Shown here in pieces: positions 1 to 64,000 of a DNA stretch of 64,000 nucleotides. Numbering within the stretch: position 1 is the first letter of the stretch; the number at the start of each line of letters is the position of its first letter. The notes beneath the pieces were generated by a model. That model saw nothing but the letters and a program-made list of their open reading frames with translations, was not told the origin of the DNA and did no database searches. Origin of the DNA: Shigella phage ESh25; sequence record ON528735, one strand, 5' to 3'. Made by a program: the position numbers and the translations under genes.

Positions 1-136
1 TCATGCGTTTATGTAACTTGAGTATAATATAGCAAACTTCAAAACTATTTACATGAGTAACACGAACAGCATTACCATTAATGAGATAATACTGTCCCTT
101 TTTAATTTCTTTATCAACCACAACCATATCAAATCC
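1..136 (-). CDS. hypothetical early protein, N-terminal part (gene runs off window start)
   Basis: ATG at 136-134 with GAGGA Shine-Dalgarno 5 nt upstream; frame open to position 1; early promoter just upstream. Confidence 0.4.
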
Positions 137-157
137 TCAAAGGCAATTCATATGTTA

Positions 158-187
158 ATAATACCACGGTTTGAACTTGTTGTAAAC
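158..187 (-). promoter_or_regulatory. T4-type early promoter (-35 GTTTAC, -10 TATTAT, 18-nt spacer)
   Basis: GTTTAC at 187-182 and TATTAT at 163-158 on minus strand, A/T-rich upstream tract. Confidence 0.5.
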
Positions 188-285
188 AACTTTGTGAAAA
201 ATATTTTAGGGAATGACAAGAAGGGAACGATAGCTTAGAATGGTAATATACAGAATGCGAGAAAGAAAGGCCCAGAGGGCCCGTC

Positions 286-609
286 TTAATCTTCTATGAT
301 ATCTCTATCATATCCAAGTGAAATGAGAGTTTCTTTGAAGTGTTTAATGTTCTTTTGTCTAGAATCATTAATGAAAATGACAGGATACCGAATATTAAGA
401 GATGTGAATCCGGCGCGTTTGGCAAGAGATACAATCAGTGGACGATCATACTCAATCTTACCATTATTAGTAAGAACTTTATAAAAAGTAAAAGGAGCAT
501 TGAGCTCCTTTAGAAGTTTTGTAACTGATTGACATCCAGGACAACGACCTACTTCATCTGGAATTCCATAGACTTCAATCTTATTCTTTAAGTTCGAGTT
601 TTGTTCCAC
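286..609 (-). CDS. nrdH: glutaredoxin/NrdH-like redoxin (CPGC active site); start codon uncertain, possibly GTG at 609
   Basis: Thioredoxin-fold signature KIEVYG...CPGC; sits downstream of nrdG as in T4; N-terminal extension of the long ORF overlaps the upstream gene in another frame. Confidence 0.5.
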   Translation of the reverse strand: MEQNSNLKNKIEVYGIPDEVGRCPGCQSVTKLLKELNAPFTFYKVLTNNGKIEYDRPLIVSLAKRAGFTSLNIRYPVIFINDSRQKNIKHFKETLISLGYDRDIIED

Positions 610-892
610 GAGAAATAATTCCTTGGTAAGCCCAATAAGGAGGATTAACAGAATCCTCACCAGAGTTTTCTTCAGGAAAATAAACCTGGATAACGAAGCC
701 GGATTCATCAAAGGTAAAATAAACCGTAGGCAGTTCACCTAACAAATCGGCACGAGCGTTGATTTCTTCGAGGTCTTGTTCACGTCCAGTCCAGAAGCTT
801 GGGTTCAGACTACATTCATAGAAATAATAGTCATTACCGAACATATCAAAACCATTCCAACTCTCTACTACATACCGCTCAAAACTAATCAT
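581..892 (-). CDS. hypothetical protein (103 aa)
   Basis: Intact ORF with ATG start between nrdG and the redoxin gene; no recognisable motif. Confidence 0.55.
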   Translation of the reverse strand: MISFERYVVESWNGFDMFGNDYYFYECSLNPSFWTGREQDLEEINARADLLGELPTVYFTFDESGFVIQVYFPEENSGEDSVNPPYWAYQGIISRGTKLELKE

Positions 893-1226
893 AATTAATC
901 CTTTTTATCAAGAACCGCATTCAGCTTGTTAGTAATTTTATCCAGACGCTCATTGAACTCACTAGAAGATAAGCCCTTTTCTGGAGAAATTAAACTAATC
1001 ACGAAAAATATAGCAATAAAAGGAATAAGGAAAATAGCTCTCCAACTGCCATAAACAGAAAGAATGTTACAGTTGTAAGAAAATCAGCTAAACCTTTACG
1101 AAATTTATACATATTTACCCTTAATTAATTAACCAAGCATTGATAAGCACTAAACTATATTGCGAATAAAATTCTGGACCAAAATGAAAAATCATATCAT
1201 TTATAGTATCCATAATGTAATTCAAT

Positions 1227-1697
1227 TTAATCATGTGTCCACACCCCATCGGTATTTGACCAAAGTCGTTGATTATCTGATCCTCGCCACAGCTTTTTGG
1301 TCGGAAGATTTTTCTCATACTTCCCATCAATAATAACATCAACATATTTAAGCATTTCTAGTTGTTTAATATCTTCAAACTTATATCCTGTCCACAACCA
1401 AATGCTTTTATTGGGATAAAGATTTTTAATAGTTTGAACCACAGAGTGAATCACGTCTCTGTTATCAGGATAAAGAGGGTCACCTCCGGTTATAGTTAAT
1501 CCTTCTATATAATCATTATTCAAACATTCAATTAATTGTTCTAATGTTTCACCGGTGAATGGAATACCATTTCTAGCATTCCATGTTGATTTATTATAAC
1601 ACCCTTCGCATTTATGCAAACACCCCGTAACGAAAAGAACTGTCCTGCATCCAGGACCATTAACAAAGCAGCACGGGTATATTCTGTCATAATTCAT
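1227..1697 (-). CDS. nrdG: anaerobic ribonucleotide reductase activating protein (radical SAM)
   Basis: 156 aa, CxxxCxxC (CLHKCEGC) radical-SAM cluster motif; recalled near-identity to T4 NrdG. Confidence 0.95.
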   Translation of the reverse strand: MNYDRIYPCCFVNGPGCRTVLFVTGCLHKCEGCYNKSTWNARNGIPFTGETLEQLIECLNNDYIEGLTITGGDPLYPDNRDVIHSVVQTIKNLYPNKSIWLWTGYKFEDIKQLEMLKYVDVIIDGKYEKNLPTKKLWRGSDNQRLWSNTDGVWTHD

Positions 1698-2526
1698 TTA
1701 TATATTTCCAATTATAGCCTTCAACACTTTTACGTTCGCCATTTAAACATTTTAAAATATTTCCTTTGCTAGAAATATTAAAATATTTTGCTGCGTCTGG
1801 TATATAATTAAATGTTTTTAAAAGAACACCATCTTTATATGCGCCAAATAAATTAAGAGTATATTTTTCTCGAAGACGCTGATGTTTCCTTTTCATAACC
1901 TCAGGATTTGCATACGCCAACTTCAATGAATTTCTGTGTTTTTCTTTTACTTCAGGTTTTTGCATTGCTAACTTAGTTAGCCTGGAAATTTTATTTCTAA
2001 CTTCGTCAGTTTTCATTGCATTTGACAAATTTAATAAAGTTTTATTTCTAACTTCAGGTTTTTGCATTGCTAACTTAGTTAGTTCTCTATGTCTTTTTCT
2101 AAAATCGTCATCCTTCCATATATTTTTCGATAATTTTGACATAGAGCGGTGAAATAATTCCTTTTCACTGGAATACAATTTAAAAATTTCATCCAATTCA
2201 TCCGCATTAAATCTATCGGTATTCGAGTTTATCATTCTATGAAAGGCATAACACATTTTACTATTGCTTGTTTTAGCTAAATAGTAATGAGCTAACGCAT
2301 GGTCATAATATGACAAATTAACAATATTCCATTTATCTGTTTTATATTCAGGAAATATAGATTTGGGAAGCACGTGATGTGCTTCCGTTTTTCCTTTTAT
2401 TTTAGGATTATTATAATTTTTTGTTATCAAATCAACATATGACAATAGTAAATCATTATTTTCTTCAAATATTAAAGCTAATTTATCATTCACAAAATCG
2501 CAAGGATAAAATCTATCATAATTCAT
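1687..2526 (-). CDS. HNH-family homing endonuclease (Mob-like) inserted between nrdD and nrdG
   Basis: 279 aa; HNH-like motif EAHHVLPKS...N...DHALAHYY; repeated basic DNA-binding modules (LTKLAMQKPEV x2); first 13 codons copy the nrdG start. Confidence 0.85.
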   Translation of the reverse strand: MNYDRFYPCDFVNDKLALIFEENNDLLLSYVDLITKNYNNPKIKGKTEAHHVLPKSIFPEYKTDKWNIVNLSYYDHALAHYYLAKTSNSKMCYAFHRMINSNTDRFNADELDEIFKLYSSEKELFHRSMSKLSKNIWKDDDFRKRHRELTKLAMQKPEVRNKTLLNLSNAMKTDEVRNKISRLTKLAMQKPEVKEKHRNSLKLAYANPEVMKRKHQRLREKYTLNLFGAYKDGVLLKTFNYIPDAAKYFNISSKGNILKCLNGERKSVEGYNWKYINEL

Positions 2527-4340
2527 TGGTGTTTAACCCTATGCATGATTTCTTTATTTTTGCCAAGATTAAATCCGCGCTCGTTCGGATTTCCCAAATA
2601 ACCACATGTTCTTCTTATTGTGTTCATCTTTTTAGGATCAGTTTCTCCACAAATAGAACAAACAAATCCGTTTTCAGTAGGAGTCATTTCATGGGTACTT
2701 CCGCATGTAAAACACTTATCTACTGGCATATTAACACCAAAATAATCTAAATGCTGTGCAGCATAATCCCACACGGCCTCAAGACCTTTTAAGTTATTTT
2801 TCATATCAGGAAGTTCAACATAAGAAATGTGACCACCTGTCGCAATGAAATGATATGGCGCTTCACGAGAAATCTTTTCAAACGGAGTAATATTTTCTTC
2901 TACTGAAACATGGAAACTGTTAGTGTACCAGCCTTTATCAGTAACATCTTTTACGCTTCCATATTTTTCTGTATCGAGTTTACAGAAGCGATAACAAAGG
3001 TTTTCAGCAGGAGTCGAATATAAACTAAAAGCAAACCCAGTTCTTTCAGTCCACTGTTTAAGACGAGCATTCATTTTAGTTAAAATTTCTTGTCCAATAT
3101 CACGACCGACAAGAATATTCAATTCATGAATACCAATGTATCCTAAAGACACTGAACTTCTACCGTTTTTAAATAACTCAATTATGTCGTCATCAGGTTT
3201 AAGACGAACCCCGAATGCACCTTCTTGGTAAAGAATAGGAGCAACAGTCGCTTTAACTCCTTTTAAGGAACTAATTCTACACATCAAAGCTTCAAAACAT
3301 AAATCCATTCGTTCATTGAACAATTCGATAAATTTCTGTTCATTGAACTGTGTTCCAATATAAGAATCTAATGCGATACGAGGAAGATTCAGTGTTACAA
3401 CACCGAGATTATTACGTCCATCAAGAATTTCATTGCCAGTCGAATCTTTCCATACGCTCAAGAAACTACGACAACCCATTGGAGAAACAGGAATAGATGA
3501 GCCAGTGATAGCTTTATTGTTCTTAGCTGAAATAATATCAGGATACATTCTTTTGCTTGCGCACTCTAAAGCAAGTTGCTTAATGTCGTAATTCGGATCG
3601 TCTTTATAAAGATTAACGCCTTCTTCAACGAACATAACAAGCTTAGGGAAAATAGGAGTTATCCCATCACGACCAAGACCTTTAATACGATTTTTCAGAA
3701 TTGCTTTCTGAATCATTCGTTCAGTCCAGTCAGTTCCCGTACCAAATGTAATTGTTACAAAAGGCGTTTGTCCGTTTGAACTAAAGAGAGTGTTTACTTC
3801 ATATTCATAAGCTTGGAATGCATCGTATACATCTTTTTCTGTTTTAGATTGAGCATAATTTAACGCATCAGCGATTTGCCATTTTTCTGCATCCTCAATA
3901 TGTTTTGCATAGGTGCGTTTAACATAAGGAGAAAGTACTTTATCTACATTCGCAAAAGTCGTTCCGCCGTATTGGTGAGAAGCAACCTGTGCAGTAATTT
4001 GTGCCATAATTGCAGTAGCAACGCCAATTGATTTAGGAGTTTCAATCTGTGCATTACCAAGCTTAAATCCGTTCTCAAGCATTCCTTTTAAATCTACTAA
4101 ACAACAATTAGTAAATGGAAGAGCAGGGGAATAATCAATATCATGGAAATGAATAATTCCGCTTTCATGCGCTTTCATAATAAAAGACGGGACCATATTT
4201 TTGGCAATGTGTTTAGACACAATACCAGCCATAAGGTCCCGTTGAGTTGGAAAAACACGAGAATCTTTATTAGCATTCTCGTTTAAAAGGTCTTTATTAG
4301 TTTTATGAATCAATCCTTCAATTTCTTTTTCAATTGTCAT
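2523..4340 (-). CDS. nrdD: anaerobic ribonucleoside-triphosphate reductase (glycyl radical enzyme), continuous ORF without intron
   Basis: 605 aa uninterrupted ORF; C-terminal glycyl-radical region and Zn-ribbon cysteines; recalled near-identity to T4 NrdD. Confidence 0.95.
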   Translation of the reverse strand: MTIEKEIEGLIHKTNKDLLNENANKDSRVFPTQRDLMAGIVSKHIAKNMVPSFIMKAHESGIIHFHDIDYSPALPFTNCCLVDLKGMLENGFKLGNAQIETPKSIGVATAIMAQITAQVASHQYGGTTFANVDKVLSPYVKRTYAKHIEDAEKWQIADALNYAQSKTEKDVYDAFQAYEYEVNTLFSSNGQTPFVTITFGTGTDWTERMIQKAILKNRIKGLGRDGITPIFPKLVMFVEEGVNLYKDDPNYDIKQLALECASKRMYPDIISAKNNKAITGSSIPVSPMGCRSFLSVWKDSTGNEILDGRNNLGVVTLNLPRIALDSYIGTQFNEQKFIELFNERMDLCFEALMCRISSLKGVKATVAPILYQEGAFGVRLKPDDDIIELFKNGRSSVSLGYIGIHELNILVGRDIGQEILTKMNARLKQWTERTGFAFSLYSTPAENLCYRFCKLDTEKYGSVKDVTDKGWYTNSFHVSVEENITPFEKISREAPYHFIATGGHISYVELPDMKNNLKGLEAVWDYAAQHLDYFGVNMPVDKCFTCGSTHEMTPTENGFVCSICGETDPKKMNTIRRTCGYLGNPNERGFNLGKNKEIMHRVKHQ

Positions 4341-4810
4341 TTTAAACTCTTTCTAAGCTGCTTCTTAAATGAAGCTATTAATTGTGTTTTAGTGTCAGAT
4401 TCATTATATTCAAATCCTCTTTGAAGCATCTCAGCCATCATTTCCTCTTTTCCTAAACGAGAAAATTCCTTTGATTTATCTCCAACAAAGTTAGGGTGAA
4501 TATTATTTTGGGTGTAATCGGATTTTAAATAAGTAAGTAAATTTTCTAACCATTCAAGATAATCAACACCTTGCCCCTTTAAGCCAGAACGATTAAATTT
4601 ATGTTTCATTTGACCTTCTGCGGCATTGCAGAGATTACAAAGCAATCCACGTACCTTTCCTGCTTTTGGTCCATTTAATTCATGGTCATGGTCGAGGTGA
4701 TTAGCTTGAACATCAGGATTTAGTTCTCGTTGGCAAATTAAGCATTTACCGTTTTGTGCATCATAAAATTTCTGTTTTTCTTCTTTGTATAATTTGCCAG
4801 TCAATAGCAT
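4337..4810 (-). CDS. 49: endonuclease VII (Holliday junction resolvase)
   Basis: 157 aa, Zn-binding CLIC...CNLC and HLDHDHE motifs; recalled identity to T4 gp49. Confidence 0.95.
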   Translation of the reverse strand: MLLTGKLYKEEKQKFYDAQNGKCLICQRELNPDVQANHLDHDHELNGPKAGKVRGLLCNLCNAAEGQMKHKFNRSGLKGQGVDYLEWLENLLTYLKSDYTQNNIHPNFVGDKSKEFSRLGKEEMMAEMLQRGFEYNESDTKTQLIASFKKQLRKSLK

Positions 4811-4851
4811 AATAAACCCTTACCTTAAATAGATAAGGGTATTTATTATTT

Positions 4852-5337
4852 TCAAGTATTGTAAAACATTTGATTCAATCGCTTATATTGCCGAATCTTT
4901 TGGTCAGAAAAAGAAATTTGGGTTTCAAGCCATTCAATATATTCTGCCGCAGCTTGCATCAAATTTCCTTCATAGCCATCGTTATTTTCTTGTGCAGCTA
5001 ATTTAGCTAATGCGTATGAAATACGTTCACCTTGAAAATCAGCTTTAGGCTTCTGAACAACTTGATTAGTTCTATCTACAACTTCTTCAATTTCGCCATT
5101 TTCTACTGATTCAGTATTCCACAAGCACCAATACGTAATTGGCTTATCGTAGATGTTAATAATCTTTCCATCAGAAAGTTCAATTTCAATAATTCCAGTA
5201 TCAGGCTCTATATCATCTTCACATTCTTTTGCAAGTTCACGAACTTTAAAGACAGTACCTGCACTAAGTTCCGGCCAGTAATTACACAGCCCTTTATCAG
5301 CACGATTAATTCTAAACCACTTATCTACTGTAATCAT
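4852..5337 (-). CDS. pin: Pin, inhibitor of host Lon protease
   Basis: 161 aa from internal ATG (MITVDKW...); recalled near-identity to T4 Pin; early promoter upstream. Confidence 0.85.
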   Translation of the reverse strand: MITVDKWFRINRADKGLCNYWPELSAGTVFKVRELAKECEDDIEPDTGIIEIELSDGKIINIYDKPITYWCLWNTESVENGEIEEVVDRTNQVVQKPKADFQGERISYALAKLAAQENNDGYEGNLMQAAAEYIEWLETQISFSDQKIRQYKRLNQMFYNT

Positions 5338-5378
5338 GTCCCATCTCCATATCAATTATGTCATTTATTGTAGGTTCA

Positions 5379-5407
5379 TTATATACTGTTTCTTCATCAG
5401 TGTAAAC
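5379..5407 (-). promoter_or_regulatory. T4-type early promoter (-35 GTTTAC, -10 TATAAT)
   Basis: GTTTAC at 5407-5402, TATAAT at 5384-5379, 17-nt spacer, upstream of pin. Confidence 0.5.
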
Positions 5408-5460
5408 CGGTTCTTCCGGCTCTGGCTCTACTGTTCCCCATCTAGCCGCCCACCAAGGTT

Positions 5461-5781
5461 TTATAGCGTAATCCATTCTCGTATTGTCTGAGTTACTACA
5501 CGTTCACGGGGCTCGACTAGTTCAACAGTCGGAACTGCATAATACCAGTCAGAATGGTAAGAACCTGAGCGAGATTCATTTACAGACACATGTACGTTAT
5601 GTTTTGGACTAAAATAAACGCACTGCCGATATTGGCATTTGCCATCTTGTACCCAATCTTCTATTTCGACAGGTTTAAGATAATCCGAAAAATCGAAATC
5701 ATAATTTTCTGAAAATGCATCATGGTCTTCGATGATTTCGCTCAGAACTGCATCAACATCTAATTTATTTTCAATATTCAT
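5461..5781 (-). CDS. hypothetical protein (106 aa; 49.1 position)
   Basis: Intact ORF in conserved T4 gene order between nrdC and pin. Confidence 0.6.
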   Translation of the reverse strand: MNIENKLDVDAVLSEIIEDHDAFSENYDFDFSDYLKPVEIEDWVQDGKCQYRQCVYFSPKHNVHVSVNESRSGSYHSDWYYAVPTVELVEPRERVVTQTIREWITL

Positions 5782-5791
5782 TTTTCACCAA

Positions 5792-6001
5792 TTAATTTCG
5801 CAATTTATTAAGTTCTTCATCATCAATCCAGGATTCTAGTCCTGATGGCAGGTCACATTCAATTTCCCAAAGAAGTTCTTCAATTTTCTGAAGACGATCT
5901 AATTCTTCGGCTGGAATAGTAACCATTGACGGAGTTCTTGATACACTAATATCGTAAATCATATTTACCCCAGTTTGACCATGCAATCGCCATATTTCCA
6001 T
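5792..6001 (-). CDS. hypothetical protein (69 aa; 49.2 position)
   Basis: Intact ORF in compact early operon. Confidence 0.5.
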   Translation of the reverse strand: MEIWRLHGQTGVNMIYDISVSRTPSMVTIPAEELDRLQKIEELLWEIECDLPSGLESWIDDEELNKLRN

Positions 6002-6180
6002 TTAGAAATAGACTTTTCACCGTTAGAATAATAAACTTCGAGTTTAGCACGATTATTTTTAATTTGAATAACCTTTGCTGTCATCAAAGTTCCATACCCG
6101 TAATAAACTGCAACCTCATCACCTACATATACCGCGCTTCCGCGGTAGTCATGGATATAATCAGTTCCTTCGAGCATCAT
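5965..6180 (-). CDS. hypothetical protein (71 aa; 49.3 position)
   Basis: Intact ORF, start overlaps nrdC stop region. Confidence 0.5.
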   Translation of the reverse strand: MMLEGTDYIHDYRGSAVYVGDEVAVYYGYGTLMTAKVIQIKNNRAKLEVYYSNGEKSISKWKYGDCMVKLG

Positions 6181-6440
6181 TTAAAGTATTCCCGCAATTG
6201 GTCAAATCCACCAATATGACTTCCATCAGGAGCAAATACCTGGGGCATTGTTAAGCCGATTTGAGTATCACGACCTAGTTTAGTCAGAAGCTCAGCGATT
6301 TTCTCATCATCAAAAACACCTTTTTCCGGCATAATGTTGATAAATTCAAACGGCTGTTTCTTCACGGTCAAAAGACGTTTTGCATTATCGCAATACACGC
6401 ATTTATGAATGTTGCTATCATAACCATATACTTTAAACAT
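6177..6440 (-). CDS. nrdC: thioredoxin/glutaredoxin (hydrogen donor for ribonucleotide reductase)
   Basis: 87 aa, CVYC active site; recalled identity to T4 NrdC. Confidence 0.95.
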   Translation of the reverse strand: MFKVYGYDSNIHKCVYCDNAKRLLTVKKQPFEFINIMPEKGVFDDEKIAELLTKLGRDTQIGLTMPQVFAPDGSHIGGFDQLREYFK

Positions 6441-6441
6441 A

Positions 6442-6699
6442 TTATTCCTTAATTCCTAGTACTTGTTTAAAAGTCTCGTCGTAATCAAGACTTTGGCCCG
6501 TTTGTTCTTTATGTTTGTATATAATATCACTTACTTCTGATAGCATATTTTTATATGAACGAGTTAAAGCAGATTTAAGCACGCTGTATCTATCAGGAAA
6601 TTTACCATGTTCATTATAATAAGCTATTGCTAATTCACGGACTGCTTTTTCAGCAGCCTCCATATATTCTTTACGCTTGGTCATTTTCTTCTCGGTCAA
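6442..6699 (-). CDS. hypothetical protein (85 aa; nrdC.1 position)
   Basis: Intact ORF immediately upstream of nrdC. Confidence 0.6.
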
Positions 6700-6988
6700 A
6701 TCGGTGTTTACAATGGCGACATTTATAACGAAGATTACTAGTCTGCCAATGAACTAATTGTACCTGTTCAGTACCGCATTCAGGACATTTAGGAACGTTT
6801 TTAGAAGCCCTTTCGCGACGTTCAACCATAACCATAATGGCATCCCAAGCAGGAGGTTTAAAGTCTAAATCGTCACAACCATGAATCTTTCCACGCATTT
6901 CTAGATCGTCTTCTTCACCAGCCATAATAATTTTAATTAAACTGGAATTACTTGAAGCTGCAATGTCTTCTAATAGACGCTTTTTCAT
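6671..6988 (-). CDS. hypothetical Zn-ribbon protein (nrdC.2 position)
   Basis: CPECG...CRHC four-cysteine zinc ribbon near C-terminus. Confidence 0.55.
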
Positions 6989-7914
6989 TTCAATACCTCA
7001 ATAGCATTACGTAAACCATTTGCTTTTGCATTAAGAGCTTTTAACAATTTGGTGTGTTCGGCAATATGGGCTTCAACTTCAATCAAACGAGCATTGAGAT
7101 ATTCGCGTTCTTCGCTCAGATTATCAACCTTTTCTACTTTAGGCTCTTTTACAACTGTCTTATATGTATTAGGGTTCTTCAGTTTAATTAGAATGCGTGA
7201 ACTATATAACATTGAACCGTTATCTTCGGTTTCGTCATACATTTCTACTACGTCCATGATTTTTAACATCATGCGAAGTTTATAAGACAACGAACGAATA
7301 GTTTTGTTGTGCTTATTAATTTCTTTAGCTGTCATGGTGCCGAGATTACGTGAGTAATAATAAGGAACCTGGATATTAATTAATACTGATGAACCACCTG
7401 GCTTGTGTGTTACTTCATCAGCAATAACCCAGTCCTTAACGTGAACTGTATTTGTACGGTCATCGCCCGCGGTAAATAGTTTGCGAGCATGCTTAAAAAG
7501 CATATTCACTTGGTCATTGAATTGACAAGCAAATTTATCAGCAAATTTAGTTTCAGGAATGGTAGATAACCAATCAGCCAAATGGGTCTTTTTAACATCG
7601 TTAACAACAGTAAATTCAACCAAATCGGTTATAGATGTCTCAGATTTAATGAAGCTTGGCTTCATAAAGTTTTTAATGTTATCACGAGCTACAGTAGAAG
7701 ATAACATACGAGAACGTTTAAACCATTCAAGCAAATTACCTGACGAATGAGAATAAGCGTTTTGAGTATCTTTACAGATATGATTTTCCTGACCAACATA
7801 TTGAAGGAAATCACGAAGAATATTATTGATTACTGCTCTGTGTCCGATCTGATAATTACGGTGTTTAGTAATAAGACTGTCAAAATAATCAATATAATGT
7901 TTACGAGTTTTCAT
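6985..7914 (-). CDS. hypothetical protein (309 aa) with C-terminal coiled coil (nrdC.3 position)
   Basis: Long ORF; shares MKTR N-terminus and K[IY]MDVV motif with the 339-aa neighbour. Confidence 0.65.
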   Translation of the reverse strand: MKTRKHYIDYFDSLITKHRNYQIGHRAVINNILRDFLQYVGQENHICKDTQNAYSHSSGNLLEWFKRSRMLSSTVARDNIKNFMKPSFIKSETSITDLVEFTVVNDVKKTHLADWLSTIPETKFADKFACQFNDQVNMLFKHARKLFTAGDDRTNTVHVKDWVIADEVTHKPGGSSVLINIQVPYYYSRNLGTMTAKEINKHNKTIRSLSYKLRMMLKIMDVVEMYDETEDNGSMLYSSRILIKLKNPNTYKTVVKEPKVEKVDNLSEEREYLNARLIEVEAHIAEHTKLLKALNAKANGLRNAIEVLK

Positions 7915-7966
7915 GTTCTTCTCACTTGGTTAATGATTTATACTCCGAGCCATCCTTGGCTTTAAA

Positions 7967-8968
7967 TTACTTAATTAACTGTAAAGCTTGTTCAAGACGA
8001 TCAAGACGATTAACAGATTCTTCCCAAATCCTTTTAGCCTGCTCATATTCTTTCTGCGCTTTATTAGAAATTTCTAGAACTTCTTTATAAGCTTTTTCTA
8101 ATGCAATAACTTCTGGACGAATTTCTACCGGTTCAGGTGAATCGTCAAGATTATCCATTAGTTCCTCAAGGGTAGTTTCTTCTTTAGGAGTATTCACAAT
8201 TTCATCACATTTTTGCTGGTAAATTTCTTTATCAGTCGGTGAGCACGCACACTTTACTTCACGAAGGCTAATTATAATTTTATATCCTTCCCAACCACAC
8301 ATATTTTTGAAAGGATATGTATGAATACTTTTTACAGTTTCCATACAGCCCAAAACCGCCTCTAATTGATAAGTTATAGTGCTAGCAATTGAGAAAAATT
8401 TATTAATATTCTTTTGGTTAGCGTTTGGTGTAAAAAATCCATAATTCACAAAAATAGCTACTTTATTTTCATCAAGCTCATATTCTTTTACGATAATCAT
8501 ATCAGAAGCCAAAGGATGAATTTGACGATAATCGCCATAACATAATTTAGAAGCTGATTTTAGAATTTGTCCTTTGAAAAGTCTGAAATTACTAATCCAA
8601 CGACGAGTAAAAATATTCTTAGGGTCTTCTTTGGTATTAAGATGATAAGAATTAACATCACCGAACCAATTGTATCCTATTACACCTTTAGTTCGTTTAA
8701 TTTCTTTCCCAAAATTACCAAGAATATCCCGATTAACCAAATATGAAAGAAGACGAGACCCTTTAAAGATTATCTTAATATCATCTTTATCTACACGGCT
8801 AGAAATTTCACGAACTTCATGAATAAATTTACTGGAAGAAACAATACTTGCATCAATACTGCTGAGCCATTGATTGATAATAGAAAGAACAGCGTTCTGA
8901 CTAGACATGGGTTTAACTTTATCATCAATAACGCTATTGAATGATTTGATATATTCGTTACGAGTCAT
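7967..8968 (-). CDS. hypothetical protein (about 333 aa) with C-terminal coiled coil (nrdC.4 position)
   Basis: ATG at 8968 preceded by GAGGAG; the longer ORF start lies inside the promoter -10. Confidence 0.65.
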   Translation of the reverse strand: MTRNEYIKSFNSVIDDKVKPMSSQNAVLSIINQWLSSIDASIVSSSKFIHEVREISSRVDKDDIKIIFKGSRLLSYLVNRDILGNFGKEIKRTKGVIGYNWFGDVNSYHLNTKEDPKNIFTRRWISNFRLFKGQILKSASKLCYGDYRQIHPLASDMIIVKEYELDENKVAIFVNYGFFTPNANQKNINKFFSIASTITYQLEAVLGCMETVKSIHTYPFKNMCGWEGYKIIISLREVKCACSPTDKEIYQQKCDEIVNTPKEETTLEELMDNLDDSPEPVEIRPEVIALEKAYKEVLEISNKAQKEYEQAKRIWEESVNRLDRLEQALQLIK

Positions 8969-8996
8969 ATTAATCTCCTCAGTAGAAAGTAAGAAC

Positions 8997-9026
8997 ATTA
9001 TACCACATCCTTGTGGTAAAGTAAAC
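8997..9026 (-). promoter_or_regulatory. T4-type early promoter (-35 GTTTAC, -10 TATAAT)
   Basis: GTTTAC at 9026-9021, TATAAT at 9002-8997, 18-nt spacer. Confidence 0.55.
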
Positions 9027-10045
9027 TAGTTTAGTGCATTTAGTGCGTTGTTCAGTTTAGAACGTTGCTTCGTGAGATTTTTGACTTTTTCTTGTGCTTT
9101 TTCTAGCATCTTTTCAGCTTCTAACACTTCATTGGTCGCTTTAACGAGTTCATCATCTACTGCCTTAAGGGACTTCTCAATCGCATCCGCGTGCCATTTT
9201 TCAACAGGTTTAAGACTCGGATTTTCAATAGGAAGAAAATTCACTTTATTAAATTTCCATGCATCTTTATTACCTGAGCTATACATCCAAAATTTAGGAT
9301 CGTTTGATAAGCAATTAGATAAATTTAAGTTATCTTGCACTTCCTGCTTTTTCTCTTGCGGGACTTCGTCCTTTCTCAAAAAATCATATTTAAATGAAAC
9401 AACCATATCAAGTTCATATGTTGTTGTGTCTAATTTAAATCGTTCAAAACGAGGTAAAATCTTAGATTGAACAGCAGCAACAACATCCATATACTTAAAT
9501 GCTTCTGTCAGCTGTGATTTAAGGCATTCACAAATTGAAAGAGAATTTTTTGTATTAGGTTTAAAGCTAATTCGTGCAGTTCTATTATTTTCTTTTAACG
9601 GTCTTACTTCCATCTGAAGAGTATAACCATCAAATTTCAGGTTCTTTAAGTTAATGTCAGAACCTTTTAATCGACTAGCCGTCGACAAAATTTGCTTTAA
9701 TTGTTTACGGAATAGAGCAATAAATCTCCATTCAAGACGGTAATGATTTGGATTAAAAAATCCTGTTGATAAATCAACCTTACTCTGACCAACGCCTTGA
9801 ACAAATAGAGGATTTTTATAATCAATAGTTTTACAGAAATCGGTGAGCTGTTCGCGAGCAGTCATTTGCGTAATATATCCAGCTTTATCAAAATGTCGCA
9901 GCCATTCACTGCTATTCATATACTTAAAGTGAATGGAACTATTAACTCTATCAGGGTCTAAATTATTTTGGCACAAAAATGTCATAACATCACGAGTATA
10001 GCTGGCATTACGAACCATATCTTCAATTTGAGAACGAGTTTTCAT
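9026..10045 (-). CDS. hypothetical protein (339 aa) with C-terminal coiled coil (nrdC.5 position)
   Basis: Long intact ORF; paralog-like to the 309-aa ORF. Confidence 0.65.
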   Translation of the reverse strand: MKTRSQIEDMVRNASYTRDVMTFLCQNNLDPDRVNSSIHFKYMNSSEWLRHFDKAGYITQMTAREQLTDFCKTIDYKNPLFVQGVGQSKVDLSTGFFNPNHYRLEWRFIALFRKQLKQILSTASRLKGSDINLKNLKFDGYTLQMEVRPLKENNRTARISFKPNTKNSLSICECLKSQLTEAFKYMDVVAAVQSKILPRFERFKLDTTTYELDMVVSFKYDFLRKDEVPQEKKQEVQDNLNLSNCLSNDPKFWMYSSGNKDAWKFNKVNFLPIENPSLKPVEKWHADAIEKSLKAVDDELVKATNEVLEAEKMLEKAQEKVKNLTKQRSKLNNALNALN

Positions 10046-10053
10046 GGTGTTCC

Positions 10054-10941
10054 TTAAGATTTAAGTAAATCAACAATTTTAATTAATTTTTCACGTTCAG
10101 ATTTAGCTTTACTACTCAATCCAGATAGTCTGAATATTTCATCATCATATTGTTGAATAGAAATATTTAGCTCTTCAATTTGCTTATTAAAATAATCAAT
10201 TTGTTCAGAATGTTTTTCGTTACTACGAACTGGTACAGGTTTTGTAGGTAATTTAGATGAACTGGATTCATCCGGGCGATAAATTAAAATACAACTTGAA
10301 CCAATTGGACATTTTGCACCAGATGAATATTCTAATGTTCCGGCTTCTTTTAAAACTTCAAAAGCTAAACAGAGATGATGCCCCATATTAACATAATCTG
10401 TAGAGCGAGCTCTGACGTAATAATCATCTCCACGAGTGCTAAATTTAAAGCATTTAAGGTCTTCTGTATTATTGGTCTTAAAAATCATTTGTTTATCTAG
10501 ACCTTTAGCTAATCGAGCGCCTAATGCTAATAATCGTCGTTGATTTTCCCACAAATCCTCAATCATTTGATCGAATGATAATTTTGGCATTAGTCGACCA
10601 TAAAGGTCATATCCTTTATTATAATTGCGAAGAATTTCACTTGCATTAATACGAGACAATGCTCCAATTTTATTAAGGGCTTTCATAATGCGATTAGATA
10701 AACCCATTCCAGACCCGTTTGTTCGCTGTAAATGTTTTTCTAATCCAAATCCAATATCAACTTTAAATTTATCTAAAATTTCAGCATGAACATCTCTGTC
10801 AATAACATTCAAATCCAAAGTTGGGTTAAATCTATGAAAAAATTTATCTGGCTCTCCACGACGAAGTACAGTCCATTCATTCAATTTTTTATTAACTAAA
10901 GATTTAATTACTGCATTGACATTATTAATTACTACTGACAT
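10054..10941 (-). CDS. hypothetical protein (about 295 aa) with C-terminal coiled coil (nrdC.6 position)
   Basis: ATG at 10941 preceded by GAGGAA; the track start at 10962 is TTG. Confidence 0.6.
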   Translation of the reverse strand: MSVVINNVNAVIKSLVNKKLNEWTVLRRGEPDKFFHRFNPTLDLNVIDRDVHAEILDKFKVDIGFGLEKHLQRTNGSGMGLSNRIMKALNKIGALSRINASEILRNYNKGYDLYGRLMPKLSFDQMIEDLWENQRRLLALGARLAKGLDKQMIFKTNNTEDLKCFKFSTRGDDYYVRARSTDYVNMGHHLCLAFEVLKEAGTLEYSSGAKCPIGSSCILIYRPDESSSSKLPTKPVPVRSNEKHSEQIDYFNKQIEELNISIQQYDDEIFRLSGLSSKAKSEREKLIKIVDLLKS

Positions 10942-10948
10942 ATTTTCC

Positions 10949-11356
10949 TCACTCAATTTCAATTTTACTAAATATACAGAATAAGATGGAACAGACTATA
11001 TAAGCACCACACACAGATTGAACTAATACCATTCCAAAGAACCAAACGATATTATCAAACAATGTCTGTTTTACGTCGAAAGGACGTAAACTTACAGTAA
11101 TATTATCACCTTTTTCTATTGATGAATACATCTCTGGGGAAATATATTCACTAAATCTATAACCGTCTTTGAGTTCATATACGGCAATAAACGATAAACT
11201 AGACCCCTTTCCTTGAGTTCCTGTAAGGGTATTAACTACAGTAACATCATAATCTTTATAATGCATATAATCATTAATTGCGTAATAACCATATGCAATT
11301 ACTACGCATAAACAACATATCAATAAATTCAATCTTTTAATTATCAACTGTTTCAT
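10949..11356 (-). CDS. small membrane protein (135 aa; nrdC.7 position)
   Basis: Two hydrophobic segments (N- and C-terminal). Confidence 0.6.
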   Translation of the reverse strand: MKQLIIKRLNLLICCLCVVIAYGYYAINDYMHYKDYDVTVVNTLTGTQGKGSSLSFIAVYELKDGYRFSEYISPEMYSSIEKGDNITVSLRPFDVKQTLFDNIVWFFGMVLVQSVCGAYIVCSILFCIFSKIEIE

Positions 11357-11385
11357 AATAATCTCAATTAAAAGGGCTTAGAACC

Positions 11386-11411
11386 ATTATACCATCCTTG
11401 GTATAAAGCGG
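11386..11411 (-). promoter_or_regulatory. possible middle (MotA-box-like) promoter
   Basis: TATAAT at 11391-11386 with GCTTTA about 12 nt upstream instead of GTTTAC. Confidence 0.3.
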
Positions 11412-11939
11412 TTATGCGAGTACCGTCTTTAACCGTTCTTCAAACTTCCGAAGAGTATTTTGGCGTTCAGCTCTTTGCTTTTTGTAAGTTTCAATACGCT
11501 CTGAAATGAGAGTATATCGTTCATTTACTGATTCTTTCATAAAATCAGGAATTTCACGAGAAGCTTTAATCTCGTCAAATTTATCAATAACAACTTGCTC
11601 TTCAGCAATTAAGTTATCATACATCAAAATATCTTTCTTGATGAACTCAATATCTTCTTGAGTTACACGAGATAATTTAGATGCTTTATCCTTTTTGTAC
11701 TGTTCGTTAGTATCACGAGACCAGTGTAATGTACGATTTTTATTCGTATTCTTGTAAATTTCTACAATACCAATCTCATCGATAATAACGATCCAATTCC
11801 AACGGGATTTGTAAATTTGTCCTCCATCAACAGTGATTTCACCTCCGATTGAGATGTCATTAAAGAACTTGCTTTGTGCTTCTGATTTAAATTTACCATC
11901 GTTGTAATTTACCAGGTTGAAAATATCTTTAGCATTCAT
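11412..11939 (-). CDS. hypothetical protein (about 175 aa; nrdC.8 position)
   Basis: ATG at 11939 preceded by GGAGGA; upstream part of the long ORF is translated promoter/leader. Confidence 0.6.
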   Translation of the reverse strand: MNAKDIFNLVNYNDGKFKSEAQSKFFNDISIGGEITVDGGQIYKSRWNWIVIIDEIGIVEIYKNTNKNRTLHWSRDTNEQYKKDKASKLSRVTQEDIEFIKKDILMYDNLIAEEQVVIDKFDEIKASREIPDFMKESVNERYTLISERIETYKKQRAERQNTLRKFEERLKTVLA

Positions 11940-11967
11940 TTTCTGTTCCTCCGTAGTTGATAGTTGT

Positions 11968-11997
11968 ATAGTACCACAGAGGAACGGTCTTGTAAAC
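11968..11997 (-). promoter_or_regulatory. T4-type early promoter with conserved leader (ACAACTATCAAC)
   Basis: GTTTAC at 11997-11992, TACTAT at 11973-11968; 20-mer shared with promoters at 13407 and 28177. Confidence 0.6.
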
Positions 11998-11999
11998 AA

Positions 12000-12305
12000 C
12001 TAAAAGAAACTTCTTTCACAATTTTTTCCACTGAACCAAGCGCTCACTGCTTTCTTAGTCTCAGGAGCAGTGTTATCCATAAACCATTCAAAGGCAGCCT
12101 TTTTATGATTCTGGAGGGCTTCTCGGGCTTTAATCTGCTCACGGTCTATTAACACTAACATATGAGCCTTTCTTGTCACCATGGGCTTCTTATGATTTTT
12201 TGAATACTCCCAATCATTTGTCCATCGCATCGTTGTTGCGAACTGAAATACTGCTTCTTTAATTTTAGTTTCATAAATTTCACGAGCCTTTGAGTATAAC
12301 ATCAT
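12000..12305 (-). CDS. hypothetical protein (about 100 aa; nrdC.9 position)
   Basis: Three closely spaced ATGs with GGAGG nearby; exact start uncertain. Confidence 0.55.
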   Translation of the reverse strand: MMLYSKAREIYETKIKEAVFQFATTMRWTNDWEYSKNHKKPMVTRKAHMLVLIDREQIKAREALQNHKKAAFEWFMDNTAPETKKAVSAWFSGKNCERSFF

Positions 12306-12403
12306 TACCTCCATTTACCAGTTTAATTCTAGTCATCTTTTTGATGGCAGTCCATATAATCTATTTCTGAACTGCCTTTTTGTCATAGAAGACCTCTTAT
12401 GAA

Positions 12404-13372
12404 TTATTTCAGAAGAGTAACCTCAGCGATTTCTTCCCAACCGTTTTTGTCGGTCATAATAAAGTCAGCAAGATAAAGAGCAGTACGCAGTGAAACATTG
12501 CGTAAACGATTAACATTGACTTTCATCCATGATAATGCTTTATAAGTTTCTTCATCAGAAAGACCGCGCTTTTGCATCATGTCAGTTGAAAGAATAACAT
12601 CTTCAACCCTGACCATAATTTCTTCATTAGCGTGAACACCCAAATCCAAATAAACTGAGCGGGACACTAATGCTTGTAAATGTGGAGCAAGTTTAGTACC
12701 ACGGTCTAATTCGCGGTCAATGTCAACGTTTGTGATAAAAACAATCGTTCCTTTAAATTCAAACTCACGCTCAATGCCTTTTTCTTCTAAATAAGAAGAT
12801 GCAGTGCTCCAGCAGACTTTACGGGTCTCTCCAGTGTCCAGAGCAGCTTTTAGAAGATTAAGAATGTCCATATCAGAGAAAACATCCACATCATCAATCA
12901 AAAGGACAGAATTCGCTTCACGATTATTCCAAAGCTGCTCATAAAGACCAATACCAGAGATTTTACCGTTAATGCTTTTATATTCAATGTATCCATTATC
13001 ATTTGCTTTATTTAAAGCTTTATCTAAAGAATACGTTTTACCAATACCTGCTGCACCAGAGATAATTAATGAACGAATGTTTCCGTTAATAATACCATTC
13101 GTCATCATTCCCATAACATTAAATCTTTTATTAATGCGGGTTTTCATATCTTCATATGATTCTTTAACTTCTTCAACTTTTACACCATCATATGAAATGT
13201 CTGATTTGTAAACCCAAACACCGCGACGTTTACCGTCAATTTCAACAAAAACTTTACCATCTCCTTGTGCATCTACCGGAGCATTATCAGGGAACCACTC
13301 ACCTAAGAGTTCAAAAGTTCCAGAGATTTCTTTACCGAAGTAGATACCCTTATTAATAGTTACAGTTTTCAT
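12404..13372 (-). CDS. P-loop ATPase (Walker A GAAGIGKT, Walker B VLLIDDVD); nrdC.10 position
   Basis: Walker A and B motifs seen in translation; ATG at 13372 with GGAG 7 nt upstream (track start is TTG). Confidence 0.7.
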   Translation of the reverse strand: MKTVTINKGIYFGKEISGTFELLGEWFPDNAPVDAQGDGKVFVEIDGKRRGVWVYKSDISYDGVKVEEVKESYEDMKTRINKRFNVMGMMTNGIINGNIRSLIISGAAGIGKTYSLDKALNKANDNGYIEYKSINGKISGIGLYEQLWNNREANSVLLIDDVDVFSDMDILNLLKAALDTGETRKVCWSTASSYLEEKGIEREFEFKGTIVFITNVDIDRELDRGTKLAPHLQALVSRSVYLDLGVHANEEIMVRVEDVILSTDMMQKRGLSDEETYKALSWMKVNVNRLRNVSLRTALYLADFIMTDKNGWEEIAEVTLLK

Positions 13373-13406
13373 TTTATTCTCCAAATCCGTATCAGTTGAT
13401 AGTTGT

Positions 13407-13436
13407 ATAGTACTATAAAGCTTTATGCTTGTAAAC
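13407..13436 (-). promoter_or_regulatory. T4-type early promoter with conserved leader
   Basis: GTTTAC at 13436-13431, TACTAT at 13412-13407, A/T UP-like tract upstream. Confidence 0.6.
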
Positions 13437-13460
13437 CGTTTTGTGAAAAATTTTTGAAAT

Positions 13461-13484
13461 AAAAAAGGGAGCCCGAAGGCTCCC
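13461..13484 (-). terminator. rho-independent terminator (hairpin GGGAGCC-TTCG-GGCTCCC plus T run)
   Basis: Perfect 7-bp GC stem with tetraloop followed by TTTTTT on minus strand, directly after the stop at 13487. Confidence 0.6.
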
Positions 13485-13486
13485 TA

Positions 13487-14500
13487 TCATTTATAATAAC
13501 TTCGGTGGTTTTCAAGATAGACCTTCTCAAGGAAGTCATCCCAGAAACTCATGTCTACTTTTTGCTGCATACCGTTCTTAGAAGCTTCAGTAGATGCTGC
13601 TTCTACTTGATCGACCACATCTTCCAAAAACTCTTGAACTGTTTTAAATGGATGTTTACCCAACTTCACGTCGAGAATAAATGGAGCATCTTTGAGTGGA
13701 TAAACCAAGTCACCAGTTTTGTAAATTTCCAATAGTTGGAGTCCACCACGGCAAGCATGACTCAGAGCTTTCCAGTCAATACCTTCATTGGCTTCGGCCT
13801 TACGAGCACGTTCACCATATTCAGCATCTAATTTGTTCAGTGACTGCTTAAGCTCAATAAGAGAAAGCGTTGTCTGATATTTACGACCCAACACAGTGTA
13901 GAACGTTTGTGGGCCTGTTTTCTCATGATTATGGAACACCCATTCACAGAATTCGTTTTCTGGAAGACGATGCTTAATATCTTCAACTTTATTTCGACGC
14001 TGCTTAATGGAACCGTCTTCTTGGTAATCAACCCATTGCTCAGGGATTTGATTAACTACTTTCAATACATCACGTAATGCAGCCAAACGAGAACCCTTGA
14101 CACCGTATTTAGAAGCTTGCTTGCGGACATATCCTAAATAGGATTTCATGTTAGTCGTATAAAAACGAGAACGGTTGTCTTGGATAAATTTCCATACATC
14201 AGGCAAATCAGATTTAACCACTAGTTCAGGCGGAGTGTGAAGCATATCCAATGCTACAGTTTCACCATCTGCTGCTAATTTAAAGAAATACTTAAGACTG
14301 TATAGTTCATGGTCAATATCATCTTTAGTGTTTTTAGATGATGTGTTGTTAGTGTTTTTACTCATGTGCTCTTTGACATTTCCGATAAGAATATCGCGAG
14401 CAGGAGGAACAAAGATTTCTTTAAAATCTACATCAGATTCTGGGGTAGAAGTTCCATAAAGATGACTACCAAAATAGCTTTTCATTACTGTTTTCATCAT
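13487..14500 (-). CDS. Pol-beta-superfamily nucleotidyltransferase-fold protein (GS...G...SDVD motif); nrdC.11 position
   Basis: N-terminal YFGSHLYGTSTPESDVDF matches the GSx(n)G...[DE]h[DE]h nucleotidyltransferase signature. Confidence 0.65.
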   Translation of the reverse strand: MMKTVMKSYFGSHLYGTSTPESDVDFKEIFVPPARDILIGNVKEHMSKNTNNTSSKNTKDDIDHELYSLKYFFKLAADGETVALDMLHTPPELVVKSDLPDVWKFIQDNRSRFYTTNMKSYLGYVRKQASKYGVKGSRLAALRDVLKVVNQIPEQWVDYQEDGSIKQRRNKVEDIKHRLPENEFCEWVFHNHEKTGPQTFYTVLGRKYQTTLSLIELKQSLNKLDAEYGERARKAEANEGIDWKALSHACRGGLQLLEIYKTGDLVYPLKDAPFILDVKLGKHPFKTVQEFLEDVVDQVEAASTEASKNGMQQKVDMSFWDDFLEKVYLENHRSYYK

Positions 14501-14970
14501 TCAGCCTTATATTCAATAACAGGACATACTTTAGCTTTACGAGCTTTTAAAAATTCAACGATAACCGATTTCTTGGGTTGAATAGGAGGTAAACCTTTAT
14601 ACGCCCTATCAATATTTTCTACGTGTAAAGCATAATCCTTTTTCCATTTATAATCTTTATATTTTTCACGCAAATGTGCAGGAATAACAAATGAACCGAT
14701 AATAAGTAAAACAACCAAAAGCGCAAGTATAAATGCTGATGGAAGAAGAGTCCATAAACTACCGAAAATAAGCCAACGTTGTAGGCTTTCTGCACAAATA
14801 ATTGTTAGACCTGCGAGTATAGTACATCCGAAAAAAGAAACGAAAAATGTAGGGATAACAATAGACCAAAAGTATGCACACAGTGTCTTAGGTCGTTTCC
14901 ATTCGTCGTTAAACAGTTTGAATAATTTATAGTGCCAAGAGTTTTCATTAATAATCATAATTATAATCAT
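14497..14970 (-). CDS. membrane protein (157 aa, several transmembrane segments)
   Basis: Multiple hydrophobic helices in translation. Confidence 0.6.
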   Translation of the reverse strand: MIIIMIINENSWHYKLFKLFNDEWKRPKTLCAYFWSIVIPTFFVSFFGCTILAGLTIICAESLQRWLIFGSLWTLLPSAFILALLVVLLIIGSFVIPAHLREKYKDYKWKKDYALHVENIDRAYKGLPPIQPKKSVIVEFLKARKAKVCPVIEYKAE

Positions 14971-15488
14971 CCTTTCATTGAAGGTGTAACAGTTGTTAAA
15001 TACTTAATCATAGCCTCAGCTTCTGATTTTGATAATGAAATTTCTCCATTGTTTTGACGAATAGAAATAAAATCCGGATGACGGTCACCACCAGCTTTTA
15101 AAACACACATATAAGTATCAGTTTCATCTTCAATATTTGAAATGATTGAAGCAGTTCCACATGAATGCGGTTTTTGATAAATCAATACAGCTTTTCTTCC
15201 GCCATTTGACTGTTCATAAACTTTTAATACATCAAACAAATCACTTCTTTTATCAATAGCTAAAATGTTATTTTCATCTTCAACGTTAAATCCTTCGGAT
15301 ACTTCATAAAGTGTTACCCATAAATCGCCAATATCAATAACAGCGTTCACTTTTCCATGACTTTCAAGAGCATGACAAATTTTCTTGATTTCGTCATAAC
15401 TCATTTTAATAATATCATCTCCTTGAATAAGAAAGATGTCATTTTTAAATTCAACACGAATTAAACCACTTCCACTTGAAATAAACAT
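14967..15488 (-). CDS. hypothetical protein (173 aa), paralog of the adjacent 184-aa ORF
   Basis: Shares C-terminal motif S[KD]EA.A..[KN]YL..V.P[ST]M with neighbour. Confidence 0.6.
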   Translation of the reverse strand: MFISSGSGLIRVEFKNDIFLIQGDDIIKMSYDEIKKICHALESHGKVNAVIDIGDLWVTLYEVSEGFNVEDENNILAIDKRSDLFDVLKVYEQSNGGRKAVLIYQKPHSCGTASIISNIEDETDTYMCVLKAGGDRHPDFISIRQNNGEISLSKSEAEAMIKYLTTVTPSMKG

Positions 15489-15494
15489 ATTTCC

Positions 15495-16049
15495 TCACTT
15501 TGAAATCATAGTTGGAATGACAGAATCAAGATAATTCTTTAGCGCAATAGCTTCGTCTTTGGTAAATGTGACAATATGTGCTCGAGAATCATCATTTTGG
15601 CGAACAAGTACGACATCGCCATCTTCATAAGAAGTCTTGACATCCAAAGTCGTAGTATAGTTTGCAGCTACTGGATTAATAATGCTAGCACCGCGATCTT
15701 TAGCCCATTGAAGTTTAACCTTTTCGGGTGTTTCGACTGTTTCAGATTCCAAGAATTCTTTCACCTTGGCAACGAATGTTGCCCAATTGTTGATAGAAAG
15801 ACACATAAATTCAGTTTCAATATTACCGCCGTAAAGGCCACGATAAAAACGAACTTGGAGGTCGCCTGTAATATTAGTTACACCGGTAACTCCTGAGGGA
15901 GCATAAGATAAAATCGCAGCCAGTTCCATAGGAAGAATAGTAATACTATCGTCTTCCTGCGTCAGAACGTATACATTATCACGTTTTTCGATAACCAGGT
16001 CACCGAACAAATCAGTTGTTTCAATTACAGCTTTCATATTATTTACCAA
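15495..16049 (-). CDS. hypothetical protein (184 aa), paralog of the adjacent 173-aa ORF
   Basis: Conserved C-terminal motif shared with 14967-15488. Confidence 0.6.
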   Translation of the reverse strand: MVNNMKAVIETTDLFGDLVIEKRDNVYVLTQEDDSITILPMELAAILSYAPSGVTGVTNITGDLQVRFYRGLYGGNIETEFMCLSINNWATFVAKVKEFLESETVETPEKVKLQWAKDRGASIINPVAANYTTTLDVKTSYEDGDVVLVRQNDDSRAHIVTFTKDEAIALKNYLDSVIPTMISK

Positions 16050-16224
16050 TTAAAGTTTCAATATAAGAATCAAGATTTACTTTAGCTTCTTCCATAAGAA
16101 TTTTGTATTTAATCTTGTTAGCATGTCCGGAGAAAGCTGATTCATCAATAATTGTTGATGTATGAACAGCTCTACTATACGTCTCAATTAATTCTCTTAA
16201 TTTAAAAGCCTGCTCACTTGTCAT
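16039..16224 (-). CDS. hypothetical protein (61 aa)
   Basis: Short ORF; ATG overlaps the stop of an upstream 34-codon hydrophobic mini-ORF. Confidence 0.4.
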   Translation of the reverse strand: MTSEQAFKLRELIETYSRAVHTSTIIDESAFSGHANKIKYKILMEEAKVNLDSYIETLIGK

Positions 16225-16356
16225 TACATACTCCTTTGAACCATATCAATAATGTTATTCACCAGATTATAAGTAAACATTGGGTAATTATATTGAATCA
16301 TCACATACACAACAAACAAAACTTTCATTCTCTTCTCCTTGGCAGTTGACAAGATT

Positions 16357-16386
16357 ACTATACCATAACCTTGCCAACTTGTAAAC
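16357..16386 (-). promoter_or_regulatory. T4-type early promoter (-35 GTTTAC, -10 TATAGT)
   Basis: GTTTAC at 16386-16381, TATAGT at 16362-16357, 18-nt spacer. Confidence 0.5.
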
Positions 16387-16551
16387 CATTAAATGGCGTT
16401 TTCAATAAAATTCTGAAGCTTTGTGTGAGCATCAACCATGATTTTCATTTCTTCTTTGGCGAAAGCTGTACCTCTTTCCCGAGAAGAACATTCATAGTCA
16501 GAAACTGCATTAGCATATTCTTCAATTAGTTTCATTAAAAACATCTGCTTT

Positions 16552-16746
16552 TCAGTTTTCATTATTCCACCTAATCATTTCAAGATATTGAACTAACTTA
16601 GCTTTAGATTTATCCAAATCCTTTTTAGCTGTTGCTATACCGTCGTATGAATATCCTTCACAATGCTCAACTGCTAATTGGTATGAATCTATTTCAATAT
16701 CACGTGCTAATTTAATGATTTTTTCAAACTGTTCACGTGTTAGCAT
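16552..16746 (-). CDS. hypothetical protein (64 aa)
   Basis: Short ORF in tightly packed early operon. Confidence 0.45.
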   Translation of the reverse strand: MLTREQFEKIIKLARDIEIDSYQLAVEHCEGYSYDGIATAKKDLDKSKAKLVQYLEMIRWNNEN

Positions 16747-16748
16747 AC

Positions 16749-16952
16749 TTAAGCTCTCGTATTATGATCAATAATTTCATCAAGAAACATATCTAACGCT
16801 TCTATAGCATTATCCACTTTAGTTTCAAAGTCTTTAATGCCTTTATTCGAAATACCCGATGAATACCAAGCAAAGTCAATCAGCTCTTCATCTGCTTTAC
16901 GAATTGAAGCCACTAATTCCTTGATTTTATCTGCTTGCTCTATACTAATCAT
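16749..16952 (-). CDS. hypothetical protein (about 67 aa)
   Basis: ATG at 16952 shares a nucleotide with the upstream stop (TAATG coupling). Confidence 0.45.
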   Translation of the reverse strand: MISIEQADKIKELVASIRKADEELIDFAWYSSGISNKGIKDFETKVDNAIEALDMFLDEIIDHNTRA

Positions 16953-17140
16953 TATTCCACCACATATGACAGAGAGAATATTGCACACGCCATGTGAGTT
17001 GCAACTTCATCACACATATTATAACGTTTCTTAAGAAGTTCTACAAGTTCTTCACTAGTAACTTCATCCATGTCGACGAAAAAATCACCATTAATGATGA
17101 CGTAGATATTTCCTTCTTGATTAAGTGCTTCAATTTTCAT
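16952..17140 (-). CDS. hypothetical protein (about 62 aa)
   Basis: ATG at 17140 preceded by AAGAGGAG; the longer ORF start lies upstream of the promoter -10. Confidence 0.5.
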
Positions 17141-17167
17141 GATGTTCTCCTCTTTATCTAATAGTTG

Positions 17168-17197
17168 TATAGTATCACGGCTCAAACGAAAAGTAAA
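17168..17197 (-). promoter_or_regulatory. T4-type early promoter
   Basis: GTTTAC at 17197-17192, TACTAT at 17173-17168. Confidence 0.55.
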
Positions 17198-17208
17198 CCG
17201 GTAAAATG

Positions 17209-17229
17209 AAAAAAGTCTCCCGAAGGAGA
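17209..17229 (-). terminator. rho-independent terminator (GTCTCC-TTCG-GGAGAC plus T run)
   Basis: Hairpin followed by TTTTT on minus strand immediately after the stop at 17236. Confidence 0.55.
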
Positions 17230-17235
17230 CTAATG

Positions 17236-17622
17236 CTATTCGAGGGAAAGAAGATATTTACTTTGGTAAAACATTCCAGTAATATCATCTATCGTGCTTT
17301 GGATGGCTGGAGGCATTTCTTTATAAATGCTGTTAGATTGGTCTAGTATGCGATCAATCATTTTAATTGTGTCGGTAGGAAGTTTACTGGCATCTGGAAT
17401 TGAAGGCGTGTATTTTCTACCAGAATACCCCAAATATTGCTCACCAAATTTATCAATCAAATCTGGCAACTCGGAGAAAATAAAATCGTATGCTTTGTGT
17501 CTAGCATAACTTTTAGTTTCAAAATGTGCAGAATGAAAATAAGCTTGTGCAGCCATTAATAAACCTAAGTATTCATCTGCCTTTGAAGGTTTTCCACTTT
17601 GTGAAAAGTCGCTGAATTTCAT
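17236..17622 (-). CDS. hypothetical protein (128 aa; rI.-1 position)
   Basis: Intact ORF directly downstream of rI. Confidence 0.6.
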
Positions 17623-17912
17623 TCAGTCTCCAATTTAATGTTCATAATTCTAGCGTATGATTGTGCCATCTCCGCGCCTCGTTCTATACATTCAAAATCA
17701 GAAGAGCACGGGTCATTTTTATAGGTCGTTCTCATAAAACTATAGAACTGTTCAGATGATTCTACGCTTTTATTTTCAAAAAGCATATAAACATGTCTAA
17801 TACCAGATTCCATAAATTTATCAAAATGAGGATCGACATTCGCTTCAATTGGTGGAGATAAAGCAAATGACAATCCTAGCATGGCAAAAAGTGCCGTTGC
17901 TTTTAAGGCCAT
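17619..17912 (-). CDS. rI: lysis inhibition regulator rI (periplasmic, signal-anchor)
   Basis: 97 aa with N-terminal signal-anchor; recalled near-identity to T4 RI. Confidence 0.9.
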   Translation of the reverse strand: MALKATALFAMLGLSFALSPPIEANVDPHFDKFMESGIRHVYMLFENKSVESSEQFYSFMRTTYKNDPCSSDFECIERGAEMAQSYARIMNIKLETE

Positions 17913-17924
17913 AAAGGCCTCCTA

Positions 17925-18137
17925 TCATTTTTGTCCTGTATTTACTTTATGCCGATGCACGGCCTTAACTTTATCAAGGTATTTTTCAAAATTTCGCAAT
18001 CTAGTATAGTCTGCCGGAGATTGGTTGAGTGATACTTCTCGACGCAAAGCTGAAATGATATTTCCAACTTCCCTACGAATTTCATCTAATTGAAGCACAG
18101 TAAGATTGCGAAGTTGCTTTTCAGTTAATTGTAGCAT
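17925..18137 (-). CDS. hypothetical protein (70 aa)
   Basis: Intact ORF between tk and rI. Confidence 0.5.
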
Positions 18138-18179
18138 ATATACCCCTTTAGTTAGATAAACCTATTTATAACTTTTGCA

Positions 18180-18761
18180 CTAACCGAGCTTTTTAGTTAA
18201 TTCATTCCAATGTTTTCTGCACAAAGAAACATAAATTTCATCACCAATACAGATTTGATTACCTTCTTTAACCGGTGTTCCATCTTCCATTAATCGAGCT
18301 GTCATAATAGCCTTTTTACCACAATGACAAACTGCCTTTAGTTCAATAAGTTTATCTGCAATCGCCAAAAGTTCTTTAGAACCTTCAAATAATTTTCCAG
18401 CGAAATCAGTCCTTAGCCCATAAGCCATAACAGGAACATTATATGTATCAACAATTCGACTTAATTGATGCACCTGTTCAGTTTTTAAAAACTGAGCTTC
18501 ATCTACAAATACACAATGAATATCTTTTTGTGCTTCAGCCCATTTATAGAACTCGAAAATATCCATATCATCTGTAATAATATTCGCTTCCTGTTTAATT
18601 CCAATGCGAGAAACGACTTCACAGACAGAATCACGAGTATCAATAGCAGGCTTAAGAACTAATACACCCATTCCGCGTTCTTTATAATTATGTGCAGCAG
18701 TCAAAAGAGAAGCAGATTTTCCAGCATTCATTGCTGCGTAAGTAAAAATTAAACTCGCCAT
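18180..18761 (-). CDS. tk: thymidine kinase
   Basis: 193 aa, P-loop AMNAGKS and zinc-ribbon cysteines; recalled identity to T4 Tk. Confidence 0.95.
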   Translation of the reverse strand: MASLIFTYAAMNAGKSASLLTAAHNYKERGMGVLVLKPAIDTRDSVCEVVSRIGIKQEANIITDDMDIFEFYKWAEAQKDIHCVFVDEAQFLKTEQVHQLSRIVDTYNVPVMAYGLRTDFAGKLFEGSKELLAIADKLIELKAVCHCGKKAIMTARLMEDGTPVKEGNQICIGDEIYVSLCRKHWNELTKKLG

Positions 18762-18770
18762 ATCACCTTC

Positions 18771-18956
18771 TTAAAGCGTATTCACATAAGCTATTAATTC
18801 GTTTTCTTTCTTATCAAACCGATCAGCAAATTCTTCTTGCTGATCGGGAGATAGCGGGCCGTATTCATCATAAAAGGTGTTTGCTTCTGTATGCTCATCT
18901 AGAAGTTCATGGATAAGCTCAAACAATTTATCTTTTTGTTCTTTACTCAGACTCAT
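18771..18956 (-). CDS. hypothetical protein (61 aa; tk.1 position)
   Basis: Short acidic ORF upstream of tk. Confidence 0.5.
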   Translation of the reverse strand: MSLSKEQKDKLFELIHELLDEHTEANTFYDEYGPLSPDQQEEFADRFDKKENELIAYVNTL

Positions 18957-19126
18957 ATATTAATTTCCAGGAGTTTTAAAATAATTCGCTTTTGCTTAAA
19001 TATTTCCATAGTTAAATGACCAGTATCTTTTTGACCGATTCCAATGGCAAAACCTTTATTGACAGCGAGTTCAATTAAATTATCAAGCTCACGTAACACT
19101 TCATATTGTAACTCAAAACTATTCAT
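18953..19126 (-). CDS. hypothetical small protein (57 aa), below the ORF-track length cut-off
   Basis: ATG at 19126 to TGA at 18953; stop overlaps the next ATG (ATATGA coupling). Confidence 0.35.
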   Translation of the reverse strand: MNSFELQYEVLRELDNLIELAVNKGFAIGIGQKDTGHLTMEIFKQKRIILKLLEINI

Positions 19127-19350
19127 TTCGGTTTACCTTCTTTAACGAAATCAGGATAAGGATAAAATCCTGAATAAAATCCTTCACCTTTATGATTGAT
19201 GCATCCTTTATTAGAACAATAGCACCAATAATCGAAATCACAAGCCATTTCATCATTACATAAAGCAAAAACAACTGGCCATTCACACTTTTCGCAGTGG
19301 GCATTTTTAAGAATACTAGTTTGGCTCATAACCATGTAACCTTTAAACAA
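19123..19350 (-). CDS. hypothetical cysteine-rich protein (75 aa)
   Basis: Ten cysteines including CEKC and CYC pairs, zinc-binding-like. Confidence 0.5.
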   Translation of the reverse strand: MFKGYMVMSQTSILKNAHCEKCEWPVVFALCNDEMACDFDYWCYCSNKGCINHKGEGFYSGFYPYPDFVKEGKPK

Positions 19351-19538
19351 TATTCTTCTACATGTTGTTTACGACCTTTCCTATCAATAAAGGTATATTC
19401 AACGAATGTTCCAATATAGTCTTTATCTACATCATGTGGACTATTAATTGGGCATTTAGTACGGCAAATGCGTTCCCATTGACGAATAATTTCCACTTTG
19501 TTTTTAGGATCAAACGGATGCGGGTAATGTACTTTCAT
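19326..19538 (-). CDS. hypothetical protein (70 aa)
   Basis: Intact short ORF. Confidence 0.45.
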   Translation of the reverse strand: MKVHYPHPFDPKNKVEIIRQWERICRTKCPINSPHDVDKDYIGTFVEYTFIDRKGRKQHVEEYCLKVTWL

Positions 19539-19989
19539 AATCCACCACTATTAAATCAATATCAGGAGTAAACATGTCGATTAATTTAGAAACCTTATCC
19601 CAATCGCCGCCAGCAATACCGCAACCTATGCGTGGAATGTAAATTACTGGTTTAAACAAAAGGGTTTCTGCCTGTAGATTTAATTCTATCATGCAGTTTA
19701 CTAAAGCACCATAATCAAGATTAGGACCCGGTTCGTATTGTGTATACAGGTTATAGCATATACCAAATCCCGTAGGACTATGTTTAAAAACAATAGACAT
19801 ATCGCCTAATTTATCACGAGAACCGTACTCGGTAGTGGTTTTATCTATTTCTAAAATTTTGGGATAGGCTCTTGCTAATTGACCCGCTACGCCAGAGCCC
19901 ATTGTGTGGAAGCAATTGCACCCGTGCGCAATAATATTACCTTGAAGAAATAGGGCGACAATATCGCCCTTGATATATTTTACAATCAT
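19510..19989 (-). CDS. macro-domain-like protein (possible ADP-ribose-processing enzyme)
   Basis: 159 aa with N-terminal GDI...GNIIAHGCNC and glycine-rich GSGVAG motif resembling macro/Appr-1-p folds. Confidence 0.5.
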   Translation of the reverse strand: MIVKYIKGDIVALFLQGNIIAHGCNCFHTMGSGVAGQLARAYPKILEIDKTTTEYGSRDKLGDMSIVFKHSPTGFGICYNLYTQYEPGPNLDYGALVNCMIELNLQAETLLFKPVIYIPRIGCGIAGGDWDKVSKLIDMFTPDIDLIVVDYESTLPASV

Positions 19990-20327
19990 CTAGTACTCAA
20001 TCCTCGATTATAAGAATCTACTAAACGGTCAACCATTGAATGACAAGCGGCTTTATCTTTCTCCTCCGCAACTGAACATTCTAAAGTATTCCACTTTTTA
20101 GCATATCGTTTTAACAATGTATCATTTTTATATCTGCTTGATTTATCTCTTTCTCCGTCTTTATATGCATATATTAATTTCTGCGCAAATTCAGCTTGGC
20201 ATGCTTTATTTTTCCCACAATAATCCGCGGCAGTACGGTTTACATACTCTCTAATTTCAGTATATGATGTATCTGCTAACACAGAAAATGAAATTAATCC
20301 TATACATAAAACCAAAATTTTAGTCAT
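19986..20327 (-). CDS. small secreted/periplasmic protein (113 aa; vs position)
   Basis: N-terminal signal peptide-like segment MTKILVLCIGLISFSVLA. Confidence 0.55.
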   Translation of the reverse strand: MTKILVLCIGLISFSVLADTSYTEIREYVNRTAADYCGKNKACQAEFAQKLIYAYKDGERDKSSRYKNDTLLKRYAKKWNTLECSVAEEKDKAACHSMVDRLVDSYNRGLSTR

Positions 20328-20865
20328 TTACTATTTCCAAAAGTTTATTATTTTTAAGGTAATTAGCCTTTTCTAGGACTTCAGAAGCATATTTAGAACC
20401 TGCTTTAACATTCCATCCCGAATTATAAGAGGATATTGCTTTTCTTATATCGCCCTTATGTATATTTAACCAATAAGAAAGTTCAATGTACGCCCAGGAA
20501 GCTGAATTGGACCGTTTATTCAACATTCTTTTTATTTCAGCATCGGTCATATTATAACCAAGTTCCTTAACTCTTGCTCGCATAGTAGGCAAATAATTTT
20601 GGAACATTCCATAAGCGTGATGCTTTGGTTTAGATTTTAAATTAACTCCGCCAGAGCTTTCTTGCCATAAAATAGCAGCCATTATATGACCTAATCCGCT
20701 CTTGTGGATATTTTTGTGTGTTTTATATTTTCCATCCTTAGAAAATTGTTCCCCGAATTGATACGCGTAACGCATGTTATCGAGTTGGACATTACTGAAA
20801 GTATGCTCGGAGCTATGTGCCATCATTGAAATGGCCAATAGACCAGCGAGTAGTGCTTTTCTCAT
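20320..20865 (-). CDS. periplasmic lytic transglycosylase-like protein (vs.1 position)
   Basis: Signal peptide plus SLT-like QESSGG motif. Confidence 0.6.
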   Translation of the reverse strand: MRKALLAGLLAISMMAHSSEHTFSNVQLDNMRYAYQFGEQFSKDGKYKTHKNIHKSGLGHIMAAILWQESSGGVNLKSKPKHHAYGMFQNYLPTMRARVKELGYNMTDAEIKRMLNKRSNSASWAYIELSYWLNIHKGDIRKAISSYNSGWNVKAGSKYASEVLEKANYLKNNKLLEIVND

Positions 20866-20872
20866 GCTTACC

Positions 20873-21334
20873 TCATTGAGTTTTAATTACTGCTTTAGAA
20901 GCCTTTCCTGGTAAACGACGACTGTTGATAATTGCCATCCTACATTGAAGTGACGGGTTTTTGAACTTCTCATTAGGTTTACAAACCGTAAATCCAAGCC
21001 AAAGATTTCCATCTGTAATTTCCAAACGCCCAGGACGATATTCAACCCCATCAATAAAATCCTCGTCAATGTCAGGACGTGGAGGCATACTCAGGAATTC
21101 ATTAACTTCTAAAACATGGTCTTTTATTTTATGGAATAATTCAAAAACGTATGTCTCATCAATCTCCCGTTGAATTGCGCGATCAAGAAGATGTTGAGAA
21201 TATTTTAGATGAAACGATGAGACCCCTGCTGCTTTTGATGCCTCACGAATCTCATTGTTAATTTGACGAAACTCCGACTCAAAGTGACGACGGAGCTTAT
21301 TTCGACGGATAAAAACTTCTGTGTTGATAGTCAT
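20873..21334 (-). CDS. regB: RegB site-specific endoribonuclease
   Basis: 153 aa; recalled near-identity to T4 RegB; early promoter upstream. Confidence 0.9.
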   Translation of the reverse strand: MTINTEVFIRRNKLRRHFESEFRQINNEIREASKAAGVSSFHLKYSQHLLDRAIQREIDETYVFELFHKIKDHVLEVNEFLSMPPRPDIDEDFIDGVEYRPGRLEITDGNLWLGFTVCKPNEKFKNPSLQCRMAIINSRRLPGKASKAVIKTQ

Positions 21335-21361
21335 GTTATTCTCCTCTTAACTGATAGAAAA

Positions 21362-21391
21362 ATTATACCACAGTCAAGAGGAAAAGTAAAC
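21362..21391 (-). promoter_or_regulatory. T4-type early promoter (-35 GTTTAC, -10 TATAAT)
   Basis: GTTTAC at 21391-21386, TATAAT at 21367-21362. Confidence 0.55.
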
Positions 21392-21393
21392 AG

Positions 21394-21672
21394 TTATTCT
21401 TTAAATCTAATCAATTTATTCATAGACTTTGAAACTTCTGCACGAACCTCATGTAAGTTTTTAAGCTGTTCAAGACGCTGCTCATAGTAAGCAATTTCAT
21501 CTTCTTCGAGACAGTCCTGTGAATCTTCTTTAAGATAACGTGCATAGTCCTGAAAAGCTTTACGGACTACTTCCTGGAAGTCATCAAGACTTTGAATTTT
21601 CTTAGGAGCGGCAGATACACGACGAGGTGCAGTATAATACTCATAACCAAACCCTGCACTTAATTGAGCCAT
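21394..21672 (-). CDS. hypothetical protein (about 92 aa; vs.3 position)
   Basis: ATG at 21672 overlaps the upstream stop. Confidence 0.5.
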
Positions 21673-21935
21673 TAGTATTTTTCCTCTGGTTGGAACACTG
21701 CACGACAAGCCCACATACTGGCTTCTTTGAGTTTCGTTTTAGCAATAGTTAACTGATCGAGGCTTTCAGCATAATTCTTCGCGAGTTCATCATCTTCACA
21801 ATTATCTAGTGCTTCCCAGAATTCATCGTATAAAGCGTCAAAGATAAGTCCTAAACGAACTTCAGCGTCTTTAATAGCATTTACTTTACCGATTTTTTTC
21901 GTCGGTATGTGGCTTATAACCTTTAATATCTTCAA
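21672..21935 (-). CDS. acb2: Vs.4-like protein; candidate anti-CBASS cyclic-oligonucleotide sponge (Acb2-like)
   Basis: 87 aa at the vs.4 position of T4 gene order; T4 Vs.4 is the described Acb2. Confidence 0.5.
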
Positions 21936-22153
21936 TCATATTTGACTTCCTCACCAGTACATAAATCATATTCAACTAAACGAATAGGTTCATGAATGCC
22001 ATATCCTTGAACAGAAATTTCTGTCGTAGGATAAATTCCATTAATATCACCCATATTCCAGGCTTCATTAAATTGCTGTTCGCCTGAATTACTAAACCAC
22101 TCGGCGAAAGCATTTAGCACATCTTTAGAACCTTCAATAATTATCTTTGCCAT
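21932..22153 (-). CDS. hypothetical protein (73 aa; vs.5 position)
   Basis: Intact short ORF. Confidence 0.5.
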   Translation of the reverse strand: MAKIIIEGSKDVLNAFAEWFSNSGEQQFNEAWNMGDINGIYPTTEISVQGYGIHEPIRLVEYDLCTGEEVKYD

Positions 22154-22515
22154 TACAAACTCTCAGTAAAGGTACGAGCAATAACGTCGCGCTGCTGTTC
22201 CGGAGTCAGAGAGTTAAAGCGAACTGCATAACCGGATACACGGATGGTCAGCTGCGGATATTTTTCCGGATGCTTAACTGCATCTTCCAGAGTTTCGCGA
22301 CGCAGAACGTTAACGTTCAGGTGTTGACCACCTTCAATTTTAACTGTAGGCTGTTGCTCAATTTCAATTTCACGGGCATGCAAACCATAGAAAATTTCTG
22401 GGTCTACAAAAGAGTCCTCTTTAAAGGTTTTAGAGACAATAATTCGTGCTTGAATACCATCTTCAAAATAAATAGTACCTTTATGTGTGCCTTCAAGAAT
22501 TTGATATGCTTTCAT
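22153..22515 (-). CDS. autonomous glycyl radical cofactor (GrcA/YfiD-like)
   Basis: C-terminal 60 aa carry the RVSGYAVRF glycyl-radical motif; recalled near-identity to E. coli GrcA C-terminus. Confidence 0.85.
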
Positions 22516-22522
22516 ATAAACC

Positions 22523-22903
22523 TCAATTAGAAAATAAATTTATCCAAGATTGTTCTTTAATTAAAAATGGCTCAGAATCATATGCCATTAAACTTTGGGT
22601 GATTAGTCCTTTAAAAGGCCCATCAATAAATTCCATGGTAAAATATGGAATTTTATTCATTAGCCGTGCATTAGGAGCAGTACACAAAACTCTGCATCCT
22701 TTGAATACGCCTTTTTGTAATTTGTATTGCTTGGGATAAAATTCGCTCAAAATGTTATTATTTGCTAAAATTTCAAAATGATTCACCAATTTATTTTTAA
22801 TAGTTTTTGGCGAAAAATAAAGATATTCGAAAAGCTGAGTGTCTGTCATCATTGCATTCCGATTACGAAAAACTGTGGACGAGTAATACCACCAATGCAA
22901 CAT
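22523..22903 (-). CDS. hypothetical protein (126 aa; vs.7 position)
   Basis: Intact ORF. Confidence 0.5.
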
Positions 22904-23436
22904 TTAATATTACAGCAGCAGTGTACAGTGTCAATATGGACACTATAAATCTTATCCATATCAGGAGATTTGACAGGCTCATCAATTATATACAAAATTC
23001 GCGAAAGCGATAAACCTCTGAACTTGCTTCCTTTATTACCAATAAAACTGCGCACAGAATCAGTAAATAAACGAAAACGTATATCATCATTAGAATAACG
23101 CGAAAATTCCTTTTTAATATTATCTGCGGAAATTTTAGCGTAAGCTGAAGTATTAGAAAGAACAATAACTGTTCCACCGTCATACAACCAATTAGCGGCA
23201 AAATTAGTTACTGCAGTTGATTTACCAGATTGGCGTCCACCATCTAGTCGAAGTGTACAATATTGTTTAAGCAAGTCTTCAAATGGTGGGATATAATCGT
23301 TTTTACAAATTTCTTCTACTCTAGCATCAGAATGGTGTGTAAAAGCATTCATCAGGGATAGATAAGGACCAGTTAAAAATGTTCTCATTTTATTCTCTCT
23401 AAATTTGGGCCATTCCATGGCGCATGAATTGTCCAT
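22849..23436 (-). CDS. small P-loop NTPase-like protein (GRQSGKST); start uncertain (alternative ATG at 23388)
   Basis: Walker A GGRQSGKST and hhhhDEP Walker-B-like motif. Confidence 0.5.
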   Translation of the reverse strand: MDNSCAMEWPKFRENKMRTFLTGPYLSLMNAFTHHSDARVEEICKNDYIPPFEDLLKQYCTLRLDGGRQSGKSTAVTNFAANWLYDGGTVIVLSNTSAYAKISADNIKKEFSRYSNDDIRFRLFTDSVRSFIGNKGSKFRGLSLSRILYIIDEPVKSPDMDKIYSVHIDTVHCCCNIKCCIGGITRPQFFVIGMQ

Positions 23437-23533
23437 TTCTGTATTTACCCATTACCGCACTTGGGCTCGACCTTATTACAGGTTGGCGGGAATCCCTCAC
23501 AGAATCATGAGGTCCAGGTTATTCCCATGTTAT

Positions 23534-23950
23534 TTAAATGTAAATATTTTTGCCGTAATACTTATACCAGTGTGGCTTCATTAAAATTTTTTCATCGAGT
23601 CGTTGTTGACTCAACTTAATAGCTGATTTGCATGGATTATAATCATTTTTCCATTCTACTGGAATATCGCTGATGTCAGGAACTTCAGTATCTTTTATAC
23701 TGAACCCGCGTTTTAAGCATTCCGTTATAATGTCCGATTGACGCTTTCGCAAAAATTCTAACTTATCGTAAAAGAAAGTAACATGACCAGAACCTAAAAT
23801 AAATTTAGAAGATATTTTAAAATCTTTAACGCGCTTACCGTTTGCCACATGCTTACGAACTATACCAAAAACACGCGGCAATTCACGGTATTCTGCGATT
23901 AAATGTTGATCAGCAAGTTCAGATACTAAAGTCAAATTAATACGAGTCAT
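23534..23950 (-). CDS. denV: endonuclease V (pyrimidine dimer DNA glycosylase)
   Basis: 138 aa; recalled near-identity to T4 endo V. Confidence 0.95.
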
Positions 23951-23974
23951 TTTATCCCTCCAAGTAACTGTGAA

Positions 23975-24005
23975 TATACTATCACAATTCTAGGAGAAAG
24001 TAAAC
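23975..24005 (-). promoter_or_regulatory. T4-type early promoter (-35 GTTTAC, -10 TAGTAT)
   Basis: GTTTAC at 24005-24000, TAGTAT at 23980-23975, in the 60-bp e-denV gap. Confidence 0.5.
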
Positions 24006-24009
24006 AACT

Positions 24010-24540
<531 letters not shown>

Positions 24541-24996
24541 TTAAAAGAGGCTGTTCATTATTCGGTAAAGTGAAGGACCCATCACATATTGCCACTGAGT
24601 ACGAGGAATAAGAGCAAAAGCATCCATCTCTGGAATCATAACACCATCTTTATTTTCAAAATAAGACTCGCAATGGCAATTTCTAAACATCTCATGCTCT
24701 ACTGGAATCGTATAATAAAACAGCTGTAAGTCTTTATTACTAGAATATTTAAATACACCTAGGTCTTCTAGAAGGTCTGGATTATAATTGCTAAAACCGG
24801 TCTCTTCTAAGCATTCTCTTCGTGCTGCATCTAGTGCGCTCAAATCAGAATTTTCTACACGGCCTTTTGGAATATCCCAGCGATGTGCCATCATTCCAGG
24901 CTTACGAGAACCAGTAACCCGTCCCATGAATAAATCTTTATCTTCTGTCATAAAGATAATACCAGCTGATAATGTTTTCATTTTAATTTCCTGCAT
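24541..24996 (-). CDS. nudE: Nudix hydrolase
   Basis: 151 aa with Nudix box (RRECLEETG). Confidence 0.9.
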   Translation of the reverse strand: MQEIKMKTLSAGIIFMTEDKDLFMGRVTGSRKPGMMAHRWDIPKGRVENSDLSALDAARRECLEETGFSNYNPDLLEDLGVFKYSSNKDLQLFYYTIPVEHEMFRNCHCESYFENKDGVMIPEMDAFALIPRTQWQYVMGPSLYRIMNSLF

Positions 24997-25376
24997 TCGG
25001 TGATAAAATTATTTAAATTTTGAGTATATTTCTTTTCATCAAAAATCTTTTGCTGCCTACGTAAACGCCATGGCATTTCAATGAACGTGTACCATATCCC
25101 AGATAATATTGCTGCTGTAAAAATATTAACAAGTATGGTTAAAATAATCCAATCTCCCGTTCTGTCTACTGGACTTTCTCCAAAGAAGCAAAATACAAAT
25201 GATGTCACAGGAAAACTAATAATATACCACAGAATCATAATCTTATCTGTGAACCAATCAGTGTTCGTTAATTTAGCGCGACCATTATGAATACACACGA
25301 ATTTATCATCTGTTGCAGTAGATGGCTTAACTGGTTGATATCCCATTCTAAACTCCCTAATCAGCAAATTTTTCAT
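24978..25376 (-). CDS. membrane protein (132 aa; e.2 position)
   Basis: Hydrophobic transmembrane segments. Confidence 0.55.
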   Translation of the reverse strand: MKNLLIREFRMGYQPVKPSTATDDKFVCIHNGRAKLTNTDWFTDKIMILWYIISFPVTSFVFCFFGESPVDRTGDWIILTILVNIFTAAILSGIWYTFIEMPWRLRRQQKIFDEKKYTQNLNNFITECRKLK

Positions 25377-25462
25377 ATCTTCGGAACAGCCATTCTAGTC
25401 AACTCTATCAACTGAAATGCCATCATCCCCATCATCTAAATCATACCAGCGAGTTTTTAAAA

Positions 25463-25837
25463 TCATTTGATTTTCCTACAATCATTCACGAATTCTTTCA
25501 TTGATTCATTTTCAATATAAGACATGTAGTTATTATATTCTTTTAATTGTATTTTGTAATCCTTTTTTCTTTGCCAATTTATTTTAAAATTATCATAATG
25601 AAAATATAAAATAATACCAAAGAATGAAAATAATGAAATCGCTATAGTATAATGAAGTTCACTCCAAACTTCTATTATATCTACTATACCGCTGACATTA
25701 CTGCGGATGTTTAAAATAATACAGTCAATCATTAATCCAATAAGACTACCAGCAAGAGCTGCAGCCAACGCCACAGCAAAAATTAAAAATGACTCAGAAA
25801 AAGAATATTTGACTTTATTTAGTTTTGGCTTTTGCAT
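25463..25837 (-). CDS. membrane protein (124 aa; e.3 position)
   Basis: Two or three predicted transmembrane helices. Confidence 0.55.
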   Translation of the reverse strand: MQKPKLNKVKYSFSESFLIFAVALAAALAGSLIGLMIDCIILNIRSNVSGIVDIIEVWSELHYTIAISLFSFFGIILYFHYDNFKINWQRKKDYKIQLKEYNNYMSYIENESMKEFVNDCRKIK

Positions 25838-26232
25838 CGTGATTCCTTAACAAATTTCATAATTTCGTTAAATTCATGCATATCTAATTTAAGCTGGTGT
25901 TCCTTTTTAATCTTTTTACACTGAGCTTTCCATTCACGTACACGTTTACGATAATGCCTTCCTTGATACCAATATCCTACCCAATTTACAGGTACCAATA
26001 AAAATGGAACTACTAATGGAAGAATTAATACTAACAAAAATATTACGCCAGATTCAATATCAGTCATAAAGTCTATAACCATTCCAACAACCAATAGAAT
26101 TACAAATGATATAGCTGTCACAGGACCTATTAATACATCAGTAGGAATTAGCTGACGCTTTAGTTCATACTTCACAGGTTTACTTGGAAGGTATAGTGAT
26201 GGCTTTGACATATTCTCTACATTCCTTAACAA
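25819..26232 (-). CDS. membrane protein (137 aa; e.4 position)
   Basis: Hydrophobic helices; basic C-terminus. Confidence 0.55.
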   Translation of the reverse strand: MLRNVENMSKPSLYLPSKPVKYELKRQLIPTDVLIGPVTAISFVILLVVGMVIDFMTDIESGVIFLLVLILPLVVPFLLVPVNWVGYWYQGRHYRKRVREWKAQCKKIKKEHQLKLDMHEFNEIMKFVKESRCKSQN

Positions 26233-26785
26233 ATTTTTCTAATAATAAATCGCTTTCAAAATTAGGATTTTCCACGAATTTATCAAAAAGATCATCAACG
26301 ATAGTTAAGATATTCTTTTTATTAAGAATACGCTTATTTTCATATTTTGTTTCAGAGTCAACTATAAGAGTAAAGAAATATTTCTTTCCCTGAAATTTTA
26401 CCGTAGTATCAATATAGAACAAATTTGACTTTTGTAAATTACGTTTAAACCATGCGTCACTTAAACTGTAAACGCCAAGATAATCATAATCGTCGTTTAA
26501 ATAACATACTGTCCATTCAGGAGAAATGAAATCAGTAAATTCAACATCAAAATCACATGTTAATGAATGAATTGATTCAATACTGTTAATAAGTATTCCA
26601 GGACGTATTAAAGACTTTTTACCTTTATAAAATCCAGAAAGACTTTCATCAGTTTCATATGAAGAACCCCAATAATAATTACGTCCTTCTGCCATACGTT
26701 TAAGAGCATTTAATAATTGGTCTGGAACATCAACTTGTCTTTGGAATTCTTCAAACATTGAATTGAAATCACTTTGCATTTTCAT
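26180..26785 (-). CDS. hypothetical protein (201 aa; e.5 position)
   Basis: Intact ORF. Confidence 0.6.
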   Translation of the reverse strand: MKMQSDFNSMFEEFQRQVDVPDQLLNALKRMAEGRNYYWGSSYETDESLSGFYKGKKSLIRPGILINSIESIHSLTCDFDVEFTDFISPEWTVCYLNDDYDYLGVYSLSDAWFKRNLQKSNLFYIDTTVKFQGKKYFFTLIVDSETKYENKRILNKKNILTIVDDLFDKFVENPNFESDLLLEKFVKECREYVKAITIPSK

Positions 26786-26827
26786 TCCTATTTACTCCAA
26801 GTAATAGGGGCCGAAGCCCCTTTATCA

Positions 26828-27421
26828 TTATTTCAGAGAATTAATGTATTCCTGAACATCAGCAGAGGTAGTTTCAACCCCAGAAATATTGCCATTAAAG
26901 GTTTCAACTCGGGCAAGAGTATCTTCAATATCAACCTTAGTCAGCGCTGCAATTTCAACTACATCATCAGCAGTACTAATTCCGAGGGCATTAGCGGCGC
27001 GAGTTTCACGGATATATTCCAATTTAACTGCAAGTTCTTGGCGAGCATCATCTAACTCAACTACTTTCTTGGCGATTTCAATTCGCATTTCAGCATAACC
27101 ATCAGCTTTAGTAGTCAACTGCTCAGCTGTTCGACGATATAGTAAACCGAGTTTAGCATGCATTGTTACATCTTGACCTTCCGAAAGAAGCTTGCGAATT
27201 TCACGCTCTTTTGATTCGGCCTGCTTATTCTTTTCGACAATAAGTTCACGAATACGCTTTTCTTCATTAATAGATTTAACAGAAGCAGTTTTTAGATCTT
27301 TAATCTTATCAAGTAGTTTTGCTGCTGCAGCAGTATACTGTTCTTCAACAGATAGATTTTTAGCCATAGCAGAACCAAGTTTAGTGCGAATAAACTCAAC
27401 AATTTTCTTCAGTGTGTTCAT
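26828..27421 (-). CDS. coiled-coil protein, PspA/IM30-like (197 aa; e.6 position)
   Basis: Long heptad-rich helical sequence; GC tetraloop hairpin downstream at 26807-26820. Confidence 0.55.
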
Positions 27422-27477
27422 AGTATTTCCTTAGGTTGGTATAATTAGATAATATCACGTTTTAATAGATTGTAAAC

Positions 27478-27813
27478 TTATTCTTCGTCTAGCTCATCGA
27501 TAAAGACGTTGATGGCCTCGATAACGGCATCATTGATAGCCAATAAAATAAAATCATCGTCAGTACCTTTAGAAGATTCTAAAGCATTGATATATGCTTG
27601 GTTGGCGAGTTCCCAAGCCTTTTTAAAATAAGGAGCTTCATCATCGGGGCCAACGAAACGTACGCCTTCAAAGATACGTTTGGCATAATCTAACACCCAT
27701 TGTACAGGCATGTTTTGAGAACGTTCGTTAAACTCTTTAAAGTCCTTAGATTCAAAAAGCTCTTCAGGATAATTATTTCTATTACAAAAAGCTTTACTAA
27801 AGTTACGTTTCAT
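27478..27813 (-). CDS. hypothetical protein (111 aa; e.7 position)
   Basis: Intact ORF with own early promoter. Confidence 0.55.
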   Translation of the reverse strand: MKRNFSKAFCNRNNYPEELFESKDFKEFNERSQNMPVQWVLDYAKRIFEGVRFVGPDDEAPYFKKAWELANQAYINALESSKGTDDDFILLAINDAVIEAINVFIDELDEE

Positions 27814-27839
27814 AATGTTTTCCTCATTTGTATAGGCTC

Positions 27840-27869
27840 ATAATATCTCAATCATGAGCCTATGTAAAC
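27840..27869 (-). promoter_or_regulatory. T4-type early promoter (-35 GTTTAC, -10 TATTAT)
   Basis: GTTTAC at 27869-27864, TATTAT at 27845-27840; -10 embedded in an 8-bp inverted repeat. Confidence 0.5.
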
Positions 27870-28145
27870 TTATTTCATATTATTGAAATATTCTTCTGCG
27901 ATTTCGTCGTTATCATGGTAAACTTTAGAAGACAGTTTAACATAACTTTCAGCAGTGAACATGTTAATCACAACCTTTACAGTATACCACTGACCGTCTT
28001 CATTGCCCATTACCGCATAAGTTTCAAACATCGGATGATCAGGACCGATAACTTTAATATCATTCACTGTACGACCGAAATCTTCTGAAACACATTTCAT
28101 AAAGAAGTTGAACAGTTCGCCGTAATTATCCATTTCGTTCTCCAA
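27870..28145 (-). CDS. hypothetical protein (91 aa; e.8 position)
   Basis: Intact ORF downstream of early promoter. Confidence 0.55.
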   Translation of the reverse strand: MENEMDNYGELFNFFMKCVSEDFGRTVNDIKVIGPDHPMFETYAVMGNEDGQWYTVKVVINMFTAESYVKLSSKVYHDNDEIAEEYFNNMK

Positions 28146-28176
28146 GTTGTTTTCTGTATCAGTAGTTGATAGTTGT

Positions 28177-28206
28177 ATAGTACCATGGAAGAACAGGGAT
28201 GTAAAC
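28177..28206 (-). promoter_or_regulatory. T4-type early promoter with conserved leader
   Basis: GTTTAC at 28206-28201, TACTAT at 28182-28177; same 20-mer as at 11968 and 13407. Confidence 0.6.
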
Positions 28207-28336
28207 AGTTTTGTGAAAAAATTTTTAAAAAGTTTTAGGGAATTCTAGGGTCAGGAGGGGCAATTAAAAGATAGGATAATATATTATAAAGGGTAGAAAC
28301 TAAATGATGCCTAGAGAGGCCCGGAAAGGCCTAGAT

Positions 28337-28367
28337 ACCAAAAAGCCCCAACCTTTTGGTCGGGGCT
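28337..28367 (-). terminator. rho-independent terminator (GCCCCGACC-AAAA-GGTTGGGGC plus TTTTT)
   Basis: 9-bp GC-rich stem and T run on minus strand; near-identical copy at 28893-28921. Confidence 0.6.
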
Positions 28368-28374
28368 AAGAATG

Positions 28375-28848
28375 TTATTTGATTTGTTTAGCAGACCAAA
28401 TGTGGTCTTTAATAATTTTTTGGATGTCTTCAACATACTCTAGGTCATGAGCATGTGGGTTATCTTTGAAACTATAAGCACGAGCTAGCTTTTGGCCTTC
28501 AGTTTTGATTACTAAAAGCTCTTTAAGGATAGCTTCATATTTAGAGATAATTCCTTTAACAATATTTTTTTCTTGTGTAGTTTTAGGGTCTGCTTTAGGA
28601 GCAGGTTTACCCGAAGCCTTTGCAAAAGCAGCGCCAGTAGCAACCAAACTTTTCCAGGCCATACTAACTGCATTCCCTGTAAATCCTTCGGCTTTCATAT
28701 CACGAGCAAATTGGAATCGTGATTCATCGGAAGCATCTTTATAGGAATATTTACCCGCGGCAATGGCTGCTTTTGCGACAGCTTGAATTTCGGTGCTAGA
28801 TGCTTCATTTAACACCGCTTCATTTAAAAATTGAGCATATGATTTCAT
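28375..28848 (-). CDS. putative head internal protein with capsid-targeting-like N-terminus (MKSYAQFLNEA)
   Basis: N-terminus resembles the T4 IP capsid-targeting sequence MKTYQEFIAE; late promoter TATAAATA upstream; flanked by duplicated terminators. Confidence 0.5.
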   Translation of the reverse strand: MKSYAQFLNEAVLNEASSTEIQAVAKAAIAAGKYSYKDASDESRFQFARDMKAEGFTGNAVSMAWKSLVATGAAFAKASGKPAPKADPKTTQEKNIVKGIISKYEAILKELLVIKTEGQKLARAYSFKDNPHAHDLEYVEDIQKIIKDHIWSAKQIK

Positions 28849-28884
28849 CTTATTTCCTGTTTTAATTCGTGGTTTTAATATACT

Positions 28885-28892
28885 TATTTATA
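28885..28892 (-). promoter_or_regulatory. T4 late promoter (TATAAATA)
   Basis: Exact TATAAATA on minus strand about 35 nt upstream of the ATG at 28848. Confidence 0.5.
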
Positions 28893-28921
28893 CCAAAAAG
28901 CCCCAACCTTTCGGTCGGGGC
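28893..28921 (-). terminator. rho-independent terminator ending the tRNA/stable-RNA transcript
   Basis: GCCCCGACC-GAAA-GGTTGGGGC hairpin plus TTTTT on minus strand. Confidence 0.6.
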
Positions 28922-28924
28922 TAA

Positions 28925-29238
28925 GCCTTGCGGCAACCTTGTCGGGGTTCCACCTGCTAAGGCAAGTGTTTGTACGAAACGCCGGGATTCGAACCCGGTT
29001 ATTAAGCAGTTGACGCTACTTAATATTTTTAAAAGGCCATATCTCGACCATATCCGAACGTTCCGTCAAAAACGCTACTCGGCTTACGGCAAAGATATTT
29101 CCTCGAATCGATAATTCGGTGCGCCGTTTCTGCTGTGATATAAGGGGACATTAACAAAACATAAAGATTTATTAATGCCAGTCCTTAAACAGGGAACATC
29201 AGTCCGACGACTTACCGGTAGCGACCCGGCTTCTTGTT
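28925..29238 (-). ncRNA. structured non-coding region; includes a tRNA-like element (T-arm and acceptor stem, aberrant body), possible species-1/2-type stable RNA
   Basis: No plausible ORF; CCGGG-TTCGAAT-CCCGG T-arm at 28990-28974 with pairing CGGAACG/CGTTTCG acceptor-like stem but no canonical anticodon arm. Confidence 0.3.
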
Positions 29239-29314
29239 TGGTCGAGGCAGTAGGAATCGAACCTACGACCTAGGACTTAGAAGGTCCTTGCTCTTCCTTC
29301 TGAGCTATGCCTCG
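29239..29314 (-). tRNA. tRNA-Arg: tRNA-Arg (anticodon TCT)
   Basis: Cloverleaf folded by hand: 7-bp acceptor, anticodon loop CTTCTAA, T-loop TTCGATT, encoded CCA. Confidence 0.9.
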
Positions 29315-29318
29315 GATT

Positions 29319-29393
29319 TGGCGGACGTGATAGGATTCGAACCTATAACCAATCGCTTAACAGGCGATCGCTCTGCCATTGAGCTACACATCC
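29319..29393 (-). tRNA. tRNA-Asn: tRNA-Asn (anticodon GTT)
   Basis: Cloverleaf: acceptor GGATGTG/CACGTCC, anticodon loop CTGTTAA, T-loop TTCGAAT, CCA encoded. Confidence 0.85.
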
Positions 29394-29397
29394 AAAT

Positions 29398-29484
29398 TGG
29401 TGGGGAGTGGTGGAGTCGAACCACCCGAGTCGCAATGACAATGGATTTACAGTCCACACCGCTACCTCTACGGGATAACTCCCC
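29398..29484 (-). tRNA. tRNA-Tyr: tRNA-Tyr (anticodon GTA), long variable arm
   Basis: Cloverleaf: acceptor GGGGAGT/ACTCCCC, anticodon loop CTGTAAA, variable arm GTCATTGCGAC, discriminator A, CCA encoded. Confidence 0.85.
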
Positions 29485-29493
29485 AAATTAATT

Positions 29494-29568
29494 TGGTGGC
29501 CCTGGGTGGAATTGAACCACCATCTGGCGATTATGAGTCGCTTGCTTGAACCTTCCAGCTACAGGGCC
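29494..29568 (-). tRNA. tRNA-Ile: tRNA-Ile (anticodon CAT, lysidine-type) or Met
   Basis: Cloverleaf: acceptor GGCCCTG/CAGGGCC, anticodon loop CTCATAA; T4 tRNA-Ile carries a CAU-type anticodon. Confidence 0.85.
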
Positions 29569-29569
29569 T

Positions 29570-29646
29570 TGGTGCTGATTGACGGAATCGAACCGCCGAC
29601 CTTCTCATTACAAGTGAGTTGCTCTACCTACTGAGCTAAATCAGCA
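29570..29646 (-). tRNA. tRNA-Thr: tRNA-Thr (anticodon TGT)
   Basis: Cloverleaf: acceptor TGCTGAT/ATCAGCA, anticodon loop CTTGTAA, T-loop TTCGATT. Confidence 0.9.
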
Positions 29647-29650
29647 AAAC

Positions 29651-29740
29651 TGGCGGAGGCGATAGGATTTGAACCTATGAGTCGCCGGAGCGACTGCCGG
29701 TTTTCAAGACCGGTGCATTAAACCACTCTGCCACGCCTCC
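29651..29740 (-). tRNA. tRNA-Ser: tRNA-Ser (anticodon TGA), long variable arm
   Basis: Cloverleaf: acceptor GGAGGCG/CGCCTCC, anticodon loop CTTGAAA, long variable arm. Confidence 0.9.
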
Positions 29741-29746
29741 AAATAT

Positions 29747-30355
29747 TTATATATTGTTAATTTGATTTAGAATTCTTTTTGCTTGAGTATGACTTACGCC
29801 AATATGCTTAGCATATTTAGATAATTCACCCCGCTTAGAAAAATCATATAATTTAGAAATTTCTATTCTTCTTTTTCTTTCATCCGCAGAAACTTTTGCT
29901 TCGTTTGCTTTTGCTATTTTACGTTTAGCTTCTTGAGAATGAGTTTTACCAGCAAAGCCATTTTTCATTAATCCATTTGAAGACCATCCTTTTAATTTTC
30001 CGTTAGAATGTGCCTTTTTAACACCCAATGAAATTAATTCGCGTTGCTGATCTGTCATAGGATAATTATTTATATGATCCCATCCACCTTCACCTCCAAG
30101 TTTTAAATTATACACATCTGGTCTATTTAAAAACTCTTCTGTGACAATATTTTTCTCGGCTTCAAGCATAGATTCTTTATCATCAAAATACTCTAATATT
30201 TCTTTAGAAAAATTTTCTATGCCATATTTATCTTGGGCTCTTTTTAATAATTTACCAGAACCCATATATCCATCATCTAAATTTTCGGTAGAATGCACAC
30301 CAATATAAATTTTATTATTAATTTTATTTGTTATTTTATAAAGATAAAAATGCAT
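29747..30355 (-). CDS. segB: GIY-YIG homing endonuclease (SegB-like) embedded in the tRNA array
   Basis: GIY-YIG motif (YLYKITN...IYIGVHS) near N-terminus; likely start ATG 30355 with AGGGA Shine-Dalgarno (longer ORF runs to 30397). Confidence 0.8.
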   Translation of the reverse strand: MHFYLYKITNKINNKIYIGVHSTENLDDGYMGSGKLLKRAQDKYGIENFSKEILEYFDDKESMLEAEKNIVTEEFLNRPDVYNLKLGGEGGWDHINNYPMTDQQRELISLGVKKAHSNGKLKGWSSNGLMKNGFAGKTHSQEAKRKIAKANEAKVSADERKRRIEISKLYDFSKRGELSKYAKHIGVSHTQAKRILNQINNI

Positions 30356-30400
30356 ATCAGTCCCTAATAAAGAACTGAGCGTCTCACGACGAGTCATAAA

Positions 30401-30475
<75 letters not shown>

Positions 30476-30479
30476 AAAT

Positions 30480-30566
30480 TTGGTGCGAGAAGTGGGACTC
30501 GAACCCACAAGGAAATCATTCCGCAGCATTTTAAGTGCTGTGCCTTTACCAATTTGACCATTCTCG
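30480..30566 (-). tRNA. tRNA-Leu: tRNA-Leu (anticodon TAA), long variable arm
   Basis: Cloverleaf: acceptor GCGAGAA/TTCTCGC, anticodon loop CTTAAAA, T-loop TTCGAGT, CCA encoded. Confidence 0.9.
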
Positions 30567-30567
30567 C

Positions 30568-30640
30568 GCTGGGAATAAAGGACTCGAACCTTTGCATCTA
30601 GCAGTCAAAGTGCTATGCCTTACCAACTTGGCTAATTCCC
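30568..30640 (-). tRNA. tRNA-Gln: tRNA-Gln (anticodon TTG), CCA not encoded, 1 nt from tRNA-Leu (dimeric precursor)
   Basis: Cloverleaf: acceptor TGGGAAT/ATTCCCA, anticodon loop CTTTGAC; 3' end abuts tRNA-Leu 5' end. Confidence 0.9.
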
Positions 30641-30738
30641 AATTATTAACAAAGGCTCTCAAACAAGAACCCTTGATGATAGAGGGTATTAATCAGTGCG
30701 GTATGAGTTAATAATAACAAATAGTTCTTAAAGCATAT

Positions 30739-31026
30739 TTAACATTTATGATAATACATATTTACGATGCATTCAAGACCCAAAGGATTCTTGAAAATAT
30801 CATATTCAAGAAGACCTTTTTCTGTTTCAATAAAGAAATCAAAATTTACTGTATTAAATTTACGGTCTTCCTTCACTAATTTAACTTGAGAAGATGAACG
30901 GTCAATGTAAACTTTTTCAACTTCAAAACATGTTAAAATGCCATAATCATCAATCAAGGCTTTAGCTGCTTCTTGATCATATTTATATCCATTTTCAATG
31001 GATGATACTTTTGCATAAAAAATCAT
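30739..31026 (-). CDS. hypothetical protein (95 aa)
   Basis: Last gene of a three-gene early operon upstream of the tRNA array. Confidence 0.55.
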   Translation of the reverse strand: MIFYAKVSSIENGYKYDQEAAKALIDDYGILTCFEVEKVYIDRSSSQVKLVKEDRKFNTVNFDFFIETEKGLLEYDIFKNPLGLECIVNMYYHKC

Positions 31027-31028
31027 TA

Positions 31029-31418
31029 TCAGCCTTCATCAACAATAGTATGAGTGTGGGCATTTACAATTTGCCACCAATCAAAGCGATTAGAACCATA
31101 CATTGGTTTGTTCTCATTTTCTTTGATAATGTCACGGAGTTCATCTTCGGTAGCGGCTTTCGCGATTAAATCAGCATATCCACCGCGAGGATAATAATTA
31201 TCACCTGCAAAAAGTAAAAAGTTTGGTTTAATGTTATTGAACTCTTCAAGAGTAATAACTGTTCCACCAGGTTGAACAATATCTACATAACTATATCCTA
31301 ATTTTTGAGCAGCATCTACTGCTTCAAGCAAGGTATCATGAGCCCATCCAATTTGGCAATCTGGCTTTTCAGATGGATTAGCCTGATAATCTGCATATAC
31401 TTTATACATTTTACTCAC
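31029..31418 (-). CDS. hypothetical protein (129 aa)
   Basis: Intact ORF; no recognisable motif. Confidence 0.55.
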   Translation of the reverse strand: MSKMYKVYADYQANPSEKPDCQIGWAHDTLLEAVDAAQKLGYSYVDIVQPGGTVITLEEFNNIKPNFLLFAGDNYYPRGGYADLIAKAATEDELRDIIKENENKPMYGSNRFDWWQIVNAHTHTIVDEG

Positions 31419-31596
31419 CTTTAGAAATTTTATCCATAACGATAGCGATTAAACCAATTAAAAATGCTACTACAAGCGAAAACACATTTTCTGCTGTAGT
31501 TAATAATCCGCATATAAATCCAACAAACATTGAAAAACTAAAAGCAGAAGCAGAAATTGCAATAGCAACATTTCGAATTAATTCACAGCGTTTCAT
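31411..31596 (-). CDS. small membrane protein (about 61 aa)
   Basis: ATG at 31596 after promoter/leader; two hydrophobic helices. Confidence 0.5.
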   Translation of the reverse strand: MKRCELIRNVAIAISASAFSFSMFVGFICGLLTTAENVFSLVVAFLIGLIAIVMDKISKGE

Positions 31597-31636
31597 TTTA
31601 TTCTCCTCAGTAGTTGATAGGGTAATAGTATCACTA

Positions 31637-31666
31637 CTAAAACCCCGTGTAAACAACTTTGTGAAA
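31637..31666 (-). promoter_or_regulatory. T4-type early promoter (copy 1 of duplicated cassette)
   Basis: GTTTAC at 31666-31661, TACTAT at 31642-31637; about 35 nt upstream identical to the copy at 31956-32010. Confidence 0.55.
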
Positions 31667-31924
31667 TTATTTTAAATCTTCTAATCGTTTCTTCATCTTA
31701 GAACCATTTTTAGCGATTTCTCCTGCGTCAGAGCATAATGCTAAAAGTGCTTTAACTTTAGTTTGGTCTCCTTTAAAAGACGAAGGATCGACTGCAGCAG
31801 CAAGTTCTTTAATACGAGAGAAAAGACGCTCAGCTTCAGCTAAAGCCATTCCAAGCTTTACTTCCATACCATGAGAAGATTCAGTGATAATAGTTTCTGT
31901 AGCAAACTCTTTATAAGTTTTCAT
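31667..31924 (-). CDS. putative head internal protein with capsid-targeting-like N-terminus (MKTYKEFATE)
   Basis: N-terminus closely resembles the T4 IP capsid-targeting sequence MKTYQEFIAE; 85 aa; sits between duplicated promoter cassettes. Confidence 0.55.
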   Translation of the reverse strand: MKTYKEFATETIITESSHGMEVKLGMALAEAERLFSRIKELAAAVDPSSFKGDQTKVKALLALCSDAGEIAKNGSKMKKRLEDLK

Positions 31925-31955
31925 TTTTATTTTCCTAATTAATTTTGATGAGGTA

Positions 31956-31985
31956 ATAGTATCACTACCTCATCAGTGTGTAAAC
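31956..31985 (-). promoter_or_regulatory. T4-type early promoter (copy 2 of duplicated cassette)
   Basis: GTTTAC at 31985-31980, TACTAT at 31961-31956; -10 lies in the loop of a 9-bp inverted repeat GATGAGGTA/TACCTCATC. Confidence 0.55.
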
Positions 31986-31997
31986 AACTTTGTGAAA

Positions 31998-32682
<685 letters not shown>

Positions 32683-32683
<1 letters not shown>

Positions 32684-33408
32684 TATAGTACCTTTAGTGT
32701 ATTTTTAATTTTAGAAAAAAGTTCTTCAAGAGAACCATCGTTTGTAATTACTAAATCGCCATCACGAATTGGCAATCCAGCTTCTGTAATATGAGTATCA
32801 TTGGATTTTTGACCAGGACGAACTACATGAATTACTGTAGCACCCATCGCCCTAGCCGCATCCATTTCATGATCTTGACGAGTATCAGGAACGATATAAT
32901 AATCATAACCTGAGTTAAATTTATCAAGATAATCTAAAGCAAATAATTTTACCCAATACATGCGGTCGAAGTTATTAACAATCAAATCCGTACCTAGGGC
33001 TTGCATCAGACGACGGACTGACCATTGATCTTCAATATTATTTATAACGTCAATAATCTTGTTAAATGCTACGGAATTAACTGATTCTTGTCCTTCGTCA
33101 TCAAAAACAAACACACCCTTAATTGGGCTTTTACCATTAAGATAGCAAAATGCTTGTTCCATAATCGTGATTACTTCTAATTTAGTCAGATTTAAATTAG
33201 TCTCACGATCATAGTCAATTCCTTCAAACTCTTTACGAGTTAAGCAAGGATAGTCAGTGTTTGCTGCAAATACTCCCCATGCATAAGCCAATGCATCCTT
33301 AATAGGACCAGCAAGTTGGTATTTAACTGCAGAATAATTACTCATGATAAAATCTGCAGTAGTATCTTTTCCACTACGCTTTACACCACTTAAAAAGATT
33401 AGTTTCAT
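32683..33408 (-). CDS. 1: deoxynucleoside monophosphate kinase
   Basis: 241 aa from ATG 33408 (GAGGAG upstream); P-loop GVKRSGKDT; recalled near-identity to T4 gp1. Confidence 0.93.
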
Positions 33409-33457
33409 ATGTTTCTCCTCAAATTTAATTAAGATTATAACACACAAAACTGAAGCA

Positions 33458-33988
33458 TTAAACTTCTGCTATAATTTTTCCATCTTTTTCTACTTGAAAA
33501 TACGTATAAGGAATCGTTGCTGTACATACTAAAGCTGGGTCTGAATCTTCCGTGTAGCTAAATTCTACTTCAGACAGGTCAGAAACCCAAGGCTTATAAA
33601 AATTTATTGACATCACGATTTCAGTTTTACTATTATCTAAAATGTAAAGCGTAATGTATTCAGGACCTGTTTTTTGGGCAGTATTTTCGCCTGTAAGATA
33701 GTTACTAGTTCCTAGCATCCATTCATACATTCCTATCCACGACTTAAGTTCTTCATCAACTATAAATCTCACAATGAGTGGATCATACTCAAATGTAACA
33801 CCTGGACGTTGTGCTCGGCCCAGTCCAAACGGCCCAGTCACGGTATCAGTAACAGGTATTCTAATTCCTGGAATAGGAACTGACTGAGCGTTTAAAGTAA
33901 AAGCAGATGTAGTATTACTATGTGGTATTGATACTACAAAGTTAGTTGTATTTGCTTGGTTAAAAATTTGTTGCAGAGCTTGCGACAT
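33458..33988 (-). CDS. 3: gp3, tail tube terminator / sheath stabiliser
   Basis: 176 aa from ATG 33988 (GAGGAA upstream); T4 gene order 1-3-2-4. Confidence 0.85.
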   Translation of the reverse strand: MSQALQQIFNQANTTNFVVSIPHSNTTSAFTLNAQSVPIPGIRIPVTDTVTGPFGLGRAQRPGVTFEYDPLIVRFIVDEELKSWIGMYEWMLGTSNYLTGENTAQKTGPEYITLYILDNSKTEIVMSINFYKPWVSDLSEVEFSYTEDSDPALVCTATIPYTYFQVEKDGKIIAEV

Positions 33989-34094
33989 ATATTCCTCATA
34001 ATGCTTTATAACTGTTGGTGGTATAATGGGTCTAAGTCCCTTCCATTCAATTCCATTTAGAACAAACAACAGAAAAGAATGGAAGATAATAGAA

Positions 34095-34919
34095 TTAAAT
34101 ATTTGACCAGACTTTGTTTGCAGAGAAACGTTTTCCTTTTGAAACGAACTGCTGAAGTGGCATCAACACAACGTTCGCCCAGTCTTTCGGGGCGATTTCA
34201 ACAAGGCTACCCATAATATTACCAGGTATATATGCCTTAATCATTTGGTCTGCACCCCTAAATCCTTTCACTTGACTCCAATCAATTTTTAATTTCGTTT
34301 TATTAGTAATAGTAGGTGTATTTGAATATTGCTTTAAAAGCTCTTCTAGGAATTGCTGACGAGCTTTAGGTGGAATATAGTGCAAGTTCAATCCGTACAT
34401 TAAATTATGCTTACCTAAACCAAGGTAAATTATTAAAGGAAATTTATCCCAGTAAGGAAGAGTTTCCTTGTGTTTAGCATCATAAGCAAAAGCATATATT
34501 CGTCCCGGCTGCGGGCGAACAACTTTATGTCCTTTTACTTGCTTAATAGTTTCAGCAAACCACTTTCTGGTTTTATTATTAATTGCTGCACCTTCATTAC
34601 GAATTTTATCACGCAATGTTTGCCTGAATGAATTTATCATAAGCAGTTGTCTTTCTTGCTTATTGAGTTTATTCATTGGTTTTGATTCAAGCTTTTGAAT
34701 CTTTTCAGCCGTTTTAATTCCTGAAGCATATTTTGACATTGCCGAAGTAAACGTAGAGTATTTAATTCCTCTTTCTTCAGCAAATTGCTTTCCTGACATT
34801 CCTTTTGCTTTGGCCTTTTTATATTCAAGACCTATCTGAATCCATTTCTTTTCGTTTAATGATTGCTTAACCTTTGGAACTTGGGGAGTGCTTTCATTAA
34901 TTATTTGAAAAATAGCCAT
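34095..34919 (-). CDS. 2: gp2, DNA end protector protein
   Basis: 274 aa; T4 gene order and size. Confidence 0.85.
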
Positions 34920-35371
34920 TATGCCCCCTTAAAGCCAAGAGCTCGTAATCCATCTTCTGTTAGAATTCTAAATTTTATTCCACGCTTTTCAGCTAAAGAT
35001 TGCGCTGCTTTCCATTTGTCAGTATTAACGGAATATGTATAAATTTCATTCATAAATCTTTTCTTCGCTGCAGTTGTTAGATGTGCTGGTTTAACTGGTG
35101 GTTGTGTTTCTTTTTTAGGTTTTATTTCAATAAAAAATTCTTGTCCAGAAGAATCTTTCATCCAAATATCCATGAAGTATCTACGTTTTTTCCCTTCTGC
35201 ATTACAAAAATAAGGAATTACTGCTGTTTCACTACCCCATGCAATAATTTCTGGATTTTTATCTAACCATTCAAAAAAGAATTTTTCCCAATTTGATCTA
35301 TACGTAATTTTTTTAGGGTCACCTCTATACTTTGATATATTTTTAGGAACCCATTTTCCAGAATATGCCAT
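34919..35371 (-). CDS. 4: gp4, head completion protein
   Basis: 150 aa; T4 gene order and size. Confidence 0.85.
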
Positions 35372-35382
35372 TGGATTCTCCT

Positions 35383-35390
35383 TATAAATA
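35383..35390 (+). promoter_or_regulatory. T4 late promoter (TATAAATA) for gene 53
   Basis: Exact TATAAATA 29 nt upstream of the gene 53 ATG. Confidence 0.6.
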
Positions 35391-35418
35391 GATAATATAT
35401 TTATAAACAGGAGGGCCC

Positions 35419-36009
35419 ATGCTCTTTACATTTTTTGATCCGATTGAATATGCGGCCAAAACGGTGAATAAAAACGCGCCGACTATTCCTATGACAGATA
35501 TTTTTAGAAACTATAAAGACTATTTTAAACGCGCTCTTGCGGGATACCGCTTACGTACTTATTATATTAAAGGTTCACCACGCCCGGAAGAATTAGCAAA
35601 TACTATATATGGAAATCCACAGTTGTATTGGGTTTTATTGATGTGTAATGATAATTATGATCCATATTATGGATGGATTACTTCACAAGAAGCAGCTTAT
35701 CAAGCATCTATACAAAAATACAAAAATGTAGGTGGAGACCAAATAGTATATCATGTAAATGAGAATGGTGAAAAATTTTATAATTTAATATCATACGATG
35801 ATAATCCATATGTTTGGTATGACAAAGGTGATAAAGCTAGAAAATATCCTCAATATGAAGGAGCACTTGCTGCGGTCGATACGTATGAAGCTGCTGTTCT
35901 TGAAAATGAAAAACTTCGTCAAATAAAAATAATAGCAAAATCAGACATTAATTCATTTATGAACGACCTTATACGTATAATGGAGAAATCTTATGGAAAT
36001 GATAAGTAA
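35419..36009 (+). CDS. 53: gp53, baseplate wedge protein
   Basis: 196 aa; position upstream of gene 5. Confidence 0.9.
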   Translation: MLFTFFDPIEYAAKTVNKNAPTIPMTDIFRNYKDYFKRALAGYRLRTYYIKGSPRPEELANTIYGNPQLYWVLLMCNDNYDPYYGWITSQEAAYQASIQKYKNVGGDQIVYHVNENGEKFYNLISYDDNPYVWYDKGDKARKYPQYEGALAAVDTYEAAVLENEKLRQIKIIAKSDINSFMNDLIRIMEKSYGNDK

Positions 36010-37720
36010 TAACCTTAATTGGTTTGTTGGTGTTGTTGAAGATAGAATGGACCCATTAAAATTAGGTCGTGTTCGTGTTCGTGTGGTTGGTCTACATCCA
36101 CCTCAAAGAGCACAAGGCGATGTAATGGGTATTCCAACTGAAAAATTACCATGGATGTCAGTTATTCAACCTATAACTTCTGCAGCGATGTCAGGAATTG
36201 GAGGTTCTGTTACAGGGCCAGTAGAAGGAACTAGAGTTTATGGTCATTTTTTAGACAAATGGAAAACTAATGGAATTGTCCTTGGCACGTATGGTGGAAT
36301 AGTTCGCGAAAAACCGAATAGACTTGAAGGATTTTCTGATCCAACTGGGCAATATCCTAGACGTTTAGGAAATGATACGAACGTATTAAACCAAGGCGGA
36401 GAAGTAGGATATGATTCCTCTTCTAACGTTATTCAAGATAGTAACTTAGACACCGCAATAAATCCCGATGATAGACCACTATCAGAGATTCCAACCGATG
36501 ATAATCCAAATATGTCAATGGCTGAAATGCTTCGCCGTGATGAAGGATTAAGATTAAAAGTTTATTGGGATACCGAAGGATATCCGACAATTGGTATTGG
36601 TCATCTTATCATGAAGCAGCCAGTTCGTGATATGGCTCAAATTAATAAAGTTTTATCAAAACAAGTTGGTCGTGAAATTACAGGAAATCCAGGTTCTATT
36701 ACAATGGAAGAGGCGACGACTTTATTTGAGCGTGATTTGGCTGATATGCAACGTGACATTAAATCACATTCTAAAGTAGGACCAGTCTGGCAAGCTGTCA
36801 ACCGTTCTCGTCAAATGGCGTTAGAAAATATGGCATTTCAGATGGGTGTTGGTGGTGTAGCTAAATTTAACACAATGTTAACTGCTATGTTAGCAGGAGA
36901 TTGGGAAAAAGCGTATAAAGCCGGTCGTGATTCATTGTGGTATCAACAAACAAAGGGTCGTGCATCCCGTGTTACCATGATTATTCTTACGGGAAATTTG
37001 GAATCATATGGTGTTGAAGTGAAAACACCAGCTAGGTCTTTATCTGCAATGGCTGCTACTGTAGCTAAATCTTCTGACCCTGCTGATCCTCCTATTCCAA
37101 ATGACTCGAGAATTTTATTCAAAGAACCAGTTTCTTCATATAAAGGTGAGTATCCTTATGTGCATACGATGGAAACTGAAAGTGGACATATCCAAGAATT
37201 TGATGATACCCCTGGGCAAGAACGATACAGATTAGTTCATCCAACTGGAACTTATGAAGAAGTATCACCGTCAGGAAGAAGAACAAGAAAAACTGTTGAT
37301 AATTTGTATGATATAACAAATGCTGATGGTAATTTTTTGGTAGCCGGTGATAAAAAGACTAACGTCGGTGGATCAGAAATTTATTACAACATGGATAATC
37401 GTTTACATCAAATCGATGGAAGCAATACAATATTTGTACGTGGCGATGAAACTAAGACGGTTGAAGGTAATGGAACTATCCTAGTTAAAGGTAATGTTAC
37501 TATTGTAGTTGAAGGTAATGCTGACATTACAGTTAAAGGAGATGCTACCACTTTAGTTGAAGGTAATCAAACTAATACAGTAAATGGAAATCTTTCTTGG
37601 AAAGTTGCTGGGACAGTTGATTGGGACGTTGGTGGTGATTGGACAGAAAAAATGGCATCTATGAGTTCTATTTCATCTGGTCAATACACAATTGATGGAT
37701 CGAGGATTGACATTGGCTAA
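35993..37720 (+). CDS. 5: gp5, baseplate hub / tail-associated lysozyme
   Basis: 575 aa; OB-fold N-terminus, T4-lysozyme-like domain (MAEMLRRDEGLRLKVYWDTEGYPTIGIGH), C-terminal VxGxxxx beta-helix repeats. Confidence 0.97.
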   Translation: MEMISNNLNWFVGVVEDRMDPLKLGRVRVRVVGLHPPQRAQGDVMGIPTEKLPWMSVIQPITSAAMSGIGGSVTGPVEGTRVYGHFLDKWKTNGIVLGTYGGIVREKPNRLEGFSDPTGQYPRRLGNDTNVLNQGGEVGYDSSSNVIQDSNLDTAINPDDRPLSEIPTDDNPNMSMAEMLRRDEGLRLKVYWDTEGYPTIGIGHLIMKQPVRDMAQINKVLSKQVGREITGNPGSITMEEATTLFERDLADMQRDIKSHSKVGPVWQAVNRSRQMALENMAFQMGVGGVAKFNTMLTAMLAGDWEKAYKAGRDSLWYQQTKGRASRVTMIILTGNLESYGVEVKTPARSLSAMAATVAKSSDPADPPIPNDSRILFKEPVSSYKGEYPYVHTMETESGHIQEFDDTPGQERYRLVHPTGTYEEVSPSGRRTRKTVDNLYDITNADGNFLVAGDKKTNVGGSEIYYNMDNRLHQIDGSNTIFVRGDETKTVEGNGTILVKGNVTIVVEGNADITVKGDATTLVEGNQTNTVNGNLSWKVAGTVDWDVGGDWTEKMASMSSISSGQYTIDGSRIDIG

Positions 37721-37730
37721 TATACTTCCA

Positions 37731-38249
37731 ATGAGCGCTGATTTAGGAGAATCCATGGAAGGTTCTTCTATCGACGTCACCTTTACCGCTCAATTAGAAA
37801 CAGGTGAAACGTTAGTATCTATAAATATAACTAGTTACGAAGAAACTCCTGGGGTTTTAGTAGAAGAAAATCGCTTATATGGAACATATGAATCTGTGTT
37901 TGGATTTGGAGATGACGCGTTGAAATATCGTTTAAGCGATGAATTTAAAACTGCTGCTTCATGGGAAGAACTTCCTACTGATTCTGATACTCAGTTGTAT
38001 TTATGGAAAGCTCCTCAAAACCTCCAGAAGACATTCACTTACGAAGTAACATTAATATATGACTACCAAGAACAAAGTGAATCTGGAGGTTCTGGCAGTA
38101 ATTCTAGGTCATCTTCTGATACTACTGAACCGACGGATCCTCCTGCTCCAGTAAGAAAAACTCTAGTTAAAAATTACACAAAAACTATAGTTGGAAATTG
38201 GAGTCGTTGGGCTAATAAATTAAGAAGCTATGTATATGAGAGGTCATAA
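37731..38249 (+). CDS. 5.1: gp5.1-like baseplate-associated protein (start uncertain, alternative ATG 37755)
   Basis: ORF directly after gene 5; GGAGAA Shine-Dalgarno before ATG 37755. Confidence 0.6.
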
Positions 38250-38543
38250 ATGTCAGGATTGAGTTATGATAAGTGTGTTACTGCTGGCCATGAAGCGTGG
38301 CCTCCAACAGTTGTGAATGCTACGCAAAGTAAAGTATTCACTGGAGGAATTGCTGTTCTAGTAGCAGGCGATCCAATTACAGAACATACAGAAATTAAAA
38401 AGCCATATGAAACACATGGCGGAGTGACACAACCTAGAACTTCTAAGGTATATGTCACTGGAAAGAAAGCTGTTCAAATGGCTGATCCAATATCATGCGG
38501 TGATACTGTGGCTCAGGCATCATCTAAAGTATTCATTAAATAG
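38250..38543 (+). CDS. 5.4: gp5.4, PAAR-repeat spike tip protein
   Basis: 97 aa, Cys/His-containing PAAR-like sequence; position as in T4. Confidence 0.85.
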
Positions 38544-38551
38544 GATTTAAA

Positions 38552-40534
38552 ATGGCAAATACCCCTGTAAATTATCAATTAACAAGAACAGCAAATGCTA
38601 TTCCCGAGATATTCGTCGGGGGTACGTTTGCTGAAATAAAACAAAACCTCATTGAATGGCTTAATGGCCAAAATGAATTTTTGGATTATGATTTTGAAGG
38701 CTCAAGATTAAACGTTCTGTGTGACCTTTTAGCTTATAATACATTGTACATTCAACAGTTTGGTAATGCTGCTGTGTATGAAAGCTTTATGCGTACTGCT
38801 AACTTACGAAGTTCAGTTGTTCAAGCTGCACAAGATAACGGATATTTACCTACTTCAAAATCCGCTGCGCAGACCGAAATTATGTTAACATGCACCGACG
38901 CATTGAATAGGAATTACATTACTATTCCTCGCGGAACTCGCTTTTTAGCATATGCAAAAGATACTTCTGTTAATCCATATAACTTCGTTTCTACCGAAGA
39001 CGTTATTGCTATTCGTGATAAAAATAACCAATATTTTCCGCGTTTAAAATTGGCCCAGGGACGTATAGTAAGAACTGAAATCATTTATGATAAATTAACA
39101 CCTATTATCATTTATGATAAAAATATTGATAGAAACCAGGTTAAATTATATGTTGATGGAGCGGAATGGATTAACTGGACGAGAAAGTCAATGGTTCATG
39201 CTGGTTCAACATCAACGATTTACTATATGCGTGAAACTATTGATGGAAACACTGAATTCTATTTTGGTGAAGGTGAAATTTCTGTTAATGCTTCTGAAGG
39301 AGCTTTAACTGCCAATTATATCGGAGGTCTTAAACCTACTCAGAACTCTACGATTGTTATTGAGTACATCAGTACTAATGGTGCTGACGCGAACGGAGCA
39401 GTCGGATTTTCATACGCAGATACATTAACAAATATAACTGTTATCAATATTAATGAAAATCCAAACGATGACCCAGATTTTGTTGGGGCAGATGGAGGCG
39501 GTGATCCAGAAGATATTGAGCGTATTCGCGAATTGGGTACTATTAAACGCGAAACCCAGCAACGATGCGTAACTGCGACTGATTATGATACATTCGTTTC
39601 AGAGAGATTCGGTTCTATTATTCAGGCGGTTCAGACTTTCACTGATTCTACTAAACCTGGTTATGCATTTATTGCTGCTAAACCTAAATCAGGACTATAT
39701 TTAACTACTGTACAACGCGAAGATATTAAAAATTATCTCAAAGATTATAATTTAGCTCCTATTACACCATCAATTATTTCTCCTAATTATCTTTTTGTTA
39801 AGACTAATTTAAAAGTCACATATGCTTTAAATAAGCTGCAAGAATCAGAACAGTGGCTAGAAGGTCAAATAATTGATAAAATTGATCGTTATTATACCGA
39901 AGATGTAGAAATTTTTAACTCATCTTTCGCTAAGTCTAAGATGTTAACTTATGTAGATGATGCAGATCATTCTATCATTGGTTCATCAGCGACTATTCAA
40001 ATGGTTCGTGAAGTACAAAACTTCTATAAAACGCCTGAAGCTGGTATTAAATACAATAATCAAATAAAAGACCGTTCTATGGAATCTAATACGTTTTCAT
40101 TTAATTCTGGACGAAAAGTTGTAAATCCTGATACTGGTTTAGAAGAAGATGTATTATATGACGTTCGCATAGTATCAACAGACCGAGATTCTAAAGGAAT
40201 TGGTAAAGTTATTATTGGTCCATTTGCTTCTGGCGATGTTACAGAAAATGAAAACATTCAGCCATATACAGGCAATGATTTTAATAAATTAGCAAATTCT
40301 GATGGACGCGACAAATACTATGTTATCGGTGAAATAAATTATCCAGCTGATGTGATTTATTGGAATATCGCTAAAATTAATTTAACATCTGAAAAATTTG
40401 AAGTTCAGACTATTGAATTATATTCTGACCCAACCGATGATGTTATCTTTACTCGCGATGGTTCACTGATTGTATTTGAAAATGACTTACGTCCACAATA
40501 CTTAACTATCGATTTGGAGCCTATACCACAATGA
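38552..40534 (+). CDS. 6: gp6, baseplate wedge protein
   Basis: 660 aa; T4 gene order and size. Confidence 0.93.
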   Translation: MANTPVNYQLTRTANAIPEIFVGGTFAEIKQNLIEWLNGQNEFLDYDFEGSRLNVLCDLLAYNTLYIQQFGNAAVYESFMRTANLRSSVVQAAQDNGYLPTSKSAAQTEIMLTCTDALNRNYITIPRGTRFLAYAKDTSVNPYNFVSTEDVIAIRDKNNQYFPRLKLAQGRIVRTEIIYDKLTPIIIYDKNIDRNQVKLYVDGAEWINWTRKSMVHAGSTSTIYYMRETIDGNTEFYFGEGEISVNASEGALTANYIGGLKPTQNSTIVIEYISTNGADANGAVGFSYADTLTNITVININENPNDDPDFVGADGGGDPEDIERIRELGTIKRETQQRCVTATDYDTFVSERFGSIIQAVQTFTDSTKPGYAFIAAKPKSGLYLTTVQREDIKNYLKDYNLAPITPSIISPNYLFVKTNLKVTYALNKLQESEQWLEGQIIDKIDRYYTEDVEIFNSSFAKSKMLTYVDDADHSIIGSSATIQMVREVQNFYKTPEAGIKYNNQIKDRSMESNTFSFNSGRKVVNPDTGLEEDVLYDVRIVSTDRDSKGIGKVIIGPFASGDVTENENIQPYTGNDFNKLANSDGRDKYYVIGEINYPADVIYWNIAKINLTSEKFEVQTIELYSDPTDDVIFTRDGSLIVFENDLRPQYLTIDLEPIPQ

Positions 40535-43500
40535 CAGTAAAAGCACCTTCAGTCACTAGTCTCAGAATTTCCAAGTTATCCGCAAATCAGGTGCAAGTAC
40601 GCTGGGATGACGTTGGTGCTAATTTCTACTATTTTGTAGAAATCGCTGAGACAAAAACAAACTCGGGGGAAAATCTCCCGAGTAATCAATACAGATGGAT
40701 TAACTTAGGATATACTGCAAATAACAGCTTCTTTTTTGATGATGCTGACCCGTTGACATCATACATTATCAGAGTAGCTACGGCGGCTCAAGATTTTGAG
40801 CAGTCTGACTGGATTTATACCGAAGAGTTTGAAACTTTTGCTACGAATGCTTACACATTTCAAAATATGATTGAAATGCAATTAGCTAATAAATTCATTC
40901 AGGAAAAGTTCACTCTTAATAATTCTGATTATGTTAATTTTAATAATGACACCATAATGGCTGCATTGATGAATGAATCATTTCAGTTCAGCCCATCGTA
41001 TGCTGATGTCTCATCAATTAGTAATTTTATTATTGGTGAAAACGAGTATCATGAAATACAAGGTTCTATTCAGCAAGTATGTAAGGATATTAACCGAGTT
41101 TATTTGATGGAATCAGAAGGGATTCTATATCTTTTTGAGCGTTATCAACCCGTAGTTAAAGTATCAAATGATAAAGGACAAACTTGGAAAGCTGTAAAGC
41201 TCTTCAATGACCGTGTAGGATATCCTTTATCTAAGACTGTATATTACCAATCTGCGAACACTACATACGTTCTAGGATACGACAAGATTTTCTATGGCCG
41301 TAAATCGACTGACGTTAGATGGTCAGCAGATGATGTCAGATTCAGTTCACAGGATATAACATTTGCTAAATTAGGAGACCAACTTCATTTAGGATTCAAT
41401 GTTGAAATCTTCGCTACTTATGCTACTTTACCAGCGAATGTATACCGTATAGCTGAGGCTATTACTTGCACGGATGATTATATCTATGTTGTTGCCAGAG
41501 ATAAAGTTAGATACATAAAAACGAGTAATGCACCCATAGATTCTGATCCATTATCTCCAACATATTCGGAAAGACTTTTTGAACCTGACACAATGACTAT
41601 AACCGGAAATCCTAAAGCAGTATGCTATAAAATGGATTCTGTTGGTGATAAAGTTTTTGCTCTTATTATTGGTGAAGTTGAAACATTAAATGCCAATCCG
41701 AGAACATCAAAAATAATTGATTCTGCTGATAAAGGAATATATGTTTTAAACCATGATACGAAAACGTGGAAAAGAGTTTTTGGTAATACTGAAGAAGAAA
41801 GAAGACGTATTCAACCTGGATATGCGAATATGTCAACTGACGGTAAATTAGTTTCTCTGTCTTCGAGTAATTTTAAATTTTTAAGCGATAACGTTGTTAA
41901 TGACCCTGAAACTGCAGCAAAATATCAGTTAATTGGTGCTGTTAAATATGAATTTCCTCGTGAATGGTTAGCTGATAAGCATTATCATATGATGGCATTT
42001 ATAGCAGATGAAAAATCTGATTGGGAAACTTTTACGCCTCAGCCGATGAAATACTATGCAGAACCATTCTTTAACTGGTCTAAAAAATCTAACACGCGCT
42101 GTTGGATAAACAACTCTGATAGAGCTGTAGTAGTTTATGCTGATTTAAAATACACCAAAGTTATAGAAAATATTCCGGAAACATCACCAGATAGATTAGT
42201 TCATGAATACTGGGATGATGGTGATTGTACGATAGTAATGCCAAATGTTAAATTCACGGGATTTAAAAAATACGCGTCTGGGATGCTTTTTTATAAGTCT
42301 TCTGGTGAAATAATTTCTTACTATGATTTTAACTATCGAGTGAGAGACACGGTTGAAATAATTTGGAAGCCAACTGGAATATTTTTAAAAGCATTTTTAC
42401 AAAACCAAGAGCGCGAAACTCCTTGGTCTCCGGAAGAAGAGCATGGATTAGCTGATCCTGATTTAAGACCATTGATTGGCACAATGATGCCTGATTCTTA
42501 TTTGCTACAGGATTCTAATTTTGAGGCATTCTGCGAAGCATATATTCAGTATCTTTCTGATGGATATGGAACTCAGTATAATAATTTACGAAATTTAATT
42601 CGTAACCAATATCCGCGAGAAGAGCACGCGTGGGAATATTTGTGGTCAGAGATATATAAAAGAAACATTTATTTAAATGCTGATAAACGTGATGCTGTTA
42701 CAAGATTTTTTGAATCACGTAGCTATGATTTTTATTCTACTAAAGGAATTGAAGCATCATACAAATTTCTTTTTAAAGTTCTTTATAATGAAGAAGTTGA
42801 AATTGAAATTGAATCTGGAGCTGGTACTGAATATGATATAATCGTTCAATCTGATTCTTTGACCGAAGACTTAGTAGGACAAACGATTTATACAGCTACA
42901 GGAAGATGTAATGTTACTTATATAGAAAGAAGCTATTCTAATGGTAAATTGCAATGGACCGTAACTATTCATAATCTTTTGGGAAGATTAATTGCCGGTC
43001 AAGAAGTTAAAGCAGAAAGACTCCCTAGTTTCGAAGGCGAAATTATTCGCGGGGTTAAAGGAAAGGATTTGCTTCAAAATAATATAGACTATATTAATAG
43101 AAGTAGATCATATTATGTAATGAAAATTAAATCCAATTTACCTTCTTCCCGCTGGAAATCTGACGTTATTCGTTTTGTTCATCCAGTAGGATTTGGATTT
43201 ATAGCAATTACCCTTTTAACGATGTTTATTAATGTTGGTTTAACTCTTAAACACACAGAGACTATAATTAATAAATACAAAAACTACAAATGGGATTCTG
43301 GATTGCCTACTGAATATGCTGATAGAGTAGCTAAATTAACTCCAACTGGCGAAATTGAACATGATTCAGTAACAGGAGAAGCAATTTATGAACCTGGCCC
43401 AATGGCTGGTGTAAAATATCCTCTTCCTGATGACTATAATGCTGAAAATAGTAATTCAATATTTCAAGGTCAATTGCCTTCTGAACGACGCAAGTTAATG

Positions 43501-43629
43501 AGTCCTCTATTTGACGCATCTGGAACAACATTTGCACAGTTTAGGGATTTAGTTAATAAACGTCTAAAAGATAATATAGGAAATCCAAGAGACCCTGAAA
43601 ATCCAACACAGGTTAAAATAGATGAATGA
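40531..43629 (+). CDS. 7: gp7, baseplate wedge initiator
   Basis: 1032 aa; T4 gene order and size. Confidence 0.93.
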   Translation: MTVKAPSVTSLRISKLSANQVQVRWDDVGANFYYFVEIAETKTNSGENLPSNQYRWINLGYTANNSFFFDDADPLTSYIIRVATAAQDFEQSDWIYTEEFETFATNAYTFQNMIEMQLANKFIQEKFTLNNSDYVNFNNDTIMAALMNESFQFSPSYADVSSISNFIIGENEYHEIQGSIQQVCKDINRVYLMESEGILYLFERYQPVVKVSNDKGQTWKAVKLFNDRVGYPLSKTVYYQSANTTYVLGYDKIFYGRKSTDVRWSADDVRFSSQDITFAKLGDQLHLGFNVEIFATYATLPANVYRIAEAITCTDDYIYVVARDKVRYIKTSNAPIDSDPLSPTYSERLFEPDTMTITGNPKAVCYKMDSVGDKVFALIIGEVETLNANPRTSKIIDSADKGIYVLNHDTKTWKRVFGNTEEERRRIQPGYANMSTDGKLVSLSSSNFKFLSDNVVNDPETAAKYQLIGAVKYEFPREWLADKHYHMMAFIADEKSDWETFTPQPMKYYAEPFFNWSKKSNTRCWINNSDRAVVVYADLKYTKVIENIPETSPDRLVHEYWDDGDCTIVMPNVKFTGFKKYASGMLFYKSSGEIISYYDFNYRVRDTVEIIWKPTGIFLKAFLQNQERETPWSPEEEHGLADPDLRPLIGTMMPDSYLLQDSNFEAFCEAYIQYLSDGYGTQYNNLRNLIRNQYPREEHAWEYLWSEIYKRNIYLNADKRDAVTRFFESRSYDFYSTKGIEASYKFLFKVLYNEEVEIEIESGAGTEYDIIVQSDSLTEDLVGQTIYTATGRCNVTYIERSYSNGKLQWTVTIHNLLGRLIAGQEVKAERLPSFEGEIIRGVKGKDLLQNNIDYINRSRSYYVMKIKSNLPSSRWKSDVIRFVHPVGFGFIAITLLTMFINVGLTLKHTETIINKYKNYKWDSGLPTEYADRVAKLTPTGEIEHDSVTGEAIYEPGPMAGVKYPLPDDYNAENSNSIFQGQLPSERRKLMSPLFDASGTTFAQFRDLVNKRLKDNIGNPRDPENPTQVKIDE

Positions 43630-44626
43630 TTCAAGTGTTATCTATCGTGCGATAGTTACTTCAAAATTTAGAACAGAAAAAATGTTGAATTTTTATAATT
43701 CAATTGGGAGTGGTCCGGATAAAAACACTATCTTTATCACATTTGGAAGATCAGAACCGTGGTCATCAAATGAAAATGAGGTGGGCTTTGCTCCACCTTA
43801 TCCAACTGATTCTGTATTGGGTGTAACTGACATGTGGACTCATATGATGGGAACCGTAAAGGTTCTTCCATCTATGCTTGATGCGGTTATTCCTCGTAGA
43901 GATTGGGGAGATACTAGATATCCGGATCCATACACATTTAGAATTAACGATATTGTAGTGTGTAACTCAGCTCCTTACAATGCTACTGAATCAGGCGCAG
44001 GCTGGTTAGTATATCGTTGTTTAGATGTTCCTGATACTGGAATGTGTTCAATAACATCTTTAACTGATAAGGATGAATGCCTCAAATTAGGTGGAAAATG
44101 GACACCTTCTGTTAGGTCAATGACTCCGCCTGAAGGCCGAGGAGATGCTGAAGGAACAATTGAACCCGGAGACGGGTATGTGTGGGAATATCTTTTTGAG
44201 ATTCCGCCTGATGTATCTATAAATAGATGCACGAATGAATATATCGTGGTTCCTTGGCCTGAGGAATTAAAAGAAGACCCGACTAGATGGGGGTATGAAG
44301 ATAATCTCACTTGGCAACAAGATGATTTTGGATTAATTTACCGTGTTAAGGCAAATACTATCCGTTTTAAAGCATATTTAGATTCAGTTTATTTTCCTGA
44401 AGCTGCATTGCCGGGAAATAAAGGATTTAGACAAATATCAATAATTACGAATCCTCTTGAAGCTAAAGCTCATCCAAATGACCCAAACGTTAAAGCTGAA
44501 AAGGATTATTATGACCCAGAAGATTTAATGAGGCATTCGGGTGAAATGATTTATATGGAAAATAGGCCACCTATTATTATGGCAATGGATCAAACAGAAG
44601 AAATCAATATTCTGTTTACATTTTAA
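43622..44626 (+). CDS. 8: gp8, baseplate wedge protein
   Basis: 334 aa; T4 gene order and size. Confidence 0.93.
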   Translation: MNDSSVIYRAIVTSKFRTEKMLNFYNSIGSGPDKNTIFITFGRSEPWSSNENEVGFAPPYPTDSVLGVTDMWTHMMGTVKVLPSMLDAVIPRRDWGDTRYPDPYTFRINDIVVCNSAPYNATESGAGWLVYRCLDVPDTGMCSITSLTDKDECLKLGGKWTPSVRSMTPPEGRGDAEGTIEPGDGYVWEYLFEIPPDVSINRCTNEYIVVPWPEELKEDPTRWGYEDNLTWQQDDFGLIYRVKANTIRFKAYLDSVYFPEAALPGNKGFRQISIITNPLEAKAHPNDPNVKAEKDYYDPEDLMRHSGEMIYMENRPPIIMAMDQTEEINILFTF

Positions 44627-44631
44627 ATTAA

Positions 44632-44654
44632 GGGAGCCCATGGGCTCCCTTTTT
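44632..44654 (+). terminator. rho-independent terminator after gene 8
   Basis: Hairpin GGGAGCCCA/TGGGCTCCC followed by TTTTT. Confidence 0.6.
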
Positions 44655-44657
44655 CTT

Positions 44658-44665
44658 TATAAATA
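44658..44665 (+). promoter_or_regulatory. T4 late promoter (TATAAATA) for gene 9
   Basis: Exact TATAAATA 25 nt upstream of the gene 9 ATG. Confidence 0.6.
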
Positions 44666-44689
44666 CTATAAACTCATAAGGAAACCGCT

Positions 44690-45556
44690 ATGTTCATTCA
44701 AGAACCAAAGAAATTGATTGATACCGGCGAAATTGGTAACGCTTCTACTGGTGATATCTTATTCGACGGTGGTAATAAAATTAATAGTGATTTTAACGCA
44801 ATTTATAATGCGTTTGGCGATCAGCGTAAAATGGCAGTAGCAAATGGCACCGGAGCTGATGGTCAAATTATCCATGCTACTGGATATTATCAAAAACACT
44901 CTATTGCTGAGTATGCAACTCCAGTAAAAGTTGGCACTAGACATGATATTGATACCTCTACTGTAGGTGTTAAAGTTATCATTGAAAGAGGAGAACTTGG
45001 CGATTGTGTTGAATTCATTAATTCTAATGGATCAATATCAGTTACTAATCCTTTAACGATTCAGGCTATTGATTCAATTAAAGGTGTTTCAGGTAATTTG
45101 GTAGTAACTACTCCATATAGTAAAGTTACTTTACGCTGTATTTCATCTGATAATTCTACGTCGGTTTGGAATTATTCTATTGAAAGCATGTTTGGTCAAA
45201 AGGAATCACCAGTTGAAGGTACGTGGAATATTTCTACATCTGGATCAGTTGACATTCCATTGTTTCATCGCACTGAATATAACATGGCTAAATTGTTAGT
45301 TACATGCCAGTCAGCAGATGGAAGAAAAATTAAAACAGCAGAAATAAATATTCTTGTGGATATTGTTAATTCAGAGGTCATTTCTTCTGAATATGCTGTC
45401 ATGCGAGTTGGGAATGAAACCGAAGAAGACGAAATCGCTAATATTGCATTTAGTATTAAAGAAAATTATGTAACGGCGACTATAAGTTCTTCAACTGTCG
45501 GTATGAGAGCAGCAGTTAAAGTTATCGCTACGCAGAAAATCGGGGTGGCTCAATAA
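44690..45556 (+). CDS. 9: gp9, baseplate wedge / long tail fiber socket
   Basis: 288 aa; T4 gene order and size. Confidence 0.93.
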   Translation: MFIQEPKKLIDTGEIGNASTGDILFDGGNKINSDFNAIYNAFGDQRKMAVANGTGADGQIIHATGYYQKHSIAEYATPVKVGTRHDIDTSTVGVKVIIERGELGDCVEFINSNGSISVTNPLTIQAIDSIKGVSGNLVVTTPYSKVTLRCISSDNSTSVWNYSIESMFGQKESPVEGTWNISTSGSVDIPLFHRTEYNMAKLLVTCQSADGRKIKTAEINILVDIVNSEVISSEYAVMRVGNETEEDEIANIAFSIKENYVTATISSSTVGMRAAVKVIATQKIGVAQ

Positions 45557-47361
45557 TGAAACAAAATATTAATATCGGTAATGTTGTAGATGATGGTACC
45601 GGTGACTACCTGCGTAAAGGTGGTATAAAAATAAATGAAAACTTTGATGAGCTTTATTACGAGCTTGGTGACGGTGATGTTCCATATTCAGCTGGTGCCT
45701 GGAAAACTTATAATGCTTCATCAGGACAAACATTAGCAGCAGAATGGGGAAAATCATATGCCATTAACACTTCATCTGGAAGAGTAACTCTACAACTTCC
45801 TAAAGGAACAGTTAATGATTATAATAAAGTAATTAAAGCTAGGGATGTATTTGCAACATGGAATGTTAATCCAGTTACTCTAGTAGCCGCTTCTGGTGAT
45901 ACTATTAAAGGATCATCGTCATCAGTTGAAATTAATGTTCAATTTAGCGATTTAGAGTTAGTTTATTGTGCTCCAGGACGTTGGGAATATGTCAAAAACA
46001 AACAAATTGACAAAATTATTAGTTCAGATATTAGTAATGTAGCACGTAAAGAATTTTTAGTCGAAGTTCAAGGACAAACAGACTTTTTAGATGTTTTCCG
46101 TGGAACTAGCTATAATGTTAATAACATCCGAGTAAAACACCGCGGTAATGAATTATATTACGGCGATGTATTTAGTGAAAACAGTGACTTTGGCTCTCCT
46201 GGGGAAAATGAAGGAGAATTGATTCCTCTTGATGGATTTAATATTAGGTTAAGACAGCCTTGTAATATTGGTGACACTGTTCAAATTGAAACATTTATGG
46301 ATGGTGTATCACAGTGGAGAAGTTCATATACAAGACGCCAAATAAAAGTATTAGATTCAAAATTAACGTCAAAAACTTCTTTAGAAGGAAGTATTTACGT
46401 TACTGATTTATCAACAATGAAATCAATTCCATTCTCTGCATTTGGATTAATTCCTGGAGAACCTATTAATCCTAATTCTCTTGAAGTTCGTTTTAATGGA
46501 ATTTTACAACAACAAGCTGGAACAGCCGGATATCCTCTGTTTTTGTGTGAAGGTGCTAATTCAGATACGCAAGCAGGATGTATATCTCTTGGTGGTGAAT
46601 GGAAAGAATCGAATACAGATTATTCTATAGAATATGAAGATGGAAAACCTGTCAGTCTTTTATTTGATAGAAAATTTGAATCTGGCGATATAATCGTTAT
46701 AACATGGTTCAATAATGATTTAGGAACTCTTTTAGAAAAAGATGACATTATTGAATTAACTGATGACCGTTATGTTAGTAAAGGATCATCTACTGAAGTT
46801 ACTGGTGATGTAGCCTTAACAGATTTTGATAAAATCGGTTGGCCAAATGTTGAAAAAGTTGATTCTTATACTAGAACGTATAATTCAATATCATCTATTT
46901 TCGACAGCATTTATCCTGTTGGTTCAATTTATGAAAATGCTATAAACCCAAATAATCCGGTGACTTATATGGGATTTGGTTCATGGAAATTATTTGGTAA
47001 AGGGCAGGTTTTAGTAGGATGGAATGATGATGTTACGGATCCAAACTTTGCTTTAAACAATAATGATTTAGATTCTAGCGGAAATCCTTCACATACTGCC
47101 GGTGGAACAGTTGGAACAACAACAGTGACACTTGAGAATGCAAATCTTCCTGCGACTAAAACTGATGAAAGGGTTTTAATTGAAGATGAAAATGGATCAG
47201 TTATTATTGGAGGTTGTCAATATGACCCAGACGAAACTGGTCCTATATATACAAAATATCGTGAAGACTACGCAACAACAAACTCTTCACATACTCCTCC
47301 TGCTAATATTAGTAATATTCAACCGTCTATTACTGTATACCGTTGGATAAGGATTGCATAA
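45556..47361 (+). CDS. 10: gp10, baseplate wedge / short tail fiber attachment
   Basis: 601 aa; T4 gene order. Confidence 0.93.
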
Positions 47362-48020
47362 TGAGTTTACTTAATAATAAAGCGGGAGTTATTTCCCGCT
47401 TAGCAGATTTTCTTGGTTTTAGAACTAAGAAAAATGATATTTCGGTTATGAATAATCAGCCAGTAGGCGCTGTAACAATTTCACAAATAGCAAAAGGTTT
47501 TTATGACCCAAATGTAGAATCTGCTATCAATGATGTTAGAAATATGGCAGAGCAACAGGTTGGAGCTGTATTAGTTAATATAAGCGGCGTATCTCCTACT
47601 GGCGTGCAACAAACCGACTATTGGTCATTTGAAGGAACTGTTACTGATACTTCAGCCAAACCAGGTGACCCAGTTATTGTTAACATGTTTGGTATTCCAG
47701 TTAAAGCTACTAATGGAATGACTTCAATCGAATTTACCAGTGCCGTTAGAACAGCTCTACAGGAAATGGTTGCAAAATTTATTGCAATTGATTCATTTGA
47801 AGACCATCCTACCATAGGAAATAAAATACAAGTTAAGTATTTAGATAACCAAGAACATATCTTAGAACAATACTCTGATAAAGGAATTACTTTCAAACAA
47901 GAAATAATTTCTCCTTCTAAACCCGGATACGGAACTTGGCAATTATTAGGTGCGCAAACTGTTACGCTAGATAGTCACACACAACCTACGGTATTTTATT
48001 ATTTTGAGAGAATAGCATGA
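47361..48020 (+). CDS. 11: gp11, baseplate wedge / short tail fiber connector
   Basis: 219 aa from ATG 47361 (TAATG overlap with the gene 10 stop); recalled T4 N-terminus [17 protein letters not shown]. Confidence 0.9.
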
Positions 48021-49573
48021 GTAACAATACATATCAGCACGTATCAAATGAATCAAAATATGTTAAATTCGATCCTACTGGATCGAATTTTCCTGACACT
48101 GTCACGACAGTGCAGTCTGCATTATCAAAAATAAGTAATATCGGCGTAAATGGTATTCCTGATGCAACTATGGAAGTTAAAGGAATAGCAATGATTGCGT
48201 CAGAGCAAGAGGTTTTAGATGGAACTAATAATTCTAAAATCGTTACACCAGCTACATTAGCAACAAGATTATTGTATCCAAATGCTACTGAAACTAAGTA
48301 TGGTTTAACGCGCTATTCAACAAATGAAGAAACATTAGAAGGCTCAGATAATAATTCATCAATAACGCCGCAAAAACTGAAATACCATACTGATGATGTG
48401 TTCCAAAATAGATATTCGTCTGAGTCGTCAAACGGGGTTATTAAAATATCATCAACACCTGCAGCTTTGGCTGGAGTTGATGATACTACGGCAATGACTC
48501 CATTAAAAACCCAAAAACTTGCAATAAAATTAATTTCACAAATAGCTCCTTCCGAAGATACTGCATCAGAATCTGTGAGAGGTGTAGTTCAATTATCTAC
48601 TGTTGCGCAAACTCGTCAAGGAACTCTCCGCGAAGGATATGCAATTTCTCCGTATACCTTTATGAATTCTGTTGCAACACAAGAATATAAGGGTGTTATA
48701 CGTTTAGGAACACAATCGGAAATTAACAGTAATTTAGGAGATGTTGCAGTAACAGGTGAAACACTAAATGGTCGAGGAGCTACTGGTTCTATGCGTGGGG
48801 TGGTAAAATTAACGACGCAAGCCGGTATTGCCCCTGAAGGTGATAGCTCTGGAGCATTAGCATGGAACGCAGATGTAATTAATACTCGTGGTGGACAAAC
48901 TATTAATGGTTCTTTAAATTTAGACCATCTTACAGCAAACGGAATTTGGTCGCGCGGCGGAATGTGGAAAAATGGCGATCAACCTGTTGCCACTGAAAGA
49001 TATGCGTCAGAAAGGGTTCCAGTTGGAACTATTATGATGTTTGCGGGAGATTCGGCACCTCCGGGTTGGATTATGTGCCACGGTGGAACAGTGTCAGGAG
49101 ATCAATATCCTGATTATAGAAACACAGTTGGAACAAGATTTGGTGGGGATTGGAATAATCCAGGGATTCCTGATATGCGAGGTCTTTTCGTCAGAGGAGC
49201 TGGCACAGGAGGTCATATTTTAAATCAACGAGGACAAGATGGTTACGGGAAGGATAGACTTGGTGTAGGATGTGACGGAATGCATGTCGGTGGTGTTCAG
49301 GCACAACAAATATCATACCATAAACATGCTGGTGCCTGGGGGGAAAATGGAAATAACAGAGGTTATGCACCGTTTGGCGCATCTAATGGCAATGGATATT
49401 TGGGCAATGGTAGAAGCGCCGACTGGGACAACCATTTGTTCTTTACTAATGACGGATTTGAAATGGGTGGTCCTCGTGACTCGTTCGGCACGTTAAATCG
49501 CGAAGGATTAATTGGTTATGAAACTAGACCATGGAATATATCATTAAACTATATTATTAAAATTCATTACTAA
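48017..49573 (+). CDS. 12: gp12, short tail fiber
   Basis: 518 aa; position and glycine-rich C-terminal receptor-binding region. Confidence 0.9.
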
Positions 49574-49582
49574 GGATTACAA

Positions 49583-51040
49583 ATGATTGAATTAAAAGAG
49601 TTACCTTTTGTTGATAACGTTCCTGGCGAAGGCCAGGAGCGTATTTCATGGATTAAAAATGGTGAAGAAATATTAGGAGCTAGTACTAAGTATGGAAACG
49701 ATGGATCAATGAATAGACCAACTGTTTCCGTGTTTAAAAATGTTGAGGTTCTTGACGAAAATATAGGAATTCTTAAAACAGCATTAGAAACATCCCAGGA
49801 AGATATTAAAACCATTCAGGGTATCTTAGATGTATCTGGTGATATAGAAGCTTTATCGCAAATAAGTATCAATAAAAAGGATATCACTGATCTTAAAACG
49901 CTTACGAGTGAACATACCGAAATATTAAATGGAACTAATAATACTGTCGATAGCATTCTTGCTGACATTGGTCCATTTAATTCGCAAGCAAATTCAGTTT
50001 ATAGAACGATTAGAAATGATTTGTTATGGATTAAAAGGGAATTAGGACAATATGCTGGGCAAGACATTAACGGTCTTCCTGTTGTAGGAAATAGCAGCAC
50101 GGGTATGAAGCACCGTATCATTAATAATACAGATGCTATAACTTCCCAAGGAATACGCCTAAGTGATTTGGAAGAAAAATTTATTGAATCTGATGTAGGT
50201 TCACTGACAATTGAAGTCGGAAATCTTAGACAAGAGCTTGGACAAAGACCGTCTTCATTCAGTGAAAGCATATATTCACGTGTTCATAATTTAGATCAAT
50301 CGCAGATTAATCTTAGTTCCGAAATTAAATCTATCAAAACTTCTATTGGATATCCAGGAAATACTTCAATAATCACAGATGTTAACACTAATACCCAAGA
50401 AATTTCAGCTTTAAATGATGAACTAAATAAAAGCGGAGGTGTTAAACAGCGATTAACTGTCATTGAAACATCAATTGGCTCAGATGATATTCCTTCTAGT
50501 ATTAAAGGTCAAATTAAAGATAATACTACCTCTATTGAGTCTTTAAATGGAATTGTAGGTGAAAACACCTCGTCTGGTTTAAGAGCTAATGTTTCGTGGT
50601 TAAACCAAATTGTTGGAACTGATTCTAGCGGTGGACAACCTTCTCCTCCTGGGTCTCTTTTAAATAGAATTTCAACAGTTGAAACTTCCGTTAATAGATT
50701 GAACAATGATGTTCAAAACTTACAAGTTGAAATTGGTAATAACAATTCCGGAATTAAAGGACAAGTTGTAGCATTAAATAAATTAGTAAATGGAACAAAT
50801 CCAAATGGCTCAACTGTCGAAGAACGCGGATTGACTAATTCAATAAAAGCTAATGAGACTAACATTGCTTCAATTAATCAAGAGATTCGTAGCATTAAAA
50901 GCGATGTATCTTCATTACAAAGGGATGTTCAGACTTTACAGGAAGCAGGTTATATCCCTGAAGCTCCAAAAGATGGCCAAGCTTACGTTCGTAAAGACGG
51001 CGAATGGGTACTACTTTCTACCTTTTTATCACCAGCATAA
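49583..51040 (+). CDS. wac: fibritin (whisker antigen control)
   Basis: 485 aa; coiled-coil heptads and C-terminal foldon ([27 protein letters not shown]). Confidence 0.95.
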
Positions 51041-51043
51041 CAT

Positions 51044-51070
51044 GGGGCCGCAAGGCCCCAAAGGATTTTT
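51044..51070 (+). terminator. hairpin terminator after wac (GGGGCCGCAAGGCCCC)
   Basis: GC hairpin followed by a T-containing tract. Confidence 0.5.
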
Positions 51071-51072
51071 AA

Positions 51073-52774
<1,702 letters not shown>

Positions 52775-52815
52775 TAAATATTATAAACTAATTAAAGCCC
52801 AGATTAGGAGAAATC

Positions 52816-55953
<3,138 letters not shown>

Positions 55954-55984
55954 ATATATTAAAGCATATTAAAGAGGATTAAAA

Positions 55985-57964
55985 ATGACTTTATTATCTC
56001 CGGGCATTGAGCTCAAAGAAACTACGGTTCAAAGCACCGTGGTTAATAACTCTACTGGTACAGCAGCTTTGGCCGGTAAATTCCAGTGGGGTCCTGCTTT
56101 TCAGATTAAACAGGTTACAAATGAAGTAGATTTAGTTAATACTTTTGGTCAACCAACCGCTGAAACTGCTGACTATTTTATGTCTGCGATGAATTTCTTA
56201 CAGTACGGAAATGACTTACGAGTAGTTCGTGCTGTTGATAGAGATACCGCTAAAAACTCATCTCCGATTGCTGGTAATATTGAATACACAATTTCTACCC
56301 CAGGTAGTAACTATGCAGTTGGAGATAAAATCACGGTCAAATATGTTTCAGATGATATTGAAACTGAAGGTAAAATTACTGAAGTAGACGCAGATGGAAA
56401 AATTAAGAAAATTAATATTCCTACTGCAAAAATTATCGCTAAAGCTAAAGAAGTCGGTGAATATCCGGAATTAGGTTCTAACTGGACTGCGGAAATTTCT
56501 TCGTCTTCCTCTGGTTTAGCTGCAGTAATAACTCTTGGAAAAATTATTACTGATTCTGGTATTTTATTAGCTGAAATTGAAAATGCTGAAGCTGCTATGA
56601 CAGCGGTTGACTTTCAAGCAAATCTCGAAAAATACGGAATTCCAGGAGTAGTAGCTCTTTATCCAGGCGAATTAGGCGATAAAATTGAAATTGAAATTGT
56701 ATCTAAAGCTGACTATGCAAAAGGAGCTTCTGCATTACTCCCAATTTATCCAGGTGGTGGTACTCGTGCATCTACTGCTAAAGCAGTGTTTGGATATGGA
56801 CCACAAACTGATTCACAGTACGCTATTATAGTTCGTCGTAATGATGCTATTGTTCAAAGTGTTGTTCTTTCAACTAAGCGTGGTGAAAAAGATATTTACG
56901 ATAGTAACATCTATATCGATGACTTTTTCGCAAAAGGTGGTTCAGAATATATTTTTGCAACTGCACAAAACTGGCCAGAAGGCTTCTCTGGAATTTTAAC
57001 TCTTTCTGGTGGATTATCATCAAATGCTGAAGTAACAGCAGGAGATTTGATGGAAGCTTGGGACTTCTTTGCTGACCGTGAATCTGTAGATGTTCAACTG
57101 TTTATTGCGGGTTCTTGTGCCGGTGAATCTTTAGAAACAGCATCTACTGTCCAAAAACACGTCGTTTCAATTGGGGATGCTCGTCAAGATTGCTTAGTAT
57201 TGTGCTCACCACCACGTGAAACTGTAGTTGGAATTCCTGTAACTCGCGCTGTTGATAACTTAGTCAATTGGAGAACCGCAACAGGTTCATACACTGATAA
57301 TAACTTTAATATCAGTTCAACCTACGCAGCAATTGATGGTAACTATAAGTATCAGTATGACAAATATAATGATGTGAATCGTTGGGTTCCATTAGCAGCT
57401 GATATTGCTGGTTTATGCGCAAGAACTGATAACGTTTCTCATACTTGGATGTCTCCAGCTGGTTATAATCGTGGCCAAATTTTGAACGTTATTAAACTGG
57501 CTATTGAAACTCGCCAAGCTCAGCGCGACCGTTTATACCAAGAAGCTATTAACCCGGTAACTGGCACAGGTGGCGATGGTTACGTATTGTATGGTGATAA
57601 AACAGCTACTTCTGTTCCTTCTCCGTTTGATCGTATTAACGTTCGTCGTCTGTTTAATATGTTGAAAACTAATATCGGACGTAGTTCAAAATATCGTTTG
57701 TTCGAATTAAACAACGCGTTTACTCGTTCATCATTCCGCACAGAAACTGCCCAGTACTTACAGGGAATTAAAGCTCTCGGTGGAATTTATGAATATCGTG
57801 TAGTTTGCGATACAACAAATAACACTCCGTCAGTAATTGATAGAAATGAGTTTGTTGCAACATTCTACATCCAACCGGCTCGTAGTATAAATTATATCCA
57901 ACTTAATTTCGTCGCAACTGCTACTGGTGCAGATTTTGATGAGTTAACTGGTCTTGCAGGTTAA
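55985..57964 (+). CDS. 18: gp18, tail sheath protein
   Basis: 659 aa; T4 gene order and size. Confidence 0.97.
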   Translation: MTLLSPGIELKETTVQSTVVNNSTGTAALAGKFQWGPAFQIKQVTNEVDLVNTFGQPTAETADYFMSAMNFLQYGNDLRVVRAVDRDTAKNSSPIAGNIEYTISTPGSNYAVGDKITVKYVSDDIETEGKITEVDADGKIKKINIPTAKIIAKAKEVGEYPELGSNWTAEISSSSSGLAAVITLGKIITDSGILLAEIENAEAAMTAVDFQANLEKYGIPGVVALYPGELGDKIEIEIVSKADYAKGASALLPIYPGGGTRASTAKAVFGYGPQTDSQYAIIVRRNDAIVQSVVLSTKRGEKDIYDSNIYIDDFFAKGGSEYIFATAQNWPEGFSGILTLSGGLSSNAEVTAGDLMEAWDFFADRESVDVQLFIAGSCAGESLETASTVQKHVVSIGDARQDCLVLCSPPRETVVGIPVTRAVDNLVNWRTATGSYTDNNFNISSTYAAIDGNYKYQYDKYNDVNRWVPLAADIAGLCARTDNVSHTWMSPAGYNRGQILNVIKLAIETRQAQRDRLYQEAINPVTGTGGDGYVLYGDKTATSVPSPFDRINVRRLFNMLKTNIGRSSKYRLFELNNAFTRSSFRTETAQYLQGIKALGGIYEYRVVCDTTNNTPSVIDRNEFVATFYIQPARSINYIQLNFVATATGADFDELTGLAG

Positions 57965-57970
57965 TTGATT

Positions 57971-58609
57971 ATGGGGCTTCGGCCCCTATTCTCGAGGAAA
58001 CAAGTGATTATTTCTAAGTTTGTTACAATAAAACCAAGAAATCATTCAAAAATGTGGTCGACAATTCTGGGATATAAAGTATCATATCATGATACAGTAT
58101 CTGTTCCAATAGAATTAATGCCAAAGAATAGTAATAAAATAGTTGACGCTAAATGTGATTTGTGTGGTACTAAATTTAGTAGAAGCATTCAACTTTTAAA
58201 TAGAACACCCACACATGCGTGTAGAAAATGTAGCATTAAACAAGTTGCTATTAAAAATTCGGAAGTTCAATCTGGAATAAGCAGACCATGGCAAAGAGGT
58301 GATAAACATCCTCGATGGACTGGCAAAAGAAAAGAGTTTGCATTATATGCTAGTAGAGTTCATTCTATAACTAAGTCAGCTAAAATAAGAAAAATCTGGT
58401 CAAAATGGCCAAATGCTGATAAAATAGGAGTGTGTGGCGTAGAAGGTGCTTACCAACTCGATCATAAAGTATCTATCAAATATGGATTTGATAATTTAAT
58501 TCCGCCGGAAATTATAGCAAGCGTAAAAAATTTAGAAATAATCACTTGGGAATCTAACCGAGAAAAGTCAAAAAGAAATAGCGTAGATCTTTGGGATTTA
58601 CTAGAATGA
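57971..58609 (+). CDS. putative HNH-family homing endonuclease inserted between genes 18 and 19 (start uncertain, alternative ATG 58052)
   Basis: C-x2-C...C-x2-C zinc-finger cysteines plus HNH-like QLDHKVSIKYGF...N...W.SN motif; basic protein. Confidence 0.55.
   Translation: MGLRPLFSRKQVIISKFVTIKPRNHSKMWSTILGYKVSYHDTVSVPIELMPKNSNKIVDAKCDLCGTKFSRSIQLLNRTPTHACRKCSIKQVAIKNSEVQSGISRPWQRGDKHPRWTGKRKEFALYASRVHSITKSAKIRKIWSKWPNADKIGVCGVEGAYQLDHKVSIKYGFDNLIPPEIIASVKNLEIITWESNREKSKRNSVDLWDLLE
57973..57986 (+). terminator. GC tetraloop hairpin after gene 18 (GGGGC-TTCG-GCCCC)
   Basis: Perfect 5-bp GC stem with TTCG loop; same element in mRNA sense at 26820-26807 on minus strand. Confidence 0.45.
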
Positions 58610-58616
58610 TTCTAAA

Positions 58617-58634
58617 GGCCTGTTTCGGCAGGCC
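58617..58634 (+). terminator. hairpin (GGCCTG-TTTCG-GCAGGCC) after the HNH ORF
   Basis: 6-bp GC stem directly followed by a late promoter. Confidence 0.4.
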
Positions 58635-58635
58635 A

Positions 58636-58643
58636 TATAAATA
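58636..58643 (+). promoter_or_regulatory. T4 late promoter (TATAAATA), distal, for gene 19
   Basis: Exact TATAAATA. Confidence 0.55.
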
Positions 58644-58694
58644 CACTATATCCTTAATTCTTTAATTCTATATGCCCTAGGTTAAACATAGGGA

Positions 58695-58702
58695 TATAAA
58701 TA
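58695..58702 (+). promoter_or_regulatory. T4 late promoter (TATAAATA), proximal, for gene 19
   Basis: Exact TATAAATA 14 nt upstream of the gene 19 ATG. Confidence 0.6.
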
Positions 58703-58716
58703 CTACAGAGGCTAAT

Positions 58717-59208
58717 ATGTTTGTAGATGATGTAACACGAGCGTTTGAATCTGGTGATTTTGCTCGACCTAACTTATTCCAAGTAGAAATTTCTTATCTT
58801 GGACAAAATTTTACGTTTCAATGTAAAGCCACTGCTTTACCAGCTGGTATTGTAGAAAAAATTCCAGTCGGTTTTATGAACCGTAAAATTAACGTAGCAG
58901 GTGATCGTACATTCGATGACTGGACTGTTACAGTAATGAACGATGAGGCACATGATGCTCGCCAGAAGTTCGTTGATTGGCAAAGCATTGCTGCGGGGCA
59001 AGGAAACGAAATTACTGGTGGAAAACCTGCAGAGTATAAAAAGAGCGCTATCGTTCGTCAATATGCTCGTGACGCTAAAACAGTAACAAAAGAAATTGAA
59101 ATTAAAGGTCTGTGGCCTACTAACGTGGGTGAACTTCAATTAGATTGGGATTCAAACAATGAAATCCAAACCTTTGAAGTAACTCTCGCTCTCGATTATT
59201 GGGAATAA
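58717..59208 (+). CDS. 19: gp19, tail tube protein
   Basis: 163 aa; T4 gene order and size. Confidence 0.97.
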   Translation: MFVDDVTRAFESGDFARPNLFQVEISYLGQNFTFQCKATALPAGIVEKIPVGFMNRKINVAGDRTFDDWTVTVMNDEAHDARQKFVDWQSIAAGQGNEITGGKPAEYKKSAIVRQYARDAKTVTKEIEIKGLWPTNVGELQLDWDSNNEIQTFEVTLALDYWE

Positions 59209-59240
59209 AATGAATGGGGAGAAATCCCCATCCTGCTTAA

Positions 59241-60865
<1,625 letters not shown>

Positions 60866-60866
<1 letters not shown>

Positions 60867-61111
60867 TGGAAGGTTTAATTGAAGCTATTAAATCAAACGA
60901 CCTCGTAGCCGCTCGTAAATTATTTGCTGAAGCCATGGCTGCAAGAACGATTGATTTAATTAAAGAAGAAAAAATCGCTATCGCTCGTAATTTCTTAATC
61001 GAAGGTGAAGAACCTGAAGACGAGGATGAAGATGAAGATGATGACGAAGATAGCGATGATAAAGACGACAAAAAAGACAAAGACTCTGACGAAGACGAGG
61101 ATGATGAATAA
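60866..61111 (+). CDS. 67: gp67, prohead core protein (acidic C-terminus)
   Basis: 81 aa with poly-Asp/Glu tail; T4 gene order. Confidence 0.9.
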
Positions 61112-61536
61112 TGCTTCTGATCCCTGAAACTCATGAATTAGTTCTCGAGAATGTCGAAGCACTTATTCCTGAAGCACAGGGTCGCTTTGACGAATTGTCT
61201 TCTGCTTTAAATAAAGACGATATAAATACAATTGTCGAGAATATGCTTGATGATGAAACTGATTTAGCGGTTGCATTAGCTTCTATTAATGAAAATATGC
61301 CGTTAAATGAATTTATCGTTAAACATGTTTCTGCCCGTGGTGAAATTACTCGCACTAAAGATCGCAAAACCCGCGAACGTAATGCATTTCAAACTACCGG
61401 GTTGTCTAAAGCAAAACGTAGACAAATTGCTCGTAAAGCTACCAAAACGAAGATTGCCAATCCAGCAGGTCAATCTCGTGCTCAGCGTAAGCGTAAAAAA
61501 GCTCTTAAACGCCGTAAAGCATTAGGATTAAGCTAA
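61111..61536 (+). CDS. 68: gp68, prohead core protein
   Basis: 141 aa; T4 gene order. Confidence 0.9.
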
Positions 61537-62174
61537 TGAATGAACCCCAATTACTAATTGAAACTTGGGGTCAACCTGGCGAAATTATTGATGGCGTACC
61601 AATGCTTGAATCTCATGATGGAAAAGACTTAGGTTTAAAACCGGGTTTATACATCGAAGGAATATTCATGCAAGCGGAAGTCGTCAATAGAAATAAACGT
61701 CTTTATCCAAAACGTATATTAGAAAAAGCGGTAAAAGACTATATTAATGAGCAAGTTTTAACTAAACAAGCTCTCGGAGAATTAAATCATCCTCCACGCG
61801 CTAATGTTGACCCGATGCAAGCCGCTATCATTATAGAAGATATGTGGTGGAAAGGAAATGACGTATACGGACGAGCTCGTGTTATTGAAGGTGACCACGG
61901 TCCTGGAGATAAATTAGCAGCTAATATTCGTGCCGGATGGATTCCAGGAGTTTCTTCTCGTGGATTAGGTTCATTGACTGACACAAATAAAGGTTATCGT
62001 ATCGTAAACGAAGGATTCAAATTAACTGTAGGTGTTGATGCAGTATGGGGTCCAAGTGCTCCAGATGCATGGGTAACTCCTAAGGAAATTACCGAATCAC
62101 AGACGGCGGAAGCCGATACAAGTGCCGATGACGCCTATATGGCTCTCGCAGAGGCCATGAAAAAAGCGTTATAA
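61536..62174 (+). CDS. 21: gp21, prohead core protease
   Basis: 212 aa; T4 gene order and size. Confidence 0.95.
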   Translation: MNEPQLLIETWGQPGEIIDGVPMLESHDGKDLGLKPGLYIEGIFMQAEVVNRNKRLYPKRILEKAVKDYINEQVLTKQALGELNHPPRANVDPMQAAIIIEDMWWKGNDVYGRARVIEGDHGPGDKLAANIRAGWIPGVSSRGLGSLTDTNKGYRIVNEGFKLTVGVDAVWGPSAPDAWVTPKEITESQTAEADTSADDAYMALAEAMKKAL

Positions 62175-62177
62175 ATA
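62170..62177 (+). promoter_or_regulatory. T4 late promoter (TATAAATA) for gene 22
   Basis: Exact TATAAATA overlapping the gene 21 stop codon. Confidence 0.55.
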
Positions 62178-62204
62178 TTATTATCTAAACAACAGGACTA
62201 CAAA

Positions 62205-63014
62205 ATGCTTAAAGAACAACTGATTGCCGAAGCGCAGAAAATTGATGCTTCCGTTGCTCTTGATAGTATTTTCGAATCAGTTAATATTTCTCCGGAAGCA
62301 AAAGAAACTTTCGGCACTGTATTCGAAGCTACCGTCAAGCAGCACGCCGTTAAATTAGCTGAATCTCATATCGCTAAAATTGCTGAAAAAGCAGAAGAAG
62401 AAGTAGAAAAAAATAAAGAAGAAGCAGAAGAAAAAGCTGAGAAGAAAATCGCTGAGCAAGCTTCTAAATTCCTTGACCATCTTGCAAAAGAATGGCTCAC
62501 TGAAAATAAATTAGCAGTTGATAAAGGCATCAAAGCCGAACTGTTTGAATCCATGCTTGGTGGATTAAAAGAGCTCTTTGTTGAACACAACGTTGTTGTT
62601 CCAGAAGAATCAGTTGATGTTGTAGCTGAAATGGAAGAAGAGCTGCAAGAACATAAAGAAGAATCAGCTCGTCTGTTCGAAGAACTCAATATGCGCGACG
62701 CATATATCAATTATGTGCAGCGTGAAGTGGCATTGAGCGAAAGTACTAAAGATCTGACTGAGTCTCAAAAAGAAAAAGTCTCTGCTCTGGTCGAAGGTAT
62801 GGATTATTCAGATGCATTCTCAAGTAAATTGAGTGCCATCGTAGAAATGGTGAAGAAGTCTAATAAAGATGAAAGCACTATTACTGAGAGTATAAATACT
62901 CCTGATACTGAAGCAGCCGGACTGAATTTCGTCACTGAAGCTGTAGAAGATAAAACTGCACCTGGTGCAGAAGATATTGTAAGTGTATATGCGAAAGTCG
63001 CATCTCGTTTCTAA
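62205..63014 (+). CDS. 22: gp22, prohead core scaffold protein
   Basis: 269 aa, acidic coiled-coil; T4 gene order. Confidence 0.95.
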   Translation: MLKEQLIAEAQKIDASVALDSIFESVNISPEAKETFGTVFEATVKQHAVKLAESHIAKIAEKAEEEVEKNKEEAEEKAEKKIAEQASKFLDHLAKEWLTENKLAVDKGIKAELFESMLGGLKELFVEHNVVVPEESVDVVAEMEEELQEHKEESARLFEELNMRDAYINYVQREVALSESTKDLTESQKEKVSALVEGMDYSDAFSSKLSAIVEMVKKSNKDESTITESINTPDTEAAGLNFVTEAVEDKTAPGAEDIVSVYAKVASRF

Positions 63015-63032
63015 TTTTAAAGGTTAACACAA

Positions 63033-64000
63033 ATGACTATCAAAACTAAAGCTGAACTTTTGAACAAATGGAAGCCATTACTGGAAGGTGAAGGTTTACC
63101 GGAAATTGCTAATAGCAAACAAGCGATTATCGCTAAAATCTTTGAAAACCAGGAAAAAGATTTCCAGACAGCTCCAGAGTACAAAGACGAAAAAATCGCC
63201 CAGGCATTTGGTTCTTTCTTAACAGAAGCTGAAATCGGTGGTGACCACGGTTACAACGCTACTAACATCGCTGCTGGTCAGACTTCTGGCGCAGTAACTC
63301 AGATTGGCCCAGCTGTTATGGGTATGGTACGTCGTGCTATTCCTAACCTGATTGCTTTCGATATTTGTGGTGTTCAGCCGATGAACAGCCCGACTGGCCA
63401 GGTATTCGCACTGCGCGCAGTATATGGTAAAGACCCAATCGCTTCCGGTGCTAAAGAAGCATTCCACCCAATGTATGGTCCAGATGCAATGTTCTCTGGT
63501 CAGGGTGCTGCTAAGAAATTCGCTGCTTTGAAAGCAAGTGATACTCTTGAAGTCGGAACTATTTACACTCACTTCTTCCAGGAAACTGGTACAGTATATC
63601 TGCAAGCTACAGCAGCTAAACAAATTGATTCAGGCGCATCTGACGCAGACAAATTAGATGCTGAAATTAAGAAACAAATGGAAGCTGGTGTACTGGTAGA
63701 AATCGCTGAAGGTATGGCTACTTCTATCGCTGAACTTCAGGAAGGTTTCAACGGTTCTACCGATAACCCATGGAATGAAATGGGCTTCCGTATCGATAAA
63801 CAAGTTATCGAAGCTAAATCTCGTCAGCTGAAAGCTGCTTACTCTATTGAATTAGCACAAGACCTCCGCGCTGTTCATGGTATGGATGCTGATGCTGAAC
63901 TGTCTGGTATTCTGGCTACAGAAATTATGCTGGAAATCAACCGCGAAGTTGTTGATTGGATTAACTACTCCGCTCAGGTTGGTAAATCTGGTATGACCCT
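63033..64000 (+). CDS. 23: gp23, major capsid protein (5' part; continues beyond window end)
   Basis: ATG at 63033; translation MTIKTKAELLNKWKPLLEGEG... matches recalled T4 gp23 N-terminus; no stop before window end. Confidence 0.97.
   Translation, partial: MTIKTKAELLNKWKPLLEGEGLPEIANSKQAIIAKIFENQEKDFQTAPEYKDEKIAQAFGSFLTEAEIGGDHGYNATNIAAGQTSGAVTQIGPAVMGMVRRAIPNLIAFDICGVQPMNSPTGQVFALRAVYGKDPIASGAKEAFHPMYGPDAMFSGQGAAKKFAALKASDTLEVGTIYTHFFQETGTVYLQATAAKQIDSGASDADKLDAEIKKQMEAGVLVEIAEGMATSIAELQEGFNGSTDNPWNEMGFRIDKQVIEAKSRQLKAAYSIELAQDLRAVHGMDADAELSGILATEIMLEINREVVDWINYSAQVGKSGMT

Follow-up and report, generated by a model that had tools for sequence, protein, structure and literature searches.

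The vs.6 gene of Shigella phage ESh25: a GrcA-type glycyl radical protein predicted to repair host pyruvate formate-lyase, with a 3′ half resembling Escherichia coli grcA

In the 64,000-nt stretch of Shigella phage ESh25 analysed here (record ON528735; hereafter the window), the minus-strand open reading frame (ORF) at 22153-22515, which begins with ATG and encodes 120 amino acids plus a stop codon, is identified by sequence comparison as the ortholog of vs.6 of T4-like phages (Tequatrovirus), also named Y06I or GRCA_BPT4, an autonomous glycyl radical cofactor. The identification draws on the ORF list, the T4 ortholog, and matches to Pfam, NCBIfam, PHROG, and PDB entries. Judging from its domain content and by analogy with the T4 protein, Vs.6 very probably acts as a spare part for host pyruvate formate-lyase (PFL) that has been cleaved by oxygen. 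This much is already known, as the T4 RefSeq record annotates the gene as GrcA and the corresponding UniProt entry is GRCA_BPT4; vs.6 itself therefore adds little, given that reference genomes annotate it and that its T4 ortholog has been biochemically characterised since 2001. The 3′ half of vs.6, a patch of host-like DNA, could merit a small follow-up as a sign that a T4-type phage has recombined with the E. coli chromosome.

The ORF is real, to judge from its intact reading frame, a good ribosome-binding site, and translational coupling to its neighbours. A Shine-Dalgarno sequence, GAGG (22521-22524, minus strand), was read directly from the DNA 5 nt 5′ of the vs.6 ATG, where it overlaps the TGA stop codon of the upstream gene vs.7, whose ORF ends at 22523 in the ORF list. 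The vs.6 stop codon in turn overlaps the ATG of the downstream gene as TAATG, again by direct reading, and such tight coupling is typical for T4-type gene clusters. A scan of 21300-24100 for promoters and terminators gave counts at chance level (11 versus 10.2 expected). The product is a 14-kDa protein in which Gly_radical is the sole domain detected, and neighbouring genes flank the 120-aa ORF. It is identical to T4 Vs.6 (NP_049730) at 118 of 120 positions, shares one 90% cluster with UniProt P13316 (GRCA_BPT4), and occurs in exactly this form on 167 contigs. The phage Vs.6 family PHROG 1209 is matched over the full length (211.5 bits, E=5.7e-63, residues 1-120 against profile positions 1-121). 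A single-sequence AlphaFold2 model of the protein had a mean pLDDT of 34.8 and was unusable.

The 2.1 kb around vs.6 are 97-98% identical to many Tequatrovirus genomes, with phage AR1 as the best match (98.2%), and the AR1 record annotates the counterpart gene as vs.6, "autonomous glycyl radical cofactor GrcA". The gene order in the T4 reference is regB, vs.3, vs.4, vs.5, vs.6, vs.7, vs.8, and denV. From the annotated regions of T4 and AR1 and the PHROG and Pfam matches of the window genes, the conserved neighbourhood comprises regB, vs.3, vs.4, vs.6, vs.7, vs.8, denV, and e. Directly downstream of vs.6 lies a 73-aa ORF (21932-22153, minus strand; phrog_1986), the positional counterpart of AR1 ar1_122, for which the AR1 record gives RB32 as the best match; T4 differs at this site, carrying the 58-aa vs.5 where the window, AR1, and RB32 have the phrog_1986 ORF. 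Two genes downstream of vs.6, at the vs.4 position, an 87-aa ORF (21672-21935, minus strand) matches Pfam Acb2_Tad1_hairpin at 3.3e-15, and a gene in this region is named "anti-CBASS protein 2" in one phage record. Two further minus-strand ORFs, of 138 aa (23534-23950) and 164 aa (24010-24504), which by the T4 sequences and gene order putatively occupy the positions of T4 denV and the lysozyme gene e, respectively, are directly adjacent, with no internal-protein genes in between. T4 has ipII and ipIII between denV and e, and AR1 has Ip4 and lacks denV; the stretch 23534-24504 looks like a variable cassette site.

The family matches of Vs.6 lie far above chance. Pfam Gly_radical (PF01228) is matched at 2.5e-18 with 67 bits (cutoff 22.2), and the NCBIfam GrcA model TIGR04365 at 1.2e-45 with 154.9 bits, which is below the curated equivalog cutoff of 170 because the N-terminal half of the protein is divergent. 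PDB searches retrieved the NMR structure of E. coli GrcA (6OWR) at 9e-42 and aligned residues 58-120 with PFL residues 697-759 at 5e-26 (49/63 identities), whereas the full-length PFL model TIGR01255 is covered only at profile positions 680-744 of 744, where it scores 89 bits and the cutoff is 994. An earlier sequence-only reading of this DNA had called 22153-22515 a GrcA/YfiD homolog, as the Pfam, NCBIfam, PHROG, and PDB matches confirm. It had also described the C-terminal 60 residues as essentially those of E. coli GrcA, and they proved identical at all 60 positions. The glycine radical motif that it pointed to is present in the alignment with E. coli GrcA, in the form RVSGYAV, where Gly95 is the predicted radical-bearing residue (codon GGT at 22231-22233, minus strand), based on sequence reading, motif position, and the GrcA and PFL alignments, in which it pairs with GrcA G102 and PFL G734. 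Vs.6 has no cysteine. As to family membership, it shares with GrcA (TIGR04365/IPR011140) a small stand-alone format, a PFL-type radical domain, and a GrcA-homologous N-terminal half; it scores under the full-length equivalog cutoff, and RefSeq and UniProt still call the T4 ortholog GrcA. It is not a PFL, as it has neither the length of ~760 aa nor the catalytic Cys-Cys pair.

The N-terminal half is encoded by a phage-type 5′ half of the gene (nt 1-178, residues 1-59; 22338-22515, minus strand) whose DNA cannot be aligned to E. coli grcA and which has a GC content of 0.34 and a GC3 of 0.20. Compared alone with a profile of 67 bacterial GrcA N-terminal halves, this part of Vs.6 nevertheless scores 17.2 bits, against 6.1 for the best of 1800 shuffles, and the invariant positions Q5, K29, D34, and R48 are common to phage Vs.6 and E. 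coli GrcA. By this profile evidence the N-terminal half is a genuine and old relative of GrcA, with a similarity that is weak yet above the controls. The phage-type version is conserved across several phage families. For E. coli GrcA, PMC8683613 describes the N-terminal half as disordered and as binding cleaved PFL, aiding both binding and activation; since this half matters for those two steps in the bacterial protein, Vs.6 could differ from it in kinetics or specificity.

The mosaic structure of vs.6 is well supported. In a three-way alignment, the sequence switches abruptly to E. coli grcA-like DNA at nt 178/179, and the remaining 3′ half (nt 179-363, residues 60-120 plus stop; 22153-22337, minus strand), which encodes the PFL-type radical domain, has a GC content of 0.48 and a GC3 of 0.43, against 0.44 in E. 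coli. Local GC reaches 0.45 at the patch, compared with 0.28-0.40 nearby. All 5426 of 5426 complete E. coli genomes contain these 185 nt at 97.8% identity, always in grcA, whereas the first 178 nt have no match across the same genomes. Within the patch, nt 179-335 (window 22181-22337) are identical to E. coli grcA over an unbroken run of 157 nt; what few mismatches there are cluster within the final 28 nt. Over the same patch, identity to E. coli grcA is 97.8% for the window vs.6, 92.3% for Citrobacter amalonaticus grcA, and 83.6% for Salmonella grcA, and the probability of a 157-nt exact run at 84% per-site identity is about 1e-12. Both junctions are in frame within a pre-existing homologous gene, and the patch junction falls a short way into the structured domain of GrcA. 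The simplest reading is that the 3′ half of an old phage grcA-like gene was replaced, probably through homologous recombination with E. coli grcA; the identity of 97.8% to E. coli grcA, set against 83.6% between E. coli and Salmonella, speaks for a patch acquired from the host by gene conversion fairly recently.

Among the phages sampled, identity of at least 96% to E. coli grcA was found only in Tequatrovirus and Mosigvirus copies. Mosigvirus vs.6 has the same left junction, with a 3′ half 96-97% identical to E. coli and a 5′ half 89% identical to the window, and a Salmonella-infecting Tequatrovirus has kept the E. coli-type patch, which is 82.5% identical to Salmonella grcA. For copies from Krischvirus, T5-like phages, Slopekvirus, Pseudotevenvirus, Aeromonas phages, and jumbo phages, identity to E. 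coli grcA is in the range 63-84%. Outside Tequatrovirus and Mosigvirus, no GenBank or IMG/VR phage copy was more than 91.3% identical to any gene of the comparison panel, which comprised 81 bacterial grcA genes and no K. pneumoniae grcA. A general tracking of the host by the 3′ half was considered and rejected, as high identity is limited to these two genera and the Salmonella phage retains the E. coli patch. An assembly artefact or host contamination was likewise rejected as a source, since the T4 reference also has the patch, as do hundreds of independent phage genomes. In the copy of Klebsiella phage KP179 (locus L084, 1501-1863), GC3 jumps from 0.20 to 0.54 between the halves, with the left junction as in the window, and the 3′ half has 84% identity to E. 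coli grcA and at best 88% to a gene of the 81-species panel; a second copy (locus L120) has a GC3 jump from 0.27 to 0.59. These two copies may carry a separate host-derived patch whose donor lies outside the panel.

Homologs of Vs.6 were found by tblastn in 1591 phage records, 1538 of them at a coverage of at least 80%. They occur in T4-like phages of Escherichia, Klebsiella, Enterobacter, Citrobacter, and Aeromonas, in T5-like phages, and in a Yersinia jumbo phage, and most of the records already name the protein GrcA or mislabel it pyruvate formate-lyase. Conservation of vs.6 in six of six diverse T4-like genomes was reported in 2006 (PMC1524935). In a T5-like phage (locus L088, 1501-1869) and in Aeromonas phage avDM5 (locus L089, 1492-1860), the grcA-like gene lies within a tRNA gene cluster. 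A set of short IMG/VR "viral" contigs (L164-L174) carries a GrcA-like gene matching residues 16-120 with a GC3 of 0.43-0.59 in both halves; instead of the phage type, these may be grcA genes of bacteria or prophages.

The biochemical basis for the repair function comes from the T4 protein and its E. coli relative. According to PMC8683613, only two spare-part proteins, E. coli YfiD and T4 Y06I, have been validated: both acquire a radical from PFL activase (PFL-AE) and then restore oxygen-cleaved PFL in vitro (PMC8683613, citing Wagner 2001), a rescue that also requires complex formation with the cleaved enzyme. The same paper states that YfiD/GrcA adopts, over residues 61-127, the fold of PFL residues 693-759, and PMC12338860 describes how GrcA G102 passes the radical to PflB C419. 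Since the window protein has the same C-terminal domain and only two differences from the T4 protein, we infer the same mechanism for it. Oxygen attack on the G734 glycyl radical of host PflB would cut the chain, with loss of the last 25 residues. Vs.6, as a copy of the host GrcA radical domain that mimics PFL residues ~697-759, would then dock on the cleaved enzyme, and the host activase PflA, a radical SAM protein, would place a radical on Gly95. Transfer of this radical to PflB Cys419 would again allow pyruvate to be converted into acetyl-CoA and formate. T4 shuts off host expression and degrades host DNA, and an infected cell would therefore be without new GrcA or PFL. A spare part encoded by the phage might thus sustain the fermentative supply of acetyl-CoA and ATP in facultative anaerobes at fluctuating oxygen, for example in the gut; a virulent phage equipped with a repair part for an enzyme of host fermentation presumably sustains energy metabolism in such habitats. 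We infer a benefit of Vs.6 to infection in vivo, and found no in vivo evidence that vs.6 benefits phage infection.

It is extremely unlikely that Vs.6 is a spare part for the anaerobic ribonucleotide reductase of the phage itself, NrdD, activated by the phage NrdG. The window carries both genes on the minus strand: nrdD at 2523-4340, with an uninterrupted 605-aa product (Pfam NRDD PF13597, 1e-171; Gly_radical, 1e-25), and nrdG, encoding the radical-SAM activase of NrdD, at 1227-1697 (Pfam Fer4_12, 1.4e-48; Radical_SAM, 1.2e-7). Between them lies a 279-aa ORF (1687-2526, minus strand) that matches PHROG 655 "homing endonuclease" at 7e-37 and contains HNH-like and NUMOD-like pieces. T4 NrdD is known to undergo the same oxygen-cleavage chemistry as PFL, and Vs.6 and NrdD both have the Pfam Gly_radical domain and are encoded in one genome. 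Spare parts for other glycyl radical enzymes are speculated on in PMC8683613, and a role of vs.6 in nucleotide metabolism was speculated in 2006 (PMC1524935). In addition, a grcA-like gene lies inside or next to an nrdD-nrdG cluster in 5 of the 87 phage loci examined, each of the five belonging to a jumbo phage (L090, 1495-1857, Yersinia phage fHe-Yen9-04; L119; L121; L122; and L136). The L136 match, on a 235-kb contig, covers query residues 50-120 only and lies directly after nrdG. The radical domain of the jumbo-phage proteins is still PFL-type, with RVSGYAVRF, and we read the clustering as a grouping of anaerobiosis genes, not as functional pairing. In the window, the claim that vs.6 sits alongside nrdD and nrdG holds in the sense that all are present, but a distance of 17.8 kb, occupied by about 30 ORFs, separates vs.6 from nrdD, and the two are neighbours only as parts of the same genome. 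The C-terminus of NrdD (CFTCGSTHEMTPTENGFVCSICGETDPKKMNTIRRTCGYLG) has its radical motif as RRTCGYLG, following a CxxC...CxxC pair, whereas Vs.6 is devoid of cysteine, and its radical domain is that of GrcA and PFL. A BLASTP comparison of Vs.6 with the window NrdD gave a best E of 2.6, away from the radical domain; tblastn of the C-terminal domains of Vs.6 and NrdD against the window found only each query itself, and a search of the window for a NrdD-type spare part found none. A spare part must mimic the piece that it replaces; Vs.6 mimics PFL, not NrdD, and a role in servicing NrdD is therefore unsupported. Accordingly, where the sequence-only reading had the phage protein keep radical enzymes working, the main interpretation as a PFL spare part is right and textbook for this gene, in line with what is reported for the 98%-identical T4 ortholog, and its extension to the phage's own NrdD, including activation by NrdG, is not supported by the sequence comparisons.

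Two other accounts bear on the gene as a whole and on its divergent N-terminal half. That vs.6 is a functionless remnant, host grcA DNA picked up by chance, has a probability close to negligible: the near identity of its 3′ 185 nt to E. coli DNA would fit such an origin, as would the fact that vs.6 is not known to be essential for T4 growth in the laboratory, but the ORF is intact, with its ribosome-binding site and gene coupling, the patch joins a pre-existing homologous gene in frame at both ends, the N-terminal half is conserved across phage families, and full-length homologs occur in 1538 phage records. The gene is also kept in all six of the diverse T4-like genomes mentioned above (PMC1524935), and the T4 protein is active in vitro according to PMC8683613. 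It is very unlikely that Vs.6 acts on PFL-family enzymes chiefly in a non-repair capacity, with the phage-specific N-terminal half giving it another role; it might, for instance, load radicals onto PFL or TdcE that is intact but inactive, or redirect fermentation during infection through competition with host GrcA or PflA. An N-terminal half strongly unlike that of bacterial GrcA, yet conserved among phages, is in keeping with this, as are the part played by this half in binding and activation of cleaved PFL (PMC8683613) and the reactivation of full-length inactive PflB G734A by GrcA in vivo (PMC12338860). Against it, the T4 protein is reported as YfiD-like in the reconstitution assay (PMC8683613), and the sharing of Q5, K29, D34, and R48 with E. 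coli GrcA suggests the same basic role. A combined scenario is distinctly unlikely: Vs.6 would be a distinct GrcA branch in which the phage N-terminal half alters target engagement (intact PFL or TdcE, or another activase), and its radical half would have been overwritten by host grcA in the T4/RB69 lineage. Functional retargeting by the N-terminal half is pure speculation; if the scenario were true, the vs.6 locus would be a rare, datable case of gene conversion from a host to a virulent phage. We thus favour the repair of oxygen-cleaved host PFL as the function of Vs.6.

Among known systems, the closest is T4 Vs.6, which has the same length and the same place between vs.7 and the regB-proximal small genes, and differs from the window protein at two positions, with P instead of Q54 and H instead of R73; at the latter, the window protein has the residue of E. 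coli GrcA. E. coli GrcA/YfiD (P68066; 6OWR) is likewise small and stand-alone and has the same C-terminal 60 residues, including RVSGYAV, but the N-terminal half of Vs.6 falls 7 residues short of its counterpart and resembles it only remotely, and vs.6, unlike E. coli grcA, is encoded by a phage, in AT-rich surroundings and presumably under phage expression signals. Residues 58-120 of Vs.6 match the C-terminal domain of PflB (PDB 1H16, 2PFL), which PFL loses, or which is displaced, upon oxygen cleavage. Unlike PflB, Vs.6 lacks the catalytic barrel and Cys418/Cys419. By itself it cannot be an enzyme, so that the label "pyruvate formate-lyase" given in some phage records is a misnomer. NrdD resembles Vs.6 in having a Pfam Gly_radical domain and differs in having RRTCGYLG in place of RVSGYAV, the preceding CxxC...CxxC pair, and an activase of its own, NrdG. 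The short forms GrcA2 and GrcA3 (NF008341, NF038360) match the C-terminal 60 residues of Vs.6 with 94-106 bits, under their cutoffs of 145 and 158; they are ~80 aa long and lack the N-terminal half that Vs.6 has in common with full-length GrcA.

What the first reader, a model, noticed from the sequence alone, without database searches (positions are those of the whole stretch)
28337..28921. Late-promoter-driven protein with capsid-targeting-like N-terminus in a cassette flanked by duplicated terminators
The 157-aa ORF starts MKSYAQFLNEA, resembling the T4 capsid-targeting sequence MKTYQEFIAE cleaved by gp21 protease. It has its own TATAAATA late promoter although it lies in the early region, and it is bracketed by two near-identical about 34-nt repeats (TACCAAAAAGCCCCAACCTTT[CT]GGTCGGGGCTAAG), each a terminator hairpin. 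This is the signature of a swappable internal-protein cassette, a candidate injected anti-restriction protein.
Basis: partly seen in the sequence, partly recalled or inferred. Interest (0 to 1): 0.6.

Follow-up and report, generated by a model that had tools for sequence, protein, structure and literature searches.

The report
Unannotated T4-type internal-protein gene cassette
A small late gene in a T4-like phage carries the address tag that T4 uses to load proteins into its head, and sits in a slot where related phages hold this gene, a different tagged gene, both or neither, so it is probably one more injected accessory protein of a known kind, with an unknown target.

Summary
The window is a Tequatrovirus, 98.8% identical to RB18 at this locus. 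ORF 28375-28848 (-) encodes 157 aa starting MKSYAQFLNE|AVLNE|A. It keeps all four mapped determinants of the T4 capsid-targeting sequence: Y4, F7, L8 and E10. TATAAATA lies 36 nt upstream. A 36-nt terminator repeat (35/36 identical) brackets the gene, and T4 has one copy of that terminator and no gene.

The slot between e.8 and rnaC is modular. It is empty in T4, T2 and PST. It holds this gene in at least 386 phage records and an unrelated 187-aa gene with the same leader in 165. Some phages carry both in tandem. The layout terminator, late promoter, tagged gene, terminator recurs in four Tevenvirinae genera. dN/dS is 0.05-0.16.

A 97%-identical homologue co-purified with fD1 virions, which is weak evidence. 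The Bas37 homologue is non-essential and showed no phenotype in the hosts tested. No fold or family match exists.

Best reading: a predicted internal head protein in a third IP locus that uses a late-promoter/terminator module. Packaging, processing, injection and anti-restriction activity are inferred, not shown. It is a new member of a known kind.

The parts
28890..28925 (-). Upstream copy of the 36-nt repeat. It is an intrinsic terminator (stem-loop 28899-28922, then TTTTTGG) that ends the tRNA/rnaD/rnaC transcription unit. Its tail GGTAT supplies the first bases of the late promoter.
   Evidence: identical to the single T4 copy
28885..28892 (-). T4-type late promoter box TATAAATA, immediately after the terminator T run and 36 nt upstream of the ATG
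   Evidence: An exact TATAAATA lies 38-48 nt upstream of the homologous genes in RB18, fD1, UAB_60, Bas35/37/44 and the Tegunavirus locus, and directly after the terminator in Jiaodavirus KpV477. Mosigvirus has AATAAATA.
28853..28858 (-). Shine-Dalgarno AGGAAA, 4 nt before the ATG
   Evidence: read from the sequence
28375..28848 (-). CDS of 157 aa (17.3 kDa, pI 9.2), family phrog_2280, called 'RB32ORF132c' in RB18. It is a predicted internal head protein precursor.
   Evidence: dN/dS 0.05-0.16
28804..28848 (-). Codons 1-15: capsid-targeting-like propeptide MKSYAQFLNE|AVLNE| with two L-x-E gp21-type cleavage motifs (after E10 and E15). The predicted mature N-terminus is ASSTEIQ.
   Evidence: determinants from the review PMC9026906
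28615..28803 (-). Residues 16-78: N-terminal domain of three helices in the model (H18-30, H41-53, H59-71; pLDDT 80-91) with the family signature AGKYSYKD..ESRFQF.RDMKAEGF...AWKS. It is the only part shared with the Klebsiella and Yersinia phage homologues.
28588..28614 (-). Residues 79-87: Pro/Lys-rich low-confidence linker (SGKPAPKAD)
   Evidence: pLDDT about 50
28378..28587 (-). Residues 88-157: antiparallel helical hairpin (H88-124, H133-155). A different C-domain replaces it in the Tegunavirus and Jiaodavirus homologues.
28335..28370 (-). Downstream copy of the 36-nt repeat, the terminator of the cassette (stem-loop 28344-28367). Its 3' tail GGTATCTAGGCC continues as the T4 empty-site flank.
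28926..29238 (-). Context: rnaC/rnaD-homologous stable-RNA region upstream of the cassette
   Evidence: alignment to T4 and T4 annotation; no Rfam family matches
61536..62174 (+). Functional partner: the gp21 prohead protease (Peptidase_S77), next to the gp22 scaffold, gp67 and gp68 core proteins

Best explanation
ORF157 encodes a T4-type internal head protein.

Proposed mechanism:
1. Transcription of the upstream tRNA/rnaC unit stops at the hairpin at 28899-28922. [Sequence-level evidence only.]
2. Late in infection, gp55-RNA polymerase starts at the TATAAATA that follows directly, so the gene is expressed only while heads are being built. [Inferred from the consensus and its conservation.]
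3. The 10-residue leader MKSYAQFLNE, with aromatic residues at positions 4 and 7, docks the precursor onto the gp22 scaffolding core. [Inferred by analogy with IPIII.]
4. The gp21 protease cuts after L-N-E at residue 10 and/or 15 and frees a basic two-domain helical protein of about 15.5 kDa inside the head. [Inferred.]
5. That protein is ejected with the DNA. [Inferred.]
6. By analogy with the four characterised proteins of this class (Ip1, Ip2 and Ip3 against GmrSD variants, Bas37_0260 against McrBC), its most likely job is to neutralise a strain-specific host defence against modified DNA. The target is unknown. [Inferred; the weakest step.]

The gene is one module of an array between e.8 and rnaC. 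Each module is a late promoter, a leader-tagged gene and a terminator. Recombination between the near-identical terminator tails (GGGGCTTTTTGGTAT) adds, removes or swaps modules without disturbing the neighbours. [The polymorphism is shown; the recombination mechanism is inferred from the junction sequences.]
For: - Leader: all four experimentally mapped CTS determinants are present (targeting residues 4 and 7, processing residues 8 and 10, gp21 motif L/I-x-E; review read; sequence). The leader is kept as M..[YF]..F[LV].E in every relative found among 1.84 billion representative proteins, while the mature part falls below 25% identity or is replaced.
- Chance: 1e-4 such N-termini are expected in the window.
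- Machinery: gp21, gp22, gp67 and gp68 are encoded in the same window.
- Promoter and terminators. The order terminator, TATAAATA, leader-tagged gene, terminator recurs in Tequatrovirus, Tegunavirus and Jiaodavirus, with AATAAATA in Mosigvirus.
- Swappable slot: T4 has one terminator and no gene. WL-3 has instead a 187-aa gene whose only similarity to ORF157 is the 11-aa leader. UAB_60 and Bas37 carry both in tandem. The 187-aa gene is in 165 records and ORF157-type genes in 511.
- Real gene: dN/dS 0.05-0.16 and native base composition.
- Virion association: the fD1 homologue g140 was detected by LC-MS/MS in purified virions at the strict threshold.
- Dispensable accessory gene: Bas37_0244 tolerated insertions at 29 of 34 sites. 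Frameshifted copies exist (P0006, P0008, P0009; KpV477).
- Precedent for function: Ip1-3 inhibit GmrSD variants (PMC12373910) and Bas37_0260 inhibits McrBC (bioRxiv 10.1101/2025.11.20.689424).
Against: - There is no direct evidence of packaging inside the head, of N-terminal processing or of ejection.
- The fD1 list of particle-associated proteins also contains DenV, lysozyme, NudE, e.5 and e.6. It covers 113 of 277 gene products at the strict threshold and 137 (49%) with weaker calls included, so it barely discriminates.
- Transposon disruption of the Bas37 homologue gave log2FC of -0.11, -0.30 and -0.14 (adjusted p = 1) in the three K-12-versus-clinical-isolate comparisons read. It was also fully tolerated on K-12 BW25113, which carries McrA, McrBC and Mrr.
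- Seven other ip genes (ip4-10) tested against 15 GmrSD groups gave no reproducible inhibition, so carrying a CTS does not guarantee an anti-GmrSD role.
- There is no similarity to IPI*, IPII or IPIII beyond the leader, and no informative fold match.
Confidence: 0.65

Rival explanations
1. The protein is packaged, but it is not an anti-defence effector. It would be a basic internal protein that serves the virion itself, for example neutralising DNA charge or organising the DNA, or filling the core in a phage that lacks IPII and IPIII.
For: The mature protein is basic (pI 9.3-9.4, 23 K+R against 17-18 D+E). This phage has no gene at the ipII/ipIII locus, where denV abuts e, so ORF157 and the 85-aa IpV-type protein would be its only CTS proteins. 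The Bas37 homologue showed no host-specific phenotype.
Against: The gene is dispensable in Bas37 and absent from T4, T2 and PST, so it has no general structural role. Presence/absence polymorphism and swapping with an unrelated gene are typical of arms-race accessory genes. All four characterised CTS proteins of this class are restriction inhibitors.
Confidence: 0.15
2. It is a late-expressed cytoplasmic protein that is not packaged. The leader would then be a relic of recombination with ip genes or of common descent, and the protein would act in the infected cell late in the cycle.
For: No specific evidence places it inside the head, because the fD1 list is unspecific. The regulatory module differs from that of the classical ip genes.
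Against: A relic leader would not be conserved across four genera while the rest of the protein diverges or is exchanged. The alternative occupant of the slot, otherwise unrelated in sequence, carries the same leader. The L-x-E motif always sits directly before the start of the conserved domain.
Confidence: 0.12
3. It is not a functional gene: a chance ORF between two copies of a duplicated terminator.
For: All 511 GenBank records call it 'hypothetical protein' or leave it unannotated, and it has no Pfam domain.
Against: dN/dS is 0.05-0.16 with dS up to about 2. The ORF is full length in 469 records. It forms a PHROG family (3.7e-59), and peptides were detected in fD1.
Confidence: 0.01

Closest known systems
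T4 internal proteins IPI, IPII and IPIII (Ip1-3)
   Same: All have a 10-19-residue N-terminal leader with an aromatic residue at position 4, Phe at 7 and an L/I-x-E gp21 site (IPII/IPIII are MKTYQEFIAE|A; ORF157 is MKSYAQFLNE|A). All are small, non-essential, polymorphic among T-even phages, and share nothing beyond the leader.
   Different: ORF157 has no sequence or predicted-fold similarity in the mature part. It lies at a different locus, between e.8 and rnaC rather than 57B-tRNA.4 or denV-e. It is driven by TATAAATA after a terminator, whereas ipI, ipII and ipIII have sigma70-like promoter/hairpin elements and no TATAAATA. Packaging, processing and anti-GmrSD activity are experimentally shown for Ip1-3 and not for ORF157.
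Polymorphic ip cassettes of T-even phages (Ip4-Ip12 of Repoila et al. 1994; 'more than 30 variants', Comeau et al. 2007), including Bas37_0260, an inhibitor of McrBC
   Same: Alternative, unrelated leader-tagged genes occupy one slot and are bounded by repeated regulatory sequences that act as recombination linkers. The window's own ipI-locus gene (31667-31924, IpV-type) shows that classical arrangement.
   Different: The published accounts I could read speak of two IP loci. Records that do label IPs, such as PST (Krisch laboratory) and RB18, mark them only at those two loci, and RB18 names ORF157 simply 'RB32ORF132c'. I could not read Repoila 1994 or Comeau 2007, so I cannot exclude that this family was already counted among the 30 variants.
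PeSL (promoter-early stem-loop) mobile regulatory cassettes of T4-type phages (Arbiol et al. 2010; Comeau et al. 2014)
   Same: A gene is flanked by repeated promoter-plus-hairpin modules. Excision between the flanking repeats leaves one copy, and the modules keep the gene transcriptionally insulated.
   Different: A PeSL carries a strong sigma70-type early promoter. Here the hairpin is a true intrinsic terminator followed by a late promoter, and the repeat is the terminator itself.
Morons of lambdoid phages
   Same: A single accessory gene with its own promoter and terminator inserted between two conserved genes.
   Different: Morons are thought to move by illegitimate recombination and are often expressed from the prophage. 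This module sits in a virulent phage, is expressed late and is bounded by homologous linkers.

Membership tests
T4-type CTS-targeted internal head protein | N-terminal capsid-targeting sequence: Met1, aromatic residue at 4 and Phe at 7 (the targeting determinants) | tested here: met
   MKSYAQF has Y4 and F7. Both are conserved as Y/F4 and F7 in all relatives. Determinants taken from PMC9026906.
T4-type CTS-targeted internal head protein | gp21 cleavage motif L/I-x-E at the end of the leader (residues 8-10) | tested here: met
   L8-N9-E10, and a second L13-N14-E15. An L/I-x-E motif directly precedes the conserved domain in six of the eight aligned family members; the two most distant, P0010 (F-C-E) and P0005 (M-T-E), keep only the Glu.
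T4-type CTS-targeted internal head protein | The same genome encodes the prohead protease gp21 and the scaffolding core | tested here: met
   Peptidase_S77 at 61536-62174 (E = 1.5e-111), the gp22 scaffold and gp67.
T4-type CTS-targeted internal head protein | Expression at the time of head assembly | tested here: inconclusive
   TATAAATA lies 36 nt upstream and is conserved across genera. No transcript data were available.
T4-type CTS-targeted internal head protein | Physical presence inside the mature head | tested here: inconclusive
   The 97%-identical fD1 g140 was flagged as particle-associated by LC-MS/MS. The same list includes DenV, lysozyme and NudE.
T4-type CTS-targeted internal head protein | Removal of the propeptide by gp21 during maturation | not testable with these tools
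   This needs N-terminal or semi-tryptic peptide evidence, for example by re-searching PXD026812.
T4-type CTS-targeted internal head protein | Ejection into the host with the DNA | not testable with these tools
   Experimental only.
T4-type CTS-targeted internal head protein | Non-essential and polymorphic among close relatives | tested here: met
   Bas37_0244 is non-essential. The gene is absent from T4, T2 and PST, and frameshifted copies exist.
Classical ip loci (ipI locus 57B-tRNA.4; ipII/III locus denV-e) | Location in one of the two described loci, flanked by GTTTACA...GATACTAT promoter/hairpin repeats | tested here: not met
   The gene lies between e.8 and rnaC. The flanking repeat is an intrinsic terminator and the promoter is TATAAATA.
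Type IV restriction (GmrSD/McrBC) inhibitors Ip1, Ip2, Ip3 and Bas37_0260 | Homology to a known inhibitor | tested here: not met
   No BLASTP similarity beyond the leader. No PDB sequence hit, and no specific fold hit.
Type IV restriction (GmrSD/McrBC) inhibitors Ip1, Ip2, Ip3 and Bas37_0260 | Loss of the gene sensitises the phage to a defined type IV system | tested here: inconclusive
   Published transposon data show no depletion of Bas37_0244 on K-12 BW25113 (McrA, McrBC and Mrr present), in two earlier isolate comparisons or in CFE303. Bas37 carries other inhibitors, and few hosts were tested.
PeSL cassette | Strong sigma70-like early promoter combined with a stem-loop, repeated on both sides of the gene | tested here: not met
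   The stem-loop repeat is present, but no sigma70-type promoter is associated with it. The only promoter element is the late box.

The most novel reading that the evidence does not exclude
The interval between e.8 and rnaC is a third internal-protein locus of Tevenvirinae that has gone unrecognised. It would be built from late-promoter/terminator modules rather than early-promoter stem-loops. It shuffles at least two unannotated families of leader-tagged proteins (ORF157/phrog_2280 and the 187-aa family) across four genera. ORF157 would be an injected inhibitor of a host defence system not yet linked to any Ip.
Probability: 0.3. Interest if true: 0.65.

Novelty: new member of a known kind. 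Interest (0 to 1): 0.5.

Why it matters
Injected internal proteins act before any phage gene is expressed. Four of them have recently been shown to disarm type IV restriction systems with narrow specificity (Ip1-3 against GmrSD variants, Bas37_0260 against McrBC).

The published accounts I could read count two IP loci. This slot would add a third, holding two protein families that are called 'hypothetical' or left unannotated in every record listed from 511 and 165 phage genomes. That gives ready candidates for the many GmrSD-like systems that still lack a known inhibitor. T2 and T4 naturally lack both genes and can serve as test phages.

The module design also shows how a late, insulated expression unit can be exchanged by short homology without disturbing the surrounding early operon. 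That design could be reused for engineering cargo delivery by T4-like phages.

Tried and rejected
- Pfam gave only sub-threshold noise, and PHROGs gave a family of unknown function.
- A profile search of PDB sequences gave nothing.
- Foldseek against the PDB gave no hit with E < 0.5. BFVD returned only members of the same family and one distant Serratia phage PS2 protein.
- An exhaustive profile search found only 13 relatives, apparently all from T4-like phages, and no cellular homologue.
- Scanning IMG/VR for the terminator/late-promoter junction found a single contig, so it was no use for finding further cassette types.
- Repoila et al. 1994 is not held, no supplement of Comeau et al. 2014 is held, and Petrov et al. 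2010 does not mention IPs.
- Searching all papers for the leader sequences found nothing, and a search for a more specific Tequatrovirus virion proteome also found nothing.
- I considered recent foreign acquisition and rejected it, because GC and GC3 are typical of the phage.
- I considered whether the Bas37 'Essential' call for the neighbouring 187-aa gene shows a core function and left it open. Hoc, which is dispensable in T4, also has almost no insertions in that data set.

Full report
**What the window is**

The locus is 98.8% identical to Enterobacteria phage RB18 and 95-99% identical to several hundred Tequatrovirus records. Reading along the minus strand, the gene order is that of T4: 57B, an ipI-locus gene, tRNA.4 to tRNA.2, a tRNA cluster split by segB, rnaD/rnaC, then e.8, e.7, e.6 and onwards to nudE and e.

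**The observation**

- The ORF at 28375..28848 (-) encodes 157 aa beginning MKSYAQFLNEAVLNEASS.
- TATAAATA lies at 28885-28892 (-), 36 nt before the ATG, with AGGAAA as ribosome-binding site.
- A 36-nt direct repeat at 28335-28370 and 28890-28925, 35/36 identical, brackets the gene. Nothing like it occurs elsewhere in the 64 kb, and none is expected by chance.
- On the minus strand each copy is a 10-bp GC-rich hairpin with a tetraloop and a T run. Both are picked up by the terminator scan and fold at -19.5 and -21.5 kcal/mol, z about -4.
- The leader pattern MK[ST]Y..F[LI].E occurs once among 498 candidate Met-started frames, against 1e-4 expected.

**Is it a real gene?**

Yes. Pairwise dN/dS against seven homologues is 0.05-0.16, with dS up to about 2 for the Mosigvirus allele. 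The ORF is full length in 469 of 511 phage records. It belongs to PHROG 2280 at 3.7e-59. GC and GC3 are typical of the phage. Peptides of the fD1 homologue were detected by mass spectrometry.

**The leader**

According to the review of L. W. Black's work (PMC9026906), only the first 10 residues of IPIII are needed for packaging. Targeting depends mainly on residues 4 and 7 and processing on residues 8 and 10. gp21 cuts after L/I-x-E.

ORF157 has Y4, F7, L8 and E10, and a second L-N-E at residues 13-15. For comparison, T4 IPII and IPIII start MKTYQEFIAE|A. T4 IPI starts MKTFKEFTSTTTPVSTITE|A.

The family is tiny: 13 hits among 1.84 billion representative proteins. Every member keeps M..[YF]..F[LV].E. 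Examples are MKTYNEFLNE, MKSYAEFLTE, MLEYSEFLKE, MKFKEFLAE, MLKFNEFLAE, MINFSDFLNE and MKSFSSFLNE. An L/I-x-E motif directly precedes the conserved domain in six of the eight aligned members. The two most distant ones keep only the Glu.

Conservation of a cleavable leader while the mature part falls below 25% identity is what a functional targeting signal predicts. The protease gp21 (Peptidase_S77, 1.5e-111), the gp22 scaffold, gp67 and gp68 lie at 60.9-63.0 kb of the same window.

**The mature protein**

AlphaFold2 (mean pLDDT 75.6, from only eight aligned sequences) predicts four parts:
- a disordered or helical propeptide;
- a confident N-terminal domain of three helices (residues 18-71);
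- a Pro/Lys-rich linker;
- a long antiparallel helical hairpin (residues 88-155).

The mature form is about 15.5-16 kDa with pI 9.3-9.4. The N-domain carries the family signature AGKYSYKD..ESRFQF.RDMKAEGF...AWKS. In the Tegunavirus and Jiaodavirus homologues a different C-domain follows the same N-domain.

No Pfam family, PDB sequence or specific structural neighbour exists. The fold therefore says nothing about function.

**The cassette**

T4 has no gene between e.8 and rnaC, and it has one copy of the terminator. Its left flank continues as the left flank of the window's downstream copy. Its right flank continues as the right flank of the upstream copy. The difference is therefore exactly one repeat period, 555 bp: late promoter, gene and terminator.

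A spread sample of 60 of the 728 records that match the T4 empty site shows the following.

| Match type | Records in the sample | Examples |
|---|---|---|
| Empty site, single-piece match of about 505-520 bp | 7 | T4, T2, ACG-C40 |
| Split match of about 1,050-1,080 bp (the 555-bp insert) | 21 | RB32, AR1, RB68 |
| Split match of about 1,170-1,200 bp | 4 | WL-3 |
| Only the rnaC side matched | 28 | (not classified) |

In the longer class, WL-3 holds an unannotated 187-aa ORF, MKTYAEFLTE|AAKLPSE.... Its only similarity to ORF157 is the 11-residue leader. That gene occurs in 165 records.

Salmonella phage UAB_60 and the BASEL phages Bas35 and Bas37 carry both genes in tandem. The order in UAB_60 is:
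- rnaC;
- terminator 1 plus TATAAATA;
- the ORF157 homologue;
- terminator 2 (the same hairpin) followed by AATAAATA;
- the 187-aa gene;
- terminator 3 (a different stem with the same GGGCTTTTTGGTATCTAGG tail);
- e.8.

The window's downstream junction is the terminator-2 hairpin joined to the terminator-3 tail. WL-3 is terminator 1 joined to the sequence after terminator 2. T4 is terminator 1 joined to the terminator-3 tail. All four states are thus related by crossovers inside the short shared terminator tails.

**Direction of the event**

Homologues sit in the same place, downstream of the tRNA/rnaC block, in three other genera.
- Mosigvirus: Bas47, a 154-aa allele, again between two copies of a terminator that share their own stem variant.
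- Tegunavirus: fHe-Yen9-01, with a terminator and TATAAATA followed by two tandem leader-tagged genes, gp154 and gp153.
- Jiaodavirus: KpV477, with a terminator and TATAAATA followed by MKFKEFLAE..., here interrupted by a stop codon.

The arrangement is therefore old. The empty site of T4, T2 and PST is at least as likely a deletion as the window's state is an insertion.

**How it differs from the classical ip loci**

The genes checked were T4 ipI, ipII and ipIII, RB18 Ip6 and IpIV, and the window's own 85-aa IpV-type gene at 31667-31924. None has a TATAAATA upstream. They are flanked by repeated GTTTACA...GATACTAT sigma70-like promoters with embedded hairpins. These are the elements that Arbiol et al. 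attribute to Repoila et al. 1994 and call analogues of PeSLs.

ORF157 is instead insulated from upstream early and middle transcription by a true terminator and is served only by a late promoter.

The papers I could read speak of two IP loci. The Krisch-laboratory annotation of phage PST labels IpIII, IpIV, IpV and IpVI only at those loci. No listed GenBank record calls ORF157 anything but hypothetical. I could not read Repoila 1994 or Comeau 2007 ('more than 30 variants'), so earlier recognition cannot be excluded.

**Experimental data from relatives**

- Yersinia phage fD1 g140 is 97% identical. It is listed as a phage-particle-associated protein at the strict threshold in ultracentrifuge-purified virions (Skurnik et al. 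2021, PMC8309999). The same list contains DenV, lysozyme e, NudE, e.5 and e.6. It shows expression and co-purification, not an internal location.
- In the HIDEN-SEQ preprint (bioRxiv 10.1101/2025.11.20.689424), Bas37_0244 (95.5% identical) tolerated insertions at 29 of 34 sites and is called non-essential. Its log2 fold changes were -0.11, -0.30 and -0.14 (adjusted p = 1) in the three K-12-versus-clinical-isolate comparisons I read, including CFE303.
- The same study shows that Bas37_0260, a leader-tagged protein at the ipI locus, inhibits McrBC.
- Silas et al. 2025 show that Ip1, Ip2 and Ip3 each block one GmrSD variant, while ip4-10 gave no reproducible hit against 15 GmrSD groups.

**Conclusion**

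The most economical reading is that ORF157 is a late-expressed internal head protein that carries a CTS and is processed by gp21. It sits in a modular slot that exchanges such genes. Analogy makes an anti-defence role, most probably against a system that attacks modified DNA, the leading functional hypothesis. No datum yet supports that role directly, and the available knockout data are negative for the few hosts tested.

This is a new member of a known kind. The locus and its regulatory design form a modest variant on the classical ip cassettes.

Noticed in passing
window 31600-31997 (gene 31667..31924, minus strand): The ipI-locus gene is an 85-aa IpV-type internal protein (MKTYKEFATETIITE|S; phrog_3499). 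It is flanked on both sides by near-identical AATAATTTCACAAAGTTGTTTACAC...GTGATACTATTACC promoter/hairpin repeats, the classical Repoila-type cassette. It has no TATAAATA, unlike ORF157.
   Followed up: partly
window 23534-24504: This phage has no gene at the ipII/ipIII locus: denV (23534..23950) directly abuts e (24010..24504). T4 has ipII and ipIII there, and RB18, fD1 and PST have a 157-aa IpIV-type gene. Its predicted internal-protein set is therefore only the IpV-type protein plus ORF157.
   Followed up: partly
L007 575..1138 (-) (phage WL-3); L008 556..1119 (-) (UAB_60); bas37_0243: A second unannotated leader-tagged family (187 aa, MKTYAEFLTE|A) occupies the same slot in 165 phage records. 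In HIDEN-SEQ the Bas37 copy had insertions at only 1 of 48 sites and is called 'Essential', which is odd for a gene absent from T4 and from this window. Hoc also has almost no insertions in that data set, so the call may be technical.
   Followed up: partly
window 26180..26785 and 26828..27421 (minus strand; e.5 and e.6 homologues): The Bas37 orthologues (bas37_0239 and bas37_0240) are strongly depleted in one clinical-isolate comparison of the HIDEN-SEQ data (log2FC -3.6 and -6.5, adjusted p about 0). The authors built a bas37_0240 deletion. These neighbours may be conditionally essential counter-defence genes.
   Followed up: no
window 31998..32453 (minus strand): The 57B homologue next to the ipI locus matches Pfam Acb1, the anti-CBASS phosphodiesterase (E = 2.6e-60). 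The region around the ip loci is therefore an anti-defence neighbourhood.
   Followed up: partly
window 57965..58609 (plus strand): A 214-aa ORF with Cys-rich and H-N-H-like motifs lies between the tail sheath gene 18 (55985..57964) and the tail tube gene 19 (58717..59208). As far as I recall, T4 has no gene there; this was not checked. It has no Pfam match and may be a free-standing homing endonuclease.
   Followed up: partly
window 29239-30641: The tRNA set differs from that of T4. It holds Arg, Asn, Tyr, Met(CAT), Thr and Ser, then segB, then Gly, Leu and Gln. Pro is absent, and segB (GIY-YIG, 29747..30397) sits at a different position in the cluster from T4 segB.
   Followed up: no
L008 1780-1815 (UAB_60, upstream terminator): In UAB_60 the 5' arm of terminator 1 is partly duplicated (GCCCCGACCGAAGCCCCGACCGAAAGG). 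This may be a scar of slipped or unequal recombination within the terminator.
   Followed up: no

Follow-up and report, generated by a model that had tools for sequence, protein, structure and literature searches.

Orthologues of the T4 species 1 and 2 RNAs at the end of a phage tRNA operon, with a predicted tRNA-shaped fold for rnaC

Orthologues of two stable T4 RNAs at the end of a tRNA operon

The stretch under study closes a tRNA transcription unit in Shigella phage ESh25 (ON528735). The window, meaning the whole 64,000-nt stretch of DNA analysed, comes from a T4-like phage and carries nine minus-strand tRNA genes by ARAGORN and Rfam, the last of which is tRNA-Arg(UCU). The flagged stretch (28925–29238, minus strand) directly follows this gene and precedes an intrinsic terminator, and the transcription unit reads Ser-Thr-Met-Tyr-Asn-Arg, then rnaD, rnaC and the terminator. 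An earlier note on this DNA had correctly placed the stretch between tRNA-Arg (29239–29314) and the terminator (28899–28922), both on the minus strand. It had described a single element there; the stretch instead resolves into two separate RNAs and a 3′ trailer. In order of transcription, the features are:

29744–29751, minus: TATAAATA, resembling the T4 late-promoter consensus and found by pattern search just ahead of tRNA-Ser, at a distance of a few bases
29239–29314, minus: tRNA-Arg(UCU), by ARAGORN and the Rfam tRNA model (70.4 bits); the final tRNA of the second tRNA subcluster, adjoining rnaD on its upstream side
29118–29237, minus: rnaD, orthologue of T4 species 2 RNA, about 120 nt; from T4 alignment, RB6 annotation, and an 11-sequence alignment with consensus fold
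29112–29117, minus: 6-nt spacer GAAUUA between rnaD and rnaC (AAAUUA in T4)
28973–29111, minus: rnaC, orthologue of T4 species 1 RNA, 139 nt, tRNA-like; from T4 identity, covariance model R1 and RB6 annotation
28923–28972, minus: 3′ trailer, which is conserved in T4 as well and is trimmed off there when rnaC matures
28893–28922, minus: intrinsic terminator of the tRNA-rnaD-rnaC unit (stem 28899–28922 plus U tract), from a terminator scan; T4 has the same element

The pattern search returned 20 TATAAATA sites in the window where 10.3 were expected, and the site at 29744–29751 likely drives the Ser-Thr-Met-Tyr-Asn-Arg-rnaD-rnaC unit. Another site (28885–28892, minus) lies just upstream of a 157-aa ORF (28375–28848, minus) beyond the terminator. 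Two near-identical intrinsic terminators (28344–28367 and 28899–28922, minus) flank this ORF, and T4 has gene e.8 in its place; the ORF appears to be a gene cassette whose insertion gave rise to the second copy of the terminator.

Both RNAs correspond base by base to annotated T4 genes. Directly after tRNA-Arg, the T4 reference record lists rnaD (‘small, stable RNA; species 2 RNA’, 119 nt) and then rnaC (‘species 1 RNA’, 139 nt). The window rnaC matches its T4 counterpart at 136 of 139 bases, with no gaps. The window rnaD, which begins one base past tRNA-Arg, is about 86–88% identical to T4 rnaD over 118 nt, with the differences mostly in a central hairpin. Covariance model R1 scores the window rnaC at 166.9 bits and finds exactly one copy in the 64 kb. 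Phage RB6, with the same tRNA order as the window, has both RNAs annotated at the homologous positions. A resemblance to the T4 species 1 and 2 RNAs had been among the suggestions of the earlier note. The alignment through rnaD, the spacer and rnaC, in agreement with the RB6 annotation, identifies the stretch as this phage’s orthologues of T4 rnaD and rnaC, which are known genes and not a discovery.

The surroundings are shared with T4 only in part. The order of tRNA-Arg, rnaD, 6-nt spacer, rnaC, trailer and terminator is the same in both phages, whereas the central hairpin of rnaD and the upstream tRNA set differ. The window has a tRNA set of the T2L/RB3 type that includes a tRNA-Asn gene, and SegB, a homing endonuclease of T4, cuts at the tRNA-Asn gene in related phages (PMC2330249). 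The tRNA-Arg(UCU) gene of the window is strongly diverged from T4 tRNA-Arg (locus L001, 3174–3248), next to an rnaC that is 98% identical.

rnaC and rnaD have been known as small stable RNAs of phage T4 since the 1970s, the decade in which Paddock and Abelson reportedly sequenced species 1 RNA; its maturation is said to have been studied with host RNase mutants. The T4 tRNA region gives one primary transcript of about 1.75 kb, the precursor of eight tRNAs and the species I and II RNAs, which terminates after species I (PMC2330249). Northern blotting has validated T4 RNAC, which is classed together with RNAD among late RNAs ‘of yet unknown functions’ (PMC9697503). A 2010 review likewise gives the biological roles of the species 1 and 2 RNAs as unknown (PMC3014915), and in the searchable literature we found no paper assigning a function to either RNA.

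The stretch is neither coding nor a member of a catalogued RNA family. The only ORFs over it encode 81 aa antisense and 42 aa sense, and across homologues every frame is interrupted, near-identical relatives included. The earlier note had seen no plausible ORF, which agrees with this result, and we regard the ‘hypothetical protein’ ORFs annotated over rnaD and rnaC as not credible and, on the broken frames, spurious. Rfam holds no family for rnaC or rnaD, either at gathering thresholds or at E ≤ 10. Within 28973–29237, no tRNA was called by Rfam RF00005 (at least 29 bits) or by ARAGORN, and the best tRNA-related Rfam match to the stretch was tRNA-Sec, at 17.3 bits (E = 1.1). ARAGORN found neither a tmRNA nor a tag-peptide reading frame, and fragments matching the Rfam model tmRNA_permuted scored just 10–11 bits.

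Distribution among T4-like phages

rnaC and rnaD recur across T4-like phages. The stretch is common to 764 phage records at ≥80% identity, and to 804 with a more sensitive search. In most of these records it is unannotated or lies under ‘hypothetical protein’ ORFs, many listing ‘hypothetical protein (x2)’. More distant rnaC homologues occur in Gaprivervirus VR7, Kagamiyamavirus EcS1, Moonvirus Moon, Kanagawavirus ZX14 and PEi20, Karamvirus fGh-Ecl04, CW742 and KMB19, the Marfavirus Klebsiella phage MY02 and several metagenomic contigs. The matches listed by a loose pattern scan of viral contigs were mostly chance hits, which the covariance model removed; one rejected candidate, L008, was a chance pattern match in GC-rich coding DNA. 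A metagenome scan added three further rnaC loci, whose loop variants were all known from the other homologues. A specific pattern found no rnaC in 185,579 bacterial and archaeal genomes (one per species).

rnaC and rnaD behave as separate modules of the operon. The rnaC of EcS1, Moon and the Karamvirus phages has a tRNA gene on either side, at a distance of about 8–9 nt, and occupies the slot of a tRNA gene in the array. VR7 keeps both RNAs, with just two tRNA genes found within the fetched 2.5-kb region, and selection on rnaC and rnaD appears to be independent of the tRNA set. Two Dhakavirus phages (IME08 and ESCO10; loci L133 and L134) and one Yersinia phage have rnaD without rnaC. In IME08 and ESCO10, rnaD is directly followed by the trailer and terminator that in the window (28885–28985) and in T4 come after rnaC. 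Because the Dhakavirus rnaD joins this same trailer and terminator directly, rnaC is a clean presence/absence cassette; and since VR7 has both RNAs where the Dhakavirus and Yersinia phages have rnaD only, the two are gained and lost independently.

This distribution bears on whether the RNAs act only in cis, as structured spacers or 3′ caps that guide tRNA-precursor processing or block 3′ exonucleases, with the stable products as by-products. Both RNAs stand at the 3′ end of the operon in the window, ahead of the terminator, and in T4 they are processed from the same precursor as the tRNAs (PMC2330249), as such a role would have it. It nevertheless fits poorly with an rnaC that lies mid-array in EcS1, Moon and the Karamvirus phages, not at the 3′ end, and whose loop sequences and predicted tertiary contact, described below, are conserved far past the needs of a spacer. 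Dhakavirus operons, moreover, work without rnaC and with the same trailer and terminator. We judge a purely cis-acting role quite unlikely.

Folds of rnaC and rnaD

Covariation across genera supports a tRNA-like fold for rnaC. The earlier note had proposed such an analysis for T4-like genomes, and we carried it out on 20 non-identical rnaC homologues, sampling at least eight T4-like genera. The window rnaC folds with z = −4.1 against shuffles, a signal well beyond chance. The consensus has 43 pairs, 98.7% of which are paired across the 20 sequences; sliding the partners by one to three columns lowers this to 36–50%. Compensatory changes occur at 24 pairs, and none of 500 shuffles reached the observed values. 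From the 5′ end, the elements of the fold are:

29104–29110, minus: 5′ strand of the acceptor-like stem P1, CGAUUCG, pairing with 28975–28981
29034–29103, minus: P2 arm, with an invariant 3-bp AGG/CCU base carrying a long hairpin, P2a–c, that varies between genera
29064–29069, minus: apical hexaloop of P2, UUGACG, the exact reverse complement of the P3 hexaloop
29026–29033, minus: J2/3, a conserved A-rich single-stranded linker (UUUAAAAA) of variable length, 8–10 nt (alignment A6)
29000–29025, minus: P3, a 10-bp hairpin supported by covariation, with hexaloop CGUCAA at 29010–29015
28982–28998, minus: T-arm CCGGG-UUCGAAU-CCCGG, read from the sequence; its middle pair is G-C, U-A or A-U among homologues
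28975–28981, minus: 3′ strand of P1, CGUUUCG, followed by U-A (28973–28974), the 3′ end as annotated in T4

The arms would assemble as in a tRNA. One unpaired base separates P3 from the T-arm and none separates the T-arm from the 3′ strand of P1, giving P1 and the T-arm a 12-layer stack as in the acceptor/T domain of tRNA. The 3-bp P2 stem with its insertion takes the place of the D-arm, and P3 that of the anticodon arm. A tRNA-shaped molecule with an expanded four-way junction is thus a well-supported prediction. The perfect T-arm of the earlier note is confirmed on the minus strand as the 3′ part of rnaC, whereas the body it called non-cloverleaf is, in this fold, cloverleaf-like.

Individual helices are supported to different degrees. 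P1 reads CG(A/G)UUCG against CGUU(U/C)CG across homologues, with five Watson-Crick pairs and two invariant U·U mismatches. At its third pair, 7 sequences have A-U and the other 13 have G-C, and the covariation support for P1 amounts to one compensatory event. The P2a–c stems are 93–100% paired, with compensatory changes at 14 of 15 pairs and variation on one side only at the other; from genus to genus the helices of this hairpin are mostly replaced while pairing is kept. The AGG/CCU base is invariant and so gives no covariation signal. P3 has compensatory changes in 7 of 9 modelled pairs, and two of the three base changes that separate the window rnaC from T4 fall in P3, where both keep pairing (G-U to A-U, U-A to U-G).

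A second candidate for the acceptor stem was rejected. An internal CGGAACG in the window pairs perfectly with the 3′ strand of P1, CGUUUCG, and is probably the stem that the earlier note had reported. Its 7-position stem adjoining the T-arm does exist, although the 5′ strand is the RNA’s own 5′ end, CGAUUCG with its two U·U mismatches, and not the internal perfect complement. One pair of the CGGAACG/CGUUUCG stem is broken in 7 of 11 homologues, with no compensatory change, and five of the seven CGGAACG bases (positions 49–53) form the 3′ strand of P2c, all five pairs of which have compensatory changes. When the window sequence is forced into this stem, its folding energy goes from −50.1 to −36.8 kcal/mol, a cost of about 13 kcal/mol. 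ARAGORN uses a pairing of the CGGAACG type when it calls a 96-nt ‘tRNA-Phe(gaa)’ in the rnaC of Enterobacter phage KMB19 (L015, 1179–1274), and in GenBank record NC_054920 (hit H134) the equivalent site carries the label ‘tRNA-OTHER’. In both cases the 3′ two-thirds of rnaC seem to have been mistaken for a tRNA.

These two calls, and the paired hypothetical proteins of many GenBank records, are what would speak for a decaying tRNA pseudogene without function or for small proteins at this locus. The compensatory changes across genera, together with the retention of the RNA in VR7 beside two tRNA genes in the fetched region, instead indicate selection on the RNA fold, at odds with the degenerate tRNA that the earlier note had offered as one option. 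A pseudogene would also sit badly with an rnaC that is nearly identical to that of T4 while the adjacent tRNA-Arg gene strongly differs, and small proteins with frames that close even among near-identical relatives. We consider this pair of explanations extremely improbable.

The hexaloops of P2 and P3 are predicted to pair with each other. Each of the 20 sequences can form all six pairs, though the stems under both loops differ widely. Loops in the Klebsiella-phage clade read UUGGCG and CGCCAA, one compensatory change from A-U to G-C (four sequences). The two natural loop duplexes have energies of −5.5 and −7.6 kcal/mol, compared with only −0.4 kcal/mol for the mixed A/C combination; single-change combinations are much weaker or form wobble pairs. 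An intramolecular kissing loop that closes the body and buries the loop at the anticodon position is thus well indicated, though it falls short of proven because the compensatory change traces to one event in evolution. We found no description of this contact in searchable papers. In ColE1 RNA I/RNA II and in HIV-1 TAR-TAR*, two hairpin loops of 6–7 nt pair fully and form a continuous stacked helix. The rnaC contact is like these in its full loop pairing; it differs in being intramolecular, in lying within a tRNA-shaped RNA and in being predicted from sequence comparison.

The T-loop and the 3′ tail vary between clades. In one clade (the ZX14 clade: L004, L053, L137), UUCGAAU is replaced by UGCAUGC, so recognition that depends on the T-loop is not universal. 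The UGG that precedes the CCU strand of the P2 base reads UCG in the same clade (alignment A6, columns 81–83 and 128–134). This co-change, seen in one lineage, could reflect a contact like that of the tRNA D-loop GG with the T-loop. After P1, the tail is U-ACAA in the window and U-CCAA in the Klebsiella-phage clade (L013, L021, L037, L045, L136 and L138). In that Marfavirus-like clade the encoded tail is a true NCCA end, and its rnaC could in principle present a tRNA-like 3′ end. At the other terminus, the 5′ end annotated in T4, U1, precedes the first pair by one base and differs from a textbook RNase P product.

Two further resemblances concern tRNA-Lys. Sequences of the T4 type have CUUUUAA where P2 ends (window 29026–29036, minus; alignment A6, columns 82–95), the same heptamer as in the anticodon loop of E. 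coli tRNA-Lys(UUU). At this junction, CUUUGAA, CUUACAA or CUUAUAA occurs in other genera, with variable length, and the likeness may be a coincidence. The kissing helix would also resemble the anticodon stem of tRNA-Lys, and no conclusion here depends on either likeness.

rnaC shares the outer architecture of tRNA and departs from it in the body. Like canonical tRNA (RF00005), it has a 7-position closing stem adjoining a 5-bp T-stem, a UUCGAAU loop with the U54 U55 C56 R57 A58 pattern, a four-way junction and a slot in tRNA gene arrays. Unlike tRNA, it has a P3 of 10 bp with a 6-nt loop in place of an anticodon arm of 5 bp and 7 nt, no D-loop of normal size, two U·U mismatches in the acceptor stem, and an encoded U-ACA tail instead of NCCA. 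In the tRNA-like domain of tmRNA, in bacterial and phage YrlA RNAs, in plant-virus tRNA-like structures and in gammaherpesvirus vtRNAs, an acceptor/T-arm module engages tRNA-recognising enzymes and the body is not that of a tRNA. rnaC combines the same module with a non-tRNA body, but it has no Rfam match to any of the four, even at E ≤ 10. It also differs from YrlA in that its ends form the acceptor stem whereas those of YrlA form the Ro-binding stem.

rnaD is an independent structured RNA. Across 11 sequences, it has an invariant 5′ portion of about 56 nt that includes hairpin H1 (29214–29230) and an invariant 3′ block of about 25 nt, UCACAGCNGAAACGGCGCACC. Between them lies a variable central hairpin that has been replaced in three lineages and contains every one of the eight pairs with compensatory changes. 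Helices of invariant sequence are outside the reach of covariation, and the 11-sequence alignment and its consensus fold gave rnaD no supportable tRNA-like feature.

Several side observations concern rnaD. rnaC has two copies of GUAGCG (29073–29078 and 29014–29019), the complement of the H1 loop CGCUAC (29219–29224), making pairing between the two RNAs conceivable; both copies lie inside stems, one in the 5′ strand of P2c and one in that of P3. Marfavirus-like phages contain a 26-nt match, at 92% identity, to the 5′ block of rnaD about 450–500 nt upstream of rnaC (L013, 635–660; L037, 2330–2355; L045, 12822–12847). This match may be a remnant of rnaD or a diverged copy.

The folds also bear on whether rnaC and rnaD regulate host or phage mRNAs by base pairing, as small RNAs would. 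The term ‘small regulatory RNAs’ is used in PMC9697503, and the long invariant segments of rnaD would suit such a role. The most conserved loops of rnaC, however, pair mutually, its only long single strand is the A-rich linker of variable length, and there is no reported target. We hold base-pairing regulation to be very unlikely.

rnaC as a probable tRNA mimic

The most likely reading is that rnaC is a tRNA mimic excised from a tRNA operon. rnaD and rnaC make up the 3′ end of the operon, with minus-strand transcription stopping at the terminator at 28899–28922. The polycistronic precursor, as seen in T4, is cut into stable RNAs of about 120 and 139 nt, and we infer the same for this phage; for rnaC, the 98% identity to T4 is the basis for expecting a stable RNA of about 140 nt. 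P1 would stack on the T-arm as an acceptor/T minihelix, and the kissing loop would lock the body. The minihelix would serve as a handle by which the host tRNA-maturation machinery recognises, excises and stabilises rnaC. Since the encoded 3′ tail is U-ACA and not NCCA, rnaC should not be chargeable in this phage, and the mature RNA would act in trans as an uncharged tRNA mimic that occupies or recruits a protein recognising the acceptor/T domain of tRNA. Taken as a whole, this account of orthologous rnaD and rnaC cut from the tRNA operon, with a tRNA-shaped rnaC that acts as a mimic in trans, is one we consider highly probable.

What such a mimic would engage is a more speculative matter. T4 remains viable on laboratory hosts after deletion of the tRNA region, which makes any function of rnaC or rnaD conditional. 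When a T4-like phage was evolved on strain ECOR34, the sole mutation shared by all lines was in rnaD (PMC12685909, 2025), in a study that likewise states the function to be unknown.

In one specific version of the tRNA-mimic reading, rnaC is a decoy that soaks up a host defence or toxin attacking tRNA, such as an anticodon nuclease or a modifier of the acceptor end, and so protects the tRNA pool. The tRNA-like acceptor/T minihelix would equip it for this, and it is kept in phages with few tRNAs. The convergent ECOR34 mutation in the neighbouring rnaD hints at host-specific importance (PMC12685909). The T4-type CUUUUAA linker, with its tRNA-Lys(UUU) heptamer, would point the same way, but it is not kept in other genera. 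The loop at the anticodon position would, moreover, be sequestered in the kissing helix, and no defence system is tied to rnaC in the literature searched. The decoy, attractive as a special case, is therefore an unlikely explanation in our estimate. Equally tentative is the proposal that rnaC is a self-locked tRNA mimic whose minihelix engages a host tRNA-acting enzyme or an immune nuclease, with the kissing loop hiding the anticodon-equivalent loop.

These being the classical T4 species 1 and 2 RNAs, their identification carries little weight as a discovery. The alignments and covariance model built here would mend the missing annotation in most T4-like genomes and the gap in Rfam. The fold, the loop-loop contact, the invariant U·U mismatches and the way in which rnaC and rnaD come and go independently of each other offer concrete mutants and comparisons for the study of function, and the ECOR34 mutation in rnaD suggests that the role is host-specific (PMC12685909). 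If rnaC does prove to be a self-locked mimic, T4-like phages would have an RNA devoted to decoying or inhibiting some host activity directed at tRNA, which would explain why rnaC is retained even where most of a phage’s tRNA genes are gone.

Follow-up and report, generated by a model that had tools for sequence, protein, structure and literature searches.

The tRNA array of Shigella phage ESh25 carries a gene that most likely encodes an intact, free-standing homing endonuclease that belongs to the GIY-YIG SegB family, a recombinant of two tRNA-array lineages that homes into the Gly-Pro-Ser interval (we put the probability of this reading at roughly 0.7). In ESh25 and about 55 other Tequatrovirus records, the cassette with this gene stands where tRNA-Pro would be, and that tRNA gene is missing. 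Judged by sequence comparison, the gene is a mosaic in which the leader and catalytic domain of a Tequatrovirus segB are joined to the C-terminal half of a lineage found between tRNA-Gly and tRNA-Pro. This kind of element, a SegB-type endonuclease, is already known; what is new is the combination of halves at the tRNA-Pro position.

The tRNA array

The window, which is the whole 64-kb stretch of phage DNA analyzed here, is that of a Tequatrovirus of the RB51/ECML-134 type. ARAGORN detected nine tRNA genes in it, every one on the minus strand, in the minus-strand order Gln-Leu-Gly-(GIY-YIG ORF)-Ser-Thr-Met(CAU)-Tyr-Asn-Arg, and found no tRNA-Pro anywhere in the 64 kb. The array and its borders comprise the following features.

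30711..30735, minus strand: putative middle promoter upstream of tRNA-Gln, identified by inspection of the sequence
30402..30641, minus strand: upstream sub-array of tRNA-Gln, tRNA-Leu and tRNA-Gly (ARAGORN and Rfam tRNA matches)
30568-30641, minus strand: tRNA-Gln (ARAGORN)
30481-30567, minus strand: tRNA-Leu (ARAGORN)
30402-30475, minus strand: tRNA-Gly(UCC), CCA end encoded (ARAGORN)
29744..29751, minus strand: candidate late promoter TATAAATA (T4 consensus), from a pattern search
29239..29740, minus strand: downstream sub-array of tRNA-Ser, Thr, Met(CAU), Tyr, Asn and Arg (ARAGORN)
29651-29740, minus strand: tRNA-Ser(UGA) (ARAGORN)
29319..29393, minus strand: tRNA-Asn, identical to the T2L gene by sequence comparison
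about 29118-29237, minus strand: homologue of the T4 stable RNA rnaD, approximate coordinates transferred from T4
about 28973-29111, minus strand: homologue of the T4 stable RNA rnaC, approximate coordinates transferred from T4
28899-28922: terminator hairpin after rnaC/rnaD, from a terminator scan

The putative middle promoter consists of a MotA box (TGCTTTA, 30729-30735), a 12-nt gap and TATTAT (30711-30716). In T4, a middle promoter at the corresponding place drives transcription of the tRNA cluster together with segB (PMC2330249), and the ESh25 site may act in the same way. A sigma-70 scan did not score this site and found nothing above shuffle expectation near the endonuclease gene. At the far end, the terminator hairpin closes the tRNA transcription unit. 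The rnaC/rnaD region (28973..29237, minus strand) has 92.9% identity to T4 and 98.7% to RB3; an Rfam search of 28000-31500 returned tRNAs only, plus sub-threshold chance matches, Rfam having no rnaC/rnaD family. The candidate late promoter overlaps the stop codon of the endonuclease gene, 4 nt before tRNA-Ser, and its consensus pattern occurs at 20 sites in the window versus 10.3 expected.

A cassette in place of tRNA-Pro

29742..30396, minus strand: endonuclease cassette, 655 nt, delimited by homology to T4 and base-level alignment with RB3

Between tRNA-Gly and tRNA-Ser, the sole long ORF is at 29747-30397 on the minus strand (216 aa). The T4 array runs Gln Leu Gly Pro Ser Thr Ile segB Arg. 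The upstream sub-array is 94-99% identical to T4, RB3 and T2L as far as CCA plus ATTTA. Homology to T4 ends at 29741 and restarts at 30397, and the cassette between stands for 81 nt of the gene-less allele, namely tRNA-Pro and its spacers (ATTTA, tRNA-Pro and CT in RB3; 3207-3286 of locus L001 in T4). The result is a presence/absence polymorphism at one locus in otherwise homologous genomes. In a collection of about 50,000 phage records, a contiguous Gly-Pro-Ser order occurs in 448 and the endonuclease gene in about 55, with no record having both. No second tRNA-Pro match was found anywhere in the best 30 gene-carrying genomes, and the collection yielded no Tequatrovirus intermediate in which the gene adjoins tRNA-Pro. 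Since the Gly-Pro adjacency is seen across genera, loss of tRNA-Pro is the derived state.

An earlier, sequence-only reading of this DNA had placed a GIY-YIG homing-endonuclease gene between tRNA-Gly and tRNA-Ser, which ARAGORN, the ORF, and the Pfam, PHROG and fold matches all bear out. It had also put tRNA-Pro at this slot in T4, correctly, as T4 has Gly Pro Ser and T2L and RB3 have the same. Its suggestion that a tRNA was possibly displaced is strengthened, given that the cassette substitutes precisely for tRNA-Pro and that gene and tRNA never occur together in the collection; alignment of the tRNA region with T4 shows a different arrangement there. Its further proposal, that the endonuclease may have driven inheritance of this tRNA set, leans on the analogy with T4 SegB (PMC2330249) and, indirectly, on the finding of the 99%-conserved gene within discordant flanking haplotypes. 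As in that reading, 6 nt separate the stop codon (29747-29749) from the start of tRNA-Ser at its 5' end.

Leader and start codon

30356..30401, minus strand: 5' untranslated leader, with 98% identity to that of T6 segB and 89% to those of the Klebsiella phages
29747..30355, minus strand: endonuclease CDS from Met15, 202 aa plus stop, after RB51 and the Klebsiella homologues

Translation probably starts at Met15 (ATG 30353-30355) and not at the in-frame ATG at 30395-30397. The identical protein of RB51 is annotated from Met15, T6 SegB, which has been purified and is active, begins with the same MHFYLYK, and the Klebsiella homologues have frameshifts and stops upstream of the equivalent Met. An AGGGA sits 5 nt ahead of the Met15 ATG; no Shine-Dalgarno-like sequence was found before 30397. 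With this start, the working CDS spans 29747-30355, encodes 202 aa and begins 46 nt downstream of tRNA-Gly. The gene had been described as lying 3 nt after tRNA-Gly, a figure that does not hold: the ATG of the longest ORF is 4 nt past the encoded CCA and is probably not the start.

The leader can fold into a hairpin (30357-30378) that pairs with the Shine-Dalgarno AGGGA (MFE -14.5 kcal/mol, z = -2.2) and whose stem was also detected by the terminator scan. T6, KP13MC5-5 and Mineola retain this stem; it shows three changes, all of them one-sided, and zero compensatory pairs. The conserved leader starts directly after the tRNA-Gly CCA in the ESh25 window, Mineola and KP13MC5-5. Descent of the leader from a decayed 5' fragment of tRNA-Pro, for which MAFFT aligned GCTCAGTT, was ruled out because the match scores no better than shuffled sequence; in local alignments against 22 tRNA genes, 43-50% of shuffled leaders score as well.

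The catalytic half

30068..30355, minus strand: residues 1-96, catalytic GIY-YIG domain of SegB ancestry, by identity to T4/T6 segB

The N-terminal half matches the Pfam GIY-YIG family (PF01541) at E=6.3e-6, above the curated cut-off; the protein also matches the SegE_GIY-YIG profile above cut-off, and PHROG 314 'homing endonuclease' at E=1.5e-55. A PDB sequence search gave no match at E<=1, and the link to I-TevI comes from the fold search only, in which the N-terminal domain of the AlphaFold model resembles the I-TevI catalytic domain (1MK0, 1LN0; probability 1.00, TM 0.63-0.66 on the target). Residues Y6, Y17, G19, E67 and N83 are invariant in an alignment of 25 relatives, and mutation of Y17/G19 kills T6 SegB (PMC13096335). 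The putative equivalent of I-TevI R27, R39, is present in the ESh25, T4 and T6 proteins; its column varies across the 25 sequences.

From the leader through residue 96, nucleotide identity to T4/T6 segB is 98-100% as far as 30067 (275 nt at 98.5% to T4 segB), the dS of the catalytic half is 0.10, and the domain has a single amino-acid difference from active T6 SegB. BLASTP to SegB gives 83% identity over 117 aa, with residues 7-94 essentially 100%, and no alignment past residue 117 of the 216-aa form. The earlier term 'SegB-like' is thus apt for the catalytic half and fails for the C-terminal half, which has no detectable similarity to SegB.

The RB51 copy, 100% identical over 202 aa, is labeled 'truncated SegB-like protein,' and one could read the gene as an inactive relic, an endonuclease gene in decay that does no more than occupy the space of a deleted tRNA-Pro. 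The protein is 19 residues shorter than T4 SegB, its NUMOD3 motif falls just under the Pfam cut-off (20.1 against 20.4 bits), and a partial derivative of the C-terminal module persists in the array of T2L as trna.1. However, the gene is untruncated, being collinear with Klebsiella homologues of the same 202 aa; it is free of frameshifts and stops, its catalytic residues are intact, its C-terminal helices are modeled at pLDDT >90, and both halves are under purifying selection, with dN/dS well below 1 (0.13 for the N-terminal and 0.30 for the C-terminal half versus KP13MC5-5). Decay is accordingly a very improbable account of this gene.

A C-terminal half of different ancestry

29750..30067, minus strand: different, predicted DNA-binding half, residues 97-202, by similarity to KP13MC5-5, Mineola and Aes012

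Past 30067, nucleotide identity to T4/T6 segB falls to the chance level of about 45-55%, and no nucleotide similarity was found between the C-terminal half and T4/T6 SegB. In this half, which matches phrog_16521, a flexible linker is joined by a NUMOD3-like motif (GFAGKTHSQEAKRKI), and a helix-turn-helix (GVSHTQAKRILN) forms the end. The AlphaFold model has confident helices at 141-201, with pLDDT >90 at residues 160-200 and below 50 in the linkers at 90-96 and 122-134; helix-turn-helix DNA binders are matched weakly by fold. Amino-acid identity of the C-terminal half is 82% to KP13MC5-5, 70% to Mineola and 39% to Aes012. Synonymous divergence from KP13MC5-5 differs between the halves (dS 1.65 for the N-terminal and 0.385 for the C-terminal half). 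The ESh25 gene is not a positional orthologue of T4/T6 segB, since that gene occupies another site, immediately upstream of tRNA-Arg.

With a catalytic domain virtually identical to that of T4/T6 SegB and a NUMOD3-type motif at the equivalent place, the ESh25 enzyme might share SegB's specificity, a general tRNA T-psi-C motif (GGTTCRANTCC ... CCAR). It would then cut many tRNA genes, its C-terminus and position being incidental. The GGTTCRANTCC motif is present in eight of the nine tRNA genes of the window. An IMG/VR scan, which returned distant family members only (38-65% identity), places the wider family in tRNA arrays whatever the isotype at 49 of 80 loci, as has also been described elsewhere (PMC13096335). 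With such diverse flanking isotypes, Gly|Pro is not a family-wide site, and residence in tRNA arrays may reflect a generic preference and not a site specific to Gly/Pro. At loci with a same-isotype tRNA on both sides of the gene, examined for recent duplication, the copies are diverged (41-69 identical columns).

Against a shared specificity stand the 106 C-terminal residues without detectable SegB similarity, the half that carries site recognition in I-TevI-type enzymes (PMC2330249). In addition, ESh25 keeps tRNA-Asn, which segB-carrying T4, T6 and PST-type phages lack. The preferred T4 SegB cleavage site sits in the T2L tRNA-Asn (PMC2330249) and is unchanged in ESh25, so an enzyme with SegB specificity would cleave the genome that encodes it at the site it prefers most; at the level of sequence, the intact site argues against a common specificity. 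The ESh25-type gene and T6-type segB were never found in one genome among 792 matching records, and each removes a different tRNA. A specificity unchanged from SegB is therefore unlikely.

Distribution and mobility

The C-terminal half is at least 98% identical in the approximately 55 records. Among the tRNA-Gly|tRNA-Pro endonucleases of Jiaodavirus and Tulanevirus, the homologues P0002-P0004 have 77-78% identity at 100% coverage and are collinear over 202 aa, the C-terminal helix-turn-helix module included. Dozens of deposited genomes already contain the gene, but its name varies among them ('truncated SegB-like,' 'segD,' 'group I intron endonuclease'), so a correct description is a practical gain.

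The endonuclease gene is 99.1% identical to that of RB51. For the adjacent downstream tRNAs, identity is 91.1% to RB51, which has the gene, and 98.2% to RB3 and T2L, which lack it. A gene in such discordant flanks may indirectly mark mobility or a recombination boundary. Given that the Tequatrovirus copies are nearly identical, vertical descent with recombination in the flanks could also yield this pattern.

A further account sees the gene as chiefly a domesticated driver of recombination, whose breaks promote turnover or segmental amplification of neighboring tRNA genes and with it escape from tRNA-cleaving host defenses; it is compatible with homing. T6 SegB, which shares the leader and catalytic domain with the ESh25 gene, cuts inside the phage's own tRNA genes and is needed for tRNA-Tyr amplification under Septu pressure (PMC13096335). 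The selection on both halves and retention of the gene in more than 10 named Tequatrovirus species would fit this role. But the nine tRNA genes of the window are single copy, with no tandem amplification, and the gene took away a tRNA and added none. Presence/absence, exact allelic replacement and discordant flanks are moreover what classically marks a selfish mobile gene, and we give the domesticated role little chance of being the main one.

Proposed homing and its consequences

For the preferred reading, an intact homing endonuclease, we infer expression, cleavage, a target site and homing as follows. Transcription from the putative middle promoter upstream of tRNA-Gln would include the gene as part of the tRNA precursor, with the hairpin over the ribosome-binding site holding translation low. 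In a mixed infection, the C-terminal half would bind a target within the Gly-Pro-Ser interval of a gene-less genome; most economically, this target would span the tRNA-Gly/tRNA-Pro junction, as the cassette interrupts it. The SegB-type catalytic domain would then introduce a double-strand break, and repair off the gene-carrying genome would copy the cassette and flanking tRNA markers and delete tRNA-Pro.

A broader proposal, which we advance tentatively and at somewhat below even odds, is that a SegB catalytic module acquired a new target in nature when its DNA-binding half was swapped and that the T-even tRNA array is a place of alternative, mutually exclusive endonuclease cassettes. If so, one cassette removes tRNA-Asn and swaps tRNA-Arg, another removes tRNA-Pro, and a third, the T2 trna.1 derivative, sits at the tRNA-Thr position, each deleting or splitting the tRNA interval that bears its own target. 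Competition among endonucleases, and not codon usage, would then decide T-even tRNA content, and the ESh25 enzyme would be able to cut T4/T6 DNA and the T4/T6 enzyme ESh25 DNA. A recombinant with both cassettes would carry 330-bp identical repeats, which predict loss of the tRNAs lying between them.

Phage tRNA genes counter host defenses that cleave tRNA, and T6 SegB remodels the tRNA locus under the pressure of such a defense (PMC13096335). If a SegB has exchanged its recognition half and come to replace a different tRNA, endonuclease turnover would directly edit the tRNA repertoires of phages. Nature would then also offer two enzymes that share a catalytic domain and differ in their DNA-binding halves; such a pair could separate each half's share in target choice and be useful for GIY-YIG engineering.

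Comparison with known systems

The architecture resembles that of I-TevI, with an N-terminal GIY-YIG fold, a flexible linker, a NUMOD3-type element, a terminal helix-turn-helix and, by prediction for the ESh25 gene, hairpin control of translation. I-TevI is encoded within an intron of the T4 td gene, whereas the ESh25 gene is free-standing; no zinc finger was detected in the ESh25 protein, and the catalytic domains have only about 25% sequence identity.

T2L trna.1 and other phrog_16521 proteins (in T2, Citrobacter phage Ursula and Enterobacter phage KMB20) have the C-terminal module, a NUMOD3-like motif with a GVSHTQARR helix-turn-helix, in common with ESh25 at 41-45% identity. These genes also lie in tRNA arrays, at Ser|Met in T2L and at Asp|Met in both Ursula and KMB20, but their proteins have a different, Cys-containing N-terminal region and no GIY-YIG domain. 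Assignment of T2L trna.1 and its relatives as HNH enzymes was set aside, with no Pfam match and weak PHROG HNH matches, leaving them 'possibly HNH-like.'

T4/T6 SegB is near-identical in its catalytic domain, and its gene likewise has a leader that begins where the CCA of the upstream tRNA ends and a hairpin over the ribosome-binding site, is embedded in the same tRNA transcription unit, and is present in some T-even phages and absent in others. In T4 x T2L crosses, inheritance of T4 SegB comes close to 100%, and an equivalent hairpin is present in its transcript (PMC2330249). The differences lie in residues 97-202, for which ESh25 shows no detectable similarity, and in the site, which is Ile|segB|Arg in T4, Tyr|segB|Arg in T6 and Gly|gene|Ser in ESh25. 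The T4 (NP_049745) and T6 (BBF63551) genes stand in place of tRNA-Asn and bring their own tRNA-Arg variant, while the ESh25 cassette removes tRNA-Pro and retains tRNA-Asn, with the 27-bp T-psi-C/CCAR site that SegB recognizes and prefers there.

The endonucleases of the Klebsiella Jiaodavirus phages KP13MC5-5 and Mineola have the same architecture, leader and 5' junction directly after tRNA-Gly, and that of KP13MC5-5 matches the length of the ESh25 protein and most of its C-terminal residues. Aeromonas phage Aes012 has its more distant homologue in the same Gly|Pro slot. The catalytic domain is much more diverged in all three, to the dS given above for KP13MC5-5. The Mineola gene has a different linker segment and a stop codon inside tRNA-Pro. 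All three keep tRNA-Pro immediately 3' of the gene, whereas in ESh25 tRNA-Ser follows after 6 nt. As tRNA-Pro survives beside the gene in these Klebsiella and Aeromonas phages, insertion alone does not require its loss.

The tRNA Array and Its Inserted Gene

A megablast search with the tRNA region of the window (29100-30800) hits 953 phage records, nearly all of them from Tequatrovirus (T4-like) phages of enterobacteria. The top full-length matches, at 96-98.5%, are ECML-134, SholemSchwarzbard, RB51, RB68, HY01, and similar phages. By ARAGORN, the window holds nine tRNA genes, every one on the minus strand, with a 661-nt gap from Gly to Ser.

tRNA arrays in transcript order (other genes in parentheses)
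Window (minus strand): Gln Leu Gly (gene) Ser Thr Met(CAU) Tyr Asn Arg
T4: Gln Leu Gly Pro Ser Thr Ile (segB) Arg rnaD rnaC
T6: Gln Leu Gly Thr Met Tyr (segB) Arg
T2L: Gln Leu Gly Pro Ser (trna.1) Met Tyr Asn Arg (trna.2) rnaD rnaC
RB3, without endonuclease: Gln Leu Gly Pro Ser Thr Met Tyr Asn Arg rnaD rnaC

Features of the window, all on the minus strand
28375-28848: 157-aa ORF
28973-29237: rnaC/rnaD homologues (T4 stable RNAs species 1 and 2), 3' of tRNA-Arg
29319-29393: tRNA-Asn
29494-29568: tRNA with CAU anticodon
29747-30397: the single long ORF in the Gly-Ser gap

This ORF scores above the curated cutoff for Pfam GIY-YIG and near threshold for a NUMOD3 motif, and it matches PHROG 314, "homing endonuclease" (E=1.5e-55). 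In an AlphaFold model built on an alignment of 25 relatives (mean pLDDT 79), the N-terminal domain matches the I-TevI catalytic domain (1MK0, 1LN0; probability 1.00); after it come two linkers modeled at low confidence and a helical C terminus modeled with confidence. The stop codon lies 6 nt from tRNA-Ser, as the sequence-only reading had it; the ATG of the longest ORF lies 4 nt past the CCA of tRNA-Gly rather than the 3 nt given there.

Replacement of tRNA-Pro

A single change separates the window array from that of RB3: 81 nt (ATTTA, tRNA-Pro, and CT) have become 655 nt (29742-30396), and both flanking tRNAs are unaltered at the junctions relative to RB3 and T4. The sequence-only reading had placed tRNA-Pro between Gly and Ser in T4 and suggested that a tRNA was possibly displaced. 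The T4 array bears out the first point, although T4 segB itself is placed elsewhere, between Ile and Arg, and the cassette stands exactly for the tRNA-Pro and spacers of RB3 and T4.

The gene and tRNA-Pro appear to exclude each other. ARAGORN finds no tRNA-Pro within the 64-kb window, RB51 is annotated with nine tRNAs and no Pro, and KIT03 likewise lacks it. While 448 records in the phage collection carry a contiguous T4-type Gly-Pro-Ser segment, a chimeric query joining the 3' end of the gene to tRNA-Pro found zero records there with both within reach, and the 30 best gene-carrying genomes have no second tRNA-Pro match anywhere. Gly-Pro adjacency is seen in Tequatrovirus, Jiaodavirus, Tulanevirus, and Karamvirus, and loss of Pro is therefore the derived state.

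No genome was found with both this gene and a T6-type segB. The T4/T6-type cassette, which carries a different tRNA-Arg, occupies the place of tRNA-Asn in RB3 and the window, and T4 SegB has its preferred site in tRNA-Asn (PMC2330249). The unchanged tRNA-Asn of the window is identical to the T2L gene holding that cleavage site, so this phage should be a recipient of T4/T6-type segB in mixed infection.

Other Variation in the Array

Set against window 29238-29320, close relatives (loci L002, L003, and L093) carry extra pieces in the array, which is generally a hot spot of small insertions. SholemSchwarzbard and KIT03 have a tRNA-His between Asn and Arg. RB51 has a 351-nt ORF between tRNA-Arg and rnaD (ORF141), also present in T2L as trna.2, and KIT03 has an additional ORF upstream of tRNA-Gln. 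The rnaC/rnaD homologues are 93% identical to T4 and 98.7% to RB3; no family in Rfam 15 detects them. Compared with T4 and RB3, the 157-aa ORF is an insertion; with the 36-bp direct repeats that bracket it, at 28335-28370 and at 28890-28925, it spans 28335-28925, and the second repeat includes the terminator hairpin 3' of rnaC. In the RB51 annotation this ORF is described as "flanked by 34 bp imperfect direct repeat." The octamer TATAAATA lies at 28885-28892, 36 nt ahead of its ATG.

The CAU tRNA is called Met by ARAGORN and in the T2L and RB3 annotations, and Ile in RB51 by analogy with T4 tRNA-Ile (CAU), to which about the first 20 nt alone align at the blastn threshold; it may be Met or a lysidine-modified Ile. 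In T6 (L005, AP018814; ~3643-3728), the annotated tRNA-Thr joins the tRNA-Pro 5' end (CTCCGTGTAGCTCAGT) to a tRNA-Thr body. A deletion between common TAGCTCAGT boxes appears to have taken the rest of Pro, the entire Ser gene, and the beginning of Thr, and in the hybrid the two sides of the acceptor stem do not seem to be complementary.

Mosaic Ancestry of the Endonuclease

The gene had been called SegB-like, which holds for its N-terminal half. By BLASTP, residues 1-117 of the 216-aa longest-ORF form align to T4 SegB at 83%, essentially identical from residue 21 onward, whereas the remaining ~100 residues give no alignment. At the nucleotide level, the gene and T4 segB share 98.5% identity over 30067-30341, and the leader and N-terminal domain are 98-100% identical to T6 segB until identity collapses exactly past codon 96 of the 202-aa form. 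The C-terminal 108 residues have at least 98% identical copies in ~55 phage records, and their more distant relatives, in Klebsiella phage KP13MC5-5 (82%), Mineola-type Jiaodavirus (~70%), and Aeromonas phage Aes012 (39%), are all placed between tRNA-Gly and tRNA-Pro. The Klebsiella genes have the same leader, beginning directly past the tRNA-Gly CCA. In comparison with KP13MC5-5, dS is 1.65 for the N-terminal and 0.385 for the C-terminal half, and in comparison with T6 it is 0.10 for the N-terminal half. Unlike identity and dS therefore indicate separate histories, and on these comparisons the catalytic half groups with segB of Tequatrovirus, the recognition half with the Gly|Pro lineage. A window enzyme of unchanged SegB specificity is disfavored, as its C terminus looks unrelated to SegB and the tRNA-Asn site is kept.

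Selection maintains both halves, given dN/dS values of 0.13 (N-terminal) and 0.30 (C-terminal); this, with the integrity of the gene, disfavors a dead relic. The RB51 label "truncated" is misleading judged by alignment, as the protein is collinear with its Klebsiella counterpart and of equal length.

TATAAATA, the exact T4 late-promoter consensus octamer, occurs twice in the gene (minus strand): at 29744-29751, overlapping the stop codon just ahead of tRNA-Ser, and at 30067-30074, exactly on the SegB/non-SegB breakpoint, where T6 has it too. The window holds 20 copies against 10.3 expected, a count reached in 0/100 shuffles.

Translation Start and Leader Hairpin

Four lines point to Met15 (ATG 30353-30355), rather than the upstream ATG, as the likely start: the identical RB51 protein is annotated from it; T6 SegB, a purified, active protein (PMC13096335), opens with the same MHFYLYK; Klebsiella homologues are frameshifted and stop-closed upstream of it; and an AGGGA precedes it at the spacing of a Shine-Dalgarno sequence. 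In the 46-nt leader, a predicted hairpin pairs with this AGGGA (-14.5 kcal/mol, z = -2.2), and its stem is retained in T6 and two Klebsiella phages with three one-sided changes and zero compensatory pairs. T4 segB has a translational hairpin (PMC2330249), and the leader hairpin is consistent with being its counterpart.

Possible Mobility and a Proposed Mechanism

The window and RB51 copies of the gene are 99.1% identical, while the Ser-to-Arg block of the window is 91.1% identical to RB51 and 98.2% to gene-less RB3 and T2L, and the left flank shows yet another grouping; thus, one gene allele sits in different flanking haplotypes. Such discordance fits either homing or the recombination boundaries described at nuclease genes (PMC10448857). 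A role as a domesticated driver of amplification, the case described for T6 (PMC13096335), would be compatible with homing, but the window shows no amplification.

In the proposed mechanism, the gene would be transcribed inside the tRNA precursor from a putative middle-type promoter read from sequence upstream of tRNA-Gln, much as the T4 cluster is transcribed from an upstream middle promoter (PMC2330249), with the hairpin restraining translation. The C-terminal half would bind a gene-less allele, the SegB-type catalytic domain would cleave it, and repair would copy the cassette in. A target across the Gly/Pro junction would explain the immunity of both the window and the Klebsiella Gly-gene-Pro arrangements; one wholly within tRNA-Pro would account for Pro loss in Tequatrovirus and not for the Klebsiella case.

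Related Modules and Known Systems

T2L trna.1 and proteins from Citrobacter phage Ursula and Enterobacter phage KMB20, all encoded within tRNA arrays, share the C-terminal module but carry it behind a different, Cys-containing N-terminal region (phrog_16521) with weak HNH matches and no Pfam match. T2L trna.1 (L008 584-985) is 41% identical to the window gene over the NUMOD3-like and helix-turn-helix module; the phrog_16521 members in the Citrobacter and Enterobacter phages (L010 1315-1794, L011 1270-1734) lie between tRNA-Asp and tRNA-Met. The 2008 paper on SegB listed trna.1 as an "ORF of unknown function"; it is probably another tRNA-array endonuclease or a derivative of one. Several distant SegB-family loci on IMG/VR contigs (L021/L023, L024, L046, and L053/L058) have the same isotype on both sides, namely Gly|Gly, Met|Met, Glu|Glu, and Ser|Ser, as diverged copies rather than recent duplicates; the downstream tRNA-Gly of L021 lacks the GGTTCGAAT motif.

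Endonuclease genes in T-even tRNA clusters, tRNA association across phages, and domain exchange among phage endonucleases have already been described (PMC2330249, PMC13096335, PMC10448857), and many deposited genomes carry the gene, under a variety of names. A literature search including full text found no description of this chimera, its Gly|Ser position, or its exclusivity with tRNA-Pro. Set beside the known SegB systems, the chimera yields a testable prediction, the retargeting of a SegB-type enzyme.

Follow-up and report, generated by a model that had tools for sequence, protein, structure and literature searches.

Three short early genes ahead of the tRNA array of a T4-type Shigella phage correspond to T4 trna.4, trna.3 and trna.2 and may encode accessory host-interaction proteins

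Introduction

The locus described here raises the question of what is done by three short genes that are early, dispensable and kept in hundreds of T4-type phages, the best-studied phage among them, and that adjoin the variable internal-protein locus and a gene of proven anti-CBASS activity. We addressed this question in a 64,000-nt stretch of the DNA of Shigella phage ESh25 (ON528735; one strand), referred to below as the window. A first-pass annotation of this DNA had described a three-gene early cassette of unknowns lying between an internal-protein gene and the tRNA array. That layout is borne out by our analysis, but the annotation missed that the genes are already named in T4, and the unit has no visible end at 30739. 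The genes trna.4, trna.3 and trna.2 are, as such, a known unknown and not a new kind of element; their practical worth is that of a compact set of clearly delimited candidates. What is added here is modest and consists of a corrected start for trna.3, a probable continuity of the cassette with the tRNA unit together with an overlapping putative middle promoter, a modular architecture of Trna.3 whose C-terminal domain is widespread in free-standing form, and the neighbourhood that Trna.2 homologues share with a CCA-adding enzyme gene. The leads that can be put to the test are the recovery of Trna.2 in a DRT1 pull-down, the position of Trna.2 homologues beside tRNA genes or the CCA-adding enzyme gene, and the modular build of Trna.3.

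Results

Identity and setting of the cassette

By nucleotide comparison, the window comes from a Tequatrovirus of the T4 type whose nearest relatives are RB51 and wV7. A megablast search of positions 30600-31700 against phage genomes returned 712 records, nearly all of them T4-type phages of Escherichia or Shigella, with wV7 and RB51 as the top matches (98% identity over the full length). The three minus-strand reading frames follow one another in the order 31411-31596, 31029-31418 and 30739-31026, and the same three frames are annotated as tRNA.4, tRNA.3 and tRNA.2 in RB51. Sequence and synteny mark them as almost certain orthologues of phage T4 trna.4 (NP_049748), trna.3 (NP_049747) and trna.2 (NP_049746; UniProt P13324). 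The window and T4 agree in position (after 57B and the internal-protein gene and before tRNA-Gln), order, strand, promoter, junctions and gene lengths. All 61 residues of Trna.4 (100%) and 89 of the 95 residues of Trna.2 (94%) are identical to T4, whereas Trna.3 agrees with its T4 counterpart at only 76 of 136 aligned positions; in comparison to RB51, Trna.3 (126/126) and Trna.4 (100%) are identical. The two genomes also differ around the cassette, the upstream internal-protein gene being of the Ip5 type in the window and ipI in T4, and the downstream tRNA set and the position of SegB not being the same.

Each protein matches a PHROG profile over its full length, namely phrog_1692 for Trna.4 (E 6e-35; residues 1-61 of 61), phrog_1411 for Trna.3 (E 7e-56) and phrog_2023 for Trna.2 (E 5e-47). 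The precomputed Pfam assignments agree, with PF26870 carried by all Trna.4 homologues, PF26894 by Trna.3 and PF27001 by Trna.2. The assignment of Trna.3 draws in addition on its identity to RB51 and its place between trna.4 and trna.2, and that of Trna.2 on its similarity to the T4 protein and its position before the tRNA array. The earlier statement that none of the three proteins has a recognisable motif is accurate with regard to function, but all three fall into named T4 families.

On the minus strand the local order runs from gene 1 (dNMP kinase) through 57A, 57B and the internal head protein gene to trna.4-trna.3-trna.2, and continues with tRNA-Gln (30568-30641, minus strand), which is the first gene of the downstream array and does not encode its CCA, followed by tRNA-Leu, tRNA-Gly, a SegB-like endonuclease and six further tRNAs. 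The upstream neighbour 57B is Acb1 (PF23474, E 2.6e-60), and the Ip5-type gene occupies the variable internal-protein locus. The order 1-57A-57B-ip-trna.4-...-tRNAs recurs across the Tevenvirinae genera examined and is ancestral in Tevenvirinae; in phage EcS1, trna.4 heads the corresponding slot. Each of the three genes is found in ~760-800 phage records, almost all of the T4 type. The cassette is tightly packed and accessory, and the slot that it fills, with the 57B/internal-protein genes on one side and the tRNA array on the other, is conserved in T4-type phages. An Rfam scan of 28300-32500 matched only tRNAs and found no RNA family overlapping the cassette, and no paralogues of the three families were found elsewhere within the 64-kb window.

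Translation and transcription signals

The reading frames are separated by only 1-2 nt, with the junctions TAA-A-ATG between trna.4 and trna.3 and TGA-TA-ATG between trna.3 and trna.2, and each is preceded by a Shine-Dalgarno sequence (GAGGAG, GGTGAG and GAAGG, respectively); translation of the three would be coupled through these junctions. The middle protein had been read as 129 aa from a GTG at 31418. This codon lies inside the Shine-Dalgarno sequence (AAAGGTGAGTAAAATG, GGTGAG), and the start of trna.3 is most likely the ATG at 31409, which yields 126 aa in full agreement with the RB51 annotation. The 95-aa frame at 30739-31026 is present as it had been described.

A candidate sigma-70 promoter of the early type was located by scanning and by conservation at 31653-31625 on the minus strand, with TTTACA at -35, a 17-nt spacer, TG and TACTAT at -10. 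These features correspond to those of the T4 early class, in which a GTTTAC/TTTACA -35 element and a 17-nt spacer are combined with a TG-extended -10 of the form TAnnnT and an A/T-rich upstream region. T4 and RB51 both share these hexamers, the TG and the A/T tract upstream (AAAGTTG) with the window, and differences are confined to the spacer. Taken alone, the consensus scan falls short of significance, with 21 sites against an expected 15.8, so it is the conservation of the element that supports the promoter. Combined with the early class of the T4 orthologues, the sequence suggests that 31653-31625 functions as an early promoter. In the first-pass annotation this promoter had been drawn at 31637-31666, an interval that spans only the -35 side of the element. 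It had also been taken to be the only one, but a second promoter with identical hexamers lies at 31984-31956, ahead of the internal-protein gene, and no terminator-like site is found between it and the tRNAs, either before the cassette or before tRNA-Gln. Neither a single promoter nor a defined 3' end of the unit is thus established. A hairpin preceding tRNA-Gln was considered as a terminator and rejected, as it is not followed by a U-run.

At the distal end of the cassette, a putative MotA-box middle promoter at 30735-30711 (minus strand; TGCTTTA, 12-nt spacer, TATTAT) overlaps the stop codon of trna.2 and heads the tRNA array. The arrangement ATATGCTTTA-N12-TATTAT fits a Mot box of the form (a/t)(a/t)TGCTT(t/c)A placed ~12 nt upstream of a -10 TAnnnT, and the element is identical in T4. 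Matches to the MotA-type pattern number 13 in the window, an enrichment over the 4.5 expected. According to Broida and Abelson 1985 (as cited in PMC2330249), a middle promoter just 5' of the T4 tRNA cluster accounts for most of its transcription. Read together with the T4 data, these signals suggest that host RNA polymerase would start at the early promoter at 31653-31625 and transcribe the three reading frames, and that early transcription would probably read on into the tRNA genes because no terminator-like site lies in between. Later, the tRNA genes would be transcribed from the MotA-dependent middle promoter that overlaps the trna.2 stop codon.

Expression, dispensability and selection

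In the supplementary time-course data for T4 (PMC9697503), trna.2 and trna.3 are early both as RNA and as protein, and trna.4 and the tRNAs are early RNAs; the Trna.4 protein was not detected in that dataset. The supplement of a T4 transposon study (bioRxiv 10.1101/2025.11.20.689424) classes trna.4, trna.3 and trna.2 as non-essential on E. coli K-12, each having insertions at 92-98% of its TA sites. Two fitness comparisons from the same study were considered here, and they give no significant change for any of the three in the library made on an rnlA-deletion host, and neutral values on the clinical E. coli CFE299 (log2FC 0.06-0.25, adjusted p = 1), and its main text names none of them as a hit. 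We regard the early expression and the dispensability of trna.4, trna.3 and trna.2 as highly probable.

In comparisons with nine relatives, dN/dS was 0.00-0.46 for trna.4, 0.02-0.35 for trna.3 and 0.12-0.36 for trna.2, with a synonymous divergence (dS) that was often >1. Against close relatives, trna.4 shows dN = 0 with dS up to 0.25. The three reading frames are real genes under purifying selection and not chance ORFs.

Trna.4 is a predicted membrane hairpin

The first gene, trna.4 (31411-31596, minus strand), encodes 61 aa from its ATG (6.6 kDa). The two-helix membrane peptide proposed earlier for this frame agrees with what its sequence predicts, which is two hydrophobic stretches at about residues 10-33 and 37-54 (Kyte-Doolittle windows reaching 2.1 and 3.0) between charged termini, the N-terminus being basic (K/R-rich) and the C-terminus charged (DK..K.E). 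The predicted topology is a hairpin inserted in the inner membrane, with the N- and C-termini on the cytoplasmic side. Conservation in the family is highest at these termini, MKRxELIRN and MDKxSKGE, which are invariant or nearly so among 18 homologues; at the C-terminus, overlap with the ribosome-binding site of trna.3 may account for some of it. A holin identity (phrog_785) was considered and rejected, the match (E 0.039) covering 35 residues only and the context of the genes being of the early class with no lysis gene adjoining.

Trna.3 joins a variable and a conserved domain

The product of trna.3 (31029-31409, minus strand) is an acidic protein of 126 aa (pI 4.5), and its AF2 model (pLDDT 85) predicts two small alpha/beta domains, comprising a variable N-terminal domain (residues 1-60) and a conserved C-terminal domain (residues 61-126) with the motif FAGxNYYPxGG ... 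FDWWQIVN. For the N-domain there are two allele classes, which share only ~30% identity; the C-domain is 73-100% identical. The window carries the RB51-type N-domain, which is accordingly ~30% identical to the T4-type allele. Within the allele of the window, the protein is 94% conserved across dS 1.4; each of the two N-domain classes is therefore under constraint, and they seem to be exchanged as whole units.

An exhaustive search with the Trna.3 profile returned 546 representative clusters at E <= 0.001, most of them proteins of 60-100 aa that cover only profile positions ~61-127. Stand-alone C-domain proteins of 60-70 aa include PHROGs 17649, 4811 and 5638 and uncharacterised BFVD entries. 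They share with Trna.3 the patterns (L/F)(L/I)F(A/G)G..YYP.GG and (F/W)DWW(Q/H)(I/V).D and, in structural models, a predicted fold of four strands and one helix (BFVD TM up to 0.87, target-normalised; rmsd 1.8-3 A). They differ from Trna.3 in lacking its N-terminal domain, and some carry other partners instead, such as an N-terminal HTH domain (P0091). Matches of the Trna.3 model among viral predicted structures come from Staphylococcus, Bacillus, Klebsiella and Erwinia phages, all of them uncharacterised proteins, and tblastn places the C-domain in Cellulophaga and Pseudomonas phages as well; in all, the domain occurs in at least four phage families. No tRNA gene was found within 3 kb of stand-alone C-domain homologues in three other phage families. 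This organisation suggests that in Trna.3 an N-terminal domain prone to swapping may confer specificity and is joined to a conserved C-domain, which many unrelated phages have in free-standing form.

Trna.2 and its relatives

The third gene, trna.2 (30739-31026, minus strand), encodes an acidic protein of 95 aa (pI 4.9). Its AF2 model (pLDDT 53) is unreliable, which makes a PDB fold search with it meaningless. In the widest alignment of the family, the invariant residues are mostly hydrophobic or aromatic, and neither the alignment nor the composition reveals a catalytic-type or nucleic-acid-binding motif. We also considered Trna.2 as a diverged copy of the Trna.3 C-domain, with which it shares a hydrophobic strand followed by a Gly/aromatic loop, and rejected this at an hhalign probability of 0.1%.

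In the Tevenvirinae genera examined, at most one reading frame separates Trna.2 from the tRNAs. It is the frame nearest to the array in Tequatrovirus and in one Klebsiella T4-type phage, and one extra frame intervenes in Dhakavirus and Gelderlandvirus. Erwinia phage Cronus has a 27%-identical homologue within its tRNA array, located 2 nt ahead of tRNA-Lys. At 5/5 distinct loci in Vequintavirinae, the homologue (37-40% identical) precedes a CCA-adding enzyme gene (PolyA_pol + HD) by 10-815 bp and lies 1.7-3.2 kb from a gene for a weakly PTH2-like hydrolase, the PTH2 match (E 0.0019) being below the Pfam threshold; Vequintavirinae and T4 share no gene order. In SSE121, no tRNA gene lies within 37 kb of the Trna.2 homologue. 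Searches of phage records and scans of viral contigs and metagenomes found the family at no loci other than those of Tevenvirinae(-like) and Vequintavirinae(-like) phages. The independent lineages are too few for a statistical test of the association between Trna.2 and tRNA genes.

Similarity searches and the DRT1 link

Scans of the three proteins against Pfam, NCBIfam and PADLOC yielded only sub-threshold noise (DUF7554; DUF5092, E 0.0095; TusC, E 0.04), a search of PDB sequences with the family profiles gave nothing better than E 0.87, and the AF2 model of Trna.3 found no PDB fold match better than E 0.19. There was no sequence match to the characterised anti-defence families (Acb1, Acb2, Tad1/2, Ocr/Arn-type mimics and others) and no fold match to them for the Trna.3 model. 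Structure prediction and remote homology, which had been proposed as a check on these proteins, thus link none of them to a characterised protein but do place the Trna.3 C-domain among widespread uncharacterised phage proteins.

The one functional statement on these three genes that we found in the searchable literature comes from pull-downs of DRT1, a defence reverse transcriptase, out of infected cells. [quoted passage not shown] T4 Trna.2 would, on this evidence, be an acidic protein that associates with the active form of DRT1. The enrichment could be direct, or it could be mediated by the DNA adduct, as only wild-type DRT1 carries that adduct.

Discussion

Our findings point to the three products as most likely being non-catalytic binding proteins that would serve host range or counter-defence and would not be needed in laboratory E. 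coli. The non-catalytic part of this reading is suggested by the invariant residues of Trna.2, which form no catalytic-type motif, and by the acidic character of Trna.2 and Trna.3 (pI 4.5-4.9). The host-range or counter-defence part follows from the dispensability of the genes, their position beside Acb1 and the internal-protein locus, their acidity, the allele swapping of the Trna.3 N-domain and the recovery of Trna.2 with DRT1. Like Acb1 (57B) and the genes of the internal-protein locus, they are small, early or packaged, non-essential accessory genes within the same few kb, and close relatives differ by allele replacement both in the Trna.3 N-domain and at the internal-protein locus. In T4 the latter is occupied by ipI, which is reported within the transposon study to inhibit a type IV restriction system (bioRxiv 10.1101/2025.11.20.689424). 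The likeness does not extend to the proteins themselves, as the products of trna.4, trna.3 and trna.2 have no sequence or fold similarity to Acb1 or the internal proteins, and the MKTY/MKTF-type N-terminus common to T4 IPI and the Ip5-like protein of the window is absent from all three.

An anti-defence or host-interaction role, close to the host takeover or anti-defence suggested in the first-pass annotation, is plausible on these grounds, though several observations weigh against counter-defence. None of the three proteins matches a characterised anti-defence or host-takeover protein, and the two T4 transposon comparisons considered here, the library from the rnlA-deletion host and that on CFE299, show no change in fitness. 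The adjacency to anti-defence genes is guilt by association only, the gene order being ancestral in Tevenvirinae. We therefore hold the proposal that at least one of the three products acts in host interaction or counter-defence as a non-catalytic binding protein only tentatively, at slightly less than an even chance. The explanation as a whole, in which identity, expression and function are taken together, is in our judgement an even call, with the functional part setting that limit.

The alternative that survives best, though we consider it unlikely, is that Trna.2, and possibly the whole cassette, acts on or with tRNA by maturing, repairing or protecting the 3' ends or anticodon loops of phage or host tRNAs. 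It would account for the place of Trna.2 next to the tRNA array in Tequatrovirus and the Klebsiella T4-type phage and one frame away in Dhakavirus and Gelderlandvirus, for the Cronus homologue within an array, and for the Vequintavirinae homologue, which accompanies the CCA-adding enzyme gene in all five loci and lies near the PTH2-like hydrolase gene; the tRNA-Gln of the window, moreover, has no encoded CCA. The adjacency in Tevenvirinae, however, is explicable by inherited synteny, so that only Cronus and Vequintavirinae count as effectively independent observations, and the hydrolase that would strengthen the latter is itself a sub-threshold match. The SSE121 homologue is far from any tRNA gene. 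In the searches run here the family was confined to Tevenvirinae and Vequintavirinae, so Trna.2 does not generally accompany tRNA arrays in phages, and the free-standing Trna.3 C-domain proteins of three other families stand away from tRNA genes. Further evidence against such an activity comes from the composition of Trna.2, which is acidic and has neither a nucleic-acid-binding nor a catalytic motif, and from the fitness data on CFE299, where insertions in trna.2 are neutral and the tRNA-repair gene pseT, by comparison, turns conditionally essential.

The two readings could also be merged, with the cassette forming part of a tRNA-centred counter-defence module. Trna.2 would then be tied to the metabolism of tRNA 3' ends or anticodon loops and would engage defences such as DRT1, and the C-domain of Trna.3 would act in many phages as an effector or ligand-binding module whose target changes when the N-domain is swapped. 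We consider this combination improbable.

A different and very unlikely possibility is that the reading frames matter mainly as a transcribed and translated leader that carries early transcription into the tRNA genes before the MotA promoter takes over, the proteins themselves being of little consequence. The path from the early promoter to tRNA-Gln without a terminator-like site, the classification of the T4 tRNAs as early RNA and the dispensability of the genes one by one would all be expected of a leader. A pure leader role is nonetheless contradicted, because the protein sequences are under strong purifying selection, as seen in the absence of nonsynonymous change in trna.4 against close relatives and in the 94% identity of Trna.3 across dS 1.4, and because the Trna.2 and Trna.3 proteins are detected in T4. 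The tRNA array also has its own promoter, and homologues of Trna.2 and of the Trna.3 domain are kept in phages in which they are not located upstream of tRNAs.

That the frames are chance or decaying ORFs of a hyperplastic region, as their small size, their want of a known domain and their non-essential nature might suggest, is ruled out to near certainty by the selection and expression data, given dN/dS values well below 1, conservation of each gene in hundreds of phage records, coupled starts with Shine-Dalgarno sequences, protein products detected in T4 and a confident AF2 model for Trna.3.

Irrespective of how the cassette as a whole is read, the C-domain of Trna.3 is common to phages of Gram-positive bacteria, Bacteroidota and Pseudomonas, and a function for it would annotate hundreds of phage protein clusters together.

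Domain separation and neighbourhood of the Trna.3 and Trna.2 homologues

In Gelderlandvirus, Trna.3 consists of the C-domain only, a protein of 70 aa, and the place of the N-domain is filled by an unlike 61-aa ORF assigned to phrog_7300, as seen at 2101-2501 of the Salmonella phage Melville locus (L005) and also in that of a Proteus phage (L021). The presence of this C-domain-only protein beside the phrog_7300 ORF shows that the N- and C-halves of Trna.3 can exist as separate genes. In Vequintavirinae, the gene for the Trna.2 homologue belongs to a conserved run with two others, one encoding a CCA-adding enzyme (PolyA_pol + HD) and the other a 162-aa 'hydrolase' whose match to PTH2 (peptidyl-tRNA hydrolase) is sub-threshold. 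The run occupies 2501-4982 of the Salmonella phage SSE121 locus (L003), where no tRNA genes were found within 37 kb, and it is also present at four further loci (L016, L017, L034 and L035).

The tRNA array and its leader

The array is headed by a MotA-box middle promoter (TGCTTTA-N12-TATTAT; window 30711-30735, minus strand) that overlaps the trna.2 stop codon and is identical to the T4 element. Between this promoter and tRNA-Gln, the leader contains an 11-bp hairpin (about 30650-30675, minus strand; dG -13.5 kcal/mol, z -2.3) that is kept in T4 and RB51 and has no U-run after it; the hairpin may act in processing or stability. The tRNA-Gln gene (30568-30641, minus strand) directly abuts tRNA-Leu with no spacer and, alone in the array, does not encode its 3' CCA, which is present in the 8 other tRNAs, so tRNA-Gln necessarily relies on trimming and on the CCA-adding enzyme of the host. 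Relative to T4, the window contains tRNA-Asn and tRNA-Tyr but lacks tRNA-Pro, rnaC and rnaD, and its SegB-like GIY-YIG homing endonuclease (216 aa; 29747-30397, minus strand) lies between tRNA-Gly and tRNA-Ser, whereas T4 segB lies between tRNA-Ile and tRNA-Arg.

Genes flanking the operon and the array

In the internal-protein slot lies a gene of the Ip5 type (31667-31924, minus strand; phrog_3499, E 3.7e-50) with just 25/99 residues identical to T4 ipI despite 94-100% identity in the genes on either side, indicating that the allele at this locus has been replaced. This gene has its own early-type promoter-like site (31984-31956, minus strand), separate from the trna.4 promoter and with the same hexamers. 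The neighbouring gene 57B (31998-32453, minus strand) matches PF23474 at E 2.6e-60, and its product is 151/152 identical to T4 57B; it encodes Acb1, the cyclic-nucleotide phosphodiesterase that counters CBASS. Several public records still label it 'RNA ligase'.

At the opposite end of the tRNA array from the internal-protein slot lies a functionally uncharacterised 157-aa ORF (28375-28848, minus strand; phrog_2280) that begins with MKSYAQFLNEAVLNE. T4 internal proteins are targeted to the capsid by an N-terminal sequence (MKTYQEF..E) that this start resembles, so the ORF may encode a further packaged internal protein. Its RB51 orthologue is annotated with 34-bp imperfect direct repeats on both flanks.
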